A DNA stretch of 64,000 nucleotides, from the sequence record OZ035800.1, one strand, 5' to 3'. This stretch comes from Felixounavirus LF82P5. Both the position numbers and the translations under genes were made by a program. Numbering within the stretch: the stretch's first letter is position 1; each line of letters opens with the position of its first letter. The notes beneath the pieces are model-generated. The model was not told where the DNA came from. It worked only from the letters and a program-made list of their open reading frames with translations, and did no database searches. Shown here piece after piece: positions 1-64,000 of the stretch.

Positions 1-29
1 CTGAATAATTCTATTTGCGGAGGCGCTTA

Positions 30-1631
30 ATGGACTTAAATGCTGTTAAGCAGAAGCGAGTGGAAGATGTTAGGAAAGTCCTAGCTGGAGAGTTGGGGCT
101 TTCTGATGAAGTAAAAGAAATTATTAAATCATTCGGTAAAGACCCCTCTAAATTCCTTCCAACTCAAATTCTGACTTTATTAAGATACACACCAGACCAA
201 GTTCGCCTCATCTTTAAATTGATGACTGATAAGAACTATGTAGCCCCTCAACCGGGTTCTCAAGAGGTCTTTTTAAATACTAATGCTGACTTGGTTCTCT
301 ATGGTGGTGCTGCTGGTGCTGGTAAGACTGCTGCATTGTTAATGGACTCTTTAAGATTTATTGAAGACCCTAACTATAATGCTGTGTATTTCCGTCGAAA
401 CACAACACAGTTACAGGGTGGTTTATGGCCTGCTGCAAAGAAACTATTTGGTAAGTTTGGTGGGATTCCTCACGAGCAGAAAATGACTATCACATTCCCT
501 TCTGGGGCGACTATCAAGTTTACCTACCTAGAACTTGAAAAGCACGCTGAAGGTCATCAGGGTATTGAATACTCAGCTATTTACTTTGACGAAGGTACAC
601 ACTTCTCTGCTTCACAGATTTCATACCTACAAACCCGTCTACGTTCTGGTGCTGAAGGCGATTCATACATGAAGATTTCCATGAACCCAGACAGAGACCA
701 TTTTATTTATGATTGGGTAGAACCATTCTTAGATGAAGAAGGTTATCCAGACCCTGAAAAGTGTGGTCGTATTCGTTGGTATGTAATGAACGATGGTGTG
801 ATGGTTTCTGATTGGGAGAGAGACAAGATTCTTGAAATGTTCCCTCTTGAGATTCCTCAAACATACACCTTTATCTCTGGTACGATTGATGATAACCCAA
901 TCCTTGACTTCTTAGAACCAAAGTATCGCGGTAAGTTGGAAAACAACACTCCTGTAAACGTTGCAAGACTTCGTTTCGGTAACTGGAAGGCTCGTGCAGA
1001 AGGTTCAAACTATTGGCAAAGACAATGGTGTGAGATTGTTGATTCACTCCCAGAAGATGTATTCGATGTTAGAGCATGGGACTTAGCAGCAACTTTACCA
1101 TCTGAGGTTAACCCTAATCCAGACTGGACAGCAGGTGTTAAGATGGGTAAATCTAAAAAAGACGGTTGCTATTATATCATTGATGTAGTAAGATTTAGAG
1201 ATAGACCCTCTGGAGTCGAAACACAAATTAATTTGACTGCTGAAAGTGACGGTAAGCGAACTGGTATTTTTATCCCTCAAGACCCAGGCGCTGCTGGTAA
1301 ATCCTACGCAACATCCCTCATCAGGAAACTTGCCGAGAAAGGCTATCGTGCAAGAGCCAAACCAACAAATAAAGATAAAGTTACCCGATTTGCGGGATTT
1401 TCTGCTGCTTCTGAAGCTGGACTTGTAAAAGTCTTGAGAGGTAGTTGGAATGAAGCTTACTTTCAAGAACTTGAAGGTTTTTGTGGTGATGGTAAAACTA
1501 AAGATGACCAAGTGGATGCTACCAGTGATGCTTTCAACAGTCTTAACGAAGTTAAATTATTCAAGCCACCATCAATGGGTGCTCACACAGACTTAGTGAG
1601 AGGAAACCCATATGAGGGGCTTAGACGTTGA
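30..1631 (+). CDS. Terminase large subunit
   Basis: Walker A GGAAGAGKT near N-terminus; ATG at 30 preceded by GGAGG (track start 15 is TTG); sits just upstream of portal. Confidence 0.8.
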   Translation: MDLNAVKQKRVEDVRKVLAGELGLSDEVKEIIKSFGKDPSKFLPTQILTLLRYTPDQVRLIFKLMTDKNYVAPQPGSQEVFLNTNADLVLYGGAAGAGKTAALLMDSLRFIEDPNYNAVYFRRNTTQLQGGLWPAAKKLFGKFGGIPHEQKMTITFPSGATIKFTYLELEKHAEGHQGIEYSAIYFDEGTHFSASQISYLQTRLRSGAEGDSYMKISMNPDRDHFIYDWVEPFLDEEGYPDPEKCGRIRWYVMNDGVMVSDWERDKILEMFPLEIPQTYTFISGTIDDNPILDFLEPKYRGKLENNTPVNVARLRFGNWKARAEGSNYWQRQWCEIVDSLPEDVFDVRAWDLAATLPSEVNPNPDWTAGVKMGKSKKDGCYYIIDVVRFRDRPSGVETQINLTAESDGKRTGIFIPQDPGAAGKSYATSLIRKLAEKGYRARAKPTNKDKVTRFAGFSAASEAGLVKVLRGSWNEAYFQELEGFCGDGKTKDDQVDATSDAFNSLNEVKLFKPPSMGAHTDLVRGNPYEGLRR

Positions 1632-1648
1632 TAGCTAGGTGAAGAAGA

Positions 1649-3115
1649 ATGGCAGATATTACAGAAACACAAGAAAGCTTACCACCATTTAGAATGGGTG
1701 AAGTAGGTTCTTTGGGTCTGAAGGTTAAGAATGGAAGAATCTATGAAGAACCTCGTCAGGCACTAAGGTTCCCTGAAAGTATTAAAACTTTCCAATTAAT
1801 GATGCGTGACCCTGCTGTAGCAGCATCTGTAAATATTATTAAGATGTTTGTCAGAAAAGTCAACTGGAGATTCGTACCTCCAAAGGGAAAAGAGCAAGAC
1901 CCTAAAATGCTTGAAAGAGCAGACTTCTTTAATTCTTTAATGGATGACATGGAGCATGATTGGGCAGATTTTATTAATTCTGTAATGTCATTCTGCACTT
2001 ATGGGTTTTGTGTTAACGAGAAAGTTTATAAGAAGCGACAGGGTAAAAAAGGAAAGTACCAGTCAAAATTTGATGATGGTCTAATTGGGTGGGCTAAATT
2101 ACCAATCAGAAATCAATCAACGCTTGATAAGTGGTATTTTGACGAAGACTTTAGAAAAGTTACTGGTGTAAGACAGAATCTGAGAAATGTTTCACATATT
2201 GCTGGAGCAATTAATCTTGGAGAAAGACCACTAACAAGAAAACTCCCACGAGCTAAGTTCATGCTGTTTAAGTATGACGATGAGTATGGTAACCCAGAAG
2301 GTCGTTCACCATTACTTAATGCTTATGTACCGTGGAAGTATAAAGTACAGATTGAAGAGTATGAAGCTGTTGGTGTTTCAAGAGACTTAGTAGGTATGCC
2401 AAAGATTGGTTTACCACCAGATTATCTGGATGAAAATGCAGAACCTGAAAAGAAAGCTTTCGTACAATACTGCAAAACTGTTGTTAATGATATGATTGCT
2501 AACGACAGAGCAGGTTTAATCTGGCCTAGATATATCGACCCAGATACTAAAGAGGATATTTTCGAGTTCTCATTAGTTTCTAGACAGGGTGCTAAAGCAT
2601 ACGATACAGGTTCTATTATTGACAGATATTCCAAGCAGATTATGATGGCATTTATGTCAGATGTTCTTGCTATGGGTCAGTCAAAATACGGTTCATTCTC
2701 TCTTGCAGATTCTAAGACAAGCTTACTAGCAATGTCGGTAGATATTCTACTGAAGCAAATTAAGAACGTAATTAACCGTGATTTAGTTGCACAGACTTAT
2801 GCTCTTAATATGTGGGACGATGAAGAACATGTACAAATCACATATGATGATATCGAAACTCCAGACCTTGAAGCAATTGGTTCTTATATCCAGAAGACTG
2901 TTGCAGTAGGTGCTTTGGAAGTTGACAAAGAGCTATCTAACAAGCTTAGAGAGCATATTGGTCTTCCTCCTGCTGATGAGTCTCAACCAGTATCTGAAAA
3001 GCTTTCTCCAAATAGTCAAAGCCGTTCAGGAGATGGTTATAAGACCGCTGGAGAAGGTACTGCAAAGACACCTTCAGCGAAAGACCCAAGCACAGCAAAT
3101 AAGGCAAATAAATAA
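1649..3115 (+). CDS. Portal protein (by synteny)
   Basis: 488 aa ORF immediately after terminase, before protease and capsid genes. Confidence 0.55.
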   Translation: MADITETQESLPPFRMGEVGSLGLKVKNGRIYEEPRQALRFPESIKTFQLMMRDPAVAASVNIIKMFVRKVNWRFVPPKGKEQDPKMLERADFFNSLMDDMEHDWADFINSVMSFCTYGFCVNEKVYKKRQGKKGKYQSKFDDGLIGWAKLPIRNQSTLDKWYFDEDFRKVTGVRQNLRNVSHIAGAINLGERPLTRKLPRAKFMLFKYDDEYGNPEGRSPLLNAYVPWKYKVQIEEYEAVGVSRDLVGMPKIGLPPDYLDENAEPEKKAFVQYCKTVVNDMIANDRAGLIWPRYIDPDTKEDIFEFSLVSRQGAKAYDTGSIIDRYSKQIMMAFMSDVLAMGQSKYGSFSLADSKTSLLAMSVDILLKQIKNVINRDLVAQTYALNMWDDEEHVQITYDDIETPDLEAIGSYIQKTVAVGALEVDKELSNKLREHIGLPPADESQPVSEKLSPNSQSRSGDGYKTAGEGTAKTPSAKDPSTANKANK

Positions 3116-3615
3116 TGGCTGAAGTTATCTCTATTTCAAATGCTACACGAGTGCATTCGTATAGAGGTGTTCTTATTATCACTGACAAATTATCTGTAGA
3201 GGCTGGCTCAAGGGTCAGCCTTTCAGGTTATGTAAGTGATGGTGGAACCTCTGACGTTTTCACTATTTGCAGGTTACTTGATGCACCAATGAGTGGAAAA
3301 CCGTTTATTTTAGGAAATTGTAGTGAAATTGTTAAAATTCCATTTGACAGTTCATGCCTTTTGGGTGTAAAGTTATATAACTGCGAGAATAAACGTATCA
3401 ATGTTAATAGCATTGAAGCCGCTTTCATTACCCTCGACACTGCATTTCAATCTCCAATGACAGTTAATAAAGAAACAAACAGACTTGAATACATTTTTTC
3501 ACAAAATGATTACAAAGTACTTGTCAAAGGCAAAGTATATGATATGATTGTAAATGTGGTAGATGAATCTGGTAACCATTCAACAGTCCTTAAACAAAAA
3601 GTAAGGTTTAATTAA
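3115..3615 (+). CDS. Hypothetical head-associated protein
   Basis: 166 aa ORF, start overlaps portal stop (ATGA-type coupling). Confidence 0.4.
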   Translation: MAEVISISNATRVHSYRGVLIITDKLSVEAGSRVSLSGYVSDGGTSDVFTICRLLDAPMSGKPFILGNCSEIVKIPFDSSCLLGVKLYNCENKRINVNSIEAAFITLDTAFQSPMTVNKETNRLEYIFSQNDYKVLVKGKVYDMIVNVVDESGNHSTVLKQKVRFN

Positions 3616-3947
3616 TGGGAACATTAACTATTGATGGTAAGAATAAAATCCTCGCCACGCTAACCCCAACGACTATTATTTTACACAATGTAGACCCAAC
3701 GGCAGACCCTACAGCAAATAAGGTTACTCAGCCAGTGGCTATTTATTTTTCTGAACCGGATAATGGCTTAATTGCCTCAGAAGATACAGTTAATATTACT
3801 GTTCCAGCTTCTGCAACGGTCTCACACTATAGCTTGTGGGATGCTAACGATAAATGCGTGGCAACTGGTGCTCTTAGCAAACCTCAATTCTTCGCTGAAG
3901 AAGGTATCTATGTTATCTCTTCAGTCTCTGTAGATTTAAACAAATAG
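3615..3947 (+). CDS. Hypothetical head-associated protein
   Basis: 110 aa ORF coupled to upstream gene. Confidence 0.4.
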   Translation: MGTLTIDGKNKILATLTPTTIILHNVDPTADPTANKVTQPVAIYFSEPDNGLIASEDTVNITVPASATVSHYSLWDANDKCVATGALSKPQFFAEEGIYVISSVSVDLNK

Positions 3948-3958
3948 GGTGAGTAAAA

Positions 3959-5305
3959 ATGAGTTCGAATATCTTCAGACTTGCTGATAGATTATTCAAC
4001 CAACCTTTACTAGCCACTGAATCATTAGCTCACTCAGCAGCAACTTATGTGAATAACAGATTGCTGGGTGATGTCCAAGCAGCAGTAAACTTTGATAAAC
4101 CCAAAGGTGAAGCAAGAAGTCTTTTAAAAGTGAAAGATGACATTGCTATTATCCCTATTATGGGTGGTTTAACCCATCGTATGACATTCATTGATGCAAT
4201 GTGTACAGGTGGATTAAGCTCTTATGAAGGTTTGCGTAGAGGCTTTGACGAAGCTTTAGCAGATGAGTCAATCAAGACTATTGTTCTGCACATCGATTCT
4301 GGTGGTGGTGAAGCTTCAGGTTGCTTTGAATTAGCACGTCACATTATGGCTTCAAGAGGCCAAAAGAAAATTATTGCTTATGTAGATGAGTTCGCTTGTT
4401 CCGCTGCATACGCTCTTGCATCTTCTGCTGAAGAAATTATTGCATCACCAGATGCAGATGTTGGTTCTATTGGTGTAATCATGGTTCATCAGGAATTAAC
4501 TAAGGCATTTGAAAAGAATGGCGTAACAATTAACGTCATCAAAGCTGGTGAGTTTAAAGGTATGGGTTCACCATTCCAAGCACTTTCAGAAGAAAGCAAA
4601 GAAAGACTTCAAAAGAGAATTAATGATACCTACGCAACCTTTACAGGTTTTGTAGCTGAATCTCGTAATCTCTCTGAAGAAGCTGTAAAGAATACTGAGG
4701 CGAATGTTTATTCTGCTCAGGAAGCTCTTGAACTTGGTTTAATTAACTCAATCATGTCTCAAGATGATTTCTTAAATTACTTACAAGGTTCTGAAGAGGC
4801 TCCTGTAAGTTTAAACGTTAACAATTCAGGTGAAGAAATGACTGAACAAGAAAAGCAAGAACTAGAAGCTTTGCGTCTTCAGGTTGCTCAAATGAAAGCT
4901 AAAGAACAGGAAGCTGCTTTGTCAGATTTGACTAATAAGATTTCTGCTTCTGCTGAAGCTTTTGGGTTTGATGCAAAAGAAGCTGCAACGACTATTTTAG
5001 GTGCTGGTCTTGATAACCCTCTGAGCGTTCTGTTTATGAATGCTATGGAAGGTGCTAACCAGAAACTTAATGAAACTATCGCGTCCCATGCTTCTGCAAT
5101 GGAAGAAAAAGAATCAGAAATTACCAAGCTGAAAGAAACTGCTGGTGCTGTTCTTGAACATTCTAATGCTATGGAAGAAATGGGTAATGACGGCGAAGCT
5201 GATTTGGTTGAAGAAGAAAAAGAACCAGCTAAGAATGCTTCCGAAGACACCGCTGAACAACGCAAACTGGCTCTCCAGAATGCTCTAAAATCTCTTATCA
5301 AATAA
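3959..5305 (+). CDS. Prohead protease (S49/SppA-like) fused to acidic coiled-coil scaffold-like C-terminal domain
   Basis: N-terminal region with IIAYVDEFACSAAYALASSAEEI resembling S49 peptidase core; C-terminal 170 aa E/A/K-rich; position between portal and capsid as in lambda C/Nu3. Confidence 0.6.
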   Translation: MSSNIFRLADRLFNQPLLATESLAHSAATYVNNRLLGDVQAAVNFDKPKGEARSLLKVKDDIAIIPIMGGLTHRMTFIDAMCTGGLSSYEGLRRGFDEALADESIKTIVLHIDSGGGEASGCFELARHIMASRGQKKIIAYVDEFACSAAYALASSAEEIIASPDADVGSIGVIMVHQELTKAFEKNGVTINVIKAGEFKGMGSPFQALSEESKERLQKRINDTYATFTGFVAESRNLSEEAVKNTEANVYSAQEALELGLINSIMSQDDFLNYLQGSEEAPVSLNVNNSGEEMTEQEKQELEALRLQVAQMKAKEQEAALSDLTNKISASAEAFGFDAKEAATTILGAGLDNPLSVLFMNAMEGANQKLNETIASHASAMEEKESEITKLKETAGAVLEHSNAMEEMGNDGEADLVEEEKEPAKNASEDTAEQRKLALQNALKSLIK

Positions 5306-5316
5306 GGAACACAATA

Positions 5317-5694
5317 ATGGCATATGAAGGTTTTACTCACTTAGGTAAAAGAGAACCTCTGAATGATATCATTCTTTGGGAACAGGTTACCCCAACAGGT
5401 CACTCTCGCAAAGAGTACACTCCAGTTGCTTCAACAGAATACCGTGTAGGTGAAGTCCTGAAAGCAGATGGTACTAAAGTTGCAGCAGGGGAAGAAGCTC
5501 AGGCTGATTCTGTATGTATCGTTAACTTTTACGCAGACCTACAACTGTCTTACCACGGTCAGTTGAAAGTTGTTGGCATTTACCGTGACGCAGAACTAAA
5601 AGACCTGCTTACTCTTGAATCAGGTGTTGATGCTGATGCAGTCAAGACAGCTCTGGCTGCTAAAGGTATTGATTTCGTACCAACTGGCCTGTAA
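5317..5694 (+). CDS. Head decoration-like protein (by position)
   Basis: 125 aa ORF between protease-scaffold and major capsid gene. Confidence 0.35.
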   Translation: MAYEGFTHLGKREPLNDIILWEQVTPTGHSRKEYTPVASTEYRVGEVLKADGTKVAAGEEAQADSVCIVNFYADLQLSYHGQLKVVGIYRDAELKDLLTLESGVDADAVKTALAAKGIDFVPTGL

Positions 5695-5727
5695 TAACAA
5701 TAATAAGACATTCTGGAGAATTTTACA

Positions 5728-6831
5728 ATGTTGACTAATTCTGAAAAAAGCAGATTTTTCCTTGCTGACCTGACTGGTGAAGTCCAGTCTATCCCAAATA
5801 CTTATGGGTATATTTCCAACTTAGGTCTATTCCGTTCAGCACCAATCACCCAAACTACTTTCCTTATGGACTTGACTGATTGGGATGTTAGCTTGCTTGA
5901 TGCGGTAGACCGTGATAGCCGTAAAGCAGAGACTAGCGCACCTGAGCGTGTTCGTCAAATCAGCTTCCCAATGATGTACTTCAAAGAAGTTGAAAGCATT
6001 ACTCCTGATGAGATTCAGGGTGTACGTCAGCCAGGCACTGCAAACGAACTGACTACTGAAGCTGTAGTACGTGCCAAGAAGCTGATGAAGATTCGTACCA
6101 AGTTCGATATTACTCGTGAGTTCCTGTTTATGCAAGCTCTGAAGGGTAAAGTTGTTGATGCTCGTGGTACTCTGTACGCTGACCTGTACAAGCAGTTCGA
6201 CGTTGAGAAGAAGACTATTTACTTTGACCTTGACAACCCTAATGCTGACATCGATGCTTCTATTGAAGAACTGCGTATGCACATGGAAGATGAAGCTAAG
6301 ACTGGCACTGTAATCAACGGTGAAGAAATTCACGTAGTTGTTGACCGTGTATTCTTCAGCAAACTGACTAAGCACCCTAAGATTCGTGATGCTTATCTTG
6401 CACAGCAGACTCCGCTGGCTTGGCAACAGATTACTGGTTCTCTGAGAACTGGTGGTGCCGACGGCGTTCAAGCTCACATGAACACTTTCTACTACGGTGG
6501 CGTTAAGTTTGTCCAGTATAACGGTAAGTTTAAAGACAAGCGTGGTAAGGTTCATACTCTGGTTAGCATTGATGGTGCTGGTGCAGACGTTGGTGTAGGG
6601 CACGCTTTCCCTAACGTATCTATGTTGGGTGAAGCTAACAACATCTTTGAAGTTGCATACGGCCCATGTCCTAAGATGGGTTATGCAAATACACTTGGTC
6701 AGGAACTATACGTATTCGAATACGAAAAAGACCGTGACGAAGGTATTGACTTCGAAGCTCACTCTTACATGCTGCCATACTGTACTCGTCCTCAGTTGCT
6801 GGTAGATGTTCGTGCTGACGCTCAAGGCTAA
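5728..6831 (+). CDS. Major capsid protein (by synteny)
   Basis: 367 aa ORF with GGAG RBS, after protease/decoration genes. Confidence 0.6.
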   Translation: MLTNSEKSRFFLADLTGEVQSIPNTYGYISNLGLFRSAPITQTTFLMDLTDWDVSLLDAVDRDSRKAETSAPERVRQISFPMMYFKEVESITPDEIQGVRQPGTANELTTEAVVRAKKLMKIRTKFDITREFLFMQALKGKVVDARGTLYADLYKQFDVEKKTIYFDLDNPNADIDASIEELRMHMEDEAKTGTVINGEEIHVVVDRVFFSKLTKHPKIRDAYLAQQTPLAWQQITGSLRTGGADGVQAHMNTFYYGGVKFVQYNGKFKDKRGKVHTLVSIDGAGADVGVGHAFPNVSMLGEANNIFEVAYGPCPKMGYANTLGQELYVFEYEKDRDEGIDFEAHSYMLPYCTRPQLLVDVRADAQG

Positions 6832-6852
6832 TATTCTTAAGGAGGGTTATGA

Positions 6853-7302
6853 ATGTGCTATACAGGCGACCCAGCCAATAACCCTCTTGATAGAGTAAGA
6901 ATCCTCTGCACAGACACCAATAATGATGAAATTCTTATTGAACAGTCTGTGCTAGAGTGGTTCTATCTAGAATCTGGAAAGGATGAAAAGAAAGCAGCCA
7001 TCAAAGCTCTTAAATATTTACTCTTTCAAGTAGCCAAGATGGGAGATGAGAAGGTTGGTGGTGTTTATTTACGTAACTCTTCCAGATTCAAATCTCTGAA
7101 AGCTGTTTATGACGACCTTGTTAAAAGCTCTGTTTCAGGACTACCCTATGCAGGTGGTATTAATCAGTGTGATATTGACATGCGTCGTCAGAATCCTTGC
7201 TCTGTCAAGAAATACACAGAATATGGTGATGCTGCCAGATACGAAGGCAGAGATTACTGCAACCGTGTTAATGGCGTATTTATTATCGAGCGAGATGAAT
7301 AA
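6853..7302 (+). CDS. Hypothetical head-tail connector/completion protein
   Basis: 149 aa ORF in head-tail joining position. Confidence 0.4.
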   Translation: MCYTGDPANNPLDRVRILCTDTNNDEILIEQSVLEWFYLESGKDEKKAAIKALKYLLFQVAKMGDEKVGGVYLRNSSRFKSLKAVYDDLVKSSVSGLPYAGGINQCDIDMRRQNPCSVKKYTEYGDAARYEGRDYCNRVNGVFIIERDE

Positions 7303-7784
7303 TGGTTAAAAGGGTTATTCACCCCGCGAGAGCAAAATTAGTCGGGGCTATGAAGAACTTGCAAACGGCTAATGCTCAAGTTGGGTATTTTCAAGAACAA
7401 GGTCAACATAGCTCTGGTTTTTCTTATCCTGCTTTAATGTATTTACAAGAAGTTATTGGGGTTCCTTCAGCTTCTGGTAAAGTATATCGTAGGTTGTTTG
7501 AAATCACTATGATGCTAAACAAACAGACCTTGTTAGAGCAGACTAAGAAGAATCTATATAAGCAACTTAGCAGTCTCAATACAGACCCTTCAAATACCTT
7601 AGAAGCATTTGCAAAGAATGCTCAAAAGGCAATTAAAAGGGGTTTTGGTAATTCTGCTATCCTCCCTCCTAACGCACCTTCCACAGTCAAGAAAAAAGGC
7701 TTTAACGCACCTCTTGTTGAGACAGGTGACTTAAGAGATAACCTTGCTTATAAAATTTCTACTAAGAAGGGTATTAAGAAATGA
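7302..7784 (+). CDS. Hypothetical head-tail joining protein
   Basis: 160 aa ORF, ATGA overlap with upstream gene. Confidence 0.4.
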   Translation: MVKRVIHPARAKLVGAMKNLQTANAQVGYFQEQGQHSSGFSYPALMYLQEVIGVPSASGKVYRRLFEITMMLNKQTLLEQTKKNLYKQLSSLNTDPSNTLEAFAKNAQKAIKRGFGNSAILPPNAPSTVKKKGFNAPLVETGDLRDNLAYKISTKKGIKK

Positions 7785-8182
7785 GACTCTTAAACAGACA
7801 CAGCTTTGTAGTAAAGCGTAAAGTCTCTGAAGACGGTTATTATAACGATGATGGTGATTGGGTAGCTTCACAAGATATTGTAGAGGTTAACTGTAAAGGT
7901 AATATCCAGCCATACATCAAAGGTTCTGTAAAGAATGGTACACAGATTGCTTTACCGGAAGGTATTAGGCTTACCGATACGAGAATCCTGTATACCACAT
8001 ATAAACTTAGAACTTCAGATGATGTAGAGTGGAATGAGTCTGATATTGTTATGATTGATGGTCATGAGTATGAAGTATTTATGACTATGGATTGGTCACA
8101 GCAATTAGCCCATACGTCCCATTATGAATATATCATTATTAGAAGGGATAAAATGAATGCAGTTAGAAACAGCAGAACTTGA
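7781..8182 (+). CDS. Hypothetical head-tail joining protein
   Basis: 133 aa ORF, coupled. Confidence 0.4.
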   Translation: MRLLNRHSFVVKRKVSEDGYYNDDGDWVASQDIVEVNCKGNIQPYIKGSVKNGTQIALPEGIRLTDTRILYTTYKLRTSDDVEWNESDIVMIDGHEYEVFMTMDWSQQLAHTSHYEYIIIRRDKMNAVRNSRT

Positions 8183-8756
8183 AAAAGGTCTAGTTAGAAC
8201 CTTAGTGGATGTTATTGGTCACAGACTAGCTCGTGATAAAAATAATAGACCGAATGTAATTAGAGCTTACCCTTCTGATAACTCAAATGACAAAGGTTTA
8301 AAACCTGACCAGCCATTTATTACCGTATATTGTCAAGATGCTGCAACACCTTATGGTTGGGTTCTTGATAAGTTTGTTGAGGATGATGTAGTTTGCTACA
8401 GAATTGCTTTTCAGATTCCAGTATTAATTACGGTGAATGGTAAAGGTGCTCACAGTATTATGCTTGAGCTTAAACAACGATTAGAGATGAGTTCAGTCAG
8501 GGATTTAATTCTTGAAGAGACAGGAGCTACAGTACTAGACACTGGAGCCATCCCAAATGACTACACTTATCTCAATACAGATTTCGAAAATTCTGCGCCT
8601 CTTGTTGTAACTCTTGTAAAAAATTCAGTCCTGAAAGATGAACGTGGAAGTATTATTGAGCGTGTCATTGTTGATGGTGAGTTGGTTTATGAAGAAGGAC
8701 AAGAGCCACCAGAATATACTATCCATCTAGATGTAGACTCCAAAGGGGTAAAATAA
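8157..8756 (+). CDS. Hypothetical tail completion protein
   Basis: 199 aa ORF directly upstream of sheath gene. Confidence 0.4.
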   Translation: MQLETAELEKGLVRTLVDVIGHRLARDKNNRPNVIRAYPSDNSNDKGLKPDQPFITVYCQDAATPYGWVLDKFVEDDVVCYRIAFQIPVLITVNGKGAHSIMLELKQRLEMSSVRDLILEETGATVLDTGAIPNDYTYLNTDFENSAPLVVTLVKNSVLKDERGSIIERVIVDGELVYEEGQEPPEYTIHLDVDSKGVK

Positions 8757-10109
8757 ATGTGGAATCCAATTGTTAATGTAGATATTACATTGAACACCGC
8801 AGGAACTACAAGAGAAGGTTTTGGTTTGCCACTATTCTTAGCTTCAACAGATAACTTTGAAGAAAGAGTCCGTGGTTACACTTCCTTAACTGAAGTTGCT
8901 GAAGATTTCGATGAAAACTCTGCTGCATATAAGGCTGCTAAACAACTTTGGAGTCAGACTCCTAAAGTAACTCAGCTTTATATTGGTAGACGTGCTATGC
9001 AGTACACTGTATCAATTCCTAATGCCGTTGCTGAAAGTACAGACTACTCAATTACTGTAGCTGCTGGCGGTGGAATTTCTCAACCATATCAGTATACAGC
9101 GCAAGCTGAAGACACTGCTGAAAACGTGTTGCAACAGTTTAAAACACAGATTGAAGCTGACCCAACAATCAAAGATAAGGTTTCTGTGAACGTAACTGGT
9201 AGCAATGGCTCTGCCACAATGATTATTACCAAAGCTGGTGATAATGACTTTGTGAAAGTAACAACTACAGCACAGACTGTGTATATTGCAAGTACAACTG
9301 CCGATACAGCATCAACTGCTCTGGCAGCTATCGAAGCTTACTCTACTGACTGGTATTTCATTGCAGCAGAAGACAGAACTCAACAGTTTGTCTTAGCAAT
9401 GGCTTCTGAGATTCAGGCTCGCAAGAAAATCTTCTTTACAGCTAACTCCGATGTAACAGCCCTGCAAGGTACAGAATTAGCCAGTGCAAATGATGTTCCA
9501 GCACAGCTTGCTAAGAGTATGTACACTCGTACAGTTTGCTTGTGGCATCACGCAGCAGCAGAAGACTACCCAGAGATGGCATACATTGCTTATGGTGCTC
9601 CATATGATGCAGGTTCAATTGCTTGGGGTAATGCTCAGCTAACTGGTGTAGCAGCTTCTCTACAACCATCTAATCAGAGACCTCTGACAAGTATTCAGAA
9701 GTCTGCTTTAGATGTACGTCACTGTAACTTTATTGACCTTGATGGTGGTGTTCCAGTGGTTCGTAGAGGGATTACTTCTGGTGGGGAATGGATTGATATC
9801 GTCCGTGGCGTTGACTGGTTAGAATCAGACCTGAAAACTTCTCTGAGAGACTTGCTAATTAACCAGAAGGGTGGTAAGATTACTTATGATGATACTGGTA
9901 TTACCCGTATTCGTCAAGTCATTGAAACCTCTCTACAAAGAGCAGTCAACAGAAACTTCCTGTCATCTTACACAGTTAATGTTCCTAAAGCCTCTCAAGT
10001 TGCTTTGGCAGACAAGAAAGCTCGTATCCTGAAAGATGTTACCTTCGCAGGTATCTTAGCAGGGGCTATCTTGGATGTTGACTTGAAAGGTACAGTGGCT
10101 TACGAATAA
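8757..10109 (+). CDS. Tail sheath protein (by synteny)
   Basis: 450 aa ORF followed by small tube-sized ORF, chaperone pair and tape measure; classic contractile-tail order. Confidence 0.6.
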   Translation: MWNPIVNVDITLNTAGTTREGFGLPLFLASTDNFEERVRGYTSLTEVAEDFDENSAAYKAAKQLWSQTPKVTQLYIGRRAMQYTVSIPNAVAESTDYSITVAAGGGISQPYQYTAQAEDTAENVLQQFKTQIEADPTIKDKVSVNVTGSNGSATMIITKAGDNDFVKVTTTAQTVYIASTTADTASTALAAIEAYSTDWYFIAAEDRTQQFVLAMASEIQARKKIFFTANSDVTALQGTELASANDVPAQLAKSMYTRTVCLWHHAAAEDYPEMAYIAYGAPYDAGSIAWGNAQLTGVAASLQPSNQRPLTSIQKSALDVRHCNFIDLDGGVPVVRRGITSGGEWIDIVRGVDWLESDLKTSLRDLLINQKGGKITYDDTGITRIRQVIETSLQRAVNRNFLSSYTVNVPKASQVALADKKARILKDVTFAGILAGAILDVDLKGTVAYE

Positions 10110-10124
10110 TAGAGGTAAATTGGA

Positions 10125-10571
10125 ATGGCTATGTATCAGCAATATTCCCCTAAAGACGTTGTATGTAGCTGGAATGGTATTGCCATTGAAGGCTTTGCCC
10201 CAGATTCATTCTTGCGTCTACAGAGAACATCACCGCTTGTGACACCAGTTGTTGGTGCAGGTGGTCAAGTTGCTCTGACAAGAAATGCAGACAAGACAGG
10301 TACTATTGAGATTGAGTTAATGCAGACTTCTCTCTCTAACCAGATGCTTTCTGCAATTCAAGCTAAACAAGACAATATGGAACTTGAAGAAGATATCTCT
10401 TCTAACTTCGTAATCTACGACCCATCAGGCTCTGTTCTGGCAACTGGTATTAATGCTTGGTTGCAGGAATTACCACAGATTGAACTTGGTCGTGACCAGA
10501 ACTCTAAAACTTGGATTTTTGGTTGTGAGAAGCTAGACTACACTTCTACAATTCCAGCGTCAAGTGTTTAA
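10125..10571 (+). CDS. Tail tube protein (by synteny)
   Basis: 148 aa ORF after sheath, followed by strong terminator. Confidence 0.6.
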   Translation: MAMYQQYSPKDVVCSWNGIAIEGFAPDSFLRLQRTSPLVTPVVGAGGQVALTRNADKTGTIEIELMQTSLSNQMLSAIQAKQDNMELEEDISSNFVIYDPSGSVLATGINAWLQELPQIELGRDQNSKTWIFGCEKLDYTSTIPASSV

Positions 10572-10582
10572 TAAATCCTATA

Positions 10583-10615
10583 AGGGGGAGACTTTAAAAG
10601 GTCTTCCCCTTTTTT
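10583..10615 (+). terminator. Rho-independent terminator after tail tube gene
   Basis: Stem AGGGGGAGAC/GTCTTCCCCT (one wobble), 8 nt loop, TTTTT run. Confidence 0.75.
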
Positions 10616-10644
10616 GTTTCTTTTAAAAGTATTAAGGAATCACA

Positions 10645-11043
10645 ATGAAAACAGAATCTAGAGTAATTAATGGCAAGAAAGTAAATATCGTTCTGCTTGG
10701 GGCAAGAGATGGTATTAAGATGTCTATGAAGTTGGGTAAGATTGTTGTTCCAACATTTGCACAGATGCTGTCAAGTCTGACTGATAAAGATAAGAAAGAA
10801 GCTCCAATGGTTCCATTTAAAGAACTTGTTGAAGCTTGTTTTGACAGAATTGAAGAAATTAACCTTGAAGAGATGGCTACCTTATTATTTCAAGGGGCAA
10901 CTGTTGACGACTTCCCACTTAATATTGATACGCACTTCCAAGCAAACTACGGTGAGTTTATTGATTACTTAGCATTTGCGCTGGAGGCAAACTTCGGAAG
11001 TTTTTTCGAAGCAAGCATTTTCAAAAGCCTAACTTCTCAGTAA
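10645..11043 (+). CDS. Tail assembly chaperone (G-like)
   Basis: 132 aa ORF immediately upstream of tape measure; contains slippery TTTTTTC near its 3' end. Confidence 0.55.
   Translation: MKTESRVINGKKVNIVLLGARDGIKMSMKLGKIVVPTFAQMLSSLTDKDKKEAPMVPFKELVEACFDRIEEINLEEMATLLFQGATVDDFPLNIDTHFQANYGEFIDYLAFALEANFGSFFEASIFKSLTSQ
11001..11007 (+). other. Slippery heptamer T_TTT_TTC for -1 programmed ribosomal frameshift in tail chaperone gene
   Basis: Zero-frame codons AGT TTT TTC; -1 frame continues open into 11046..11285 ORF. Confidence 0.55.
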
Positions 11044-11045
11044 AC

Positions 11046-11284
11046 ATGGGTAACACTCTACAGACACCACTGACTGATGCTGCTGTAGAGGCAACCTATG
11101 AAGAAGCAGACGAGATGAAATTTGTGCTTGCTATTTATGGTATGGAAGGGTGTAAAGAAACACTTGACCAACTCTTTGCTATGACATTCTCTGATTTATT
11201 ATCATTGAGACAATTTCTTGAAATTCAGAGGTCGTATAAAGAGGAAATTGCTTACAACGAACTTAGAAGAGCAGGAAAAATGTA

Positions 11285-11285
<1 letters not shown>
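11046..11285 (+). CDS. Tail assembly chaperone T-like part, probably expressed as -1 frameshift extension of 10645..11043
   Basis: ORF in -1 frame relative to upstream chaperone; its frame is open from 10965, overlapping the upstream ORF. Confidence 0.5.
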
Positions 11286-19304
<8,019 letters not shown>

Positions 19305-19306
19305 TA

Positions 19307-20494
19307 ATGGCAGTAGGTGAAATTCAAATTAGTGCCTTGCCTCAAGCAGCCTTACCAATTGACCTTAGTGATATCTTCCATCTTAAGCAGGGTATTGAGG
19401 ATAAGAGATGTACTCTTGAGCAATTACTTGCTCCACACTCAAGCCTAAGAAATAACCCACATGGTGTTACTAAAACACAAATTGGTTTAGATAATGTTAT
19501 TAATGCTCTTCAGTTAGTTGCTGCAAATAACTTATCAGATGTTACTAATGTAGCTCAGGCAAGAGCAAATCTACAGATTATGTCTTCAGAAGAGGTTAAT
19601 AATCTTGTCCAACAGCATATTCAGGACAAGAGCAACCCACACAATACAACTAAGGCACAGGTAGGATTGAGTAATGTTCAGAACTGGACAACATCTAACC
19701 TTTATAACGAAGATGCAGATAAGTATGCTACAGCAAGAGCAGTAAATAACTTGTACAAGGCTGTTCAGGCTTCTTATCCAGTAGGTACTATCCATCTTTC
19801 CATGAACTCTGCAAACCCTTCTACGTATTTAATTTGTGGAGGAACTTGGGAGTTAGTTTCAAAAGGTAGAGCATTGGTTGGTTATGACTCTGACACAAGA
19901 CCAGCAGGTTCTGTATTTGGTGCTTCAACTGTCACTTTGTCAGTTAATAACATGCCTCAACACTCTCACTCTGTGTCTCTTAGTGGTGGTGGTCATACTC
20001 ATAATGCAACGGTGTCAATTTCAGCTTTTGACTATGGGACTAAGACTACCAACTCTTTTGACTATGGAACTAAGACCACTAACACAACTGGTAACCACAA
20101 CCATGTTGGTAGTGGGTCAACAAGTTCTGCTGGTGCTCATAACCACAGATTGACCTATGAATCAGGTGGTGGTTTATCGGAAAGACCTGCAATGGTTTGG
20201 TCTTCAAGGAATGACCAATCATGGTACTCAGCAGATGCTGTCTGTGAAGTAGCTGGTGCACACACTCACTCTTTCAGTGTTACCACTAACACAACTGGTA
20301 ACCACAACCATACGGTTGGTATTGGTGCTCATAGCCACACAGTTGGTATTGGTTCGCATACACATAATGGTACTGTAACAGTTTCTTCTTCTGAACATAC
20401 GCATAGCGGGAACACTAATAGTGTTGGTGGAGGACAAGCTTTCAACATTGAGCAGCCATCCTTCGTACTGTATGTATGGCAGAGAACAGCTTAA
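19307..20494 (+). CDS. Tail fibre protein with His-x-His repeat tip
   Basis: C-terminal GNHNH, GAHNH, GAHTHS, GNHNHT, GAHSHT, GSHTHN, EHTHS repeats; internal tandem FDYGTKTTN duplication; shares C-terminal architecture with next gene. Confidence 0.7.
   Translation: MAVGEIQISALPQAALPIDLSDIFHLKQGIEDKRCTLEQLLAPHSSLRNNPHGVTKTQIGLDNVINALQLVAANNLSDVTNVAQARANLQIMSSEEVNNLVQQHIQDKSNPHNTTKAQVGLSNVQNWTTSNLYNEDADKYATARAVNNLYKAVQASYPVGTIHLSMNSANPSTYLICGGTWELVSKGRALVGYDSDTRPAGSVFGASTVTLSVNNMPQHSHSVSLSGGGHTHNATVSISAFDYGTKTTNSFDYGTKTTNTTGNHNHVGSGSTSSAGAHNHRLTYESGGGLSERPAMVWSSRNDQSWYSADAVCEVAGAHTHSFSVTTNTTGNHNHTVGIGAHSHTVGIGSHTHNGTVTVSSSEHTHSGNTNSVGGGQAFNIEQPSFVLYVWQRTA
20027..20086 (+). repeat. In-frame 30-nt tandem duplication inside tail fibre gene (FDYGTKTTNS / FDYGTKTTNT)
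   Basis: Two adjacent 30-nt units with 4 mismatches. Confidence 0.8.
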
Positions 20495-20503
20495 TTTCTT
20501 TAC

Positions 20504-20524
20504 AGGGGCTTGATAGCCCCTTTT
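20504..20524 (+). terminator. Rho-independent terminator between tail fibre genes
   Basis: Stem GGGGCT/AGCCCC, loop TGAT, TTTT. Confidence 0.65.
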
Positions 20525-20540
20525 AAGAGGAAAATTTATA

Positions 20541-22922
20541 ATGGCAGATTACAAGTTGAGTGAATTAAACTCAATCGATACAATCCGTTCAGATGACCTT
20601 CTTCATGTCAGAGTTAAAAAGAGACCTGAAATGCTTGGCGATGAAGACCGTCGAATGACCTATCAAGATTTCTTAGCATCTTTTAAACTTGAGAGATTTG
20701 TTCAGATTGCTGGTAGCACTATGACAGGTGACTTAGGGATTGTTAAGTTACTTTATGGTGGTAAGGTAGTATTTAACCCAACAGGCTCTTCTGAGATTAA
20801 TATTGGGGATGTTTTAAAGACTTTTAAAATCAACGCAAATGGCCTTAAACTGACTATTGCAGACACTTCAAGGTCGGCAACTGTTTATCATACTCTGAAT
20901 AAGCCAAGCCCTAATGAACTTGGGATGAGAACTAATGAAGAGAATGATGCAAGATACTCAAGATTAGCTGCAAATAACATCTTTACCTTCCAACAGGTTA
21001 TTCAAGCAAATGGCGAAGCTATTAGACTAAAAAACTCTTCTGAGAACTCCCCGTTGTATATTAGAGGTCAGGATAGCACTGGTGCTAATAGGTGGTATGT
21101 AGGTAATGGTTCAGGGAATGATGATGTTATTATCCACAACTACAAGACAGGTTGTGAAGTTAATCTGTCTAGTGTTGCTGCTATTAGCAAAACACTAAGA
21201 ATCACTGGTCAAGTTCAACCATCTGACTTCTCTAACTTAGATGCTAGATACTTTACTCAGACAGTAGCTAATCAGAGATTTGCACAGTTAGCTGCGAATA
21301 ACAATTTCACTGGCACTAACACGTTTAGCAGAAACCTACTTATTATCAGTGACAGTGCTGCTTTAAGGTTGAAAAATGCAACAACTAGCTCACTATTCAT
21401 TCAGGGTGTTGACTCTCAGAACACTAACAGGTGGTATGTAGGGAACGGGGATAACACAGCCTCTGTGCTGCTACACAACTATGTACACGGTTCAAATATC
21501 AGACTTGAGAATGGCTATATCTCAGTCAACCAGAACTTCAGAATCACTGGTCAAGTTCAACCTTCGGATTGGACTAATATTGACTCTAGATATATTCCGG
21601 CAGCAACTTTGAGTAACCTACCTAAGCTTAATGTTGCTAACACATTTGTGAATGTGCAAACTATTGTATCAAATAATGAAGGCGTAGTATTAAGAAACTT
21701 AACACAGGGGCAGCCACAATATATCCGTGGTGTTGATACCCAGAATGTATCTAGGTGGTGGGTAGGTGTGGGTGGCACAAATTCTACTGATGTGGCATTA
21801 AACAACAGCTACTCTGGGACTCAAATTACTCTTATGCCTTCAGCGATTAAGGCTAATAAGAACCTAACCATTACTGGTCAAGTTCAACCTTCTGATTGGT
21901 CTAACTTAGATGCTAGATATTTTGTTAAAACTCAGTTATTAAACCAATCCTTAATGACTGTTTCTGTAGATAACCTTGAAAACCCTTCAGGTTTTAATCT
22001 TGGATATTCAGGTTTTGTCAGAAACAATCAGGTTGCTAGTGGACTGAGAGAATTGGCAATTCATGTTGCTCACTCTAATAAGACTGCTGCACATGCAAGA
22101 GGAATCTCTTTTGTGTATGGCTCAAATGGACTGGCAACATTTACCTATGCCTATGACAAAAATGGTGACTATGCCGGAGAGGCACAGCTTTACACAACTG
22201 ATTTTAAACCAACCCCTTCAGATATCGGTGCATACACTAAAGCTGAAACTGACCAGAAGATTGCACAGGCAGTAAGTGACTCTACAGACCTTAATAAAAT
22301 CTACCCAGTTGGTATTGTAACGTGGTTTAACAGTAATGTTGACCCTAATACGGCACTTCCTGGTCTAACTTGGACGTACCTTAACAATGGTGTTGGTAGA
22401 ACTATCAGGATTGCAGCAGCAAACGGTTCAGATGTTGCTACAACAGGTGGTTCAGATTCTGTGACGCTAGCTGTTGGTAACTTACCATCACACACCCATA
22501 GTTTCTCTGCTACCACTTCATCTTTTGATTATGGTACGAAGAGCACTAATAGTACTGGTGGTCATACTCACTCTGTAAGTGGTACAACAAGTGCTGCTGG
22601 TAACCACGCCCACCACTTAGGTCTGCTATTGGTTAATGGTGGTGATGCTCAGTATGGTTACACAACTGTTAGCAATAACAAGACGAGAACTCTTGACTGG
22701 CTTGACAGAACTGATAACAAGTTCCCTAACACTAACACAACTGGTAACCATACACACACATGGTCTGGTACTACAAGTAACACTGGTGCTCACACCCACT
22801 CTGTAGGTATTGGTGCTCACACCCATACAGTTAGTGGTAACACTGGTGGTACAGGTTCTGGTTCAGCATTTAGTGTCACTAACCAGTTCTACAAGTTAAT
22901 GGCTTGGGTGAGAACTGCTTAA
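20541..22922 (+). CDS. Long tail fibre protein with three repeated domains and His-x-His tip
   Basis: 793 aa; three copies of ...RWYVGNG...ITGQVQPSDWSNLDARYF domain; C-terminal SHTHS, GGHTHS, GNHAHH, GNHTHT, GAHTHS repeats. Confidence 0.75.
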   Translation: MADYKLSELNSIDTIRSDDLLHVRVKKRPEMLGDEDRRMTYQDFLASFKLERFVQIAGSTMTGDLGIVKLLYGGKVVFNPTGSSEINIGDVLKTFKINANGLKLTIADTSRSATVYHTLNKPSPNELGMRTNEENDARYSRLAANNIFTFQQVIQANGEAIRLKNSSENSPLYIRGQDSTGANRWYVGNGSGNDDVIIHNYKTGCEVNLSSVAAISKTLRITGQVQPSDFSNLDARYFTQTVANQRFAQLAANNNFTGTNTFSRNLLIISDSAALRLKNATTSSLFIQGVDSQNTNRWYVGNGDNTASVLLHNYVHGSNIRLENGYISVNQNFRITGQVQPSDWTNIDSRYIPAATLSNLPKLNVANTFVNVQTIVSNNEGVVLRNLTQGQPQYIRGVDTQNVSRWWVGVGGTNSTDVALNNSYSGTQITLMPSAIKANKNLTITGQVQPSDWSNLDARYFVKTQLLNQSLMTVSVDNLENPSGFNLGYSGFVRNNQVASGLRELAIHVAHSNKTAAHARGISFVYGSNGLATFTYAYDKNGDYAGEAQLYTTDFKPTPSDIGAYTKAETDQKIAQAVSDSTDLNKIYPVGIVTWFNSNVDPNTALPGLTWTYLNNGVGRTIRIAAANGSDVATTGGSDSVTLAVGNLPSHTHSFSATTSSFDYGTKSTNSTGGHTHSVSGTTSAAGNHAHHLGLLLVNGGDAQYGYTTVSNNKTRTLDWLDRTDNKFPNTNTTGNHTHTWSGTTSNTGAHTHSVGIGAHTHTVSGNTGGTGSGSAFSVTNQFYKLMAWVRTA
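21201..21889 (+). repeat. Three copies of a roughly 110-codon domain repeat in long tail fibre gene
   Basis: ATCACTGGTCAAGTTCAACC at 21201 and 21543, ATTACTGGTCAAGTTCAACC at 21870; protein repeat ITGQVQPSD(F/W)(S/T)N(L/I)D(A/S)RY. Confidence 0.75.
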
Positions 22923-22929
22923 TCCCTTG

Positions 22930-22958
22930 TTGACTGATTATTAAGATGGTGTTAATAT
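22930..22958 (+). promoter_or_regulatory. Sigma70-like promoter TTGACT-17-TAATAT upstream of small membrane-protein genes
   Basis: -35 TTGACT 22930-22935, 17 nt spacer, -10 TAATAT 22953-22958. Confidence 0.5.
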
Positions 22959-22983
22959 TCTTTATGGGTATTCTCACCATCTT
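22943..22983 (+). promoter_or_regulatory. 9-bp perfect inverted repeat AAGATGGTG ... CACCATCTT in leader of small membrane-protein operon
   Basis: Arms at 22943-22951 and 22975-22983, 23 nt apart, overlapping the -10 and start site region. Confidence 0.4.
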
Positions 22984-23001
22984 GGCTGATGAGGTGATTA
23001 A

Positions 23002-23196
23002 ATGCCTACAATCCTAGCAATTCTTCTAAAAAATCTAGGTAGCTTCTTCTGGAAACTCATTTTATCCCTTCTAAGTGAATACATGATTGAGAAAGTGTTC
23101 TTTAAGCTTGCAAGATACCTTGCGAGTAAAACAGACACACCTATTGATGATGAGTTCGTAGATAACTTAGAAAAAGCTTTTAAGGGGGAGAAATAA
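23002..23196 (+). CDS. Small hydrophobic protein (possible lysis/membrane protein)
   Basis: 64 aa, hydrophobic N-terminal segment ILAILLKNLGSFFWKLILSLL; GAGGTG RBS; downstream of TTGACT-17-TAATAT promoter. Confidence 0.4.
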   Translation: MPTILAILLKNLGSFFWKLILSLLSEYMIEKVFFKLARYLASKTDTPIDDEFVDNLEKAFKGEK

Positions 23197-23568
23197 ATGA
23201 AGTGGCTAGAGGAAGCTTTTAAAAATAATATTGGTGCAATTGTAGTTGGTATTTTTAGTGTTATTGGGATGTATACCACTATGCAAGTTTCAAGTGGTAA
23301 GCAAGAAGTGTCTGTCACAACAAAGTTACAGCAGCTAGATAATTATTCCAAAAGTAACTATTCAGCTATTCGTGATTTACAGTCTGACATGAGACTGATT
23401 CAGCTAGGGATGGAGAACCAGAAAGTTCAGTTAGAGAATGTTAAGGGTGAAAACGCAAAACTTACCAAAACTCTTGATAAATTCTCTGACAGTGTGAATA
23501 ATCTGGCTCAATCAGTATCAGCCCTCCAAGCTATTACTGAAAAGAACACAAAGAATACTGAAAAATAA
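23197..23568 (+). CDS. Single-pass membrane protein with coiled-coil domain (holin/antiholin or spanin-like candidate)
   Basis: 123 aa; one TM helix NIGAIVVGIFSVIGMYTTM then Q/L/N-rich coiled coil; last gene before bidirectional terminator. Confidence 0.4.
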   Translation: MKWLEEAFKNNIGAIVVGIFSVIGMYTTMQVSSGKQEVSVTTKLQQLDNYSKSNYSAIRDLQSDMRLIQLGMENQKVQLENVKGENAKLTKTLDKFSDSVNNLAQSVSALQAITEKNTKNTEK

Positions 23569-23575
23569 AGTTTAA

Positions 23576-23601
23576 GGCTCCTTTTTACGGGAGCCTTTTT
23601 T
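23576..23601. terminator. Bidirectional terminator at convergent junction of structural and minus-strand blocks
   Basis: Stem GGCTCC/GGAGCC followed by TTTTTT; T-rich on opposite strand too. Confidence 0.65.
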
Positions 23602-23604
23602 GTT

Positions 23605-24504
23605 TTACTTACCTACTGACAGAGGTGCTTCAATCTTCCCTGCATGTTGGTAGTTGTTAATGCCACCAATAAAATCACTTGCAGTAAGATGTTTTAAGTC
23701 ACTTAAAGTGTTAAGTGGTACACCAATCTCAAAAGTAGGTGCATGGAACTCTTCGTTGTTCATCAGTTCATAAACCTGCTTCATATGATTCTGATAAATC
23801 TGAGTATCCCCAAAGACACCTATCAAGTATCGTGGAGTGTACCCAGTCATCTTACAAAGAACTTCCAGAATAAAACCATAAGACGCAATATTAAACGGAA
23901 GTCCTAAAAAGGTGTCTACAGAACGTTGATACCATTGTAAGTCAACTTCACCTTCGTTAGTGATATAAATCTGAAACAGAACATGACAAGGTGCTAAAGC
24001 CATCGAGTTGGCTGCAATATCTGCTGCATTCCAAGCATTAACAAGCATGTAACGGTCTGTGATATCACCTTTCATCTTCGTTACTAAGGTCTCTAACTGG
24101 TCTACAACACAACCATTATGACCTTCAAAGTTTCTCCACTGAACCCCGTAGATTCTCCCACCTGCATCCTCTAACCAGTCTTGCTCAGAAGAATAGTTAG
24201 AGCTTAACCAGCGTTTAAAGTCATCTGACCAGATAGTCCAGCGTTCTCCATCATTTTCACCCCAAGTGCGATAACGGAGTTCACCAAGTTTATTCTCACC
24301 ATTCAGGAACCATAAAGCTTCCCCAATAACTTGCCGTGTAAACACCTGTTTAGATGTTAAGAGTGGGAAACCAGTACGCATATCAAAACGAAACTGTGGT
24401 GGAGCAAATGCAGAGATAACATCTCCAGTTCGTGTAGTACGCAGTTCACCAACGGATAAAACATGGTTCAGGATATTTTTGTAACTTGAATCTGCTTGTG
24501 ACAT
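23605..24504 (-). CDS. thyA: Thymidylate synthase (ThyA family)
   Basis: RTGDVIS, ALWFLNG, YGVQWR, LAPCHVLFQIY (catalytic Cys), YQRSVDTFLGLPFNIASY, GDTQIYQNH; adjacent to DHFR. Confidence 0.85.
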   Translation of the reverse strand: MSQADSSYKNILNHVLSVGELRTTRTGDVISAFAPPQFRFDMRTGFPLLTSKQVFTRQVIGEALWFLNGENKLGELRYRTWGENDGERWTIWSDDFKRWLSSNYSSEQDWLEDAGGRIYGVQWRNFEGHNGCVVDQLETLVTKMKGDITDRYMLVNAWNAADIAANSMALAPCHVLFQIYITNEGEVDLQWYQRSVDTFLGLPFNIASYGFILEVLCKMTGYTPRYLIGVFGDTQIYQNHMKQVYELMNNEEFHAPTFEIGVPLNTLSDLKHLTASDFIGGINNYQHAGKIEAPLSVGK

Positions 24505-24505
24505 A

Positions 24506-25051
24506 TCAAAAGTGTCCTTTTACTTGTGGAACATAAATTTCAAAAGTTGCTTTACCATCCTCTGATGGTTTTGACTGTACCTTTGTAAATACACGGTTAT
24601 CATACAGCTTCTCAAAGAAGTTTTCAAAAGGTAAATGCACAGTAGCCTCTTCAGTAACTTTATGGAAGACTGTATGGAACACCACACCAGCATACGGTAA
24701 AGCATTGACAAGGACACCTGCACCACCAATTACAAAGACATCTTCATCAATAGAGCTATCAAGATACTTCAAAAATGCTCCAAAGGATTCTTTGCTGGCC
24801 TTAGCATACATTACACCATCTTTGCCAAAATCTATACCTAAGTATGGTACAGAATTTGTTAAGATTAGGTTTGCACGTTCTGGTAGAGGTTTACTACCCA
24901 GAGTCTTAAAAGTCTCATTACCCATGACTACTAAGTTATTTTTAGTGAGTCTCTTAAACTCTTGCATGTCCTGTTTATGTCGAGGCCACGGCATACCAGT
25001 CGGTGTACCAAATTCACCGTTTTCACCACTTGCAAATATTAGTTTAATCAT
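24506..25051 (-). CDS. folA: Dihydrofolate reductase
   Basis: 181 aa; N-terminal MIKLIFASGENGEFGTPTGMPW pattern typical of DHFR; 1 nt gap from thyA. Confidence 0.75.
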   Translation of the reverse strand: MIKLIFASGENGEFGTPTGMPWPRHKQDMQEFKRLTKNNLVVMGNETFKTLGSKPLPERANLILTNSVPYLGIDFGKDGVMYAKASKESFGAFLKYLDSSIDEDVFVIGGAGVLVNALPYAGVVFHTVFHKVTEEATVHLPFENFFEKLYDNRVFTKVQSKPSEDGKATFEIYVPQVKGHF

Positions 25052-25308
25052 TTTGTAAACCCTTTCTTAATGAACCAGTTGATGACACTCTTCACAACTT
25101 TACTACGATGGTAGATAAAATGTGGAGATGGTTGGTATGAACCATAAGCCCAGAAAGCGATAATTTCATTACACCCTGTGCATCGGGTACTTTCTTCAGC
25201 AATATGACCGTTGACTATTTCACTTACCTCACCTTGTAAGTCTGTACACCCGCAATGTGGACAACGGATAGGTGTTCCATCAGACTCATAGCAGTGTTCA
25301 ATTTTCAT
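25048..25308 (-). CDS. Zinc-ribbon protein (hypothetical)
   Basis: 86 aa with CPHCGC ... CTGCNE Cys pairs. Confidence 0.45.
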   Translation of the reverse strand: MKIEHCYESDGTPIRCPHCGCTDLQGEVSEIVNGHIAEESTRCTGCNEIIAFWAYGSYQPSPHFIYHRSKVVKSVINWFIKKGFTK

Positions 25309-25824
25309 CTATTTAACCTCAAAAACTGGTTCAAGAACCAATATAAAGTCTACACAGTCATCTTCTTCATCCAGAATACCATCAAAGTTCTTAGGTACAA
25401 AGTCGAAGAGGCTCATAGAATATCGGTCAGAAGTAACCCTGATAGTGTTCCCTATATTCTCTACAGTTAATATTGTACGGCTTTCTGTTACCTCACTTAG
25501 AAGATTACTCACAAAGTCATCTAAGAAGTGTTTCATCAGTGACTTGAAGCCTTTAGGGTAATCTGTACCAGAGTATGTTTCAATCTGAGGAACAAGCTTA
25601 ACATTTATACTAGTCTTTGTTAAGAACGTTTTAGAGAACATGCTATCAGGTAGCTTACAAACAGTCTTTCCAGTACCTTCATGTTCAATCTCAACAAAAC
25701 CAGCTTCGTCGCCACATGTAACTATTTTAAAAGATGCTTCATTCTCATACTGTGAAGCCATAAACTTTTTAAGCATTTCTTTAAGGAAATCTGCATGAGC
25801 ATCTTGTAAGTAGATATCAATCAT
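25309..25824 (-). CDS. Hypothetical protein
   Basis: 171 aa ORF, coupled to neighbours. Confidence 0.45.
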   Translation of the reverse strand: MIDIYLQDAHADFLKEMLKKFMASQYENEASFKIVTCGDEAGFVEIEHEGTGKTVCKLPDSMFSKTFLTKTSINVKLVPQIETYSGTDYPKGFKSLMKHFLDDFVSNLLSEVTESRTILTVENIGNTIRVTSDRYSMSLFDFVPKNFDGILDEEDDCVDFILVLEPVFEVK

Positions 25825-25837
25825 AGTTAATCACCTA

Positions 25838-26197
25838 TTATGGGAACAAGCACTTAATGTCATCGTTTTTGAAAACAAAACTTGTGTAGTTGTGGCCATC
25901 AACATCCAACCAAACAGCCTGAACATCCACACCATCAAGATTGTGGTAAAGTTCTTTGATGAAGTGGTCTTTCACAATCTGGCTGCTAGTTGTTTCCAGC
26001 TTAATGTTCGAGATTGCTGAACCTACAGCCATATAGCCCATGACCCGTTTCTTCTCAGTATGCTTAATCTTACCATCTTTGTAAGCCATAATGAGATTGG
26101 AAAGAATTTTTACACCATAATACTTTTCAAGGTGAGTAGGTACACCATAAAAGCCTAATGCGAAGTTTTCAGAGTGGATAATGTTTTCACGTTTCAT
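25838..26197 (-). CDS. Hypothetical protein
   Basis: 119 aa ORF. Confidence 0.45.
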   Translation of the reverse strand: MKRENIIHSENFALGFYGVPTHLEKYYGVKILSNLIMAYKDGKIKHTEKKRVMGYMAVGSAISNIKLETTSSQIVKDHFIKELYHNLDGVDVQAVWLDVDGHNYTSFVFKNDDIKCLFP

Positions 26198-26198
26198 A

Positions 26199-26498
26199 TT
26201 AATCTGCCAACCTTAAATTGAAATTAACACCAAATTTTTCACATACTTCCAACATATACTCAAGGGAGACGTTACCAGTGAGATGGATTATGTTGGATAC
26301 ACGAGCCTGAGAGATACCACAAATTTTAGCAACTTGCTCTTGAGAAAGTCCTCTGGATTTAATCTCTCTCTTAAAACGATGTGCAACGAAGTCTCTCATT
26401 TCGTCTACATCCATTGGACAAATATAACTCTCCATTTCAGCCTCTCTGTCAGCCTCCCAATCATCTTGTGGAGCATAAGGGTCAAAAACCTCATTCAT
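26199..26498 (-). CDS. Helix-turn-helix (XRE-like) DNA-binding protein
   Basis: C-terminal LSQEQVAKICGISQARVSNIIH HTH-like segment; acidic N-terminus; start taken at ATG 26498 (track start 26528 overlaps upstream gene). Confidence 0.45.
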   Translation of the reverse strand: MNEVFDPYAPQDDWEADREAEMESYICPMDVDEMRDFVAHRFKREIKSRGLSQEQVAKICGISQARVSNIIHLTGNVSLEYMLEVCEKFGVNFNLRLAD

Positions 26499-26703
26499 CT
26501 TTCTTCTTCCGTTTGCGTGAAGTGTCAATCAATGAATCTATGTTTGTAGCCCTAACCTTTTCACGTTCATCATTGAGATAATCATCAAGAGCCTTCTCAA
26601 TCTGTGAATCATCTTGACAGATGACTGTAAAGACTGTAAAGCCATCTGTATCATCAATTATATTACCATAACCGCTTCTGGGATGTAACTTTTTAAGAGC
26701 CAT
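26491..26703 (-). CDS. Hypothetical small protein
   Basis: 70 aa ORF with basic C-terminal tail RKRKKKDE. Confidence 0.35.
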   Translation of the reverse strand: MALKKLHPRSGYGNIIDDTDGFTVFTVICQDDSQIEKALDDYLNDEREKVRATNIDSLIDTSRKRKKKDE

Positions 26704-26704
26704 A

Positions 26705-27088
26705 TTAGATACCTGTACAGCTTCTGTTTTCTAAGAAATACTCAACACCATACATAGCTTTTTGCATCAAATCTTCTTTAAACTGAATACGATGATTGAG
26801 CATAGTTTGTACATCAATATCGTCATGGTGTTTCTCTTTAATATTTGCAGATTGTAGGAAATACTCTGCAAGAACACGATACTGATAGTCAGTTACCTTA
26901 TCAGTCATCTCTGTCAAAGACTCTTCAGAGATTGGTTTAAGTAGCTCACCATTAGCCAGAGCAACACCTTTTACAATCTGGCAAGTGTCTTCTGGAACAC
27001 CTGATAAGTCTACATTTGGAAGTTCTGTTGCATTGACTGGTAAATTCATTGCCATAACCATTGCAGCGGCTAATAAAATCTTTTTCAT
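26705..27088 (-). CDS. Secreted (signal-peptide) protein of unknown function
   Basis: N-terminal MKKILLAAAMVMAMNLPVNA signal peptide; GAGG RBS; first gene after repeat region A. Confidence 0.55.
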   Translation of the reverse strand: MKKILLAAAMVMAMNLPVNATELPNVDLSGVPEDTCQIVKGVALANGELLKPISEESLTEMTDKVTDYQYRVLAEYFLQSANIKEKHHDDIDVQTMLNHRIQFKEDLMQKAMYGVEYFLENRSCTGI

Positions 27089-27132
27089 AATGACCTCAAA
27101 GTTATATTAAATTTTGTATTACATTGAGTATA

Positions 27133-27161
27133 AAAATAAGCTATAACACCTGACTTGTCAA
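27133..27161 (-). promoter_or_regulatory. Possible sigma70-like promoter for secreted-protein gene (minus strand)
   Basis: Minus-strand TTGACA (27161..27156), 17 nt spacer, TATTTT (27138..27133). Confidence 0.3.
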
Positions 27162-27287
27162 CAGATTTTATAGCTTATTTGGCAGATTTTTTATAAGGCT
27201 ACTGCCATCCTTCCATACTTTACCGAACATCACCCTACTGAACCCGACCCTACCTCACCCGACCCAACCGAACCGTACCGAGCACAG

Positions 27288-27326
27288 CCTTATTAAAAGA
27301 CCCTCTTTAAAGACCTTTTAAAAAGG
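27288..27326. repeat. 39-bp core repeat copy 1 (CCTTATTAAAAGACCCTCTTTAAAGACCTTTTAAAAAGG)
   Basis: Exact copy also at 27426-27464; near-palindromic arms; contains AAAGACC twice. Confidence 0.85.
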
Positions 27327-27425
27327 TAAGTCTCATTTTAATGTAGCTGAGACTAACTACCCATACCTCACCTTACCACGCCGAACAGCACCGGACTATA
27401 CCAGACCATGCCGAACATTGCCGAG

Positions 27426-27464
27426 CCTTATTAAAAGACCCTCTTTAAAGACCTTTTAAAAAGG
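27426..27464. repeat. 39-bp core repeat copy 2
   Basis: Identical to 27288-27326. Confidence 0.85.
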
Positions 27465-27480
27465 AGCCTCCGAAGAGGCT
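27458..27480 (-). terminator. Minus-strand rho-independent terminator after 146-aa gene
   Basis: On minus strand AGCCTC-TTCG-GAGGCT followed by CCTTTTT; same stem sequence as terminator at 44024. Confidence 0.6.
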
Positions 27481-27491
27481 ACCTAGTCAAC

Positions 27492-27932
27492 TTAGAAAGG
27501 TTTTCTACGTTGCTTGTTAATGTTAGCTTTCATAGCAGCTAAATGGTTTTGCTGTTCAATTAGTCGTGAACGTTCTTGATGGCTAAGTACCATAGTGTTC
27601 ACATTCTCAATCGCTTGAGTGGCTTGCTTTAAAGCACGACCAATCTTACCAGACATTTTACGTTTTGCAATAGTTGCTTGATGCTTAGGTTCAACCACAC
27701 GATAACCAACACCCATTGAAGCAACCAGATAAATCTTCTCTTCTTTAAGAAGCTTCTCAATAAACTTCTCAAGTCGATTTAAGCGTGTAAGCGCATAAGC
27801 CTTCATTTCATCTTCGTACTTAACAATGTCACCTTGATAAGTTGGCTTCACAATACCTAAGAAGGTGTCCATCTCAGAATGTGATACAGTGTCACCGTAA
27901 CTAAACTTTGCTGCTAATGCTTTTGTATTCAT
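27492..27932 (-). CDS. Hypothetical protein (repeat-flanked cassette gene 2)
   Basis: 146 aa, basic coiled-coil C-terminus; start 2 nt after upstream stop; followed by minus-strand terminator. Confidence 0.5.
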   Translation of the reverse strand: MNTKALAAKFSYGDTVSHSEMDTFLGIVKPTYQGDIVKYEDEMKAYALTRLNRLEKFIEKLLKEEKIYLVASMGVGYRVVEPKHQATIAKRKMSGKIGRALKQATQAIENVNTMVLSHQERSRLIEQQNHLAAMKANINKQRRKPF

Positions 27933-27934
27933 AA

Positions 27935-28540
<606 letters not shown>

Positions 28541-28616
28541 TTAGTTGATTGTTAAGTTGTTTGTAAAGAACCCTCAACAGAAGACTCTTTAGAAACTTGG
28601 TAGATTTTTAACGTGC

Positions 28617-28861
28617 ATACTACCATCCACCCATACCGTGCCACACCACACCGGACCGTACCATTCCCAACCCTACTACACCAGACCTTATTAAAAGACC
28701 CTCTCCAAAGACCTTTTAAAAAGGTAAGTCTCATTTTAATGTAGCTGAGACTAACTACCCATACATTACCGCACCATATTATACCCTACCCCACCATACT
28801 TCACTGCACCGAGCCACGCATTACATCACTTAAAAACCCTTTTCAAAGACTCTTAAGTGAT
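28617..28861. repeat. Repeat region B: CA-rich tracts + core copy 3 + hairpin + degenerate inverted-repeat copy
   Basis: Core at 28686-28724 (2 mismatches), hairpin 28725-28758 identical to region A copy, 9-bp inverted repeat ATCACTTAA..TTAAGTGAT at 28825-28861, period about 139 bp. Confidence 0.8.
28686..28724. repeat. 39-bp core repeat copy 3 (2 mismatches)
   Basis: CCTTATTAAAAGACCCTCTCCAAAGACCTTTTAAAAAGG. Confidence 0.85.
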
Positions 28862-28926
28862 GCTGGTGAGTACCCGTTGGTTTATGATGCTCAGTATACT
28901 CACCAAATTTCCTATGTCAACAACTT

Positions 28927-29073
28927 TTATAAAAAAGTTCTGATAGCTATATGCGTCACGAAACAAAAGATTGTAAACAAGACACCCATTGCAAAAGATG
29001 TGTCCAAAAGCTTACTTGCAACGTATGACAATACAAAGACAACCAGTATAAATAGAATGACTGTACTGAACAT
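28927..29073 (-). CDS. Possible small two-helix membrane peptide (48 aa), not in ORF track
   Basis: Hand translation MFSTVILFILVVFVLSYVASKLLDTSFAMGVLFTIFCFVTHIAIRTFL; start 3 nt after ligase stop on same strand; competing plus-strand ORF 28877..29086 judged less likely. Confidence 0.3.
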   Translation of the reverse strand: MFSTVILFILVVFVLSYVASKLLDTSFAMGVLFTIFCFVTHIAIRTFL

Positions 29074-29076
29074 AGT

Positions 29077-30180
29077 TTACTCATAATCCCTAATAACTAG
29101 CCCTACAGGAAACTGTAAAGAACCTTTACGAGTCATCTTCTGGAACTGAACAGTTAAAGGTTTCCCGATAAACTCTTCAGGATGTTCAGCAAGATACTGT
29201 TTCTTCTCGTGTGTAGTTTTCCATGAAACATCTACAAAGACGTTAGGAAGAGTCTCTACAACGAACTTACCATGACCACGCTTATCGGTCTTTACACCAG
29301 TCACTTTAAACTCTTCAGTGTGCATCTTCTTGTGCTTAATCAAGAAGTATGAACGGTGACAACACTCATAGAAGGAGTCTTCAGAGATTGAACGGTACAT
29401 TGCACCTTCAAACTTAGCTTCAACCCACTTATCATGAGCTTCATCAAACTCTTCCCAAGAATTTACACGACGAGATTTAACAGGAACAACTTTACAGCCG
29501 TCTCTAAAGTCATTCAATGGTGAAGTCTCAATAATATCTCTACGCTCAGGCCACGTTTTAGTACTGTCACAGATATCATACCAGTAGAACTTAAGTAAGT
29601 GTCTGTCAGGATTGTCTTCATTTTTAATCATAGAGACAATATCTTCTAAGTCCCACCCATGAGCATAAATCTCACCATCAAATTCATCAACATCTTTATG
29701 GAGCCTCAACATTGCCATAATGTCAGGTATTAGCTCAGTAGGAATTTTATAAATAGTGTTCTCACGAGAATATGCTGTAAATACACTGCCAATGCTTAAG
29801 TGTCTTGAAATTCTACAACGTACACCATCAAGCTTCGGTTGGGCATCAGCAGGGAATTTCAAATACTTTGCATGGCTAACCTTTGCAGTATCATGAGCAA
29901 GCTGTACACCTACCTTCTCAGTATTCTGTGCAGACTCTTTTGTGTAAGCATAACCTTTGCGGTCAACTTGCTTTTTATACTTAGCAGCAACTTCAAAGAG
30001 GGCTTGCTGTTCAGCATTACGCTCATTCTTTTTACCGATGTTTTTAGGTTCTGCTGTATACTCTTCAAACATCATCTTGCCATTTTCTTTACCGTAGGTT
30101 GTAATAACTTTGTCACCTACAGCAACACATGACCAGACGTTAAAAGAGCCGTCTTTATTTTGTTTGTACAGAATTGTCAT
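29077..30180 (-). CDS. ATP-dependent DNA ligase
   Basis: 367 aa with adenylation motif PKLDGVR (KxDG). Confidence 0.8.
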   Translation of the reverse strand: MTILYKQNKDGSFNVWSCVAVGDKVITTYGKENGKMMFEEYTAEPKNIGKKNERNAEQQALFEVAAKYKKQVDRKGYAYTKESAQNTEKVGVQLAHDTAKVSHAKYLKFPADAQPKLDGVRCRISRHLSIGSVFTAYSRENTIYKIPTELIPDIMAMLRLHKDVDEFDGEIYAHGWDLEDIVSMIKNEDNPDRHLLKFYWYDICDSTKTWPERRDIIETSPLNDFRDGCKVVPVKSRRVNSWEEFDEAHDKWVEAKFEGAMYRSISEDSFYECCHRSYFLIKHKKMHTEEFKVTGVKTDKRGHGKFVVETLPNVFVDVSWKTTHEKKQYLAEHPEEFIGKPLTVQFQKMTRKGSLQFPVGLVIRDYE

Positions 30181-30383
30181 TTTCTCTTACCACCAATCTC
30201 TACGTCGATAACTTGAACATCGCCAGCAACATCAAACTTATGTATGATGCTTTCCACAGTATAAGTCCAACCATCAATGCGAACCATCTCACCTTCTCGT
30301 GGAACTATTGGATTACGTTGAGCTACAGTTGTAGTGGAGTGAACAACATCATAACGATAGATATAGTTTACTAGGACTTCCAT
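30177..30383 (-). CDS. Hypothetical protein
   Basis: Start set to ATG 30383 with GAGG RBS to avoid overlap with lipoprotein gene; stop overlaps ligase start. Confidence 0.4.
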   Translation of the reverse strand: MEVLVNYIYRYDVVHSTTTVAQRNPIVPREGEMVRIDGWTYTVESIIHKFDVAGDVQVIDVEIGGKRK

Positions 30384-30393
30384 CGTGAAAACC

Positions 30394-30630
30394 TCACTCA
30401 ATAACCGTAGTATGTGATTGTCCATTTTTGCCATAGCTGTAAGATGTTGTTGTTTGAGAGTTTGGACATCTGACAACAACAATATCTCTGCTTATAGCAT
30501 CACCATGTAACTTGTATACTCTGCAATCTTGCATCTCTGGTGGGAGGCTATAAGAAGCATTTTTATCTTCATAAGAAGGGTTGCAGCCAGATAGAAAAAT
30601 AACACCAAGCGCAATTACCACTTTCCACAT
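30394..30630 (-). CDS. Small lipoprotein (candidate superinfection-exclusion protein)
   Basis: MWKVVIALGVIFLSGC signal peptide with lipobox LSGC; AGGAG RBS 7 nt upstream of ATG 30630. Confidence 0.55.
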   Translation of the reverse strand: MWKVVIALGVIFLSGCNPSYEDKNASYSLPPEMQDCRVYKLHGDAISRDIVVVRCPNSQTTTSYSYGKNGQSHTTVIE

Positions 30631-30643
30631 AACACTACTCCTA

Positions 30644-30799
30644 TTACTGTTCACGATGTTCTACTTCTCTGTACGTTCGTCGATAGTATATAATAAGCTG
30701 TGCTAACTCGTTGCTTTTAACATCTGAACGTAGCAGTTGCCAATCAAAACCTTTACCGACTCTTCCATATAAACTAAACAGTTTTACTTTGCGTTTCAT
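30644..30799 (-). CDS. Hypothetical small basic protein
   Basis: Start chosen at internal ATG 30799; weak RBS. Confidence 0.3.
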   Translation of the reverse strand: MKRKVKLFSLYGRVGKGFDWQLLRSDVKSNELAQLIIYYRRTYREVEHREQ

Positions 30800-30815
30800 T
30801 TTGGTATACCAATAC

Positions 30816-31028
30816 TCAGAAGTCAATATTAATACGTTCGCCCTTAAGGACTCCAGTACGGTCTCTTGCAATCTTGCCGTCAACAATAAGGATATGTGCA
30901 GCCCTTAAAGAGTCACTATTAAAAGCTTTTACGAACTTACTAGGCATCACTACAATGGGCATCTCCTGAATCAACTCTGGAGTATAGCAATTGTCGTGAA
31001 GTTGCTGAATAACGTCTGCAAGTGTCAT
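30816..31028 (-). CDS. Hypothetical small protein
   Basis: ATG 31028 with GGAGA RBS (track start 31043 is TTG); ATGA overlap with upstream gene. Confidence 0.4.
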   Translation of the reverse strand: MTLADVIQQLHDNCYTPELIQEMPIVVMPSKFVKAFNSDSLRAAHILIVDGKIARDRTGVLKGERINIDF

Positions 31029-31234
31029 TTTTGATGTCTCCAATACTCAATGTCAATAAGTTCTTGTGCAATGCTTTTAAGGTTACCTTTCAAGAAAACC
31101 TTCTCAGAACCTGAAAGAGATGAATTGTCAATTAACCTGTTCATTCTCTCAAACAACTTCTGCTTACGATTTTTGATAGTCTCCTTTGAAGCACCTTTCA
31201 TCATTGCTGCATGGGTTCTTCCACGATGGCTCAT
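31025..31234 (-). CDS. Hypothetical small basic protein
   Basis: 69 aa, strong GGAGGG RBS. Confidence 0.45.
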   Translation of the reverse strand: MSHRGRTHAAMMKGASKETIKNRKQKLFERMNRLIDNSSLSGSEKVFLKGNLKSIAQELIDIEYWRHQK

Positions 31235-31285
31235 AATCCCTCCTATACAAGATGTAGTATAAGGTACTCTTCCCTGAGCACCTTG

Positions 31286-31798
31286 TCAACTTAGTTTTGC
31301 AAACTCTCCGTGGAGTTTAATAGCAGCTTCACAGTAAGCTTTATGGGCTTCTTCTTCTGTTGTGTATGTTCCTATATGTATGGTCTTGCCATTATGGTTA
31401 ATCTGGGCTATCCACTTACCAGACTTGCTTCTACTTGTGCCTTTTAAGTTTTTTGATGTTCTAGGTTGTCTCCTATTAGACATGTTCTGCTCTTTTGTGG
31501 CCTCTCTTAGATTGTCCCAAGCGTTATTCAAACCATCTCCATCTTTGTGGTCAATGTGTTTATCAGGCCACTTACCTGTCATCCAGAACCAAGCAATTCG
31601 GTGATTGCCTGTCCTGTATCCTAAAATCTGTGTGTGCATATACACACCAGACCTTGTGCGCTTAATTGCTCCGGCTTGGCTTCCAATAACCACCCTACTA
31701 CTATGTGGAGGTCTGCCAATCCATGTTAAGACCCCTGTTTCGGGGTCATAATCTAACCAAGACTTTAACTGTTCATGTGTGAATCCACAATCTCTCAT
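31286..31798 (-). CDS. HNH homing endonuclease with AP2-like DNA-binding domain
   Basis: WLDYDPETGVLTW, HRIAWFW, HIDHKDGDGLNNAWDNLREA (HNH), C-terminal KSGKWIAQINHNGKTIHIGTYTTEEEAHKAY (AP2-like); paralogue of 41391..41891; start overlaps DNA polymerase stop by 1 nt. Confidence 0.7.
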   Translation of the reverse strand: MRDCGFTHEQLKSWLDYDPETGVLTWIGRPPHSSRVVIGSQAGAIKRTRSGVYMHTQILGYRTGNHRIAWFWMTGKWPDKHIDHKDGDGLNNAWDNLREATKEQNMSNRRQPRTSKNLKGTSRSKSGKWIAQINHNGKTIHIGTYTTEEEAHKAYCEAAIKLHGEFAKLS

Positions 31799-34497
31799 CA
31801 ATGCACCTCATACCAGCTCTTACCAACCTTACCTGTGCCAGTTACAAGCGTCTCACTCTTCAAACCTAAATTCTTAGATGCCTGACCATACATCCAGTCA
31901 GTTATGGCTTTAACTTCTTGAGTCATACTTTCTGGGCATTCCCAACTGTTTTCATCGTGGTATGCCAGCAAAAGCCTAGCACCGATTGCTGGTTTTCGTC
32001 CATTTAATTTTGTCAACCCTTCTTCACATGCTCTTCTACAAGCAAGGTTAATTGCCTCATTTTGAATCTGAGCCTCCGAACCCATAAGCAAATAATTCAA
32101 TAACTTATGTGGAGATTTACACCACAACCAAGCTCCAGCAACCTTTACAAAACCCCCTTTAGAGATTGCAGCAGTCTTACCAAACACCTCTTCAAGTGCC
32201 TTTTTAGTTGCTTTGTAGTCAGCTTCCAAGTCATCTAGCAGCTTCTTAATTTTAGGCAAACGAATAAAGTAAGTCTGTTTAGTCAGCGCACCTTCCTGAG
32301 TAGTTGCAGCTTTAATCGTCTTAGCAAACTTCTCATCACCTGCACCGAACAGTAGTGCATAGATACCATTCTTAGCTTTCTTACGACCTTTGCTAATCTC
32401 ATGAAGAAGATTCTCATCCTGAGTAGCTCGACAAGTCAAGATATCCTGCTCATCATTCAAGCTAAAGTAAATACTGTTCAGTGTATGTGCATCAGTCCCT
32501 GAATAGACAACGTACAGGTCATTCTCAGAGTCATAACGAAGGTACTTATCAATCTCTGGGTTGAGGTACTCATCAAAGTGTTTGCAGTAATAGCGTCCAT
32601 CTTCTTGACGAATAAACTCAATCTCTTCTTTACCTTGCGTTACCGCTTTGGTGAACTCTTTATCACCCATAAAGTTACAAAGAAGAACTAGCTGGGCTGA
32701 GTTCATATCTACAGAGACAACGTTAGTACCTTCCTCACAAATCCACACTGCCCTCATTGGTTCCCCATAGACAGCAGCACCAGACGGTACGTTTACAATA
32801 CCATATTGTGTCATACGTCCAGTTGAAGTACCAAATACCATTGCACCAGCACTAAGGCGACCATCTGGACGAATCTGGTTCAGCCAACCTTTCTCGTCAT
32901 CCTTTGAGTTCTCAATAGTTCTGCGTCGGTGCATCAAAGTATAGTACTTAGCAATCTTCTGTCCAAGCTCACCTTCAATCGTATCATAAGATGATTCAGT
33001 AAGTTTTGGTGAAGTACGGATTAAGCAAGGTTCAAGCAAATCTGTGTATTTCTTCACAGACCAGTTATGCTCGATGTACTGTACACCTTCATGTTCAACA
33101 TAACTCAAACCACACCGCTCAACCATTTCCTGCCACTTAGGATGCTTTGTAATCATCTTTTTATTGTCTTTGAAACGACAAACTTTGACAGGGCGACCAT
33201 CTGAGTCTTTCTTGTAGTTCCAGTCATCTGGAATCCAACCAACTGATTTCAAGTAGTCTTTAACAACTGCTACCTGAGTCATACGAGAAACTTCAAACTC
33301 AATTGGTGTATATGGTGCATCAATCAAACCTGTGTAGCGACTTGACTCAAGTTCAAAGTGGTTAACAACATGACTGTTATAGTACTTCACAGTTTTGACT
33401 GTTTTTACTGGCTTCCAGTCTTTGCATTTCTTACCAATCTTTGCGTTCAACTCATTGCAAATTGCACGAGCATCCTTCATTGCTACAAAACCTTCCTTGT
33501 ACTCTTCACCAGTTACAGAGTTGGTTGGTGTATAGCAATTTCTCTTTTCAATGTTAAAAATCTTTGTAGTTGGTTTACCAAATGGCTTGATTTCGTATGT
33601 CTGCATCTCACCGTTACGCACCTGCTGACGGTACTTTGTCTTAGGGTACTTGGTAATTCTCTTCAGTCCATCTGCATGACCAAATGTTTCAACATACTCA
33701 TTCCAAGCTTTTGCAAACTCTTCTCCAGTCACTTTACCTTTGGTCTTAATAGTTGGTGGAAGGTGTGGTTCAACTTCTGAAGCAAGCTCATTAGTCAACT
33801 TGTCAAGCTCCTTTACATGGAACTCCATAAGCTCCTTATCAGCTTTCCAACCATTGATAGCTTGTTGACTCATCCAGAAAGATGTTTCTTTAGCTCGCAT
33901 GTAGGTTTCATAAGTATCTACGCCACACTTCTTCAGCTTGAGATATTCATTATCCAGTGCACGTTTAGTTTTGGCGTTAATACGGATATCTTCTACAACA
34001 CGAGTGAAGATTTCTGCATTCCAAACACCCCAATGCTCAATCTCTGGCTTACGAACACCAACACGAGCACCCCATGCAGCCAAGCCATGAGCACCCTTAT
34101 AACCTTTTGGGGTTGGTCTATCCATCCACTGAACACGAGACTGGATAAGAGAATCCTGAAAGAAATTACTCCACGGTTTACACTTTGGATTATCAAAGTT
34201 CCACAAATCAGGTGCAATGTGATTGAAAACCCACCAGTCATAACCCAGACCATTATGGATGCAAAGTCGTTTTGCCTTTAACGCAAACTCAATACCTTCA
34301 CGTAAACCGCCTTTGATGTACTTGGTGTATTTGTGACCGAGGATAGGCTCATCTGTAAAGACCCATACAGGTGGCTCTTCATCGTCAGATTTATAGTCTG
34401 CGAAAGCCATTACGTGCACTTTAGTGAACTCAAGGAGTAAACCATCAGTTTCTGTATCACCAACTAAATGTAAGTTTTTAAAATCTATGTTTTCCAT
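31798..34497 (-). CDS. DNA polymerase, family A (PolA-like) with 3'-5' exonuclease domain
   Basis: Exo motif DTETDGL near N-terminus; motif B-like GRKKAKNGIYALLFGAG; motif C LAYHDENSWE; ATG 34497 with AGGGAG RBS preferred over 34527. Confidence 0.85.
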   Translation of the reverse strand: MENIDFKNLHLVGDTETDGLLLEFTKVHVMAFADYKSDDEEPPVWVFTDEPILGHKYTKYIKGGLREGIEFALKAKRLCIHNGLGYDWWVFNHIAPDLWNFDNPKCKPWSNFFQDSLIQSRVQWMDRPTPKGYKGAHGLAAWGARVGVRKPEIEHWGVWNAEIFTRVVEDIRINAKTKRALDNEYLKLKKCGVDTYETYMRAKETSFWMSQQAINGWKADKELMEFHVKELDKLTNELASEVEPHLPPTIKTKGKVTGEEFAKAWNEYVETFGHADGLKRITKYPKTKYRQQVRNGEMQTYEIKPFGKPTTKIFNIEKRNCYTPTNSVTGEEYKEGFVAMKDARAICNELNAKIGKKCKDWKPVKTVKTVKYYNSHVVNHFELESSRYTGLIDAPYTPIEFEVSRMTQVAVVKDYLKSVGWIPDDWNYKKDSDGRPVKVCRFKDNKKMITKHPKWQEMVERCGLSYVEHEGVQYIEHNWSVKKYTDLLEPCLIRTSPKLTESSYDTIEGELGQKIAKYYTLMHRRRTIENSKDDEKGWLNQIRPDGRLSAGAMVFGTSTGRMTQYGIVNVPSGAAVYGEPMRAVWICEEGTNVVSVDMNSAQLVLLCNFMGDKEFTKAVTQGKEEIEFIRQEDGRYYCKHFDEYLNPEIDKYLRYDSENDLYVVYSGTDAHTLNSIYFSLNDEQDILTCRATQDENLLHEISKGRKKAKNGIYALLFGAGDEKFAKTIKAATTQEGALTKQTYFIRLPKIKKLLDDLEADYKATKKALEEVFGKTAAISKGGFVKVAGAWLWCKSPHKLLNYLLMGSEAQIQNEAINLACRRACEEGLTKLNGRKPAIGARLLLAYHDENSWECPESMTQEVKAITDWMYGQASKNLGLKSETLVTGTGKVGKSWYEVH

Positions 34498-34542
34498 TTT
34501 TACTCCCTCTAAAATCATTAACCTCATACATTACTGCAAAAA

Positions 34543-34548
34543 ATTATA
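34543..34548 (-). promoter_or_regulatory. Candidate -10 element (TATAAT) for DNA polymerase operon
   Basis: Perfect TATAAT on minus strand about 45 nt upstream of polymerase ATG; no clear -35. Confidence 0.35.
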
Positions 34549-34693
34549 AAAAGCAAGTTGACAATGTACTTGACAAGGTGTTAATCTTTGCGAAGTGGGT
34601 TTTTACTTAAAAGGTTACTTAACAGTTTAACTATACAGATACTTTAAAACTCTTAAAAGATTATTTAATAGCTTTTTAAAAAGCTTTAAAGTA

Positions 34694-34712
34694 TAACGTA
34701 TAGAATACGTTA
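34694..34712 (+). promoter_or_regulatory. Perfect 8-bp inverted repeat TAACGTAT-AGA-ATACGTTA overlapping a TAGAAT -10-like hexamer (operator-like site)
   Basis: Palindrome read directly; TAGAAT at 34701-34706; about 45 nt upstream of first plus-strand gene. Confidence 0.45.
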
Positions 34713-34755
34713 AGATAAAAGATTAAAACTTAATAGTTACTTAAAAGAGGCTTAC

Positions 34756-35178
34756 ATGCAGAAAATGTTTGTTCACCCAGACATAGCTGACTTTGTTAGA
34801 GCTTTGCAGAAGTTGGAAGAACTTGACATTGCTGCTCAACGGGAATATGCTCACCATCACAGGAGAATGGTTGATATACAACATGAAATAGAGTTGTCTG
34901 AAGACTATGAAGATGACTTAAAATGCTCTGTATTTGAGCATATGAAAGATGTTGCTACAGCGAGACGTAAAGCTAAAGACACAGTTGCTTTACTAGATTC
35001 TCTTAAAAAGAGGTTGCAAAGTGGTACAGACCTGTGTAATCTAGCATCACTGATTAACGATGTTGAAACTTCTTGGGATAGGCACTATTATCCACGTTCT
35101 GAAAAGACACTTGACTTTTCTTCATCCGAAAACTTAAAATGTTCTAGAAAGAAACTTAACCAACTGAGAGAGAAATAA
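34756..35178 (+). CDS. Hypothetical early protein
   Basis: 140 aa, first gene of plus-strand block after divergent control region; AAGAGG RBS. Confidence 0.45.
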   Translation: MQKMFVHPDIADFVRALQKLEELDIAAQREYAHHHRRMVDIQHEIELSEDYEDDLKCSVFEHMKDVATARRKAKDTVALLDSLKKRLQSGTDLCNLASLINDVETSWDRHYYPRSEKTLDFSSSENLKCSRKKLNQLREK

Positions 35179-35179
35179 T

Positions 35180-35980
35180 ATGAATATCGATGTAGAAAAG
35201 ATGCTTGAAGAGAAAGGTGTTGATGAAGCATTCTTAATCAATGCCGTAGAAAGCATGGCTATGATTCTTCGTGGTAATAACTACACAGAACAGTTTATGC
35301 CTGCAAGCTATAACTTGCCTGAAGACAAGTCTGATAACGGTGCTTTTGCAGAACAGGTTAATATGATGTTGACAGACACTACACTTGCTCTGGCATCTAT
35401 TGCGGTTGGTGTTGATGCACTTGCTGAGTTCATTTTTTATGAAATGCAAAAGAATGACTATATCAGGATGTCAGACGAAGATAAGGAACTGTTGCTGACT
35501 AAGGACACAGATTTCATTATTGATACGCTTATCTCATCAACGAGTGCTGTTATGGCTGCTCTTGAGAAGCGAATGGAAGAGAAGCTGTCACGATATGAAA
35601 AGCTTGATTGGGGTGTAGAGGAATTAAACCCACGAATCAAAGAGATTATCCAGCAAACCAAAGATTCTTTGGAAGAAGCTGTAAAAAATGATTCTGTAGC
35701 TGACATAGAACCACTTCAGGTGAAAGTTGCATTGATGATTCCAGCCATCTCTACGATGATGAATATCGTTGCACTAATCCAGCTTTCACAGATGATGGGC
35801 ACAAGCATTGAGTTCATTGAGAGTATGACTGGTGGTGTTAGTATGCAAGCAATCAATGATGTTCTGGTGAGCATTGGTGCTTCAATCATTGAAGAGAAGC
35901 TTCGCATTAACTTTGGTGATGATTTTGTGAAGCAAATCTCAGCTATGGCTGAAAAAGAGTCTGCTGAGCAACTGCACTAA
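35180..35980 (+). CDS. Hypothetical protein
   Basis: 266 aa ORF, followed by terminator. Confidence 0.45.
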   Translation: MNIDVEKMLEEKGVDEAFLINAVESMAMILRGNNYTEQFMPASYNLPEDKSDNGAFAEQVNMMLTDTTLALASIAVGVDALAEFIFYEMQKNDYIRMSDEDKELLLTKDTDFIIDTLISSTSAVMAALEKRMEEKLSRYEKLDWGVEELNPRIKEIIQQTKDSLEEAVKNDSVADIEPLQVKVALMIPAISTMMNIVALIQLSQMMGTSIEFIESMTGGVSMQAINDVLVSIGASIIEEKLRINFGDDFVKQISAMAEKESAEQLH

Positions 35981-35998
35981 GTCTTTATAAATCTTACA

Positions 35999-36022
35999 AG
36001 CCTCCTTAGTTGGGGGCTTTTT
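35999..36022 (+). terminator. Rho-independent terminator
   Basis: Stem AGCCTCC/GGGGGCT (one wobble), loop TTAGTT, TTTTT. Confidence 0.55.
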
Positions 36023-36041
36023 AGTAATTAAGGGAGATAAA

Positions 36042-36785
36042 ATGAGTAATATTATCGCATTTACTGGAAAGGCACGCTCTGGAAAAGACACCTCATGTTC
36101 TATTGTGAAGAACATCTTAGAGGATGAGTACGGCTACAATGTTGCTGTAATGGCCTTTGCAGACAACCTTAAACTGTCTGCATCAAAGATATTTGACCTG
36201 ACTTGGAATGACCTGTATGGTGAAACTAAAGAGACTCCACAGGTATTTGACTTATCATATCCTGAACTGATGTTTAAAGTTACGGAAGCTATGGAGTTCA
36301 CCTTCAGAGATGAACGTTACCATATGGACTTCAAGCTTATGTCAGAGTTAACCGGACGATTAATCATGGAGCTTAAGAAGGTTGCTAAACCTACCCTATT
36401 AACACGTCTGGGATTTAGTAAAAAGTATAAATTCTCATCAAGACAAATTCAACAGATTTGGGGTACTGAAGTTGTCCGTAAAGTAATGGGCGACAAGTTC
36501 TGGTCTAAAGACCTTGAAAAAAGAATGGTTAGATTCCATGAAATGTGCTCACTTAGAAATCAATATGGTTTTGTCTTAATCAGTGATTTAAGATTTGACT
36601 CTGAAGCTGAATGGCTGAGTAGATTTGCACACCAAACTATTGAAGTAAAAAGAGACAATGTGGACAAAGTTTCATCACATGTTTCAGAAAATGGGATTTC
36701 TACAAAATATGAGCGTGACATTATTCATAATAATGGTACTCTTGCAGACCTTGAGAACAAGCTAAGAGCCATCATTAAAGTTTAA
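36042..36785 (+). CDS. Deoxynucleoside monophosphate kinase (T4 gp1-like)
   Basis: P-loop FTGKARSGKDT at N-terminus; 247 aa, size and layout as phage dNMP kinase. Confidence 0.65.
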   Translation: MSNIIAFTGKARSGKDTSCSIVKNILEDEYGYNVAVMAFADNLKLSASKIFDLTWNDLYGETKETPQVFDLSYPELMFKVTEAMEFTFRDERYHMDFKLMSELTGRLIMELKKVAKPTLLTRLGFSKKYKFSSRQIQQIWGTEVVRKVMGDKFWSKDLEKRMVRFHEMCSLRNQYGFVLISDLRFDSEAEWLSRFAHQTIEVKRDNVDKVSSHVSENGISTKYERDIIHNNGTLADLENKLRAIIKV

Positions 36786-36793
36786 AAGAGAGA

Positions 36794-36994
36794 ATGAAGA
36801 TGAGAGTAAAAGACAATTTTAAAGTTATTGACCACCGTTTAGTGGAACTCTCATCTCTTTCCAATGAGGTAATGATTGAACGTCTTAAGAGAGTTGAATC
36901 ACGAAGGAAAGAGATTGCAGATGAAATTCATGAACTGGACAAGATTGAAAATGGATTGAAGGCAGAACTACAACGAAGAGGTGCTAATGTCTAA
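36794..36994 (+). CDS. Hypothetical small coiled-coil protein
   Basis: 66 aa ORF. Confidence 0.35.
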   Translation: MKMRVKDNFKVIDHRLVELSSLSNEVMIERLKRVESRRKEIADEIHELDKIENGLKAELQRRGANV

Positions 36995-38972
36995 GGGTCG
37001 TAAATTGAAAGAGGCTGGTCAGTTTGTTGGTCATTGCGCATGTCCACGTTGTGGTTCATCAGATGCTGGTTCAATCTATCATCATGACGATGGTTCTTAT
37101 TCAATGACTTGCTTTAGTTGTAACAAAGGTTTCCCAGAGTGGGATTTTGATAAAGGACAAATCGTGAGCACTTATTCTACTGGTTCAGACAATAAAAACC
37201 GTACTTTCCGTGGAATGGATTTAGACGATGTGAAAGAAAACCTTGAAGCAATGGACTTAAAGGACAGGAAGATTCCTGCAAAAGTTCTTGAGCGTTTGGG
37301 TATCAAGGTTGACATTGACAGTGATGGTGAAATTGACGCGCATTTCTACCCAACTTACAAACGCAATGAAGATGGCAAGCTAGAGCATGTTGGCTACCGT
37401 GTTCGTCACCGTTACCCAGAAGACCATCCAAAAGAGCACCTACGAGGTAAGTTAAAAGACTTTTCTGGTGGTGTTGGAGACATTAAAGGTGAACTGGCAA
37501 TGTTCGGTTCATGGATTGCTCCAGAAGGTGGTAACCGTCTATTCATCTGGGAAGGTGAGATGGAATGTGCGACAGCAATCTATATGACTTCTCTTGCGAT
37601 TAAGGACAAATCTCGTCGTAAGAATTACTGTCACGTATCTGTTCCATCAGGTGCAAACATCAAGTCTATCAAGGATAACTATCAGTACATTACATCATTT
37701 GATGAGATTTACTTGTGCTTTGATAACGATGAAGCAGGTGCTAAAGCCACTAAAGAGGCTGCTGGTATCCTACCTATTGAGAAGGTTCGTTTATTCCAGT
37801 ATCCAGAAGGTGTAAAAGACCTTAACGAGTGGTGGACAAAGTTCTATAAAGAAAAAGATACAGTTCTGGAAGGATTTAAGCAGCGTATCTACAATGCACC
37901 CCGTTACTGCCCTGCTGGTATCAAGAACTTCGCAGATGGTTTTGAGGCAATGAAGAATCGTGGTCAGATTCCATTGATTCCTTTCCCAGAATCTTTCGGA
38001 GATTTGAACAGACTGACTTATGGCGGTTATGGTTTAGGTGAGATTACAACTATTGCAGCACCATCTTCAGTAGGTAAGTCAGCTTACACTCGTGAGATGA
38101 TTTACTCAGCTTGGAAAGAAACTGATTATAATATCGGTGTAATTCCTGTAGAAGATACCTATGAAGAGTTGATGGAGATGCTCTGTGCAATCCACCTGAG
38201 CAAGCAGATTTCTGAGATTCCTTATGACGAACGTGATTGGGATGAATTGAAGAAGGCACACGCAGAACTGTCTAAAGGTCGTCGTATCCACATCGTTGAC
38301 CATCAAGGGGCAATTGACCAAGATAACTTGCTGGAGTTTGTTGACTATCTTGTTAACAGCTTAGACTGTAAGATTATTATTCTTGACCCTATCACGTTAG
38401 CCCTGTCACGTTCTGATACGGATGAAGAAGAAGTTTTGTCTGAGCTATTGCGTCGTTGCAAACGCTACCAGTATGCGCAGGTAAACGTATGTCACGTTCG
38501 TAAGAGTGCAGGCGGTCAGAAAGCTAACTCTGAAGGTGGAGATATCTCTGAAGAGGATATCAAAGGTTCTGGTGCGTATTTTCAGATTTCTATGAACAAC
38601 ATTCTGTTAATGCGTAACAAGGTTGACCCAGACCCTGTTAAGAAAAACTTGACAAAAATCAAGTTAACTAAGTGTCGTCGTCATGGTAAGTCAACAGGTA
38701 TTGCTGGTCATACTTGGTACAATCCAGATACAGGCCGTCTTATCAAAGCTTCTGGATGTGGTGTTGATATTGATGGTGCAGCAGAAAATATTCGCCAGCA
38801 GTTTGGTATTGGTGAAGCTGAAGACCATTACGATGACTCTTTGCCACATTATGAGGACGAAGTGTTTGACCGTGAGACTGGTGAAGTCTATACTGAAGAG
38901 CAGCGTCAAAGCTCAACGATTCCACCTGTATTAAGTGAGGATGCAGATGACTGCCCGTTCGAAACTGAGTGA
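36987..38972 (+). CDS. Primase-helicase (T7 gp4-like)
   Basis: N-terminal zinc ribbon CPRCGSSD...CFSCNK, TOPRIM-like FIWEGEMECATAIYM, helicase Walker A APSSVGKSAYT; ATG 36987 with GAGG RBS (track start 36981 is GTG). Confidence 0.85.
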   Translation: MSKGRKLKEAGQFVGHCACPRCGSSDAGSIYHHDDGSYSMTCFSCNKGFPEWDFDKGQIVSTYSTGSDNKNRTFRGMDLDDVKENLEAMDLKDRKIPAKVLERLGIKVDIDSDGEIDAHFYPTYKRNEDGKLEHVGYRVRHRYPEDHPKEHLRGKLKDFSGGVGDIKGELAMFGSWIAPEGGNRLFIWEGEMECATAIYMTSLAIKDKSRRKNYCHVSVPSGANIKSIKDNYQYITSFDEIYLCFDNDEAGAKATKEAAGILPIEKVRLFQYPEGVKDLNEWWTKFYKEKDTVLEGFKQRIYNAPRYCPAGIKNFADGFEAMKNRGQIPLIPFPESFGDLNRLTYGGYGLGEITTIAAPSSVGKSAYTREMIYSAWKETDYNIGVIPVEDTYEELMEMLCAIHLSKQISEIPYDERDWDELKKAHAELSKGRRIHIVDHQGAIDQDNLLEFVDYLVNSLDCKIIILDPITLALSRSDTDEEEVLSELLRRCKRYQYAQVNVCHVRKSAGGQKANSEGGDISEEDIKGSGAYFQISMNNILLMRNKVDPDPVKKNLTKIKLTKCRRHGKSTGIAGHTWYNPDTGRLIKASGCGVDIDGAAENIRQQFGIGEAEDHYDDSLPHYEDEVFDRETGEVYTEEQRQSSTIPPVLSEDADDCPFETE

Positions 38973-39228
38973 TAGCTATAAAAGAGAGGGGTTCACACCC
39001 TTCTTTGAAGAAAAAAGTTTAAATAAATTTCATGAAGAGTGTTTGACAAAGATTGATAGGTTCTATAGAATGCTCCACATGAAATGCGATGGAGAAGTTG
39101 AAATAGAACAACAGTTCCATCAAAGTATGATTACAGTCATCATTACACTGCCTCAGCATAATATTGGTTGGCTGTTTATAATGAAAGAAAATGTGTTTGA
39201 ATATCAAGTATATCGGAGAATATCATGA
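38935..39228 (+). CDS. Hypothetical protein (uncertain)
   Basis: 97 aa ORF overlapping 3' end of primase-helicase gene by 38 nt. Confidence 0.25.
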   Translation: MRMQMTARSKLSDSYKREGFTPFFEEKSLNKFHEECLTKIDRFYRMLHMKCDGEVEIEQQFHQSMITVIITLPQHNIGWLFIMKENVFEYQVYRRIS

Positions 39229-39374
39229 AACACTCTAAAGCATTTGAAAAAGTTTTTGGGGATTCCTTAAAAGCCACTGCTGGAAAACCAGCAAAATACT
39301 ATGAAGAAAAACGTGTAAGAACTGGAAAAACTGCACGTAAAGCAGCTTCTAAAGATAAGCACAACTTCCAGTAA
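39225..39374 (+). CDS. Small basic protein (49 aa), not in ORF track
   Basis: ATG 39225 with GGAGA RBS; translation MKHSKAFEKVFGDSLKATAGKPAKYYEEKRVRTGKTARKAASKDKHNFQ. Confidence 0.3.
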   Translation: MKHSKAFEKVFGDSLKATAGKPAKYYEEKRVRTGKTARKAASKDKHNFQ

Positions 39375-39381
39375 TTAGTAT

Positions 39382-39410
39382 TTGACAATAGAGTATCAAC
39401 AAATTAGAAT
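39382..39410 (+). promoter_or_regulatory. Sigma70-like promoter TTGACA-17-TAGAAT upstream of SSB-like gene
   Basis: -35 TTGACA 39382-39387, 17 nt spacer, -10 TAGAAT 39405-39410. Confidence 0.6.
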
Positions 39411-39446
39411 TGGTACTCTTCATAAATTGAGATAGAGGTTTAAATA

Positions 39447-40304
39447 ATGTCTAAAGTTGTTAAAATGAAAGCTCCGGTAGAGAAGTACAACGGTACTGAA
39501 CGTCAAACTCTGCGTTACCTGCTGAAAGATGTCTGGTTTTATTACCTGAACACTTCACCACGTCCGGGTAAAGGTAAATCTATTGACAAGAAATTCCCAG
39601 GAAAAGATTGTAACTACAGCGTATCAATTCTGGCAGAAGACGGTAACAAACTCTTTAAAGAGTTTACTAAGTCTAAGAAGAACCCAGAAGGTTGGGATAA
39701 AGTTACTACTGAAGCAGTTGATGCAGATGACTTCGAAGAGAAGTTTGGTTGCAAACCACCTTTTGAAGCAGACACTTACTACATCTTGAAAGTAAGTCGT
39801 GCAGCAGCTTATAAAGATGGTGCTGTATGGACAGCTAAACAGTCATTCCCTGTAATGCTGATTGAAGAAGTAAACGGTAAACGTGTAGCTGTTAAACAGC
39901 CGATGAAGAAAATCAAAGCTCAAGCATCTGATAAGCATGAAGATGATAAGAACTATGATGTAATTCATCCAGATATTGCAGTTGGTAACGGTTCTTTTGG
40001 TAGTGTGATTCTTTCTACTCACTTCTACACTTTTGAGAACAATGTTCTGACTAAACCTATTCAGGAACAGTTTATCATTGATACTCTTGTACCTTACACT
40101 GGTGGTAACGGTGCTAATGGTGAACCTGAACTGGATGAAGATGAACTGGCTATGCTTGGTCTTGATGGTGTCGAAGATAACGGTGAAATCACTGAAGAAG
40201 ACGCAACAGACCATAAATCTTCGAATGATTCTGATGATGGTGATGATGAAGATTTGCCAGACCCAGATGACGAAGAGGATGAAGACTTCGATACAGAAGA
40301 CTAA
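39447..40304 (+). CDS. Single-stranded DNA-binding protein (candidate) with acidic C-terminal tail
   Basis: 285 aa; C-terminus DDGDDEDLPDPDDEEDEDFDTED; own TTGACA-17-TAGAAT promoter; between primase-helicase and exonuclease. Confidence 0.5.
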   Translation: MSKVVKMKAPVEKYNGTERQTLRYLLKDVWFYYLNTSPRPGKGKSIDKKFPGKDCNYSVSILAEDGNKLFKEFTKSKKNPEGWDKVTTEAVDADDFEEKFGCKPPFEADTYYILKVSRAAAYKDGAVWTAKQSFPVMLIEEVNGKRVAVKQPMKKIKAQASDKHEDDKNYDVIHPDIAVGNGSFGSVILSTHFYTFENNVLTKPIQEQFIIDTLVPYTGGNGANGEPELDEDELAMLGLDGVEDNGEITEEDATDHKSSNDSDDGDDEDLPDPDDEEDEDFDTED

Positions 40305-40321
40305 TCTCTAAAAGTTACTTT

Positions 40322-40350
40322 AAAGCCCTGTACTTAGTATGGGGCTTTTT
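40322..40350 (+). terminator. Rho-independent terminator after SSB-like gene (weak stem)
   Basis: AGCCC/GGGCT stem with 13 nt loop, TTTTT. Confidence 0.4.
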
Positions 40351-40366
40351 CATATGGAGAGCCATA

Positions 40367-41413
40367 ATGGAGAAGTACACATTAACAAAACTTCCCGATT
40401 CAGTTACACATGTTTTTATTGACTCTGACAGCATTGCTTATAAAGGTGCTTGTGTAGTTGAGAAAGCAAAATATAAATACGTCAATAAACTCACAGCAGA
40501 AGAATCTGAACCATTTGACAATGCGAAAGATGCTGCAAGATGGTTAGCAGACCAGAGAATCCTTGTGGAAGAACTTGGCCTGACATTTGATGAAGATGAA
40601 TGGGAAAGACAGACTTGGAAAGAAGCTAAGAGTGAAAAAGAAGCTATCATGGCTACTCAACAGGTGCTTCAGGAATGGCTTAAGATTGTTGGTAAAGAAA
40701 GAACTTGGGTAGGTTATTTAACAGAGAAAGGTGTGCATAAACATAAAGACATTAAAGGTCTTGAGCACCAATATCAAGGTAACCGTAAAGATGCTGTCAC
40801 ACCAACACACTTAGTCGCTTGTCGTGAATACCTTCTGTCAAGACCAGAGTTCAAACTAATTCTTGATGGATTTGAAGCCGATTCTATCGTTATTGCTAAA
40901 GCTGAAAAGATGGGTAAAAAGGCTGCCTTGATGAGTATTGATAAAGACCTTCGCCAAGCTGAAGGGACTTACTGCATTGATATGACCTATGAAAAGTCGC
41001 CTTTGATTTTCATTGCTGACAACAACGTAGGTGAAATTTGGGATTGCCCAATAAAATCAACACCAAAAGCTAAGAAGACAGTTGGTGTAGGTTTTAAATT
41101 CCTTTGTTATCAAGCTGTGGCTGGTGACAATGCTGATAATTATTTTGGTTTAAAGGGTGTTGGTAAGGCTACTGTAATGAAAGCCCTTGAAGGTAAAAAT
41201 ACTTATAAAGAGTGTCTTGATGCTATCTATGAACTTTATGCTAAGAAAGAGTCATACACTTATGTATCATGGGATGGTCAAACAATTACCAGAACACCTT
41301 TAGAGTTAATGCAGCAACACTTTTTCTTAGCTTATCAGGAAAGAAACAAGAAAGACGATTTCACTTTTGATAAGTATGGGTGGACACCAAATGTTAACTC
41401 AACAAACTCTTAA
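40367..41413 (+). CDS. 5'-3' exonuclease / flap endonuclease-like protein (candidate)
   Basis: 348 aa, acidic clusters FIDSDSIAYKG and GLKGVGKATV (H3TH-like); replication-module position. Confidence 0.4.
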   Translation: MEKYTLTKLPDSVTHVFIDSDSIAYKGACVVEKAKYKYVNKLTAEESEPFDNAKDAARWLADQRILVEELGLTFDEDEWERQTWKEAKSEKEAIMATQQVLQEWLKIVGKERTWVGYLTEKGVHKHKDIKGLEHQYQGNRKDAVTPTHLVACREYLLSRPEFKLILDGFEADSIVIAKAEKMGKKAALMSIDKDLRQAEGTYCIDMTYEKSPLIFIADNNVGEIWDCPIKSTPKAKKTVGVGFKFLCYQAVAGDNADNYFGLKGVGKATVMKALEGKNTYKECLDAIYELYAKKESYTYVSWDGQTITRTPLELMQQHFFLAYQERNKKDDFTFDKYGWTPNVNSTNS

Positions 41414-41891
41414 AGAATACCTGCACTATGACCCCGAAACAGGGGTCTTTACTTGGTTAGTTGGTAGAAGAGGTAAGGCCAAAGCTGGCTCAGTAGCAGG
41501 TCTTAAACACCATAGTGGTTATATCTATATAAAACTCTTCGGAAAAAGATATGCAGCACACAGACTGGCATTCTTGTATATGAAAGGCTACCTCCCAAAA
41601 TTTGTTGACCACAAGAATGGTATCAGGCACGACAACTGGTTCGACAATTTGAGAGAGTGTAGCAGGTCAGACAACAACTGCAATGCAGTCAAAAGAAAAG
41701 ATAATAAGTCTGGTGTGAAGGGTGTATATTACCACAAGCAAAGAGGTAGATGGGCTGCACAAGTCAAGCATAATAAAGTATGCTACCATCTAGGTTTATT
41801 TGACTCTATCACTGAGGCTGAATCAGTTGTCAAAAAGAAAAGAGAAGAACTACATAAAGAGTTTTCAAATCACGGAGAAGCTTATGAATGA
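41391..41891 (+). CDS. HNH homing endonuclease with AP2-like domain
   Basis: LHYDPETGVFTW, HRLAFLY, FVDHKNGIRHDNWFDNLRE, KSGVKGVYYHKQRGRWAAQVKHNKVCYHLGLFDSITEAE; paralogue of 31286..31798; start at ATG 41391 (track start 41367 is TTG). Confidence 0.7.
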   Translation: MLTQQTLKEYLHYDPETGVFTWLVGRRGKAKAGSVAGLKHHSGYIYIKLFGKRYAAHRLAFLYMKGYLPKFVDHKNGIRHDNWFDNLRECSRSDNNCNAVKRKDNKSGVKGVYYHKQRGRWAAQVKHNKVCYHLGLFDSITEAESVVKKKREELHKEFSNHGEAYE

Positions 41892-42385
41892 AGATTAAAG
41901 GATTTGGCAATTGCCCTACCTATGGTCATTGGGTGTCTTTATGTGGGGAAGTTGACCCCACTAAACATTTTGGCTTTGTCTATTTAGTGCACTGTAAGAA
42001 GACTGGACAATATTATATCGGAAAGAAACAGCTTAACAGTGTGACCAAAAGAAAAGTTGCTGGGAAGACTCGGAAGAAGGTAGTCACTAAGGAAAGTGAT
42101 TGGATGACTTATGAGACTTCTTCCGAGTATATTAAAAAAGATATTGAGAGCTTTGGAAAAGAATTTTTTGACTTTTACATTATTCAGACCTACTACACAA
42201 AAGGTGGCCTAGTCTATGGTGAAGCAAACCTTCAACATAAATTCGATGTAATGACAAAAAGGATTGACTCGAAGCTCAGACTCTTCTACAATGCCAATAT
42301 TGCAGCAATTAAGTTTATCACTAAAGAAACTTATGAAGATGCTGAAAAAAGAATCCATAAGGTAATGAAAGCAAATTGTGCTTGA
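41888..42385 (+). CDS. GIY-YIG nuclease domain protein
   Basis: FGFVYLVHCKKTGQYYIGKK matches GIY...YIG spacing; ATGA overlap with upstream HNH gene. Confidence 0.55.
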   Translation: MKIKGFGNCPTYGHWVSLCGEVDPTKHFGFVYLVHCKKTGQYYIGKKQLNSVTKRKVAGKTRKKVVTKESDWMTYETSSEYIKKDIESFGKEFFDFYIIQTYYTKGGLVYGEANLQHKFDVMTKRIDSKLRLFYNANIAAIKFITKETYEDAEKRIHKVMKANCA

Positions 42386-42391
42386 TAACTA

Positions 42392-42637
42392 TTGAGAGAG
42401 AATAAAATGTTTAACAAAAGCAAAGCTGTGAGTCATGTAGCAAAAGTTGACAGCAAGATTGAAGAACTTGAGCGCATCCTTGCAAATGCTAGAGAGTCAA
42501 TAATCAAAGAAGTTGAAGCTGTTGAATCTCAAATGCAGCACCTAATGCTTAAACGTCAAGAGCTACGTGAGCATCTAGAATATATTGAAACACGAGAGCT
42601 AAAAGTTAACAGATTTTTAAGGAGTCCAAATGTTTAA
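42392..42637 (+). CDS. Hypothetical coiled-coil protein
   Basis: 81 aa ORF. Confidence 0.4.
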   Translation: MRENKMFNKSKAVSHVAKVDSKIEELERILANARESIIKEVEAVESQMQHLMLKRQELREHLEYIETRELKVNRFLRSPNV

Positions 42638-43385
42638 CTCAAGAGAAGCAGTAAAAAACTGGAATCTTCGTTGTGGAAACACTCAAAAGCAACCTTACAG
42701 TTATGAGTATTGGGAATCTTTAAAATCCCAGTCTCTGTGTATGCTGGAAGAAGCAAAAGAGCTTGTAAAAGCAATTGAAGAGAAAGACCCCATTGAGACA
42801 CTGGATGCTCAGGCAGATTTGCAATATGTTCTTGATGGTCTGATTTATCTGTCACAACATGACCATAACGGTGCTATGAAAGCTGTTTGCCATAATAATG
42901 ACCTGAAGTACACAGATGACTATGAAGAAGCTTTAAAACGTCTTGCAGACATTGAAAAGCGTACTGGTCAAGAGTGTGTTATCAGAATGTCAGTAGTTGA
43001 TGGTAAAGAGTGGTATGCGATTGTCCGTGCAGCCGATGGGAAGATTATGAAGCAATCAAATCTCCCTAAAGTACAGCTTGGTGAATACATTGTAGAACTT
43101 GAAAGCCAAGAACTTTTTGTGGTAGTATCTGAGACATGCGTTATCTGCAAAGGTATTGTAGGTAGCTTAAAGGATTTGGGTGTAGATGGTTTTGTAGAAG
43201 TTAATCCAATTACCTCTAAAGCAGATAAAGATTTCTGTAAAGAGAATGGACTATGGATTGCAGATATTATCTACTATGATGGTGAGCAGTTCCATGTAAC
43301 CTCATACCCGAAACTGAATTATGATGCTAATAACCTGAAGTGTTGGTTAAAAGGGGTTGGTTATAATGGATTCACAGAACATTAA
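42630..43385 (+). CDS. Hypothetical protein
   Basis: 251 aa; N-terminal acidic helical region, C-terminal Cys-containing region. Confidence 0.45.
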   Translation: MFNSREAVKNWNLRCGNTQKQPYSYEYWESLKSQSLCMLEEAKELVKAIEEKDPIETLDAQADLQYVLDGLIYLSQHDHNGAMKAVCHNNDLKYTDDYEEALKRLADIEKRTGQECVIRMSVVDGKEWYAIVRAADGKIMKQSNLPKVQLGEYIVELESQELFVVVSETCVICKGIVGSLKDLGVDGFVEVNPITSKADKDFCKENGLWIADIIYYDGEQFHVTSYPKLNYDANNLKCWLKGVGYNGFTEH

Positions 43386-43689
43386 TAAAGAGGGTGTGGC
43401 TCAGAAGAGCCACTTCTCAAACTACAATATTTCTATGACGGTGTTTATGAATGACCCGTTACTAGAAAAATATGGTGAGACTCCAGATACACTTCTGGAC
43501 AATGAACAAGTTTTAAAAGCAGTCCTGTACAAATATGGGATTGATATTGAGAAAGAGTATTCTTTTGAAATCTGCCAACACAGAAATACTTTTGGGAAAG
43601 TTGTAATGGCTCCACTCTTCATGGGTGTAGAAAGGACTGACTATGGTTGGTTATATCTAAAAAGAAACTTGGAGAAATACCGTGTCTAA
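43357..43689 (+). CDS. Hypothetical protein (start uncertain)
   Basis: 110 aa ORF overlapping upstream gene by 29 nt; internal ATG at 43435 possible. Confidence 0.35.
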   Translation: MVIMDSQNINKEGVAQKSHFSNYNISMTVFMNDPLLEKYGETPDTLLDNEQVLKAVLYKYGIDIEKEYSFEICQHRNTFGKVVMAPLFMGVERTDYGWLYLKRNLEKYRV

Positions 43690-44017
43690 AACAAAAAAGC
43701 TATCTTATGATGACATTATCTCAGGTGCTAAGTTAGGTGTTGACAGTATCGGACAAGATATCAAGCACGGAGACACAGTCATGTACTGTGATGACCGAAG
43801 AGGAAGAAGTGCAATCTTGTTTGGAAGGATTGTTTGCAAGATGCGAGGTAATTACGTTGTTGCAGACATGGATGTGAACGTTACACAAAAACTTGAAACA
43901 ATTATGGATGATAATACATCATCATGGCTCCTGAATTGTATGCACACTTCTTCAGTCACAAAAGTAAGTGATAAGTTTTACGATATGTGGCAGAATGAGC
44001 AAATTTTCAAGATTTAA
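43682..44017 (+). CDS. Hypothetical protein
   Basis: 111 aa ORF followed by strong terminator. Confidence 0.4.
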   Translation: MSKTKKLSYDDIISGAKLGVDSIGQDIKHGDTVMYCDDRRGRSAILFGRIVCKMRGNYVVADMDVNVTQKLETIMDDNTSSWLLNCMHTSSVTKVSDKFYDMWQNEQIFKI

Positions 44018-44023
44018 ACTAGG

Positions 44024-44045
44024 GAGCCTCTTCGGAGGCTCTTTT
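44024..44045 (+). terminator. Rho-independent terminator upstream of nrdA
   Basis: Stem GAGCCTC/GAGGCTC, TTCG tetraloop, TTTT. Confidence 0.75.
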
Positions 44046-44063
44046 CATCTGTAGGATTCGAAA

Positions 44064-46298
44064 ATGATTAAGACAATTAAAAAATCAAATGGTACAGTAG
44101 TAAGCTTTGACCCAGAAAGACTGAATAAGTGGGCATCATGGGCAGATAAACGTGGAATTATCTGGTCAGAAGTCACTATGGAAGCTATGAAACGTGTCTA
44201 TGAAGGTTGCACTACAAAAGAGATGCACCAAGCCATGATTGATGTTTGTGTTGATAAACAAACTCAAGAGTACTCAGATATGGCTGGACGACTGCTTTTG
44301 GGTATTATCTACAAAGAAGCCTTTGGAGGCTTTACTAAGGTTCCTACGCTGATTACCTTCGTTAAAAATATGGAGAGAGCAGGACTTTGGGAGAAGATGG
44401 ATTATTCACAGGAAGAGCTTGAATACCTGCAAGGTTACATCGTGCACTCAAAAGATATCTCTTACGGTTATGCAGTCTTGAAACAGTTCAGAGACAAGTA
44501 CGGCATCCGTGATATTAAAACGGGAAGACTGTTTGAGTCACCACAATTTATGTTTATGGGTATGGCTATGAAAGCCTTTGAGAAGCAACCAAAGCACCGT
44601 AGACTGCAAGATGTTATCAAGCTGTACACTTACCTATCTGACCTGAAGATTAACGCTCCTACGCCTTATTTAAACGGTTTAAGAGCCACCAAGTCAGGCT
44701 ATGCGTCATGCTGTTTGATTAAGGCAAATGATACTGCTGAATCACTTGGTATTGCTGCAAAGGTTGCTTATGATATGACTACAAAGCAAGCTGGTATTGG
44801 TATGCTGATGGAGACTCGCACTATTGGTGATGGTATCCGTCAAAATACTATTGAGCACATGGGTAAACTACCTTATTACAAGCTTGTACGTTCATCTGTA
44901 GAGGCAAACAAACAGAAGAGTCGTGGTGGTTCAGCTAATAACTTCTACACTGCTCTAGACCCGCAGATTGAAGATTTACTGCGTTTGAAGCACCCTACAA
45001 CGGTTCCTTCTAAACGTATTAATGAGATGGACTACTCATTCGGCACAAACGATTATTTCTGGCAGTGTGTTCAGTATGATACAGATTGGTTGCTATTCTC
45101 TTACAAAGATGCACCAAAACTCTATGACATGTTCTACACAGCATCTGCTGATGAGTTTGCTATGGCAGTTGGTCATGCAGTACATTCAGGTGTTAAGCAC
45201 AGACGGGTAAAGGCTCGTGAAATTGCTAAGCTGTTTATTCAACAGCGTTATGCTACAGGTCGTGTGTATCCATTCTTCACTAACAATGCAAACACACATA
45301 CACCATTTAAAGAACCATTGAAGATGTCAAATCTTTGTATGGAAATTGTATTGCCAGTGTATGGTTTTGAGAAAGAGACAGACCTTTACAGATATGATGC
45401 TGTGAAAGAGGATGGTGAGGTGGCTCTTTGCTTCCTAGCTAGTTTGGTTGCAGGGAGAATTTCAGAAGATGAATACGCTGACGTTGCTTATTATGCTCTT
45501 GCAATGGTTGACTCCGTTATTGACCTTATGGATTATCCGTATCCGTCGATGCGTAACCACGTTCAGAAGCGTCGTTCTGTTGGGATTGGCCTTACAAATG
45601 TGGCTCATTACCTTGCGAAGAACTACGTGAACTACTCTTCACGAGCAGGTAAAACGAAACTTCATGAACTGGCAGAGATGCACTCTTACTATCTGCATGA
45701 AGCCTCTCTGAGACTTGCTAAAGAGCGTGGCGTTCCAGAATACATGAAGTTCACTAAGTATCCTGAAGGCTGGGTTCCTCCAAAGACAGCTAACAAGAAG
45801 ATTGATGAAAAGCATGATGCAAAACTACGATATGATTGGGATGACTTAGCACAACGTATCAAAGAAAATGGTGGAATCCGAAACTCTGTATTAGAAGCTT
45901 ACATGCCTAATGAGAGTTCTTCACTGGCAACCAATACGACAAATGGCTTGTATCCAATTCGTGACTTTATTTTAACTAAAAAGTCTGCAACTGGTAACGT
46001 ACTGTTTATTGTTCCAGATTATGAAGAGTTGAAGTATGTATATGAAATTGCTTGGGGTATTGACACCTTTGATATGATTGATTGTTATGCAATTGTTCAA
46101 AAGTTCACTGGTCAAGCTATCTCTTCAGACTTCTATGTTGACTATGCAAAGTCTAAGAAGGTATCATTGGCTCAAGCTCTGAAGTACATGATTTATGCCA
46201 ACTCGGTAGGTATGAAAACCATGTACTATCTGAACAGCCGTATCGGTGTAGGTAAATCTGCACTGCAAGATGCTTATTGCGAGGGTTGTGGTGTTTAG
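44064..46298 (+). CDS. nrdA: Ribonucleoside-diphosphate reductase large subunit (class Ia)
   Basis: N-terminal ATP-cone-like IKKSNGTVVSFDPERL; active-site NLCMEIVLP; 744 aa. Confidence 0.9.
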   Translation: MIKTIKKSNGTVVSFDPERLNKWASWADKRGIIWSEVTMEAMKRVYEGCTTKEMHQAMIDVCVDKQTQEYSDMAGRLLLGIIYKEAFGGFTKVPTLITFVKNMERAGLWEKMDYSQEELEYLQGYIVHSKDISYGYAVLKQFRDKYGIRDIKTGRLFESPQFMFMGMAMKAFEKQPKHRRLQDVIKLYTYLSDLKINAPTPYLNGLRATKSGYASCCLIKANDTAESLGIAAKVAYDMTTKQAGIGMLMETRTIGDGIRQNTIEHMGKLPYYKLVRSSVEANKQKSRGGSANNFYTALDPQIEDLLRLKHPTTVPSKRINEMDYSFGTNDYFWQCVQYDTDWLLFSYKDAPKLYDMFYTASADEFAMAVGHAVHSGVKHRRVKAREIAKLFIQQRYATGRVYPFFTNNANTHTPFKEPLKMSNLCMEIVLPVYGFEKETDLYRYDAVKEDGEVALCFLASLVAGRISEDEYADVAYYALAMVDSVIDLMDYPYPSMRNHVQKRRSVGIGLTNVAHYLAKNYVNYSSRAGKTKLHELAEMHSYYLHEASLRLAKERGVPEYMKFTKYPEGWVPPKTANKKIDEKHDAKLRYDWDDLAQRIKENGGIRNSVLEAYMPNESSSLATNTTNGLYPIRDFILTKKSATGNVLFIVPDYEELKYVYEIAWGIDTFDMIDCYAIVQKFTGQAISSDFYVDYAKSKKVSLAQALKYMIYANSVGMKTMYYLNSRIGVGKSALQDAYCEGCGV

Positions 46299-46353
46299 TT
46301 TTAACAACTATGAGGGTCGTAAAAGACCCTCTAAAAATAACTTTGGAGAGAGT

Positions 46354-46611
46354 ATGAAGGACTTAATAGCAAATCATGAGTGGCCAATTTATCTGCTCTA
46401 CAAACCTCGGAAAACGTTGTACTATGTAAGTAGTACAGATATGATGATAAAACAAAATGATGACTCATGGGTCGATGGTGTGTCATACATCTCTACAGCA
46501 GATGGTAAAATCTATGCAAGACCATATGAGATGTTCAATGAAGAAAATTGGGAAGTTCTAGACCGAAAACAAGCCTTAGAAATGATAAAGAAAGGAGAAA
46601 TCACACTATGA
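46354..46611 (+). CDS. Hypothetical small protein between nrdA and nrdB
   Basis: ATG 46354 with GGAGAG RBS; stop overlaps nrdB start (ATGA). Confidence 0.4.
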   Translation: MKDLIANHEWPIYLLYKPRKTLYYVSSTDMMIKQNDDSWVDGVSYISTADGKIYARPYEMFNEENWEVLDRKQALEMIKKGEITL

Positions 46612-47681
46612 TTAACCAACACCCAATCTTTTTAGGTGGTGAGAGAAAGACATTTGACTCACTTAATAAACACTACCCAAAAATCTTTGAGCTTTATAAA
46701 CAACAAAAAGCACAAGATTGGTCAGAAGATGAGTTCCCTTTTGAACAATCACGTCTTGATTTTGAGAGTGTCCCAGCATCAATGTCAGGTGTAATGCTTG
46801 AGATTCTTAAGTGGCAGTGGGAAGCAGATACCCAAGTTGCTAAGAGCTTGGCATTCGCCTTTGCACCATTCATCTCTGATGACATCTATGCAACTGCAAT
46901 TATGAAGCAGTCTGAGATTGAAAACCTACATGCTCTTACTTACTCAGAGATTGTAAGGCAATGTATTAAAAACCCTGAAACAATCTTAGATGAGATTAAC
47001 CAGAATGTTGCTGTGCAAGACCGATTAAAAACTGTGAATCGTGTTCTTGAAGAATTACTGGATGAAGGCATAAACTATCGTCTCAGTTATGTGCGTGACT
47101 CACTTCTGGACAAAGACCCATTACACTTCCATAAAGTGATTCTAAAAGGTCTATTTGCAGTGACTGCACTTGAAGGTATTTCCTTCATGGCATCCTTTGC
47201 ATGTACCTTTGCACTTGATGCTCAGGATAAATTTCAGGGTATTGCTCAAGCTGTCCAGAAAATTATGCTTGATGAAATCCTTCACACTAAAATTGATATT
47301 GAAGTTTTAAAAGAAACTTTAAGAGATGATGAGTGGCAGAAAGCTTTTCAACAAATTCTTCCAGAGATTAAAGTAATCTTAGATGAAGTAGTTGAAAGTG
47401 AAGAGAAATGGTCGTATTATATCTTCTCCGAAGGACGTGCTGTAGTTGGCTTAAATACAAAGCTTCTTCATGAGTGGGTTTACTATAATGCTGCCCCACT
47501 GTATGATATGTTTGGAATTCCCAGAGATTTTGTAGCTCCTAAAGAACCACCTTTGAAGTACATGATTAAGAAGATGGAAATTGATAAAGAGCAGAATGCT
47601 AATCAGGAGCAACAGAACGGTGCGTACCTGTTGAATACTGTTGTAGATGATTTGAATAGTGGATTTTTAGAGGTTCCTTAA
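46608..47681 (+). CDS. nrdB: Ribonucleoside-diphosphate reductase small subunit
   Basis: 357 aa from ATG 46608 (AGGAGA RBS); follows nrdA; helical ferritin-like length and layout. Confidence 0.75.
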   Translation: MINQHPIFLGGERKTFDSLNKHYPKIFELYKQQKAQDWSEDEFPFEQSRLDFESVPASMSGVMLEILKWQWEADTQVAKSLAFAFAPFISDDIYATAIMKQSEIENLHALTYSEIVRQCIKNPETILDEINQNVAVQDRLKTVNRVLEELLDEGINYRLSYVRDSLLDKDPLHFHKVILKGLFAVTALEGISFMASFACTFALDAQDKFQGIAQAVQKIMLDEILHTKIDIEVLKETLRDDEWQKAFQQILPEIKVILDEVVESEEKWSYYIFSEGRAVVGLNTKLLHEWVYYNAAPLYDMFGIPRDFVAPKEPPLKYMIKKMEIDKEQNANQEQQNGAYLLNTVVDDLNSGFLEVP

Positions 47682-47923
47682 TGACTTATGTAATTTACTC
47701 CAAAACTGGATGCCCTCAGTGTGAGACTGCAAAGAATTTTGCAAAAGCTCGTGGTATTGACCATGTTGTGAGAATGTTAGGGCAGGACTATGAACTATCA
47801 GACCTGATGGATATTGCACAGATGCCAGTGCGTCAGATGCCATTCATCATGAAAACTGATGGGCAAAACCTAAAGCCTGTTGGAACGCTACAGAATTTTA
47901 TGGCAGAGGTGAATAATGCTTAA
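47681..47923 (+). CDS. nrdH: Glutaredoxin-like protein (NrdH-type)
   Basis: 80 aa with CPQC redox motif near N-terminus; coupled to nrdB. Confidence 0.7.
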   Translation: MTYVIYSKTGCPQCETAKNFAKARGIDHVVRMLGQDYELSDLMDIAQMPVRQMPFIMKTDGQNLKPVGTLQNFMAEVNNA

Positions 47924-48122
47924 ACGCCTTTGGGAAGGTTTGGTTGTTGATGCACCAGCTATTGTGATTGGTATGCTTATTGTTAACCTATTTACTGACT
48001 TTGAACAAGGTTCATTGTTTGGAGCTATGTTACTATGGGTTATCTTCGAAATATTAGAGATACAGTTAGGTATCACTGAAAAACTAAGAGAACTCTTTTC
48101 GAAGTTTTCTAAAAAGATTTAA
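47916..48122 (+). CDS. Small two-helix membrane protein
   Basis: 68 aa, two hydrophobic segments. Confidence 0.4.
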   Translation: MLKRLWEGLVVDAPAIVIGMLIVNLFTDFEQGSLFGAMLLWVIFEILEIQLGITEKLRELFSKFSKKI

Positions 48123-48129
48123 AATGAAA

Positions 48130-48151
48130 GGGTCTCTTCGGAGACCTTTTT
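48130..48151 (+). terminator. Rho-independent terminator upstream of nrdD
   Basis: Stem GGTCTC/GAGACC, TTCG tetraloop, TTTTT. Confidence 0.75.
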
Positions 48152-48170
48152 AGCATGTAAAGGGGCAATA

Positions 48171-50315
48171 ATGAACAAAGTACAGATTATTAAAAAGAAC
48201 GGCTCACTTGAAGAACCTGATATCAAAAAAGTTTTAGCAGCAGTCACAAAGTCAGCTAACAGAGTTGGTTATAAAGAGCTTCCACCAGATGTTACTCAAG
48301 CTCTTGAGTCAGCATTTATGAGGATTCTGGTAAAGTCCACTAAGCAGAATAATTTGCTAATTTCTGTAAATGATATTCACAGTATTGTTGAGGGTGCTTT
48401 GGCAGAAGTCAATCACGAGATTTATGAGTCTTACTCAACATATAGAAATTACCGTAAAGAAGTTGCTCAAAATTGGGATGAGCTTTACCAGAAGACCAAA
48501 GATACACTCTTCTTAGGTGACCGAGAAAACGCTAATTTTGACAGCAGTTTAATTTCTACAAAAGGTTCAATTATTCGTGGTTATCTGACTAAAGAAATCT
48601 TTAAACAGTACCACTTAACACCAGAGGAACTTGAAGCCATTGAAAAAGGGTTTATCTATATCCATGATTTAAGAGACCTAATTTTTGGTGGTATCAACTG
48701 TTGCCTGTTTGACATTGGTAAAGTCCTGAAAGGTGGCTTTGAAATGTCTGGCATCGAATATTGTGAACCGAAGTCTGTACTGTCAGCCTTACAGGTTATT
48801 GGTGATGTAGTTCTTTCAGCAACTGCACAGCAATTTGGTGGCTTTACTTTAGCAGAGATTGATAAGGTACTCATACCGTATGCTAAGAAGTCTCTACGCT
48901 ATCATGCTGAGAAAGCAGCATCTTATGGTATTCCTAAAGAACATTACCACAATTATGTCATGGAGCAGCTACAGATTGAACTGACTCAAGGTTTCCAGTC
49001 ACTTGAAATGAAACTAAACACTGTACCTTGTAGTCGTGGGGATTTTGCATTTACAACTTTGACATTTGGTTTACTTGATTCAGATATGTCCAATGAAGAT
49101 AACCGACTGCAATATATGATTGCAAGTACTCTCCTAGATGTTCGTATTAATGGACAAGGTAAGAGCAAGAAACCTGTTGTATTCCCTAAACTGGTTTATA
49201 TTTATGACCAGAAGAGACATAATGAGAATATCTGTCAAGGCCACCTGTACAGTAAAGCTATTGAGTGTTGCTCTAAAGCAATGTACCCAGATTTCTTAAG
49301 TGTGTCTGGTCATGGTGCTGTAGCAGGGGCTTTTGAGCGTTCTGGCAAGGTAATTTCACCGATGGGTTGCAGAGCTTTCTTATCCCCATATCTTAACGAG
49401 AATGGAGAAGAGTTCTACGTTGGTCGTGCTAATATTGGTGCTGTATCTTTGAACTTACCAATGATTTACCAGTATTCTAAAGAGAATGGTTTAGATTTCT
49501 GGAAAGAGCTTGATAAGTACCTAGAGATGATTCGTAGTTTCCACAAGAAACGTTACGAAATGATTGCTAATATGCCAGCAAGTTCTAACCCTCTTGCATT
49601 TACACAAGGTGGTCTGTACAAAGGAACTAAGAAGCCTACTGACAAGGTTGGTTGGGATATTGTGAAGTCCTTCACAGCTTCTTTTGGTGTTACTGCGCTT
49701 GATGAGCTATCTGTTCTTGCTGAAGGTAAACGACTTCATGAAGTTGGAAGCTGTAGTTTTGCATACGATGTTCTGGCATACATCAACATGAAAACTGAAG
49801 AGTTTAAAAATGAAGATGGCTTCTTATATGCCGTCTATGGTACTCCAGCAGAATCACTTTGCGGAACTCAGTTAAAACAGTTCAGAGATATGTTTGGCGT
49901 TATCAAAGGTGTTTCTGATAAGGAATACTTTACAAACAGTTTCCATATGAATGTTGCAGCAGACATCTCACCATTTAAGAAGCAGGACTTAGAAGAGCCA
50001 TTCTTCCATATCTGTAGAGGTGGCAGAATCCAGTATGTCAGGGTAGCTAACCCAGAAAACTTACCAGCACTTAAAAGCTGTATTACCAGAGGGATGTTGA
50101 AAGGTTTCTATCAGGGACTTAACTTTGACTTAGCAATCTGTGAACATTGTGGTAACAGACCAAAATCAGATGTTGAAGAGTGTGAAGTTTGTCACTCACA
50201 TGATATCTCTGTGATTAACAGGGTGTGTGGTTATCTTGGATGGACTAAGATTAAAGGTGAATCACGAATGAATGATGCAAAAATCGCTGAGATTCGTGAC
50301 AGAGTTTCTATGTAA
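48171..50315 (+). CDS. nrdD: Anaerobic ribonucleoside-triphosphate reductase
   Basis: N-terminal ATP cone; C-terminal Cys cluster CEHCGN...CEVCHSH and glycyl-radical motif RVCGYLG. Confidence 0.9.
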   Translation: MNKVQIIKKNGSLEEPDIKKVLAAVTKSANRVGYKELPPDVTQALESAFMRILVKSTKQNNLLISVNDIHSIVEGALAEVNHEIYESYSTYRNYRKEVAQNWDELYQKTKDTLFLGDRENANFDSSLISTKGSIIRGYLTKEIFKQYHLTPEELEAIEKGFIYIHDLRDLIFGGINCCLFDIGKVLKGGFEMSGIEYCEPKSVLSALQVIGDVVLSATAQQFGGFTLAEIDKVLIPYAKKSLRYHAEKAASYGIPKEHYHNYVMEQLQIELTQGFQSLEMKLNTVPCSRGDFAFTTLTFGLLDSDMSNEDNRLQYMIASTLLDVRINGQGKSKKPVVFPKLVYIYDQKRHNENICQGHLYSKAIECCSKAMYPDFLSVSGHGAVAGAFERSGKVISPMGCRAFLSPYLNENGEEFYVGRANIGAVSLNLPMIYQYSKENGLDFWKELDKYLEMIRSFHKKRYEMIANMPASSNPLAFTQGGLYKGTKKPTDKVGWDIVKSFTASFGVTALDELSVLAEGKRLHEVGSCSFAYDVLAYINMKTEEFKNEDGFLYAVYGTPAESLCGTQLKQFRDMFGVIKGVSDKEYFTNSFHMNVAADISPFKKQDLEEPFFHICRGGRIQYVRVANPENLPALKSCITRGMLKGFYQGLNFDLAICEHCGNRPKSDVEECEVCHSHDISVINRVCGYLGWTKIKGESRMNDAKIAEIRDRVSM

Positions 50316-50469
50316 AACTTGACATGGTGGTGTGAGTCTTGATAGGCTTACATCACCTTTTTTATTGGATGTTAGATATGGCAGAGAGTATTATTGGGTT
50401 GTTCATAGGTTCTGTCTTACTAGGGTTCTTTTTAGGACTCTCTTATTGTGAATTAAGAGGCAAGTTAAA

Positions 50470-50670
50470 ATGTTTAAAATATCAAAAGCGTTGATATACA
50501 TTCTCCACATTCTAATCTTCTTATTTGGGGTTAGTGTTATGGTATGGGGTTTTTCAGACCCACAATGGAGTTTCGCATATCAGGGTCAGATGGATTTATG
50601 GTCATGCTTCAAACCATTTTTAGGGTTAGTCATAGCATTCAGTGCATTGCCAACTAAGGTGAAATTATGA
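50470..50670 (+). CDS. Small two-helix membrane protein
   Basis: 66 aa, AGAGG RBS, two hydrophobic helices. Confidence 0.4.
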   Translation: MFKISKALIYILHILIFLFGVSVMVWGFSDPQWSFAYQGQMDLWSCFKPFLGLVIAFSALPTKVKL

Positions 50671-51062
50671 TTAAGTTGAACAAAAAACAGTTAGAGTGGA
50701 TTAAAGATTATGCCTCAGAGTGTGGCTCTTGCGAAAAGAATCACGTAAGATATTCAACATTCCATACGACCTTCACATTGTACCTCAGCGACAACGTTCT
50801 AAGTGATTCCGTAGAAGATGGTGTAGCGTTACCTAATGAATTGCTTGACAAATTAGCTGTAGTCTCTGGAACTTGGTCTGAAGAAGACGGTCATGAATTA
50901 TCTAACGATGTTGTCTTCTACACTCTTGAAAACATTATGAATCCAGAGTACATTATACTAATGACTTGTGCACAAGATTGTGTGCCATTACAAAACTTCA
51001 TTAAAGAACACTGCGAAGAATTTATTACTAAACAGGTTCCTTGTCAGGTGGTGTTTGAATGA
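50667..51062 (+). CDS. Hypothetical Cys-rich protein
   Basis: 131 aa ORF with ECGSCEKNH motif. Confidence 0.4.
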   Translation: MIKLNKKQLEWIKDYASECGSCEKNHVRYSTFHTTFTLYLSDNVLSDSVEDGVALPNELLDKLAVVSGTWSEEDGHELSNDVVFYTLENIMNPEYIILMTCAQDCVPLQNFIKEHCEEFITKQVPCQVVFE

Positions 51063-51358
51063 GTAAAACAATTCGAAGAAAAGGTTTAAAGAACGTTCAT
51101 GGACTCTATGAGTGGAGAAATGAGGTACGTAACAGAGAAAATGCTTCAGATGTCTACTTCCATTCTGATATGATGTCCAGAAAAGGTGGCTCTTACGACT
51201 TCACAAGCCAGCCTTGTAGAGAGATTAAGAAGGCCACTAAACGTCTTACAAGAACACAAATAAGGCAGCTTTCTAAGACATCCTTCTTAGATGAAGATTT
51301 TGATATTGATAGCAAGTCTCCAAAGAAAGCCGCTAAGAACACTTATATGTATTGGTGA
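51059..51358 (+). CDS. Hypothetical basic protein
   Basis: 99 aa ORF. Confidence 0.4.
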   Translation: MSKTIRRKGLKNVHGLYEWRNEVRNRENASDVYFHSDMMSRKGGSYDFTSQPCREIKKATKRLTRTQIRQLSKTSFLDEDFDIDSKSPKKAAKNTYMYW

Positions 51359-51367
51359 GGTAACTAG

Positions 51368-51853
51368 ATGAATTACATGGAGATTCGACCATTTGACACA
51401 GCTAATGGTGAAGGGGTTCGTGTAAGCCTCTTCGTAGCTGGTTGTAAGCATCACTGTGAAGGTTGCTTTAATAAGGAATCTTGGAAGTTTAATGCTGGTA
51501 AAGAGTTCACTTATGCAAACCTTTATGGCATCATTAAGTTAATGGATGATAATGCCATCAGTGGGCTGTCAATACTTGGTGGAGAACCTCTGGATGATAG
51601 AAACATTCAAGAGGTTACCAACATATGCAAACGTATTAAAACCGTTTACCCAGAAAAATCTATCTGGCTCTGGACAGGTTTTCAGTTACATGAAAAAATT
51701 CACCTTGATGTGATGAAATATGTTGACGTGGTGATTGATGGTAAGTATGATTCATCTAAACCAACAGTTAAACCGTATCGTGGTTCAGATAACCAAAACC
51801 TCTGGAGAAAAGAGTACGGATGGCAAGGTGATTGTCAGTGGAGAGCAGAGTGA
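51368..51853 (+). CDS. nrdG: Anaerobic ribonucleotide reductase activating protein (radical SAM)
   Basis: CKHHCEGC (CxxxCxxC) radical SAM cluster motif near N-terminus; 161 aa. Confidence 0.85.
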   Translation: MNYMEIRPFDTANGEGVRVSLFVAGCKHHCEGCFNKESWKFNAGKEFTYANLYGIIKLMDDNAISGLSILGGEPLDDRNIQEVTNICKRIKTVYPEKSIWLWTGFQLHEKIHLDVMKYVDVVIDGKYDSSKPTVKPYRGSDNQNLWRKEYGWQGDCQWRAE

Positions 51854-51949
51854 TTATTCTGGCAAATGGACTAAGGTATAACTCCAATTGGTATCACTGA
51901 AGAAGAACTTCATAAGTTCTGTATTAAACTTTAATGAGAGAGACTAAAA

Positions 51950-52216
51950 ATGGGAATTTTAGGTAATATGAAAGCTGGATTCTTGAAGGCACTGGAAAAA
52001 GCAGCAGCAATTGTTTCTATGACTGGAAAGCAGGTCGGTGTAGATGCTTCAGCGGTTGCACAGGTTCTTGCAAGCCAAATTGAACAGCAGCCTTACATCT
52101 ACGTAGGACGTGGTAAAGGTGGTAAGAAACAAGCCCACCGCCAATCTGGTGCAGCAGCTATTAAACGAGCAGCTAAGAAAGCTCGTAACCGTAAACGTAA
52201 CAAGAAGGTTAAATAA
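51950..52216 (+). CDS. Hypothetical protein with highly basic C-terminus
   Basis: 88 aa ending KRAAKKARNRKRNKKVK. Confidence 0.4.
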   Translation: MGILGNMKAGFLKALEKAAAIVSMTGKQVGVDASAVAQVLASQIEQQPYIYVGRGKGGKKQAHRQSGAAAIKRAAKKARNRKRNKKVK

Positions 52217-52218
52217 CC

Positions 52219-52539
52219 ATGAGCAAAGTTTATAACACTCGTAAATTACAGATTTTCGTACTGTGCCAGTTTATGGCTAAAGAATACAACTTCTACTATT
52301 GTGGTACAGGTTTTATTAGCGATGATGATGGCTCATACCTCCCATTCAAAGAAGCTGTAAAACTCTTTAATGAAGAGAAAAGCTCTAAGAAAGATATTGA
52401 AAAGGTTAAGCTAACCTACAGCAAGAAAGATAAGAAGATTATCTGCCTAGATAACTTTGTGAAAGTTACTAGAGAAGCAAAAGAGTTTATGGATGAGAGT
52501 GATATTTCATTCACAAGCATCTTGAAAGTAGCTCAGTAA
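52219..52539 (+). CDS. Hypothetical protein
   Basis: 106 aa ORF. Confidence 0.4.
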   Translation: MSKVYNTRKLQIFVLCQFMAKEYNFYYCGTGFISDDDGSYLPFKEAVKLFNEEKSSKKDIEKVKLTYSKKDKKIICLDNFVKVTREAKEFMDESDISFTSILKVAQ

Positions 52540-52550
52540 ACAGATACTAT

Positions 52551-52576
52551 AAGGGGACTGTAAAGGTTCCCTTTTT
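52551..52576 (+). terminator. Possible rho-independent terminator (weak)
   Basis: AAGGGGA/TTCCCTT stem with wobble, T-run. Confidence 0.35.
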
Positions 52577-52590
52577 ATTTTGGAGGTAAA

Positions 52591-53106
52591 ATGTATCTGT
52601 CAAACCTGAAACGTTCGGTTGCAATGTCAGTTCTAAGACTCAGCTTTGATGAGCGTCAAGAGTTTATAGACTCCCACAAATATGACCCTTCAAATTCTAA
52701 TCACATGGTTCTTTGGAATCGTGATAACTTCCGTGAAAGAGCACTTGTCCGTTATTACCCACACTACACAATAGATAACCTGTATGAATGGTGTGTTGTG
52801 AAGAACACCATTGCAACACTGAACAATCTTTGCAGGTATACGGGTAAGCAAACATTTACATTAGGTCATCACAAACCTGTTACAAAAGGTGGTGAACATC
52901 ACTGTGCAAACTGGTTTATCCAAACTAAAACTGATAACCAGAAGCAAGGAGATAGCCTCCTAAGTATCCCTAAGATGACCTATGAAGAGCAAGAGAAATA
53001 TATCAAAAATAATATGCCAGATGTGCTTGACAACAACTATACAGATTTGGCAATATCTCTCCTGTTGAAGTTCGAGACAGTTTATAGGGCAACTTATAAT
53101 GGCTAA
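52591..53106 (+). CDS. HNH-type endonuclease (candidate)
   Basis: CRYTGKQTFTLGHHKPVTKGGEHHCANWFIQTKTDNQK resembles HNH His-Me finger; GGAGGT RBS. Confidence 0.45.
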   Translation: MYLSNLKRSVAMSVLRLSFDERQEFIDSHKYDPSNSNHMVLWNRDNFRERALVRYYPHYTIDNLYEWCVVKNTIATLNNLCRYTGKQTFTLGHHKPVTKGGEHHCANWFIQTKTDNQKQGDSLLSIPKMTYEEQEKYIKNNMPDVLDNNYTDLAISLLLKFETVYRATYNG

Positions 53107-53377
53107 AGAAAAGTGGGAGATTTTACCATTAGTCAGTGAAGGAGGTAATGGTTGTGAAATGTACATGATACGTGGTCATGTTCCAGAGCCAATTGCACTT
53201 GAGATGGTAAACAACTTTACAGATGGTTCTTACAAAGACTTAGGCGAACCAACTGTCAAGCAACAATGGGTTAAACCTGTACCAGACAGCACAGGTAACT
53301 GTAGTGTACTTTATCACGTTGTAGACCCTGCAAAATGCAAATCTGCAATGGCAGTAACAAACGTAACTTTTGATTGA
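53099..53377 (+). CDS. Hypothetical small protein
   Basis: 92 aa ORF immediately upstream of Prs-like gene. Confidence 0.35.
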   Translation: MAKEKWEILPLVSEGGNGCEMYMIRGHVPEPIALEMVNNFTDGSYKDLGEPTVKQQWVKPVPDSTGNCSVLYHVVDPAKCKSAMAVTNVTFD

Positions 53378-53388
53378 GAGAGAAAACT

Positions 53389-54270
53389 ATGAAAACATCT
53401 ATCCGTGTTACAGTTCATTCACCAACTAAAGGAACTCATGAAGAAGAGTTTAACATCATCCAATTTCCTTCTGGTGAGATTGGTGGACACTTTTCTCCAG
53501 AGTTTGTTGATTTCACTGCTTATGCAGCATCATCCATCAACAATGTGATTATGATTGTAAAAGGTTATGATAAGGATACATTGTTTGCTGTGGCACTTGC
53601 TAAAGAAGCAATTGATGATTTAATTCCTCATGATTATGCTTTAAAGACTGTCATCTTTTACTACTTACCAAATGCACGTTATGACCGTCACATGTTTAAA
53701 GGCGACGCAGCAGCTTTAAAGGTTTTTGCTAAACAGGTAAATGCAATGGGATTTGGTGCAGTCTGTGCAGTTGACCCTCACAGTTACGTTCCAGATAACC
53801 TGTTTAACTGCTTCCAGAGTATTCCTCAAAAGGAGATTGCAGTTCACTACGCAAATGACCCACTGATTGATTACTTAGTAGCCCCAGATGCAGGTGCTGC
53901 TAAGAAGATTGCAGAGACTGCTAAAGAGGTGGATAAACCATACATCACAATGTCTAAGGTGCGTAACCTTAAGACTGGTGAAATTACTGGTATGCGAATC
54001 CTTGACGATGTTGATTTGACAGATAAAACTGTCATGATTCTGGATGATATTTGTGATGGAGGTCGAACCTTCATAGAAGCAGCCAAACATCTTCGTGAAG
54101 CAGGTGCAAAACGTGTGGAACTCTATGTAACTCATGGTATTTTCTCTAAAGATGTTGAAAACTTGCTTGACAATGGTATTGACCATATCTACACTACAAA
54201 CTCTTTAGGGGAAGCTAAAGACCGTGGCTTAACACATTATAGCCAAGTTACTGTAGCAAACCTTGATTAA
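53389..54270 (+). CDS. Ribose-phosphate pyrophosphokinase (Prs)-like protein; candidate ADPR pyrophosphokinase (Adps) of NARP1
   Basis: FPSGEIGGHF, VAPDAGAAKKIAE, MILDDICDGGRT match Prs family motifs; ATG 53389 with GAGAGAG RBS (track start 53374 is TTG); adjacent to NAMPT-like gene. Confidence 0.75.
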   Translation: MKTSIRVTVHSPTKGTHEEEFNIIQFPSGEIGGHFSPEFVDFTAYAASSINNVIMIVKGYDKDTLFAVALAKEAIDDLIPHDYALKTVIFYYLPNARYDRHMFKGDAAALKVFAKQVNAMGFGAVCAVDPHSYVPDNLFNCFQSIPQKEIAVHYANDPLIDYLVAPDAGAAKKIAETAKEVDKPYITMSKVRNLKTGEITGMRILDDVDLTDKTVMILDDICDGGRTFIEAAKHLREAGAKRVELYVTHGIFSKDVENLLDNGIDHIYTTNSLGEAKDRGLTHYSQVTVANLD

Positions 54271-54279
54271 AACTTTATA

Positions 54280-54300
54280 GGGGCTTCCAAGCCCCATTTT
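54280..54300 (+). terminator. Rho-independent terminator between Prs-like and NAMPT-like genes
   Basis: Stem GGGGCT/AGCCCC, loop TCCA, then ATTTT. Confidence 0.55.
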
Positions 54301-54315
54301 GAGAGAGATTAAAAG

Positions 54316-56097
54316 ATGACTAAATCACTTTATGCAGTACCAGCAGGTTTAAATGCAGATGCTTACAAATCTGGTCATGTTTACCAGTATCCTAGCGCAA
54401 CAGAGTACTTGATGTTCAATCTGACACCACGTAGCGACAAATGGTTTAACAGCCCCTTAGCAATTGACGGTGTAGTGGCTTTTGGTATTCAACGTTTTGT
54501 TAAAGATTACTTGATAGACCACTGGAATGCCACTTTCTTTGAACGTGATAAAAAAGAAGCAATTGACGAAATCTTAGAAGTCATGAATGGTGTTCTGGGC
54601 AAAGATGCTATCGGTCGAGAGCATTGGGAAGCACTCCACGATTTAGGTTATCTACCAGTTGAAGTATATGCTGTAGAAGAAGGTACAGTTGTCCCGATGC
54701 GTGTCCCAATGATTGTCTTCCAGAACACTGTTTCAGGCTTCCATTGGGTAGCAGGTTATCTGGAAGATGCTTTCTCTGCTGAGATTTGGAAGGCTTGCAC
54801 CATTGCGACTATTGCATTGCACTACAAACGTATATGTAAGAAGTGGGCTGACCTTACTTGTGACAATGACCTACATTTACCTTATCAGTGTCACGACTTT
54901 GCTATGCGTGGTATGTCCGGCTTTACTGATGACGCATTTAACGCTGTAGGTCACTTAACCAGCTTTAAAGGAACCGATAGCTTCCCTGCTGTATACACGG
55001 CTAAACGCATCTATGGACAGTCTTACCCAATCTCTGATATTGGTAGTTCTGTACCAGCCACTGAACACTCTGTAATGTGTGCAAACATTGCTTGGGAAGG
55101 TGGTAATGAGTTGATTGAAGAAGAAAGACGCTTTAAAGGTGAGTTACAAACCTTCCGTCGTTTCTTAACAGAAACTTACCCAACAGGTATTGCAAGCATT
55201 GTTTCAGATACTTATAACTTCTGGAGAACTGTGTCAGAAATCTTACCAGCACTTCGTAAAGAAATTATGGAACGTGATGGCAAACTGGTAATTCGCCCTG
55301 ACTCTGGAGACCCTGTACATATTGTCACAGGTTATAAAGCAATCCACTTAGAATGTGCTAAGAAGGCTTATTACGAGCACCTAAGCAAGCTGGAAGCCAG
55401 TGACACAATGTTGAATGCTGTTCTGAACATGAAGCTTGAGAACATCAACTATGGTATTGCTGGATGGCTACTGTCAGAAGGCTACGAGATGGTTGTTGAC
55501 AGAGAAGACTTTGAAGTTGCTGATACAGTGATGTTGAAAAATGCTTATATGGTTGGTTCTGCAAACGTTGTAACACGTCCTGTAGCTGAGATTGATGGAG
55601 CTATTAAGACACTGTACAACATCTTTGGGGGAACTATTAACTCTAAAGGCTTTAAAGTACTGGATGAGCATATTGGACTTATTTATGGCGACTCTATCAC
55701 GTTGGAACGTGCAAATGAAATACTGAAGCGTTTGTATGAAATGGGTTTTGCAAGCTCTAACGTAGTGTTTGGTGTAGGTTCTTACACTTACCAGTACATG
55801 ACTCGTGACACCTTTGCATTTGCTGTCAAAGCAACCCTTGCAAGCATTGGTGGTAAAGAGATTATGCTTGCAAAAGACCCTAAAACAGATAGTGGTGTTA
55901 AGAAGTCTGCTTTTGGTGGTGTAGCACCTATGTGGGATGGTGAAAATCTGAAAGCTGTAGATGGCTATGGGTTCCAGAGCTTTGCAGATGCACTTGAACA
56001 TCCAGCTTGTGCTTTACGTCTAGTCTTTAGTGACTCTGAGCAGTTCGGCTACACAACTCTTGGTGATATTCGAAATAATATTGACAAGCAGCTTTAA
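54316..56097 (+). CDS. Nicotinamide phosphoribosyltransferase (NAMPT/NadV)-like protein; candidate Namat of NARP1
   Basis: LPVEVYAVEEGTVVPMRVP, HDFAMRGMS, FKGTDS, SVPATEHS, VSDTYN, IRPDSGDP, FGVGSYTYQYMTRDT all align with NAMPT family as recalled. Confidence 0.85.
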   Translation: MTKSLYAVPAGLNADAYKSGHVYQYPSATEYLMFNLTPRSDKWFNSPLAIDGVVAFGIQRFVKDYLIDHWNATFFERDKKEAIDEILEVMNGVLGKDAIGREHWEALHDLGYLPVEVYAVEEGTVVPMRVPMIVFQNTVSGFHWVAGYLEDAFSAEIWKACTIATIALHYKRICKKWADLTCDNDLHLPYQCHDFAMRGMSGFTDDAFNAVGHLTSFKGTDSFPAVYTAKRIYGQSYPISDIGSSVPATEHSVMCANIAWEGGNELIEEERRFKGELQTFRRFLTETYPTGIASIVSDTYNFWRTVSEILPALRKEIMERDGKLVIRPDSGDPVHIVTGYKAIHLECAKKAYYEHLSKLEASDTMLNAVLNMKLENINYGIAGWLLSEGYEMVVDREDFEVADTVMLKNAYMVGSANVVTRPVAEIDGAIKTLYNIFGGTINSKGFKVLDEHIGLIYGDSITLERANEILKRLYEMGFASSNVVFGVGSYTYQYMTRDTFAFAVKATLASIGGKEIMLAKDPKTDSGVKKSAFGGVAPMWDGENLKAVDGYGFQSFADALEHPACALRLVFSDSEQFGYTTLGDIRNNIDKQL

Positions 56098-56111
56098 AAG
56101 TATATGATAAG

Positions 56112-56133
56112 AGGCTCCTACGGGAGCCTTTTT
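56112..56133 (+). terminator. Rho-independent terminator after NAMPT-like gene
   Basis: Stem GGCTCC/GGAGCC, loop TACG, TTTTT. Confidence 0.75.
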
Positions 56134-56150
56134 AATTTCTGGAGAAAACT

Positions 56151-56486
56151 ATGAAAATCAAAGAGATGAACATCAACATTGTCTTAGAAGAACGTTGGGA
56201 GAACATCAAGAAGCCTGAAGATGGCCATAAGTTTCTTAACAAAATTTTAGTAGCAGCTAAAGAAGAACTGACTGGCAAGGTCGCAGCAGCAATTACAATA
56301 AAGGTCTGTGTAAAAGGTCTTCCAGATAATCACCAATTTGCACTTGACGAGTTTAAAGAAAGCTTCTACAATCCAAACAAACAGATGCTTGAAAGTAACT
56401 TTGCAGTATCTACAAGTATCGTCCATGACAGAAGCTTTATCCTTTACAAGAATATGAGAGGTGAGTCATGCAAGCATATTGGATAG
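56151..56486 (+). CDS. Hypothetical protein
   Basis: 111 aa ORF. Confidence 0.4.
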   Translation: MKIKEMNINIVLEERWENIKKPEDGHKFLNKILVAAKEELTGKVAAAITIKVCVKGLPDNHQFALDEFKESFYNPNKQMLESNFAVSTSIVHDRSFILYKNMRGESCKHIG

Positions 56487-56644
56487 AAATTTTACTGTCA
56501 CTTGGTGGCGTAGCAGTGTTTGTTTACCTTCTTTGTAAGTACTATGCAGAGCACAAAAAATGTGACTACTGTAATGGGGAAGGTTATACAAGAGCAGGTT
56601 GTTGCCCTATGTGTGGTGGTTCTGGTAAAATGTTTAACAAGTAA
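56468..56644 (+). CDS. Small membrane-anchored DnaJ-type zinc-finger protein (58 aa), not in ORF track
   Basis: ATG 56468 with AGAGGTGA RBS; one TM helix ILLSLGGVAVFVYLL then CDYCNGEG and CPMCGGSG (two CxxCxGxG). Confidence 0.45.
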   Translation: MQAYWIEILLSLGGVAVFVYLLCKYYAEHKKCDYCNGEGYTRAGCCPMCGGSGKMFNK

Positions 56645-56672
56645 TTTAACAGTAAACTAAGAGGAAAGTATT

Positions 56673-59039
56673 ATGCGCATGGTAAACGACCACGCAGAAG
56701 TGATTAAGAGTTCAACTTCTTTAGAGACGTCTCAAGCACAGATTACAATGACACCTGAAATGTTCAGCCTTTTGAGTTCTGGTGTATATACCTTTAAAGA
56801 AAGGGCAGTGATTCGTGAACTGTCATGTAACGCAGTAGATGCTCAGAAAGAGGCTGGAAAAGAGAACATCCCGTTCCATGTGCATTTGCCTACTCGTTTT
56901 GAGCCTTACTTTGAAGTTCGTGATTTTGGAACTGGATTAACTCATGACAAAGTTATGAGCTTGTACCTAAACTACGGGGCTTCTACAAAGAATGACTCCA
57001 ATGACTACATTGGTGCAATGGGTATCGGCTCAAAGTCACCATTTGCAATTGCTCAGTCATTCACAGTATCTAGCTATGTTGATGGTGTTGTTAATAAGTA
57101 CTCTGTTTACCTTGAGAATGGTATCCCTCAAGTAACTAAGCTGACAACTAACCCAACAAAAGAACCTAATGGTTTAGCTGTACGTGTGGCAGTTGCTGAC
57201 CACCGTATCTCAAAGTTCTTTGAAGAGGCTGGTCACGTATACTCATACTTTGCTGTAAAACCAGAGAGTAATGTGGAGTATAATGATATATTAGCAGATA
57301 TGGATGTGATTGCTCGTGAAGAAGGTGTCTATGATGCCATGACTCATAAGCATAGCTGGCGTTCAAGCAGCAATAGAACAGAGTTTAACGTGGTTATGGG
57401 TAATATTGCCTACCCAGTTAATATGGAGGCATTACTTGGTGATGATTTCTTCAAAGTATTACCAGAATTTTTCCGCAGGAGCATAGACCTTGTAAACATC
57501 TACATGCCTATTGGTTCAGTTGCTATTGCAGCTTCTCGTGAAGCATTGCAGATGAATGACACGACAAAAAATGTTATCATCGAGGCTACTAAAAAGATAA
57601 CTGAAGCAATTACAAAGGATGTTATCAAGAAAGTTAATAGTCAACCTACACTCATGGATGCTGCACAGGCTTATGCTGAGTTACGCTTAAACTCACGAGA
57701 GATGTTTAATGTTGTGTGTCCAAAGCTAGAGTGGGGAGGTGTTAAGCTTGATTCTCTGGAAGAAGAATTACTAAACATTCGTCGTGGAATTATCTACGCA
57801 GAAGACGGCTCAGTCATTTATGAACGTGACGGCAAAGGCAATATTAAGGTTGATAGGAACGGGAACAATATTCCTAAAGTAGATTATCTTTATGACCCAG
57901 TTGCTTATGTCAAATTCAACTCTTTAGAGAGTAAGATTCGTGCAACATCGCTTTCCTACACTCAAGAGGCAAGCATGTTCAATATCTTTGGCGCAATGCG
58001 TAAAAGCCAAATTGAACAGTTTTTGTTTGTTATAAATGACCGTCGCAATAAAAACGGTACTGAGAAGACTGTAGGACGCAATCAAATCTTGCGTGGTGCA
58101 TGTCGAGACTATGCCAGTGAGTCTAGTCTGTTTCACAGATACAATGGTATTGTATTTGTATTCTCGACTGAAAAAGAGCTAGATGACTTAGTCAATCTAC
58201 ACAAACTTGATAAAAGCTTGTTAAAGATTGTGAAGATGTCTGAGAAGGAACACCATTATCAGCGTAAAGAAGCTGTAAGAGGTGTTGTAAAACTCTGGAA
58301 AGCTGTTCCAGCAGAAGGTGTAGCTTCCTATAAAGAGGTTTCAGAGGACTTTGATACAATTGAAGAGCCTCAGCTTTACATTAAGGCAGTTGGTGATACA
58401 GTTGATGGTAGATGTTTTTGCTCATCTCCAGAAGATGTAGCTAAGTCAGTTGCTAATGTTACAGGTAAGACAGTCTATGTTTTCCGAAAAGCAAATTGGA
58501 AAAAGATACCAGAAGATTGGATTGAAGTAGATGAGAAACTCTTGAACGACAGCTTAACTGATGTTCACTGGATTAACCATAACAGATATATGACGCGTAT
58601 CTATATGAATGGTGTCCTTGACCTTACAAGCAGTTGGATTATTGCCAGAAACTTTACGTTTAATAACAGGAAGATTTCTCGCGGGTATTGTTATTCAAGG
58701 GATACTATTAAGACAATCTTCTTAGAAGGGAATGAAGATGCTGTTGAGGCAATGTTTGGTAAGATTCAGTATGTGGCTGCACCGTTTGCATACACTTACA
58801 CTATCAGTGTTCTTCAGGATTTGAAGTCATGCCTTGATAATGACACAAAACTGTACAAAAAGATTAAGAAAGCAGGTGACCGCATGGTTATCAAGCTGAC
58901 AAACTATCTTTCAAAAAGAAAACAAGAAAACTTCTTGCTTTCACACTTAGATTGGAATAAAGTATCACCTATCGAAGTGAGTAAGTTTTTAGGCTTTGAT
59001 GTGAAGTGTGTTCCAGAAGGGACTACAATTTACGATTAA
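56673..59039 (+). CDS. rIIA: rIIA-like protein with N-terminal GHKL (histidine kinase-like) ATPase fold
   Basis: N box ELSCNAVDA, G1 box VRDFGTGL, G2 box GAMGIGSKS; 788 aa; followed by rIIB-like gene. Confidence 0.75.
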   Translation: MRMVNDHAEVIKSSTSLETSQAQITMTPEMFSLLSSGVYTFKERAVIRELSCNAVDAQKEAGKENIPFHVHLPTRFEPYFEVRDFGTGLTHDKVMSLYLNYGASTKNDSNDYIGAMGIGSKSPFAIAQSFTVSSYVDGVVNKYSVYLENGIPQVTKLTTNPTKEPNGLAVRVAVADHRISKFFEEAGHVYSYFAVKPESNVEYNDILADMDVIAREEGVYDAMTHKHSWRSSSNRTEFNVVMGNIAYPVNMEALLGDDFFKVLPEFFRRSIDLVNIYMPIGSVAIAASREALQMNDTTKNVIIEATKKITEAITKDVIKKVNSQPTLMDAAQAYAELRLNSREMFNVVCPKLEWGGVKLDSLEEELLNIRRGIIYAEDGSVIYERDGKGNIKVDRNGNNIPKVDYLYDPVAYVKFNSLESKIRATSLSYTQEASMFNIFGAMRKSQIEQFLFVINDRRNKNGTEKTVGRNQILRGACRDYASESSLFHRYNGIVFVFSTEKELDDLVNLHKLDKSLLKIVKMSEKEHHYQRKEAVRGVVKLWKAVPAEGVASYKEVSEDFDTIEEPQLYIKAVGDTVDGRCFCSSPEDVAKSVANVTGKTVYVFRKANWKKIPEDWIEVDEKLLNDSLTDVHWINHNRYMTRIYMNGVLDLTSSWIIARNFTFNNRKISRGYCYSRDTIKTIFLEGNEDAVEAMFGKIQYVAAPFAYTYTISVLQDLKSCLDNDTKLYKKIKKAGDRMVIKLTNYLSKRKQENFLLSHLDWNKVSPIEVSKFLGFDVKCVPEGTTIYD

Positions 59040-59044
59040 AGTGT

Positions 59045-59074
59045 TTGACAAGGGGCTTCAAAGCCCCTTAGAAT
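59045..59074 (+). promoter_or_regulatory. Sigma70-like promoter TTGACA-18-TAGAAT with hairpin in spacer, upstream of rIIB
   Basis: -35 TTGACA 59045-59050; spacer is perfect hairpin AGGGGCT-TCAA-AGCCCCT; -10 TAGAAT 59069-59074. Confidence 0.5.
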
Positions 59075-59118
59075 AGCCTCACAAATTGATTGATTAACTA
59101 ACAAGAGAGAGTAATAAG

Positions 59119-60228
59119 ATGACTACTAAAACTAAAGCACAGATTGACGCAGAAATTTACAAACTGGTTAAAGAAGGTAAGCTGACCAAAACAGCTATTG
59201 CACAGAAATTTAACACTTCAACCCGTTCAGTTGGTCGTGCTGTAGAGCGTCATGAAGCAACCTTAAAAGGGAAGAAGAAGGTGACTTCTACACCAGCTAC
59301 GAAGACTTTGAAGCAAGTTGCTAAGACTTTTAAAAAGAAAGCTGGCAAACCAGTTGAAAAGGTCGTTAAAGACGCTGTACAGAAAGCTCCAGTAAATAAA
59401 CTGCACGAAGCTATGCAGAAAGATGACAAGATTGAGTACATGATTACTGGTGATTCTGTAATTATGACTTATGGTTCAGAATCTGAAATTGTTGAGTCTA
59501 CTCATCCGAACTATCAAGAGATTGTAGTTCATGTTGTGAAAGGTGAGTTCAAGAAAGCATTTGAACTGATGAACATTCGTAAGTCTATCGAAAACTTCAC
59601 TCAGGGTGCTATCACAATCAAAGGCGACAAGCTATTCTACGGTGCTGTTGAGATGCGTTCTACTCTGGTTGACCGTATTCTTCACATGATGAAAACTGGC
59701 GATAAAGGTTTTGAACGACTTGTAATGTTCTTCGAAAAACTGATGGAAAACCCATCTAAAGATTCTGTAGAACAACTTTGGGGATTTGTATCTCACCTTG
59801 ATGTTGAAATTGATGAAGAAGGCTACATCATTGGTTGGAAGAAAGTCTCTACTCGTGAAGGCAAGCTGGTTGACTCTCACACCTACAAAGTGCCTAATGA
59901 TTTGGGTAACATTGTAGAAATGCCACGTTGGATGGTTGATAATAACCGTAACGTAACTTGCTCTCAAGGTCTTCATGTTGGTGCTTGGGATTATGTTCGT
60001 TGCTTCTCAGGTGATACAATCCTGAAGGTTCGCGTACATCCACGAGATGTTGTATCTGTTCCAACTGATTACAACGATATGAAGATGCGTTCCTCTCGTT
60101 ATGAAGTTGCAGCAATCGTTGATAATCAACGTAAAGTGCTGGAAGCATGGGACGGTAAGACTGAAGCTTTGCATGTCATCGTTGGCACTGCTGGTGAACT
60201 CATCTCTCAACGTAAACGTGAAATCTAA
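59119..60228 (+). CDS. rIIB: rIIB-like protein
   Basis: Segments LVDRIL, ENPSKDSV, CSQGLHVGAW, KVRVHPRDVVSVPTDYNDMKMR match T4 rIIB as recalled; downstream of rIIA. Confidence 0.65.
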   Translation: MTTKTKAQIDAEIYKLVKEGKLTKTAIAQKFNTSTRSVGRAVERHEATLKGKKKVTSTPATKTLKQVAKTFKKKAGKPVEKVVKDAVQKAPVNKLHEAMQKDDKIEYMITGDSVIMTYGSESEIVESTHPNYQEIVVHVVKGEFKKAFELMNIRKSIENFTQGAITIKGDKLFYGAVEMRSTLVDRILHMMKTGDKGFERLVMFFEKLMENPSKDSVEQLWGFVSHLDVEIDEEGYIIGWKKVSTREGKLVDSHTYKVPNDLGNIVEMPRWMVDNNRNVTCSQGLHVGAWDYVRCFSGDTILKVRVHPRDVVSVPTDYNDMKMRSSRYEVAAIVDNQRKVLEAWDGKTEALHVIVGTAGELISQRKREI

Positions 60229-60244
60229 TAAGTAATTTCTTAAA

Positions 60245-60267
60245 AGGCTGCTTCGGCGGCCTTTTTT
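60245..60267 (+). terminator. Rho-independent terminator after rIIB
   Basis: Stem AGGCTGC/GCGGCCT (one wobble), TTCG loop, TTTTTT. Confidence 0.7.
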
Positions 60268-60269
60268 AT

Positions 60270-60297
60270 TTGTATTTTGTGCAGAGTGCTGTATAAT
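60270..60297 (+). promoter_or_regulatory. Candidate promoter for lytic transglycosylase gene
   Basis: -10 TATAAT 60292-60297; weak -35 TTGTAT 60270-60275 (16 nt spacer). Confidence 0.4.
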
Positions 60298-60328
60298 TGT
60301 TGTCACGATAAACTAAACAGGAGAACCA

Positions 60329-60877
60329 ATGAAGAAATTGATTCTAGGTTTGTGCTTAATGTTTACAGCACACTTATCTTATGCAGTTGACTGCCCAGAG
60401 CTATCAATTAGCCAAAAAGTGAACATGTTAAAAGCTTACCAGTATGGTGAGAATAACATGGGTAAAGGTTGGGGTATCACTCTAGCAGCTATAGCCTTAC
60501 AAGAGTCAGAGTTAGGTCTGAAGGTAGAAAATAAAAAGACCCATGACTATGGTATCTTCCAGAATCACTTGAAGACTGTTGTAAAGCGTAACAAAATTAG
60601 TCCTAATGTTGCTAAAAAGAAACTCTTAAAAGACTTTGACTATGCTGCGAAGGAAACTCACAAAGAGCTTGAGTTTTGGACAAAGGTGCATGGTCAGCCA
60701 AAGTCAAAGAAGACTTTACAAAAAGTTTTAGCATCATATAATGCTGGGTATTCGTACAGAATCCCTAAAGCTAAGAAATATTCTCAAGATGTCTATAACA
60801 ACATGAAAGTTATTGCTCAATGTGAATTTGCAACAAACATTTCTAAGGTAAACCATGAAAAAATTAAAAAAGTCTGA
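60329..60877 (+). CDS. Secreted lytic transglycosylase (SLT domain) - candidate endolysin
   Basis: Signal peptide MKKLILGLCLMFTAHLSYA; SLT motifs ALQESELG (catalytic Glu-Ser), YGIFQ, ASYNAGYSY. Confidence 0.6.
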   Translation: MKKLILGLCLMFTAHLSYAVDCPELSISQKVNMLKAYQYGENNMGKGWGITLAAIALQESELGLKVENKKTHDYGIFQNHLKTVVKRNKISPNVAKKKLLKDFDYAAKETHKELEFWTKVHGQPKSKKTLQKVLASYNAGYSYRIPKAKKYSQDVYNNMKVIAQCEFATNISKVNHEKIKKV

Positions 60878-61550
60878 TGAAGTACTGTGTCATGCTTACG
60901 ACTTACATCCTCATGAGTTAGGTCTTGATTCCTGTGTATGGACTCCAGAACAGTGTAGGGATTTTGAAGACACTGCAAGAGAAGTTGTATGTTCACTCGA
61001 AGAGTTCCACACATCAGAACCAATTGTGAATGTTGTAGATAAAGAGACTGGACAAACTATAGGTGTAAGTCGTGATAGCTTAGTCATAGTCAATAAAGAC
61101 CTTGTAGAAAAAGGGAATCTCATCTTAGCAGATATTGATGGTGTTCTTACAAATTTTAATCACGAAGATTGTTCAACGGAATTGACTGACGGTTCATTCT
61201 CGCAGTACACTAATCTTCTTGACTCTGTAAGAGCAAAACCAACGTATGTTTTCAATATCATTGATGCAATTGCTAATCATGCTGCTGTTGGACTCTTGAC
61301 AGCGAGAGGTGAATCTCAGAGAATACCTACTGAGATGTTTTTAAGGCATAACACAGAGCATGACTACATGCTTTTTATGCGTGGTTTTGGGACTAACTCT
61401 ATAAGCGCAGAAAGTTTGAAAGTGAGGATGATTCAGTCTTGCATTCTGCCTTACTTTAATATAGTATGTTTTATAGAAGACACAGAGAAGAATGTGCAGA
61501 AGGTGAACAGAATCCTTCCACACATTAAAACCATGTTAGTTAAACATTGA
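60855..61550 (+). CDS. HAD-superfamily hydrolase-like protein (possible nucleotidase/phosphatase)
   Basis: Motif I LILADIDGVLTNF (DxDG), later GLLTARG and FIEDTEKN; overlaps SLT gene end by 23 nt. Confidence 0.4.
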   Translation: MKKLKKSDEVLCHAYDLHPHELGLDSCVWTPEQCRDFEDTAREVVCSLEEFHTSEPIVNVVDKETGQTIGVSRDSLVIVNKDLVEKGNLILADIDGVLTNFNHEDCSTELTDGSFSQYTNLLDSVRAKPTYVFNIIDAIANHAAVGLLTARGESQRIPTEMFLRHNTEHDYMLFMRGFGTNSISAESLKVRMIQSCILPYFNIVCFIEDTEKNVQKVNRILPHIKTMLVKH

Positions 61551-61560
61551 GAGAAAACTT

Positions 61561-62025
61561 ATGAACAATATCATTACGGTAGCACTGGACGATACGGTAA
61601 ACAAATCTGCAATAGTTCGTAAAATGATTCAAGGTAACTTTGAAGGTAAAATTTTTCGTGCTGTTAATGTAAAAGCTGATGGCAGCATTCGTGAATATCG
61701 TGCATTATTGAATGTTAAAAAACACGTAAAAGGTGCTGGTTCAACTACTGCACACAAAGAAAACCTGATGACTATCTATGATATGGGCAAGGCTTCAGAG
61801 TTAGGTGCTGAAGGTATCGTTAAAGAAGGTGCTCCGTATCGCTCTTTCAATCTGGAAACTACTCTTATGCTTTCCTTTACAAGTGGTTCTAAAACAATCA
61901 CTTATCTCTTTACTGATGCTGCAACGGTATCTGCTATTAAGGATAGCACTGTCAAAGCTGGCGTAGTTGCTGCTGCAAAAGCTTCTTCGATGGCTGCGAA
62001 TATCCTTGCTAAAGTCCTCGGTTAA
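61561..62025 (+). CDS. Hypothetical protein
   Basis: 154 aa, Ala-rich C-terminus, followed by terminator. Confidence 0.4.
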   Translation: MNNIITVALDDTVNKSAIVRKMIQGNFEGKIFRAVNVKADGSIREYRALLNVKKHVKGAGSTTAHKENLMTIYDMGKASELGAEGIVKEGAPYRSFNLETTLMLSFTSGSKTITYLFTDAATVSAIKDSTVKAGVVAAAKASSMAANILAKVLG

Positions 62026-62036
62026 GGTTAAGATAC

Positions 62037-62058
62037 AGGCTCCTTCGGGAGCCTTTTT
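62037..62058 (+). terminator. Rho-independent terminator upstream of spanin genes
   Basis: Stem GGCTCC/GGAGCC, TTCG loop, TTTTT. Confidence 0.75.
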
Positions 62059-62077
62059 CATTTTAGGAGATTGTTAA

Positions 62078-62425
62078 ATGACATTTAAAGAGTTCTGTCA
62101 AGCTACTTTCATAATTGTTTTCTTAGTTGGTGCAGGTGTCTGGGGAGGATACTCTTACAGAGACTATCAAGTTGCTGAAACTGAGCTAAATAATGAGAAA
62201 CTAATAAGTGTTGCTAAAGATGCTTATCAGGAAGGTTTAGCCACACTCAGCACCAATTACAAAAATGATTTGAAAGATGTGCTTGCTAAGAATAAGCATA
62301 CAAAAGAGGTACTAACATATGAAAAAACTAAGCCAGAGTTTTATAATGTTTGTGTTACTGATAACTATGTCAGGGTGTTCAACGAACAAAGTGAGCAGTA
62401 CATTCAAAAACTCCCAAGTAAGTGA
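62078..62425 (+). CDS. i-spanin (inner-membrane spanin subunit) candidate
   Basis: N-terminal TM FCQATFIIVFLVGAGVWGG then charged helical periplasmic domain; o-spanin gene starts inside it in another frame. Confidence 0.55.
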   Translation: MTFKEFCQATFIIVFLVGAGVWGGYSYRDYQVAETELNNEKLISVAKDAYQEGLATLSTNYKNDLKDVLAKNKHTKEVLTYEKTKPEFYNVCVTDNYVRVFNEQSEQYIQKLPSK

Positions 62426-62588
62426 GGGTGATAAGTACACCCAAGAAGAATCACGGTATATCATCAAAGGCAACACAGGCAGCGATGTAGCAGCAGCCCT
62501 TGAGTTCTATCGTGACGGCTTTTACCAGTGCACAATCAAAGCTAACAACCTTATTGACATGATTTTATTAGGGAATAAGCAGCAATGA
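62319..62588 (+). CDS. o-spanin (outer-membrane lipoprotein spanin subunit) candidate
   Basis: Lipoprotein signal MKKLSQSFIMFVLLITMSGC with lipobox; GAGG RBS; overlaps i-spanin 3' end. Confidence 0.55.
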   Translation: MKKLSQSFIMFVLLITMSGCSTNKVSSTFKNSQVSEGDKYTQEESRYIIKGNTGSDVAAALEFYRDGFYQCTIKANNLIDMILLGNKQQ

Positions 62589-62854
62589 CAGAGAATCAAG
62601 ATACTTTTTACGTAGAAGGGTACTTACTGTTACCACGACCAAAAGAGACTTATATGCGAATTGATTTCTCACCAACCATTATGGATAATGTGATGTGCCA
62701 TATCTTTATGCAAGGTGTCACAGCACAGCTTAAACATGTTGGTAAAGAGTGCAAAATAAAGGTTGACACTCATCCAGAAATCAAAGAGAATCACTACACA
62801 TGGTTCTTACCAGATTCTAAAGAAATCTTAGCAGTTCTTAAAACGAGGAAGTAA
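62585..62854 (+). CDS. Hypothetical protein
   Basis: 89 aa ORF. Confidence 0.4.
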   Translation: MTENQDTFYVEGYLLLPRPKETYMRIDFSPTIMDNVMCHIFMQGVTAQLKHVGKECKIKVDTHPEIKENHYTWFLPDSKEILAVLKTRK

Positions 62855-62856
62855 CT

Positions 62857-63183
62857 ATGCAGATTAATGGAAGAGACTTTGTAGCCGTTTACTATGAGAA
62901 AGGTAAAGAAGTTGGCGTAGCACAAGTATCTTACGGCAATGGTAAGTGGCTATATGGAACAATCGCAGTAGTAGGAACAAGAAGTGATACAAAAACCTTT
63001 AAAGATTGTGTTGACCTTCTTGAAGAATCCATCCAGAATCATTGGTGTCTGATATGGATGACTGATAACGAAGTGATGGAGCGTTTCAAAAAGATTGATA
63101 TCAACATTGACAGTATTGAGCATGTTGATTTATATGAACTAACTGAGAAGGTAAACTATGAAAGTAATACTAGCCAGAGATAA
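62857..63183 (+). CDS. Hypothetical protein
   Basis: 108 aa ORF. Confidence 0.4.
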   Translation: MQINGRDFVAVYYEKGKEVGVAQVSYGNGKWLYGTIAVVGTRSDTKTFKDCVDLLEESIQNHWCLIWMTDNEVMERFKKIDINIDSIEHVDLYELTEKVNYESNTSQR

Positions 63184-63385
63184 AAAGACACGAAAACTTA
63201 TAAGGTCAGCAGTATTCATTGGACGAAATGAGGTCATCCCATTTACAGCAAATGATGTGATAGCTTACAGGAAGAACTTAGTATTCACTGACTGCTTACG
63301 TGGCTTCATCTCTGAACCATTGGAAGACTTTAAAAGTCGTTGTGGTAAAGGTATCATCATTCAAGAGGCAATTATTCATGGCTGA
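63158..63385 (+). CDS. Hypothetical protein
   Basis: 75 aa ORF overlapping neighbours. Confidence 0.3.
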   Translation: MKVILARDKKTRKLIRSAVFIGRNEVIPFTANDVIAYRKNLVFTDCLRGFISEPLEDFKSRCGKGIIIQEAIIHG

Positions 63386-63578
63386 CTTCTGTAAAGACTG
63401 TTCTATCGAAATGTTCGGACGTGATACAGGTGACTTAAAAGGTCTTATCACTGAAGATGATTTTAAAGCTGGTTATGCAATGCCAGTAATCTGTGAAGGT
63501 TGTGGGTGCATCTGGGTAGACCATGAGGGGCAACGTGTAAAACCTTCAGAAGATAAAGAATCTTGGGAGAGATGCTAA
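63378..63578 (+). CDS. Small zinc-ribbon protein
   Basis: ATG 63378 with AGAGG RBS; CKDC ... CEGCGC Cys pairs. Confidence 0.4.
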   Translation: MADFCKDCSIEMFGRDTGDLKGLITEDDFKAGYAMPVICEGCGCIWVDHEGQRVKPSEDKESWERC

Positions 63579-64000
63579 ATGGGTATTGTAAAAATCATCA
63601 ATGGTGATATCTTTGCTGCATTTGATAAAGGTAAGTTTGACATCATTGGTCATGGTTGTAACTGCATGAACCTAATGGGCGCAGGTATCGCTGACAAGAT
63701 TTCTAAACTTTACCCAAAAGCATATGAGACCGATACAGAAGTTTATCTCTATGCAGGTGGTATAGGTCACAAACCCTGTGAGAATTTACTAGGTAATTTC
63801 TCTGTAGCACGCTTAAAACAAGGTCGTATAGCTAACCTTTACACTCAGCTTAAGACTGGTAAAGATGCCCGATACAGTGCTTTAGAGTCATCTTTGAAAC
63901 AGCTTAACAGATACTGTGAAGTTAATCAGTTGAAGAAAGTTGGTTTACCTATGATTGGTGCAGGTATCGGTGGACTTGACCCTCAAGCCATCACAGTTAT
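63579..64000 (+). CDS. Macro-domain protein (ADP-ribose binding/processing), 3'-truncated by window end
   Basis: Hand translation MGIVKIINGDIFAAFDKGKFDIIGHGCNCMNLMGAGIADKI ... KVGLPMIGAGIGGLDP; matches macro-domain Gly-rich motifs; GGGAGAG RBS; no stop before 64000. Confidence 0.6.
   Translation, partial: MGIVKIINGDIFAAFDKGKFDIIGHGCNCMNLMGAGIADKISKLYPKAYETDTEVYLYAGGIGHKPCENLLGNFSVARLKQGRIANLYTQLKTGKDARYSALESSLKQLNRYCEVNQLKKVGLPMIGAGIGGLDPQAITV

Follow-up and report, generated by a model that had tools for sequence, protein, structure and literature searches.

A probable two-component spanin encoded by overlapped genes in the Felix O1-like myophage LF82P5

The two overlapping open reading frames at positions 62078-62588 of the Felixounavirus LF82P5 sequence (record OZ035800.1; the window in this study is the whole stretch of 64,000 nucleotides analyzed) very probably constitute the spanin genes of a Felix O1-like myophage, a two-component system in the overlapped arrangement. 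The first ORF, of 115 amino acids (aa), would be the inner-membrane component (i-spanin) and the second, of 89 aa, the outer-membrane lipoprotein (o-spanin). An earlier note, made from the sequence alone, had already proposed an overlapped two-component spanin in this region, and the proposal was borne out by the GenBank annotation of ekra and other identical or nearly identical phages, by the match of the i-spanin to PHROG 1152 ("Rz-like spanin"; E 8e-42), by a SpaninDB entry and by comparative codon tests. The generic definition of two-component spanins applied here is that of Kongari et al. (2018; PMC6139136) and, reportedly, of Summer et al. in 2007. It must be stated that the pair, although real and highly conserved, is already known, through GenBank annotations and the curated SpaninDB, and since it is already catalogued and annotated it must be considered an ordinary one.

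Both genes lie on the plus strand and start with ATG. The i-spanin gene (62078-62425, 115 aa) was assigned from the ORF list, hydropathy, PHROG 1152, the ekra annotation and its near-identity to a SpaninDB entry, while the o-spanin gene (62319-62588, 89 aa) was assigned from its ORF, lipobox, match to PHROG 4180, near-identity in SpaninDB and codon-position pattern. Because its start is 241 nt inside the first ORF, the second ORF is read in the +1 frame. The dual-coding overlap is 107 nt long (62319-62425, plus strand) and comprises i-spanin codons 81-115 with the stop codon and o-spanin codons 1-36, after which the 89-aa ORF extends 163 nt beyond the i-spanin stop; the earlier description of a second ORF that begins at 62319 in another frame and passes the stop of the first was exact in these coordinates. 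Each gene is preceded by its own Shine-Dalgarno (SD) sequence, AGGAG located 8 nt upstream of the i-spanin ATG (62065-62069, plus strand) and GAGG located 9 nt upstream of the o-spanin ATG and within the i-spanin coding sequence (62306-62309, plus strand), and the same two are given in SpaninDB for Felix O1. The sequence AAAGAGGT ahead of the o-spanin ATG was invariant in 30 distinct relatives. At the other end of the pair, the o-spanin stop codon overlaps the start of the next gene in an ATGA junction (62585-62588, plus strand) that is kept in Felixounavirus, Mooglevirus and Suspvirus. That next gene (62585-62854) is outside the spanin module, and the genes 3' of the o-spanin differ in Hafnia phage Zyzzx and Erwinia phage phiEa21-4.

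Directly upstream of the pair, the terminator scan revealed a Rho-independent terminator (62037-62062, plus strand), whose hairpin (62037-62054) has a 7-bp stem (AGGCTCC/GGAGCCT) and a TTCG loop and is followed by the T-tract tail TTTTTCATTTT. Its sequence is identical to that of terminator t5 of Felix O1 (5291..5316; PMC3185647). A t5-type terminator was kept in 28 of the 30 distinct relatives, and in phiEa21-4 an annotated terminator is also located directly before the i-spanin gene. The terminator hairpin ends 23 nt upstream of the i-spanin ATG, and no recognisable promoter emerged when these 23 available nt were scanned. Therefore, transcription of the spanin genes presumably depends on read-through of t5, which fits the transcript detected for the corresponding Felix O1 gene, ORF6. 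The neighbours of the pair are early/middle-type genes (rIIA, rIIB and a phosphatase).

The i-spanin contains one hydrophobic segment, the TMD (residues 6-24, FCQATFIIVFLVGAGVWGG; nt 62093-62149, plus strand), with a Kyte-Doolittle 19-residue maximum of 1.75, and in this regard the N-terminal transmembrane helix attributed to the 115-aa ORF stands. Beyond the TMD, a polar predicted periplasmic domain of 88 residues spans positions 28-115, and the protein would be oriented N-in/C-out. It has two cysteines, Cys7 and Cys92, of which the latter (codon 62351-62353) is found within the C-terminal motif EKTKPxFxNvCxxDxYVRvFNE; Cys92, Asn90, Tyr97 and Asn102 were invariant in this motif across ten divergent pairs. 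A Pfam scan of ten divergent family members gave no match for the i-spanin, nor did its family profile match any of the PDB sequences. The single-sequence AlphaFold2 model was all helix, and its mean pLDDT of just 48.7 was too poor for use. In SpaninDB, 58 of the 88 residues of the Felix O1 domain are given as helix, with no predicted coiled coil; the Moogle i-spanin has a predicted coiled coil at residues 52-79 (PMC6139136).

With respect to the o-spanin, its N terminus (MKKLSQSFIMFVLLITMSG↓CST) displays a basic n-region (MKK), a hydrophobic h-region and the lipobox T-M-S-G↓C. Residues 1-19 constitute the predicted signal peptide and Cys20 (codon 62376-62378) the putative lipidated residue, followed at +2 by Ser and not by Asp, in agreement with outer-membrane sorting. 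The lipoprotein signal with a lipobox Cys that had been recognized earlier in this frame was thereby confirmed. The mature part has 70 aa, no proline and one further cysteine, Cys71 (codon 62529-62531), within the motif G.tG....alEfYrd.y.C....N.LId, and across ten divergent relatives the lipobox Cys, Gly54, Cys71, Asn76 and Leu78 were invariant. Distant o-spanins carry an extra 'C...LPxL' segment with prolines, in place of which the Felix O1 group has a stretch free of Pro and Cys. The protein matched PHROG 4180, with no assigned function, at 1e-49, and PHROG 456 ('Rz-like spanin') only weakly, at 0.002. When the family profile was compared with the PDB sequences, the only matches were to the BamE signal peptide (E > 0.2). 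From the single-sequence AlphaFold2 prediction, one of five models reached a pLDDT of 73 but had the signal peptide built into a sheet, which made it unusable.

Scanning of both proteins against Pfam and NCBIfam yielded sub-threshold noise only (SH3b_T, NAGLU_N and generic lipoprotein signals), and the searches of PDB sequences found no solved relative of either. Each protein has a single periplasmic cysteine, Cys92 in the i-spanin and Cys71 in the o-spanin, and the check for such residues that had been suggested earlier showed both to be invariant over all ten divergent pairs. This fits the near-universal presence of periplasmic cysteines described for spanins (PMC6139136).

Over the segment 61900-62700, identity to Escherichia phage ekra and to several further Felixounavirus genomes was 100%, and 325 phage records matched this segment at the DNA level; the window runs colinear with ekra 72502-7877, in the opposite orientation. 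The annotations of the two genes in ekra are i-spanin and o-spanin, and many Felixounavirus records leave the o-spanin unannotated. The proteins showed 98.3% (i-spanin) and 97.8% (o-spanin) identity to p014 and p015 of Felix O1, and 99.1 and 91.0%, respectively, to phage JH2 by tblastn. In SpaninDB (Kongari et al., 2018; PMC6139136), p014/p015 of Felix01 (NC_005282.1; 5330-5678 and 5571-5841) are recorded as an overlapped ('ovl') pair with a 107-nt overlap, which is also the overlap recorded for wV8 and Moogle. According to the same source, p014 has 115 aa, an 88-aa periplasmic domain, one periplasmic Cys plus 'one in TMD' and the SD AGGAG, while p015 has 89 aa, 70 of them mature, a 19-aa signal, the lipobox TMSG and the SD GAGG. 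Thus, the window pair shares with the Felix O1 pair its lengths, overlap, TMSG↓C lipobox, SD sequences, one periplasmic Cys in each protein and terminator t5, and differs from it by two substitutions per protein (E40Q and A55V in the i-spanin; S26N and G37S in the o-spanin). The Felix O1 proteins were placed in the 'JH2' family, which holds 15 i-spanins (including those of phiEco32-like podophages) and 11 o-spanins (PMC6139136), and the window pair is, judging from this near-identity, a member of the same family. In the Felix O1 genome paper, the first gene is ORF6 (5331-5678), a 'membrane protein' with a homologue in phiEco32, and the second is ORF7 (5572-5841) (PMC3185647).

The tblastn searches yielded 402 phage records for the i-spanin and 335 for the o-spanin, each match covering at least 80% of the query. 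Homologous pairs were present beyond Felixounavirus, both within the Ounavirinae (Hafnia Zyzzx and Erwinia phiEa21-4) and outside them, in Gordonclarkvirinae podophages (EP335), in Peduoviridae (Yersinia vB_YenM_324 and Salmonella SI7), in Klebsiella phage e270.1 and in Proteus Gorganvirus 2207-N35; pairwise BLASTP against the SI7 pair gave 7e-15 for the i-spanin and 3e-10 for the o-spanin. All ten divergent pairs share one arrangement, with the lipoprotein gene beginning in the +1 frame within the 3' portion of the TMD-protein gene and extending past its stop. The gene order in vB_YenM_324 and SI7 is holin, endolysin, i-spanin and o-spanin, and in Proteus 2207-N35 the pair sits after the endolysin. 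The pair is inherited as an overlapped unit, with relatives located in lysis cassettes.

The coding status of both frames was analyzed in a comparative set of 33 Ounavirinae copies, 30 of them distinct, belonging to Felixounavirus, Mooglevirus and Suspvirus and with protein identity down to approximately 76%. Both ORFs were intact, with identical lengths and the same ATG starts, in all 33 copies. In the zone coding only for the i-spanin, the fractions of variable sites at codon positions 1, 2 and 3 of its frame were 0.28, 0.19 and 0.78, and in the zone coding only for the o-spanin they were 0.28, 0.15 and 0.84 in its own frame. Within the 107-nt overlap, the corresponding fractions in the i-spanin frame were 0.29, 0.19 and 0.28. 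The third-position excess vanished solely within the overlap and did so in both frames: variable third positions of the i-spanin frame amounted to 62/80 outside and 10/36 inside (Fisher p = 8e-7), and those of the o-spanin frame to 46/55 outside and 10/35 inside (Fisher p = 3e-7). This loss of third-position variation is the signature of two translated frames, and the pattern points to selection on both.

These results bear on the reading of the second frame as a chance open frame with no gene in it, which could be proposed for a short ORF left unannotated by many pipelines. At the 39% G+C of the window, stops make up 5-7% of codons, so that 89 open codons are unlikely to arise by chance. Moreover, the 163 nt past the i-spanin stop display the classic third-position variation in their own frame, coverage of the query was 80% or more in all of the 335 matching phage records, and the start of the next gene overlaps the o-spanin stop. 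The codon-position variation and the stop frequency effectively refute this reading, to which we give practically no credit.

It could also be argued that only the 115-aa gene is functional and that translation of the 89-aa frame begins further downstream, so that its product would be small and would lack both signal peptide and lipid anchor. In this regard, the GenBank records place the o-spanin start at Met17 in ekra and at Val25 in Silverhawkium and DR094, many other records have no o-spanin annotation, and one paper gives DR094 an i-spanin only. However, the i-frame third-position variation was already low over o-spanin codons 1-16 (6/16 in comparison with 62/80, p = 0.0025), and therefore the second frame is under selection from 62319, or from close to it, onwards and not just from Met17. 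In addition, the in-frame alternatives Met10 and Met17 have no SD, in contrast to the invariant GAGG 9 nt ahead of 62319, and the ATG together with the signal M-K/R-K/R-L...SG↓C is kept even in relatives with 30% identity. The 89-aa ORF is intact in the DR094 sequence, and gene callers are known to be biased against overlapped o-spanin starts (Kongari et al.; PMC6139136). For these reasons, Met17 and Val25 were rejected as the true o-spanin start, the start at 62319 is better than several of the GenBank calls, and a frame functioning only from a downstream start is very improbable.

These data have some value for annotation, given that in many Felixounavirus records the o-spanin is missing or has its start placed downstream of the lipobox. 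Two papers claim phages with "only" one spanin; for DR094 at least, this is an artefact of gene calling. Since Felix O1-like phages serve in the biocontrol of Salmonella and E. coli, having their lysis genes right is of some modest applied interest.

Among the known two-component systems, the overlapped prototype is LysB/LysC of phage P2. The window pair resembles it in that the 3' portion of the i-spanin gene harbours the o-spanin start, in the +1 frame, with the o-spanin gene continuing past the i-spanin stop, and in that a TMD protein is paired with a lipoprotein. The lipobox Cys and the C-terminal Cys of LysC and of the window o-spanin align loosely, but the hhalign probabilities were non-significant (2.5% for LysB and 13.8% for LysC) and homology is not demonstrable. 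Likewise, the Pfam LysC family (PF23793) did not match the window o-spanin, and in the scan of ten divergent o-spanins the only matches were two to this family, both weak (8e-4). A further difference is that P2 keeps its spanin genes in the lysis cassette, while the window pair is isolated.

The likeness to Rz/Rz1 of lambda concerns the predicted role and topology (an inner-membrane protein and an outer-membrane lipoprotein that bridge the periplasm) and the periplasmic cysteines. Nevertheless, Rz1 is wholly inside Rz (embedded class), whereas the window pair is of the overlapped class, and Rz1 has an essential penta-proline stretch and 40 aa in its mature form, whereas the window o-spanin has no proline and 70 mature aa. 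No match of the window proteins to the Pfam Rz and Rz1 families was obtained at E <= 0.1, with noise as the only output. Consequently, the pair is not a member of the lambda Rz/Rz1 family. The earlier description of an 'Rz/Rz1-type' overlapped architecture was right as to the overlap, but the Rz/Rz1 label is loose, lambda being embedded and no sequence relation having been detected.

PseT.3/PseT.2 of T4 (117 and 83 aa) resemble the window pair in size, in their remoteness from the holin and endolysin genes and in an o-spanin that is larger than Rz1 and has predicted C-terminal structure (PMC6139136). A polynucleotide kinase/phosphatase-type gene is also located near both pairs. The differences are that the T4 genes belong to the separated class (4-nt junction) and that T4 has no periplasmic Cys in the i-spanin and two Cys in the o-spanin (PMC6139136). 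T4-like phages were absent from the organism tallies, and these tallies only, of the tblastn matches to the spanins.

The topology, lipidation, complex formation, disulfides and lytic role of the window proteins are what we infer by analogy with lambda Rz/Rz1 and T4 PseT.3/PseT.2 (lambda and T4 work summarised in PMC6139136). Through its N-terminal helix, the i-spanin would be inserted in the inner membrane, with its 88-residue, mostly helical domain projecting into the periplasm. The o-spanin would be exported, cleaved by signal peptidase II before Cys20 and lipidated, and the Lol system would then deliver it to the inner leaflet of the outer membrane, given that its +2 residue is Ser and not Asp. 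The conserved Cys-containing C-terminal motifs of both proteins may bind to each other, forming a complex that would span the periplasm through the peptidoglycan mesh, with Cys92 and Cys71 providing disulfide-linked dimers. Once the peptidoglycan had been destroyed by the holin and the endolysin, the complexes would be able to collapse and, by fusing or disrupting the outer membrane, would bring lysis to completion.

In the literature searched, no complementation, lipidation or knockout result was found for any member of the JH2/Felix O1 family, and two papers call for further study. Since no experiment on any member was found, the position of the genes after holin and endolysin in relatives is the strongest support for a lytic role. 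Several observations count against the lytic reading. The neighbours are of early/middle type, there is a terminator upstream and the holin and lysozyme genes are far away; the mature o-spanin is proline-free, whereas the proline-rich region of lambda Rz1 is essential (PMC6139136); and SpaninDB gives no coiled coil for the Felix O1 i-spanin, there is no Pfam or NCBIfam match or solved relative, and the AlphaFold models are poor. An experimental test of the proline-free JH2/Felix O1 spanin family would still be new.

A membrane protein and a lipoprotein might alternatively serve another envelope function from middle times, such as superinfection exclusion or receptor masking, in the manner of T5 Llp or the lambdoid Cor/Bor-type lipoproteins. 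The location of the pair beside rIIA/rIIB, in an early/middle-type block away from the holin and lysozyme genes, would agree with this, as would an o-spanin without the proline-rich character of Rz1 and the fact that the literature searched contained no functional test. Against it, the overlapped unit has been co-inherited across at least five unrelated phage groups, and the compact genomes of Peduoviridae hold the pair in the exact spanin slot, as the Proteus phage does after its endolysin. Furthermore, no exclusion lipoprotein is known to require an overlapped partner in the inner membrane that carries a matching conserved Cys motif. As to the timing of expression, the Felix O1 ORF6 transcript was maximal by RT-PCR at 25 min and not at 60 min, which would suit an envelope function, but the recognised lysin gp35 belongs to the same 25-min class (PMC3185647); ORF7 was outside the RT-PCR set (PMC3185647). 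It must also be considered that the T4 spanins are likewise far from t and e (PMC6139136). On balance, an envelope function other than lysis is improbable.

Within the preferred interpretation of the pair as a lytic spanin, it is conceivable, if rather unlikely, that the JH2/Felix O1 type is a mechanistic variant that would use a heterotypic disulfide linking the i-spanin to the o-spanin, or a folded 'handshake' domain, instead of the homotypic disulfides of lambda and T4, and in which the upstream terminator might meter expression by read-through. The basis for this idea is a proline-free and maybe folded o-spanin, together with sole invariant periplasmic cysteines located in the most conserved C-terminal motifs. 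With one invariant Cys in each C-terminal motif of a proline-free family, a heterotypic link could be possible.

Finally, the pair in this phage does not share a lysis cassette with the holin and the endolysin, as spanin genes usually but not obligatorily do. A putative holin of 123 aa with one N-terminal TMD was located at 23197-23568 (plus strand) by tblastn with the ekra 'holin' (match at 23197-23565, 99% identity; PHROG 4038, with no assigned function), approximately 38.5 kb from the spanin genes. The gene taken as the 'lysin' in the earlier note (60329-60877, plus strand) encodes an SLT-like protein of 182 aa with a signal peptide (MKKLILGLCLMFTAHLSYA↓VD) and the motifs QES, GIFQ and SYNAGY. 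Its Pfam SLT match (E = 9e-4, 19.2 bits) was under the 21.3 cut-off, it belongs to PHROG 600 (no assigned function), some records name it 'putative lysin' or lysozyme-like superfamily, and a sequence search against solved structures gave no match. The recognised endolysin of Felix O1 is gp35, a Phage_lysozyme protein (PMC3185647), whose homologue in ekra is located at 82381-82845 (PF00959, 4.9e-40) and for which no counterpart was found in the window. The product of 60329-60877 is not the recognised Felix O1 endolysin. The layout described earlier, with two genes and a terminator between 'lysin' and spanins, was right, but the identity of that 'lysin' was not.

All ORFs of the window were scanned for other lipoprotein signals, and the sole other credible match, at 30394-30630 (minus strand), was rejected as an alternative o-spanin because it has no i-spanin-like neighbour and lies among replication genes. 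With the holin at 23197-23568 and the lysozyme absent from the window, the statement that no single cassette holds the lysis genes proved correct. The Felix O1 genome paper had reported that holin-lysin cassettes are absent (PMC3185647), and in the Moogle announcement the Felix O1-like endolysin, two spanins and putative holin 'are scattered around the genome' (PMC4319497); this dispersal has thus been in print since 2010 and 2015.

The i-spanin gene of the spanin pair (62078-62425) is directly preceded by a strong terminator (62037-62062), which was present in 28 of the 30 distinct Ounavirinae sequences. A terminator is also annotated at the equivalent place in the far more distant phiEa21-4 (1457-1476 of the sequence used here). 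Given that there is no room for a promoter between the terminator and the i-spanin start, spanin expression seems to rely on terminator read-through.

The o-spanins of the distant relatives EP335, vB_YenM_324, SI7, e270.1 and 2207-N35 carry an additional cysteine and an "LPxL" proline motif in the segment that separates the lipobox from the conserved C-terminal motif (corresponding to 62376-62480 of the window). In contrast, the o-spanins of the Felix O1, Moogle and SUSP1 group have lost both of them and the predicted mature protein is proline-free.

It must be noted that, in several GenBank/RefSeq records, the start of the o-spanin gene (62319-62588 in the window) is placed past or within the signal peptide. 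The call begins at Met17 in ekra (4468-4689), at a GTG codon (Val25) in both Silverhawkium (1814-2011) and vB_Si_DR094 (792-989), and at a methionine downstream of the lipobox in vB_YenM_324 (2793-2981). The gene was left unannotated in other records, such as that of ASO1A, and in bumzen the i-spanin alone is annotated. The DR094 paper also reports the i-spanin alone; however, the complete 89-aa o-spanin ORF, lipobox included, is intact in the DR094 sequence.

Apart from the o-spanin gene, only one ORF of the window carries a credible lipoprotein signal, at 30394-30630 on the minus strand (78 aa, MWKVVIALGVIFLSG followed by CNPS...). It belongs to phrog_902, without assigned function, is surrounded by replication genes and is conserved in phages of Vibrio, Acinetobacter and Pectobacterium, among others (584 phage records). 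No i-spanin-like partner was found for it. The gene at 23197-23568 (plus strand, 123 aa), which corresponds to the putative "holin" of Felix O1-like phages, has no lipoprotein ORF close to it. In its product, a single TMD at the N terminus is followed by a long periplasmic tail of coiled-coil-like character, a topology that resembles an i-spanin; the protein belongs to PHROG 4038 (without assigned function) with a faint match to an "Rz-like spanin" PHROG (E = 0.009).

The gene at 60329-60877 (plus strand, 182 aa), which adjoins rIIB, has a product that starts with an apparently cleavable signal peptide and contains all three SLT lytic-transglycosylase motifs (QES, GIFQ and SYNAGY). It is a candidate second exported muralytic protein, separate from the gp35-type lysozyme, which may act as an auxiliary lysin or else as an entry/exclusion factor. 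Felix O1 ORF3 was reported to peak at 25 min (PMC3185647).

The gene at 60855-61550 (plus strand), labeled "polynucleotide kinase" in relatives, probably encodes a phosphatase without the kinase part: its product contains the HAD-type motif DIDGV and matches PHROG polynucleotide-kinase profiles only over the C-terminal phosphatase part (positions 158-282/295), while no match was obtained in Pfam. Its proximity to the spanin genes is similar to the arrangement in T4, in which pseT adjoins pseT.2 and pseT.3.
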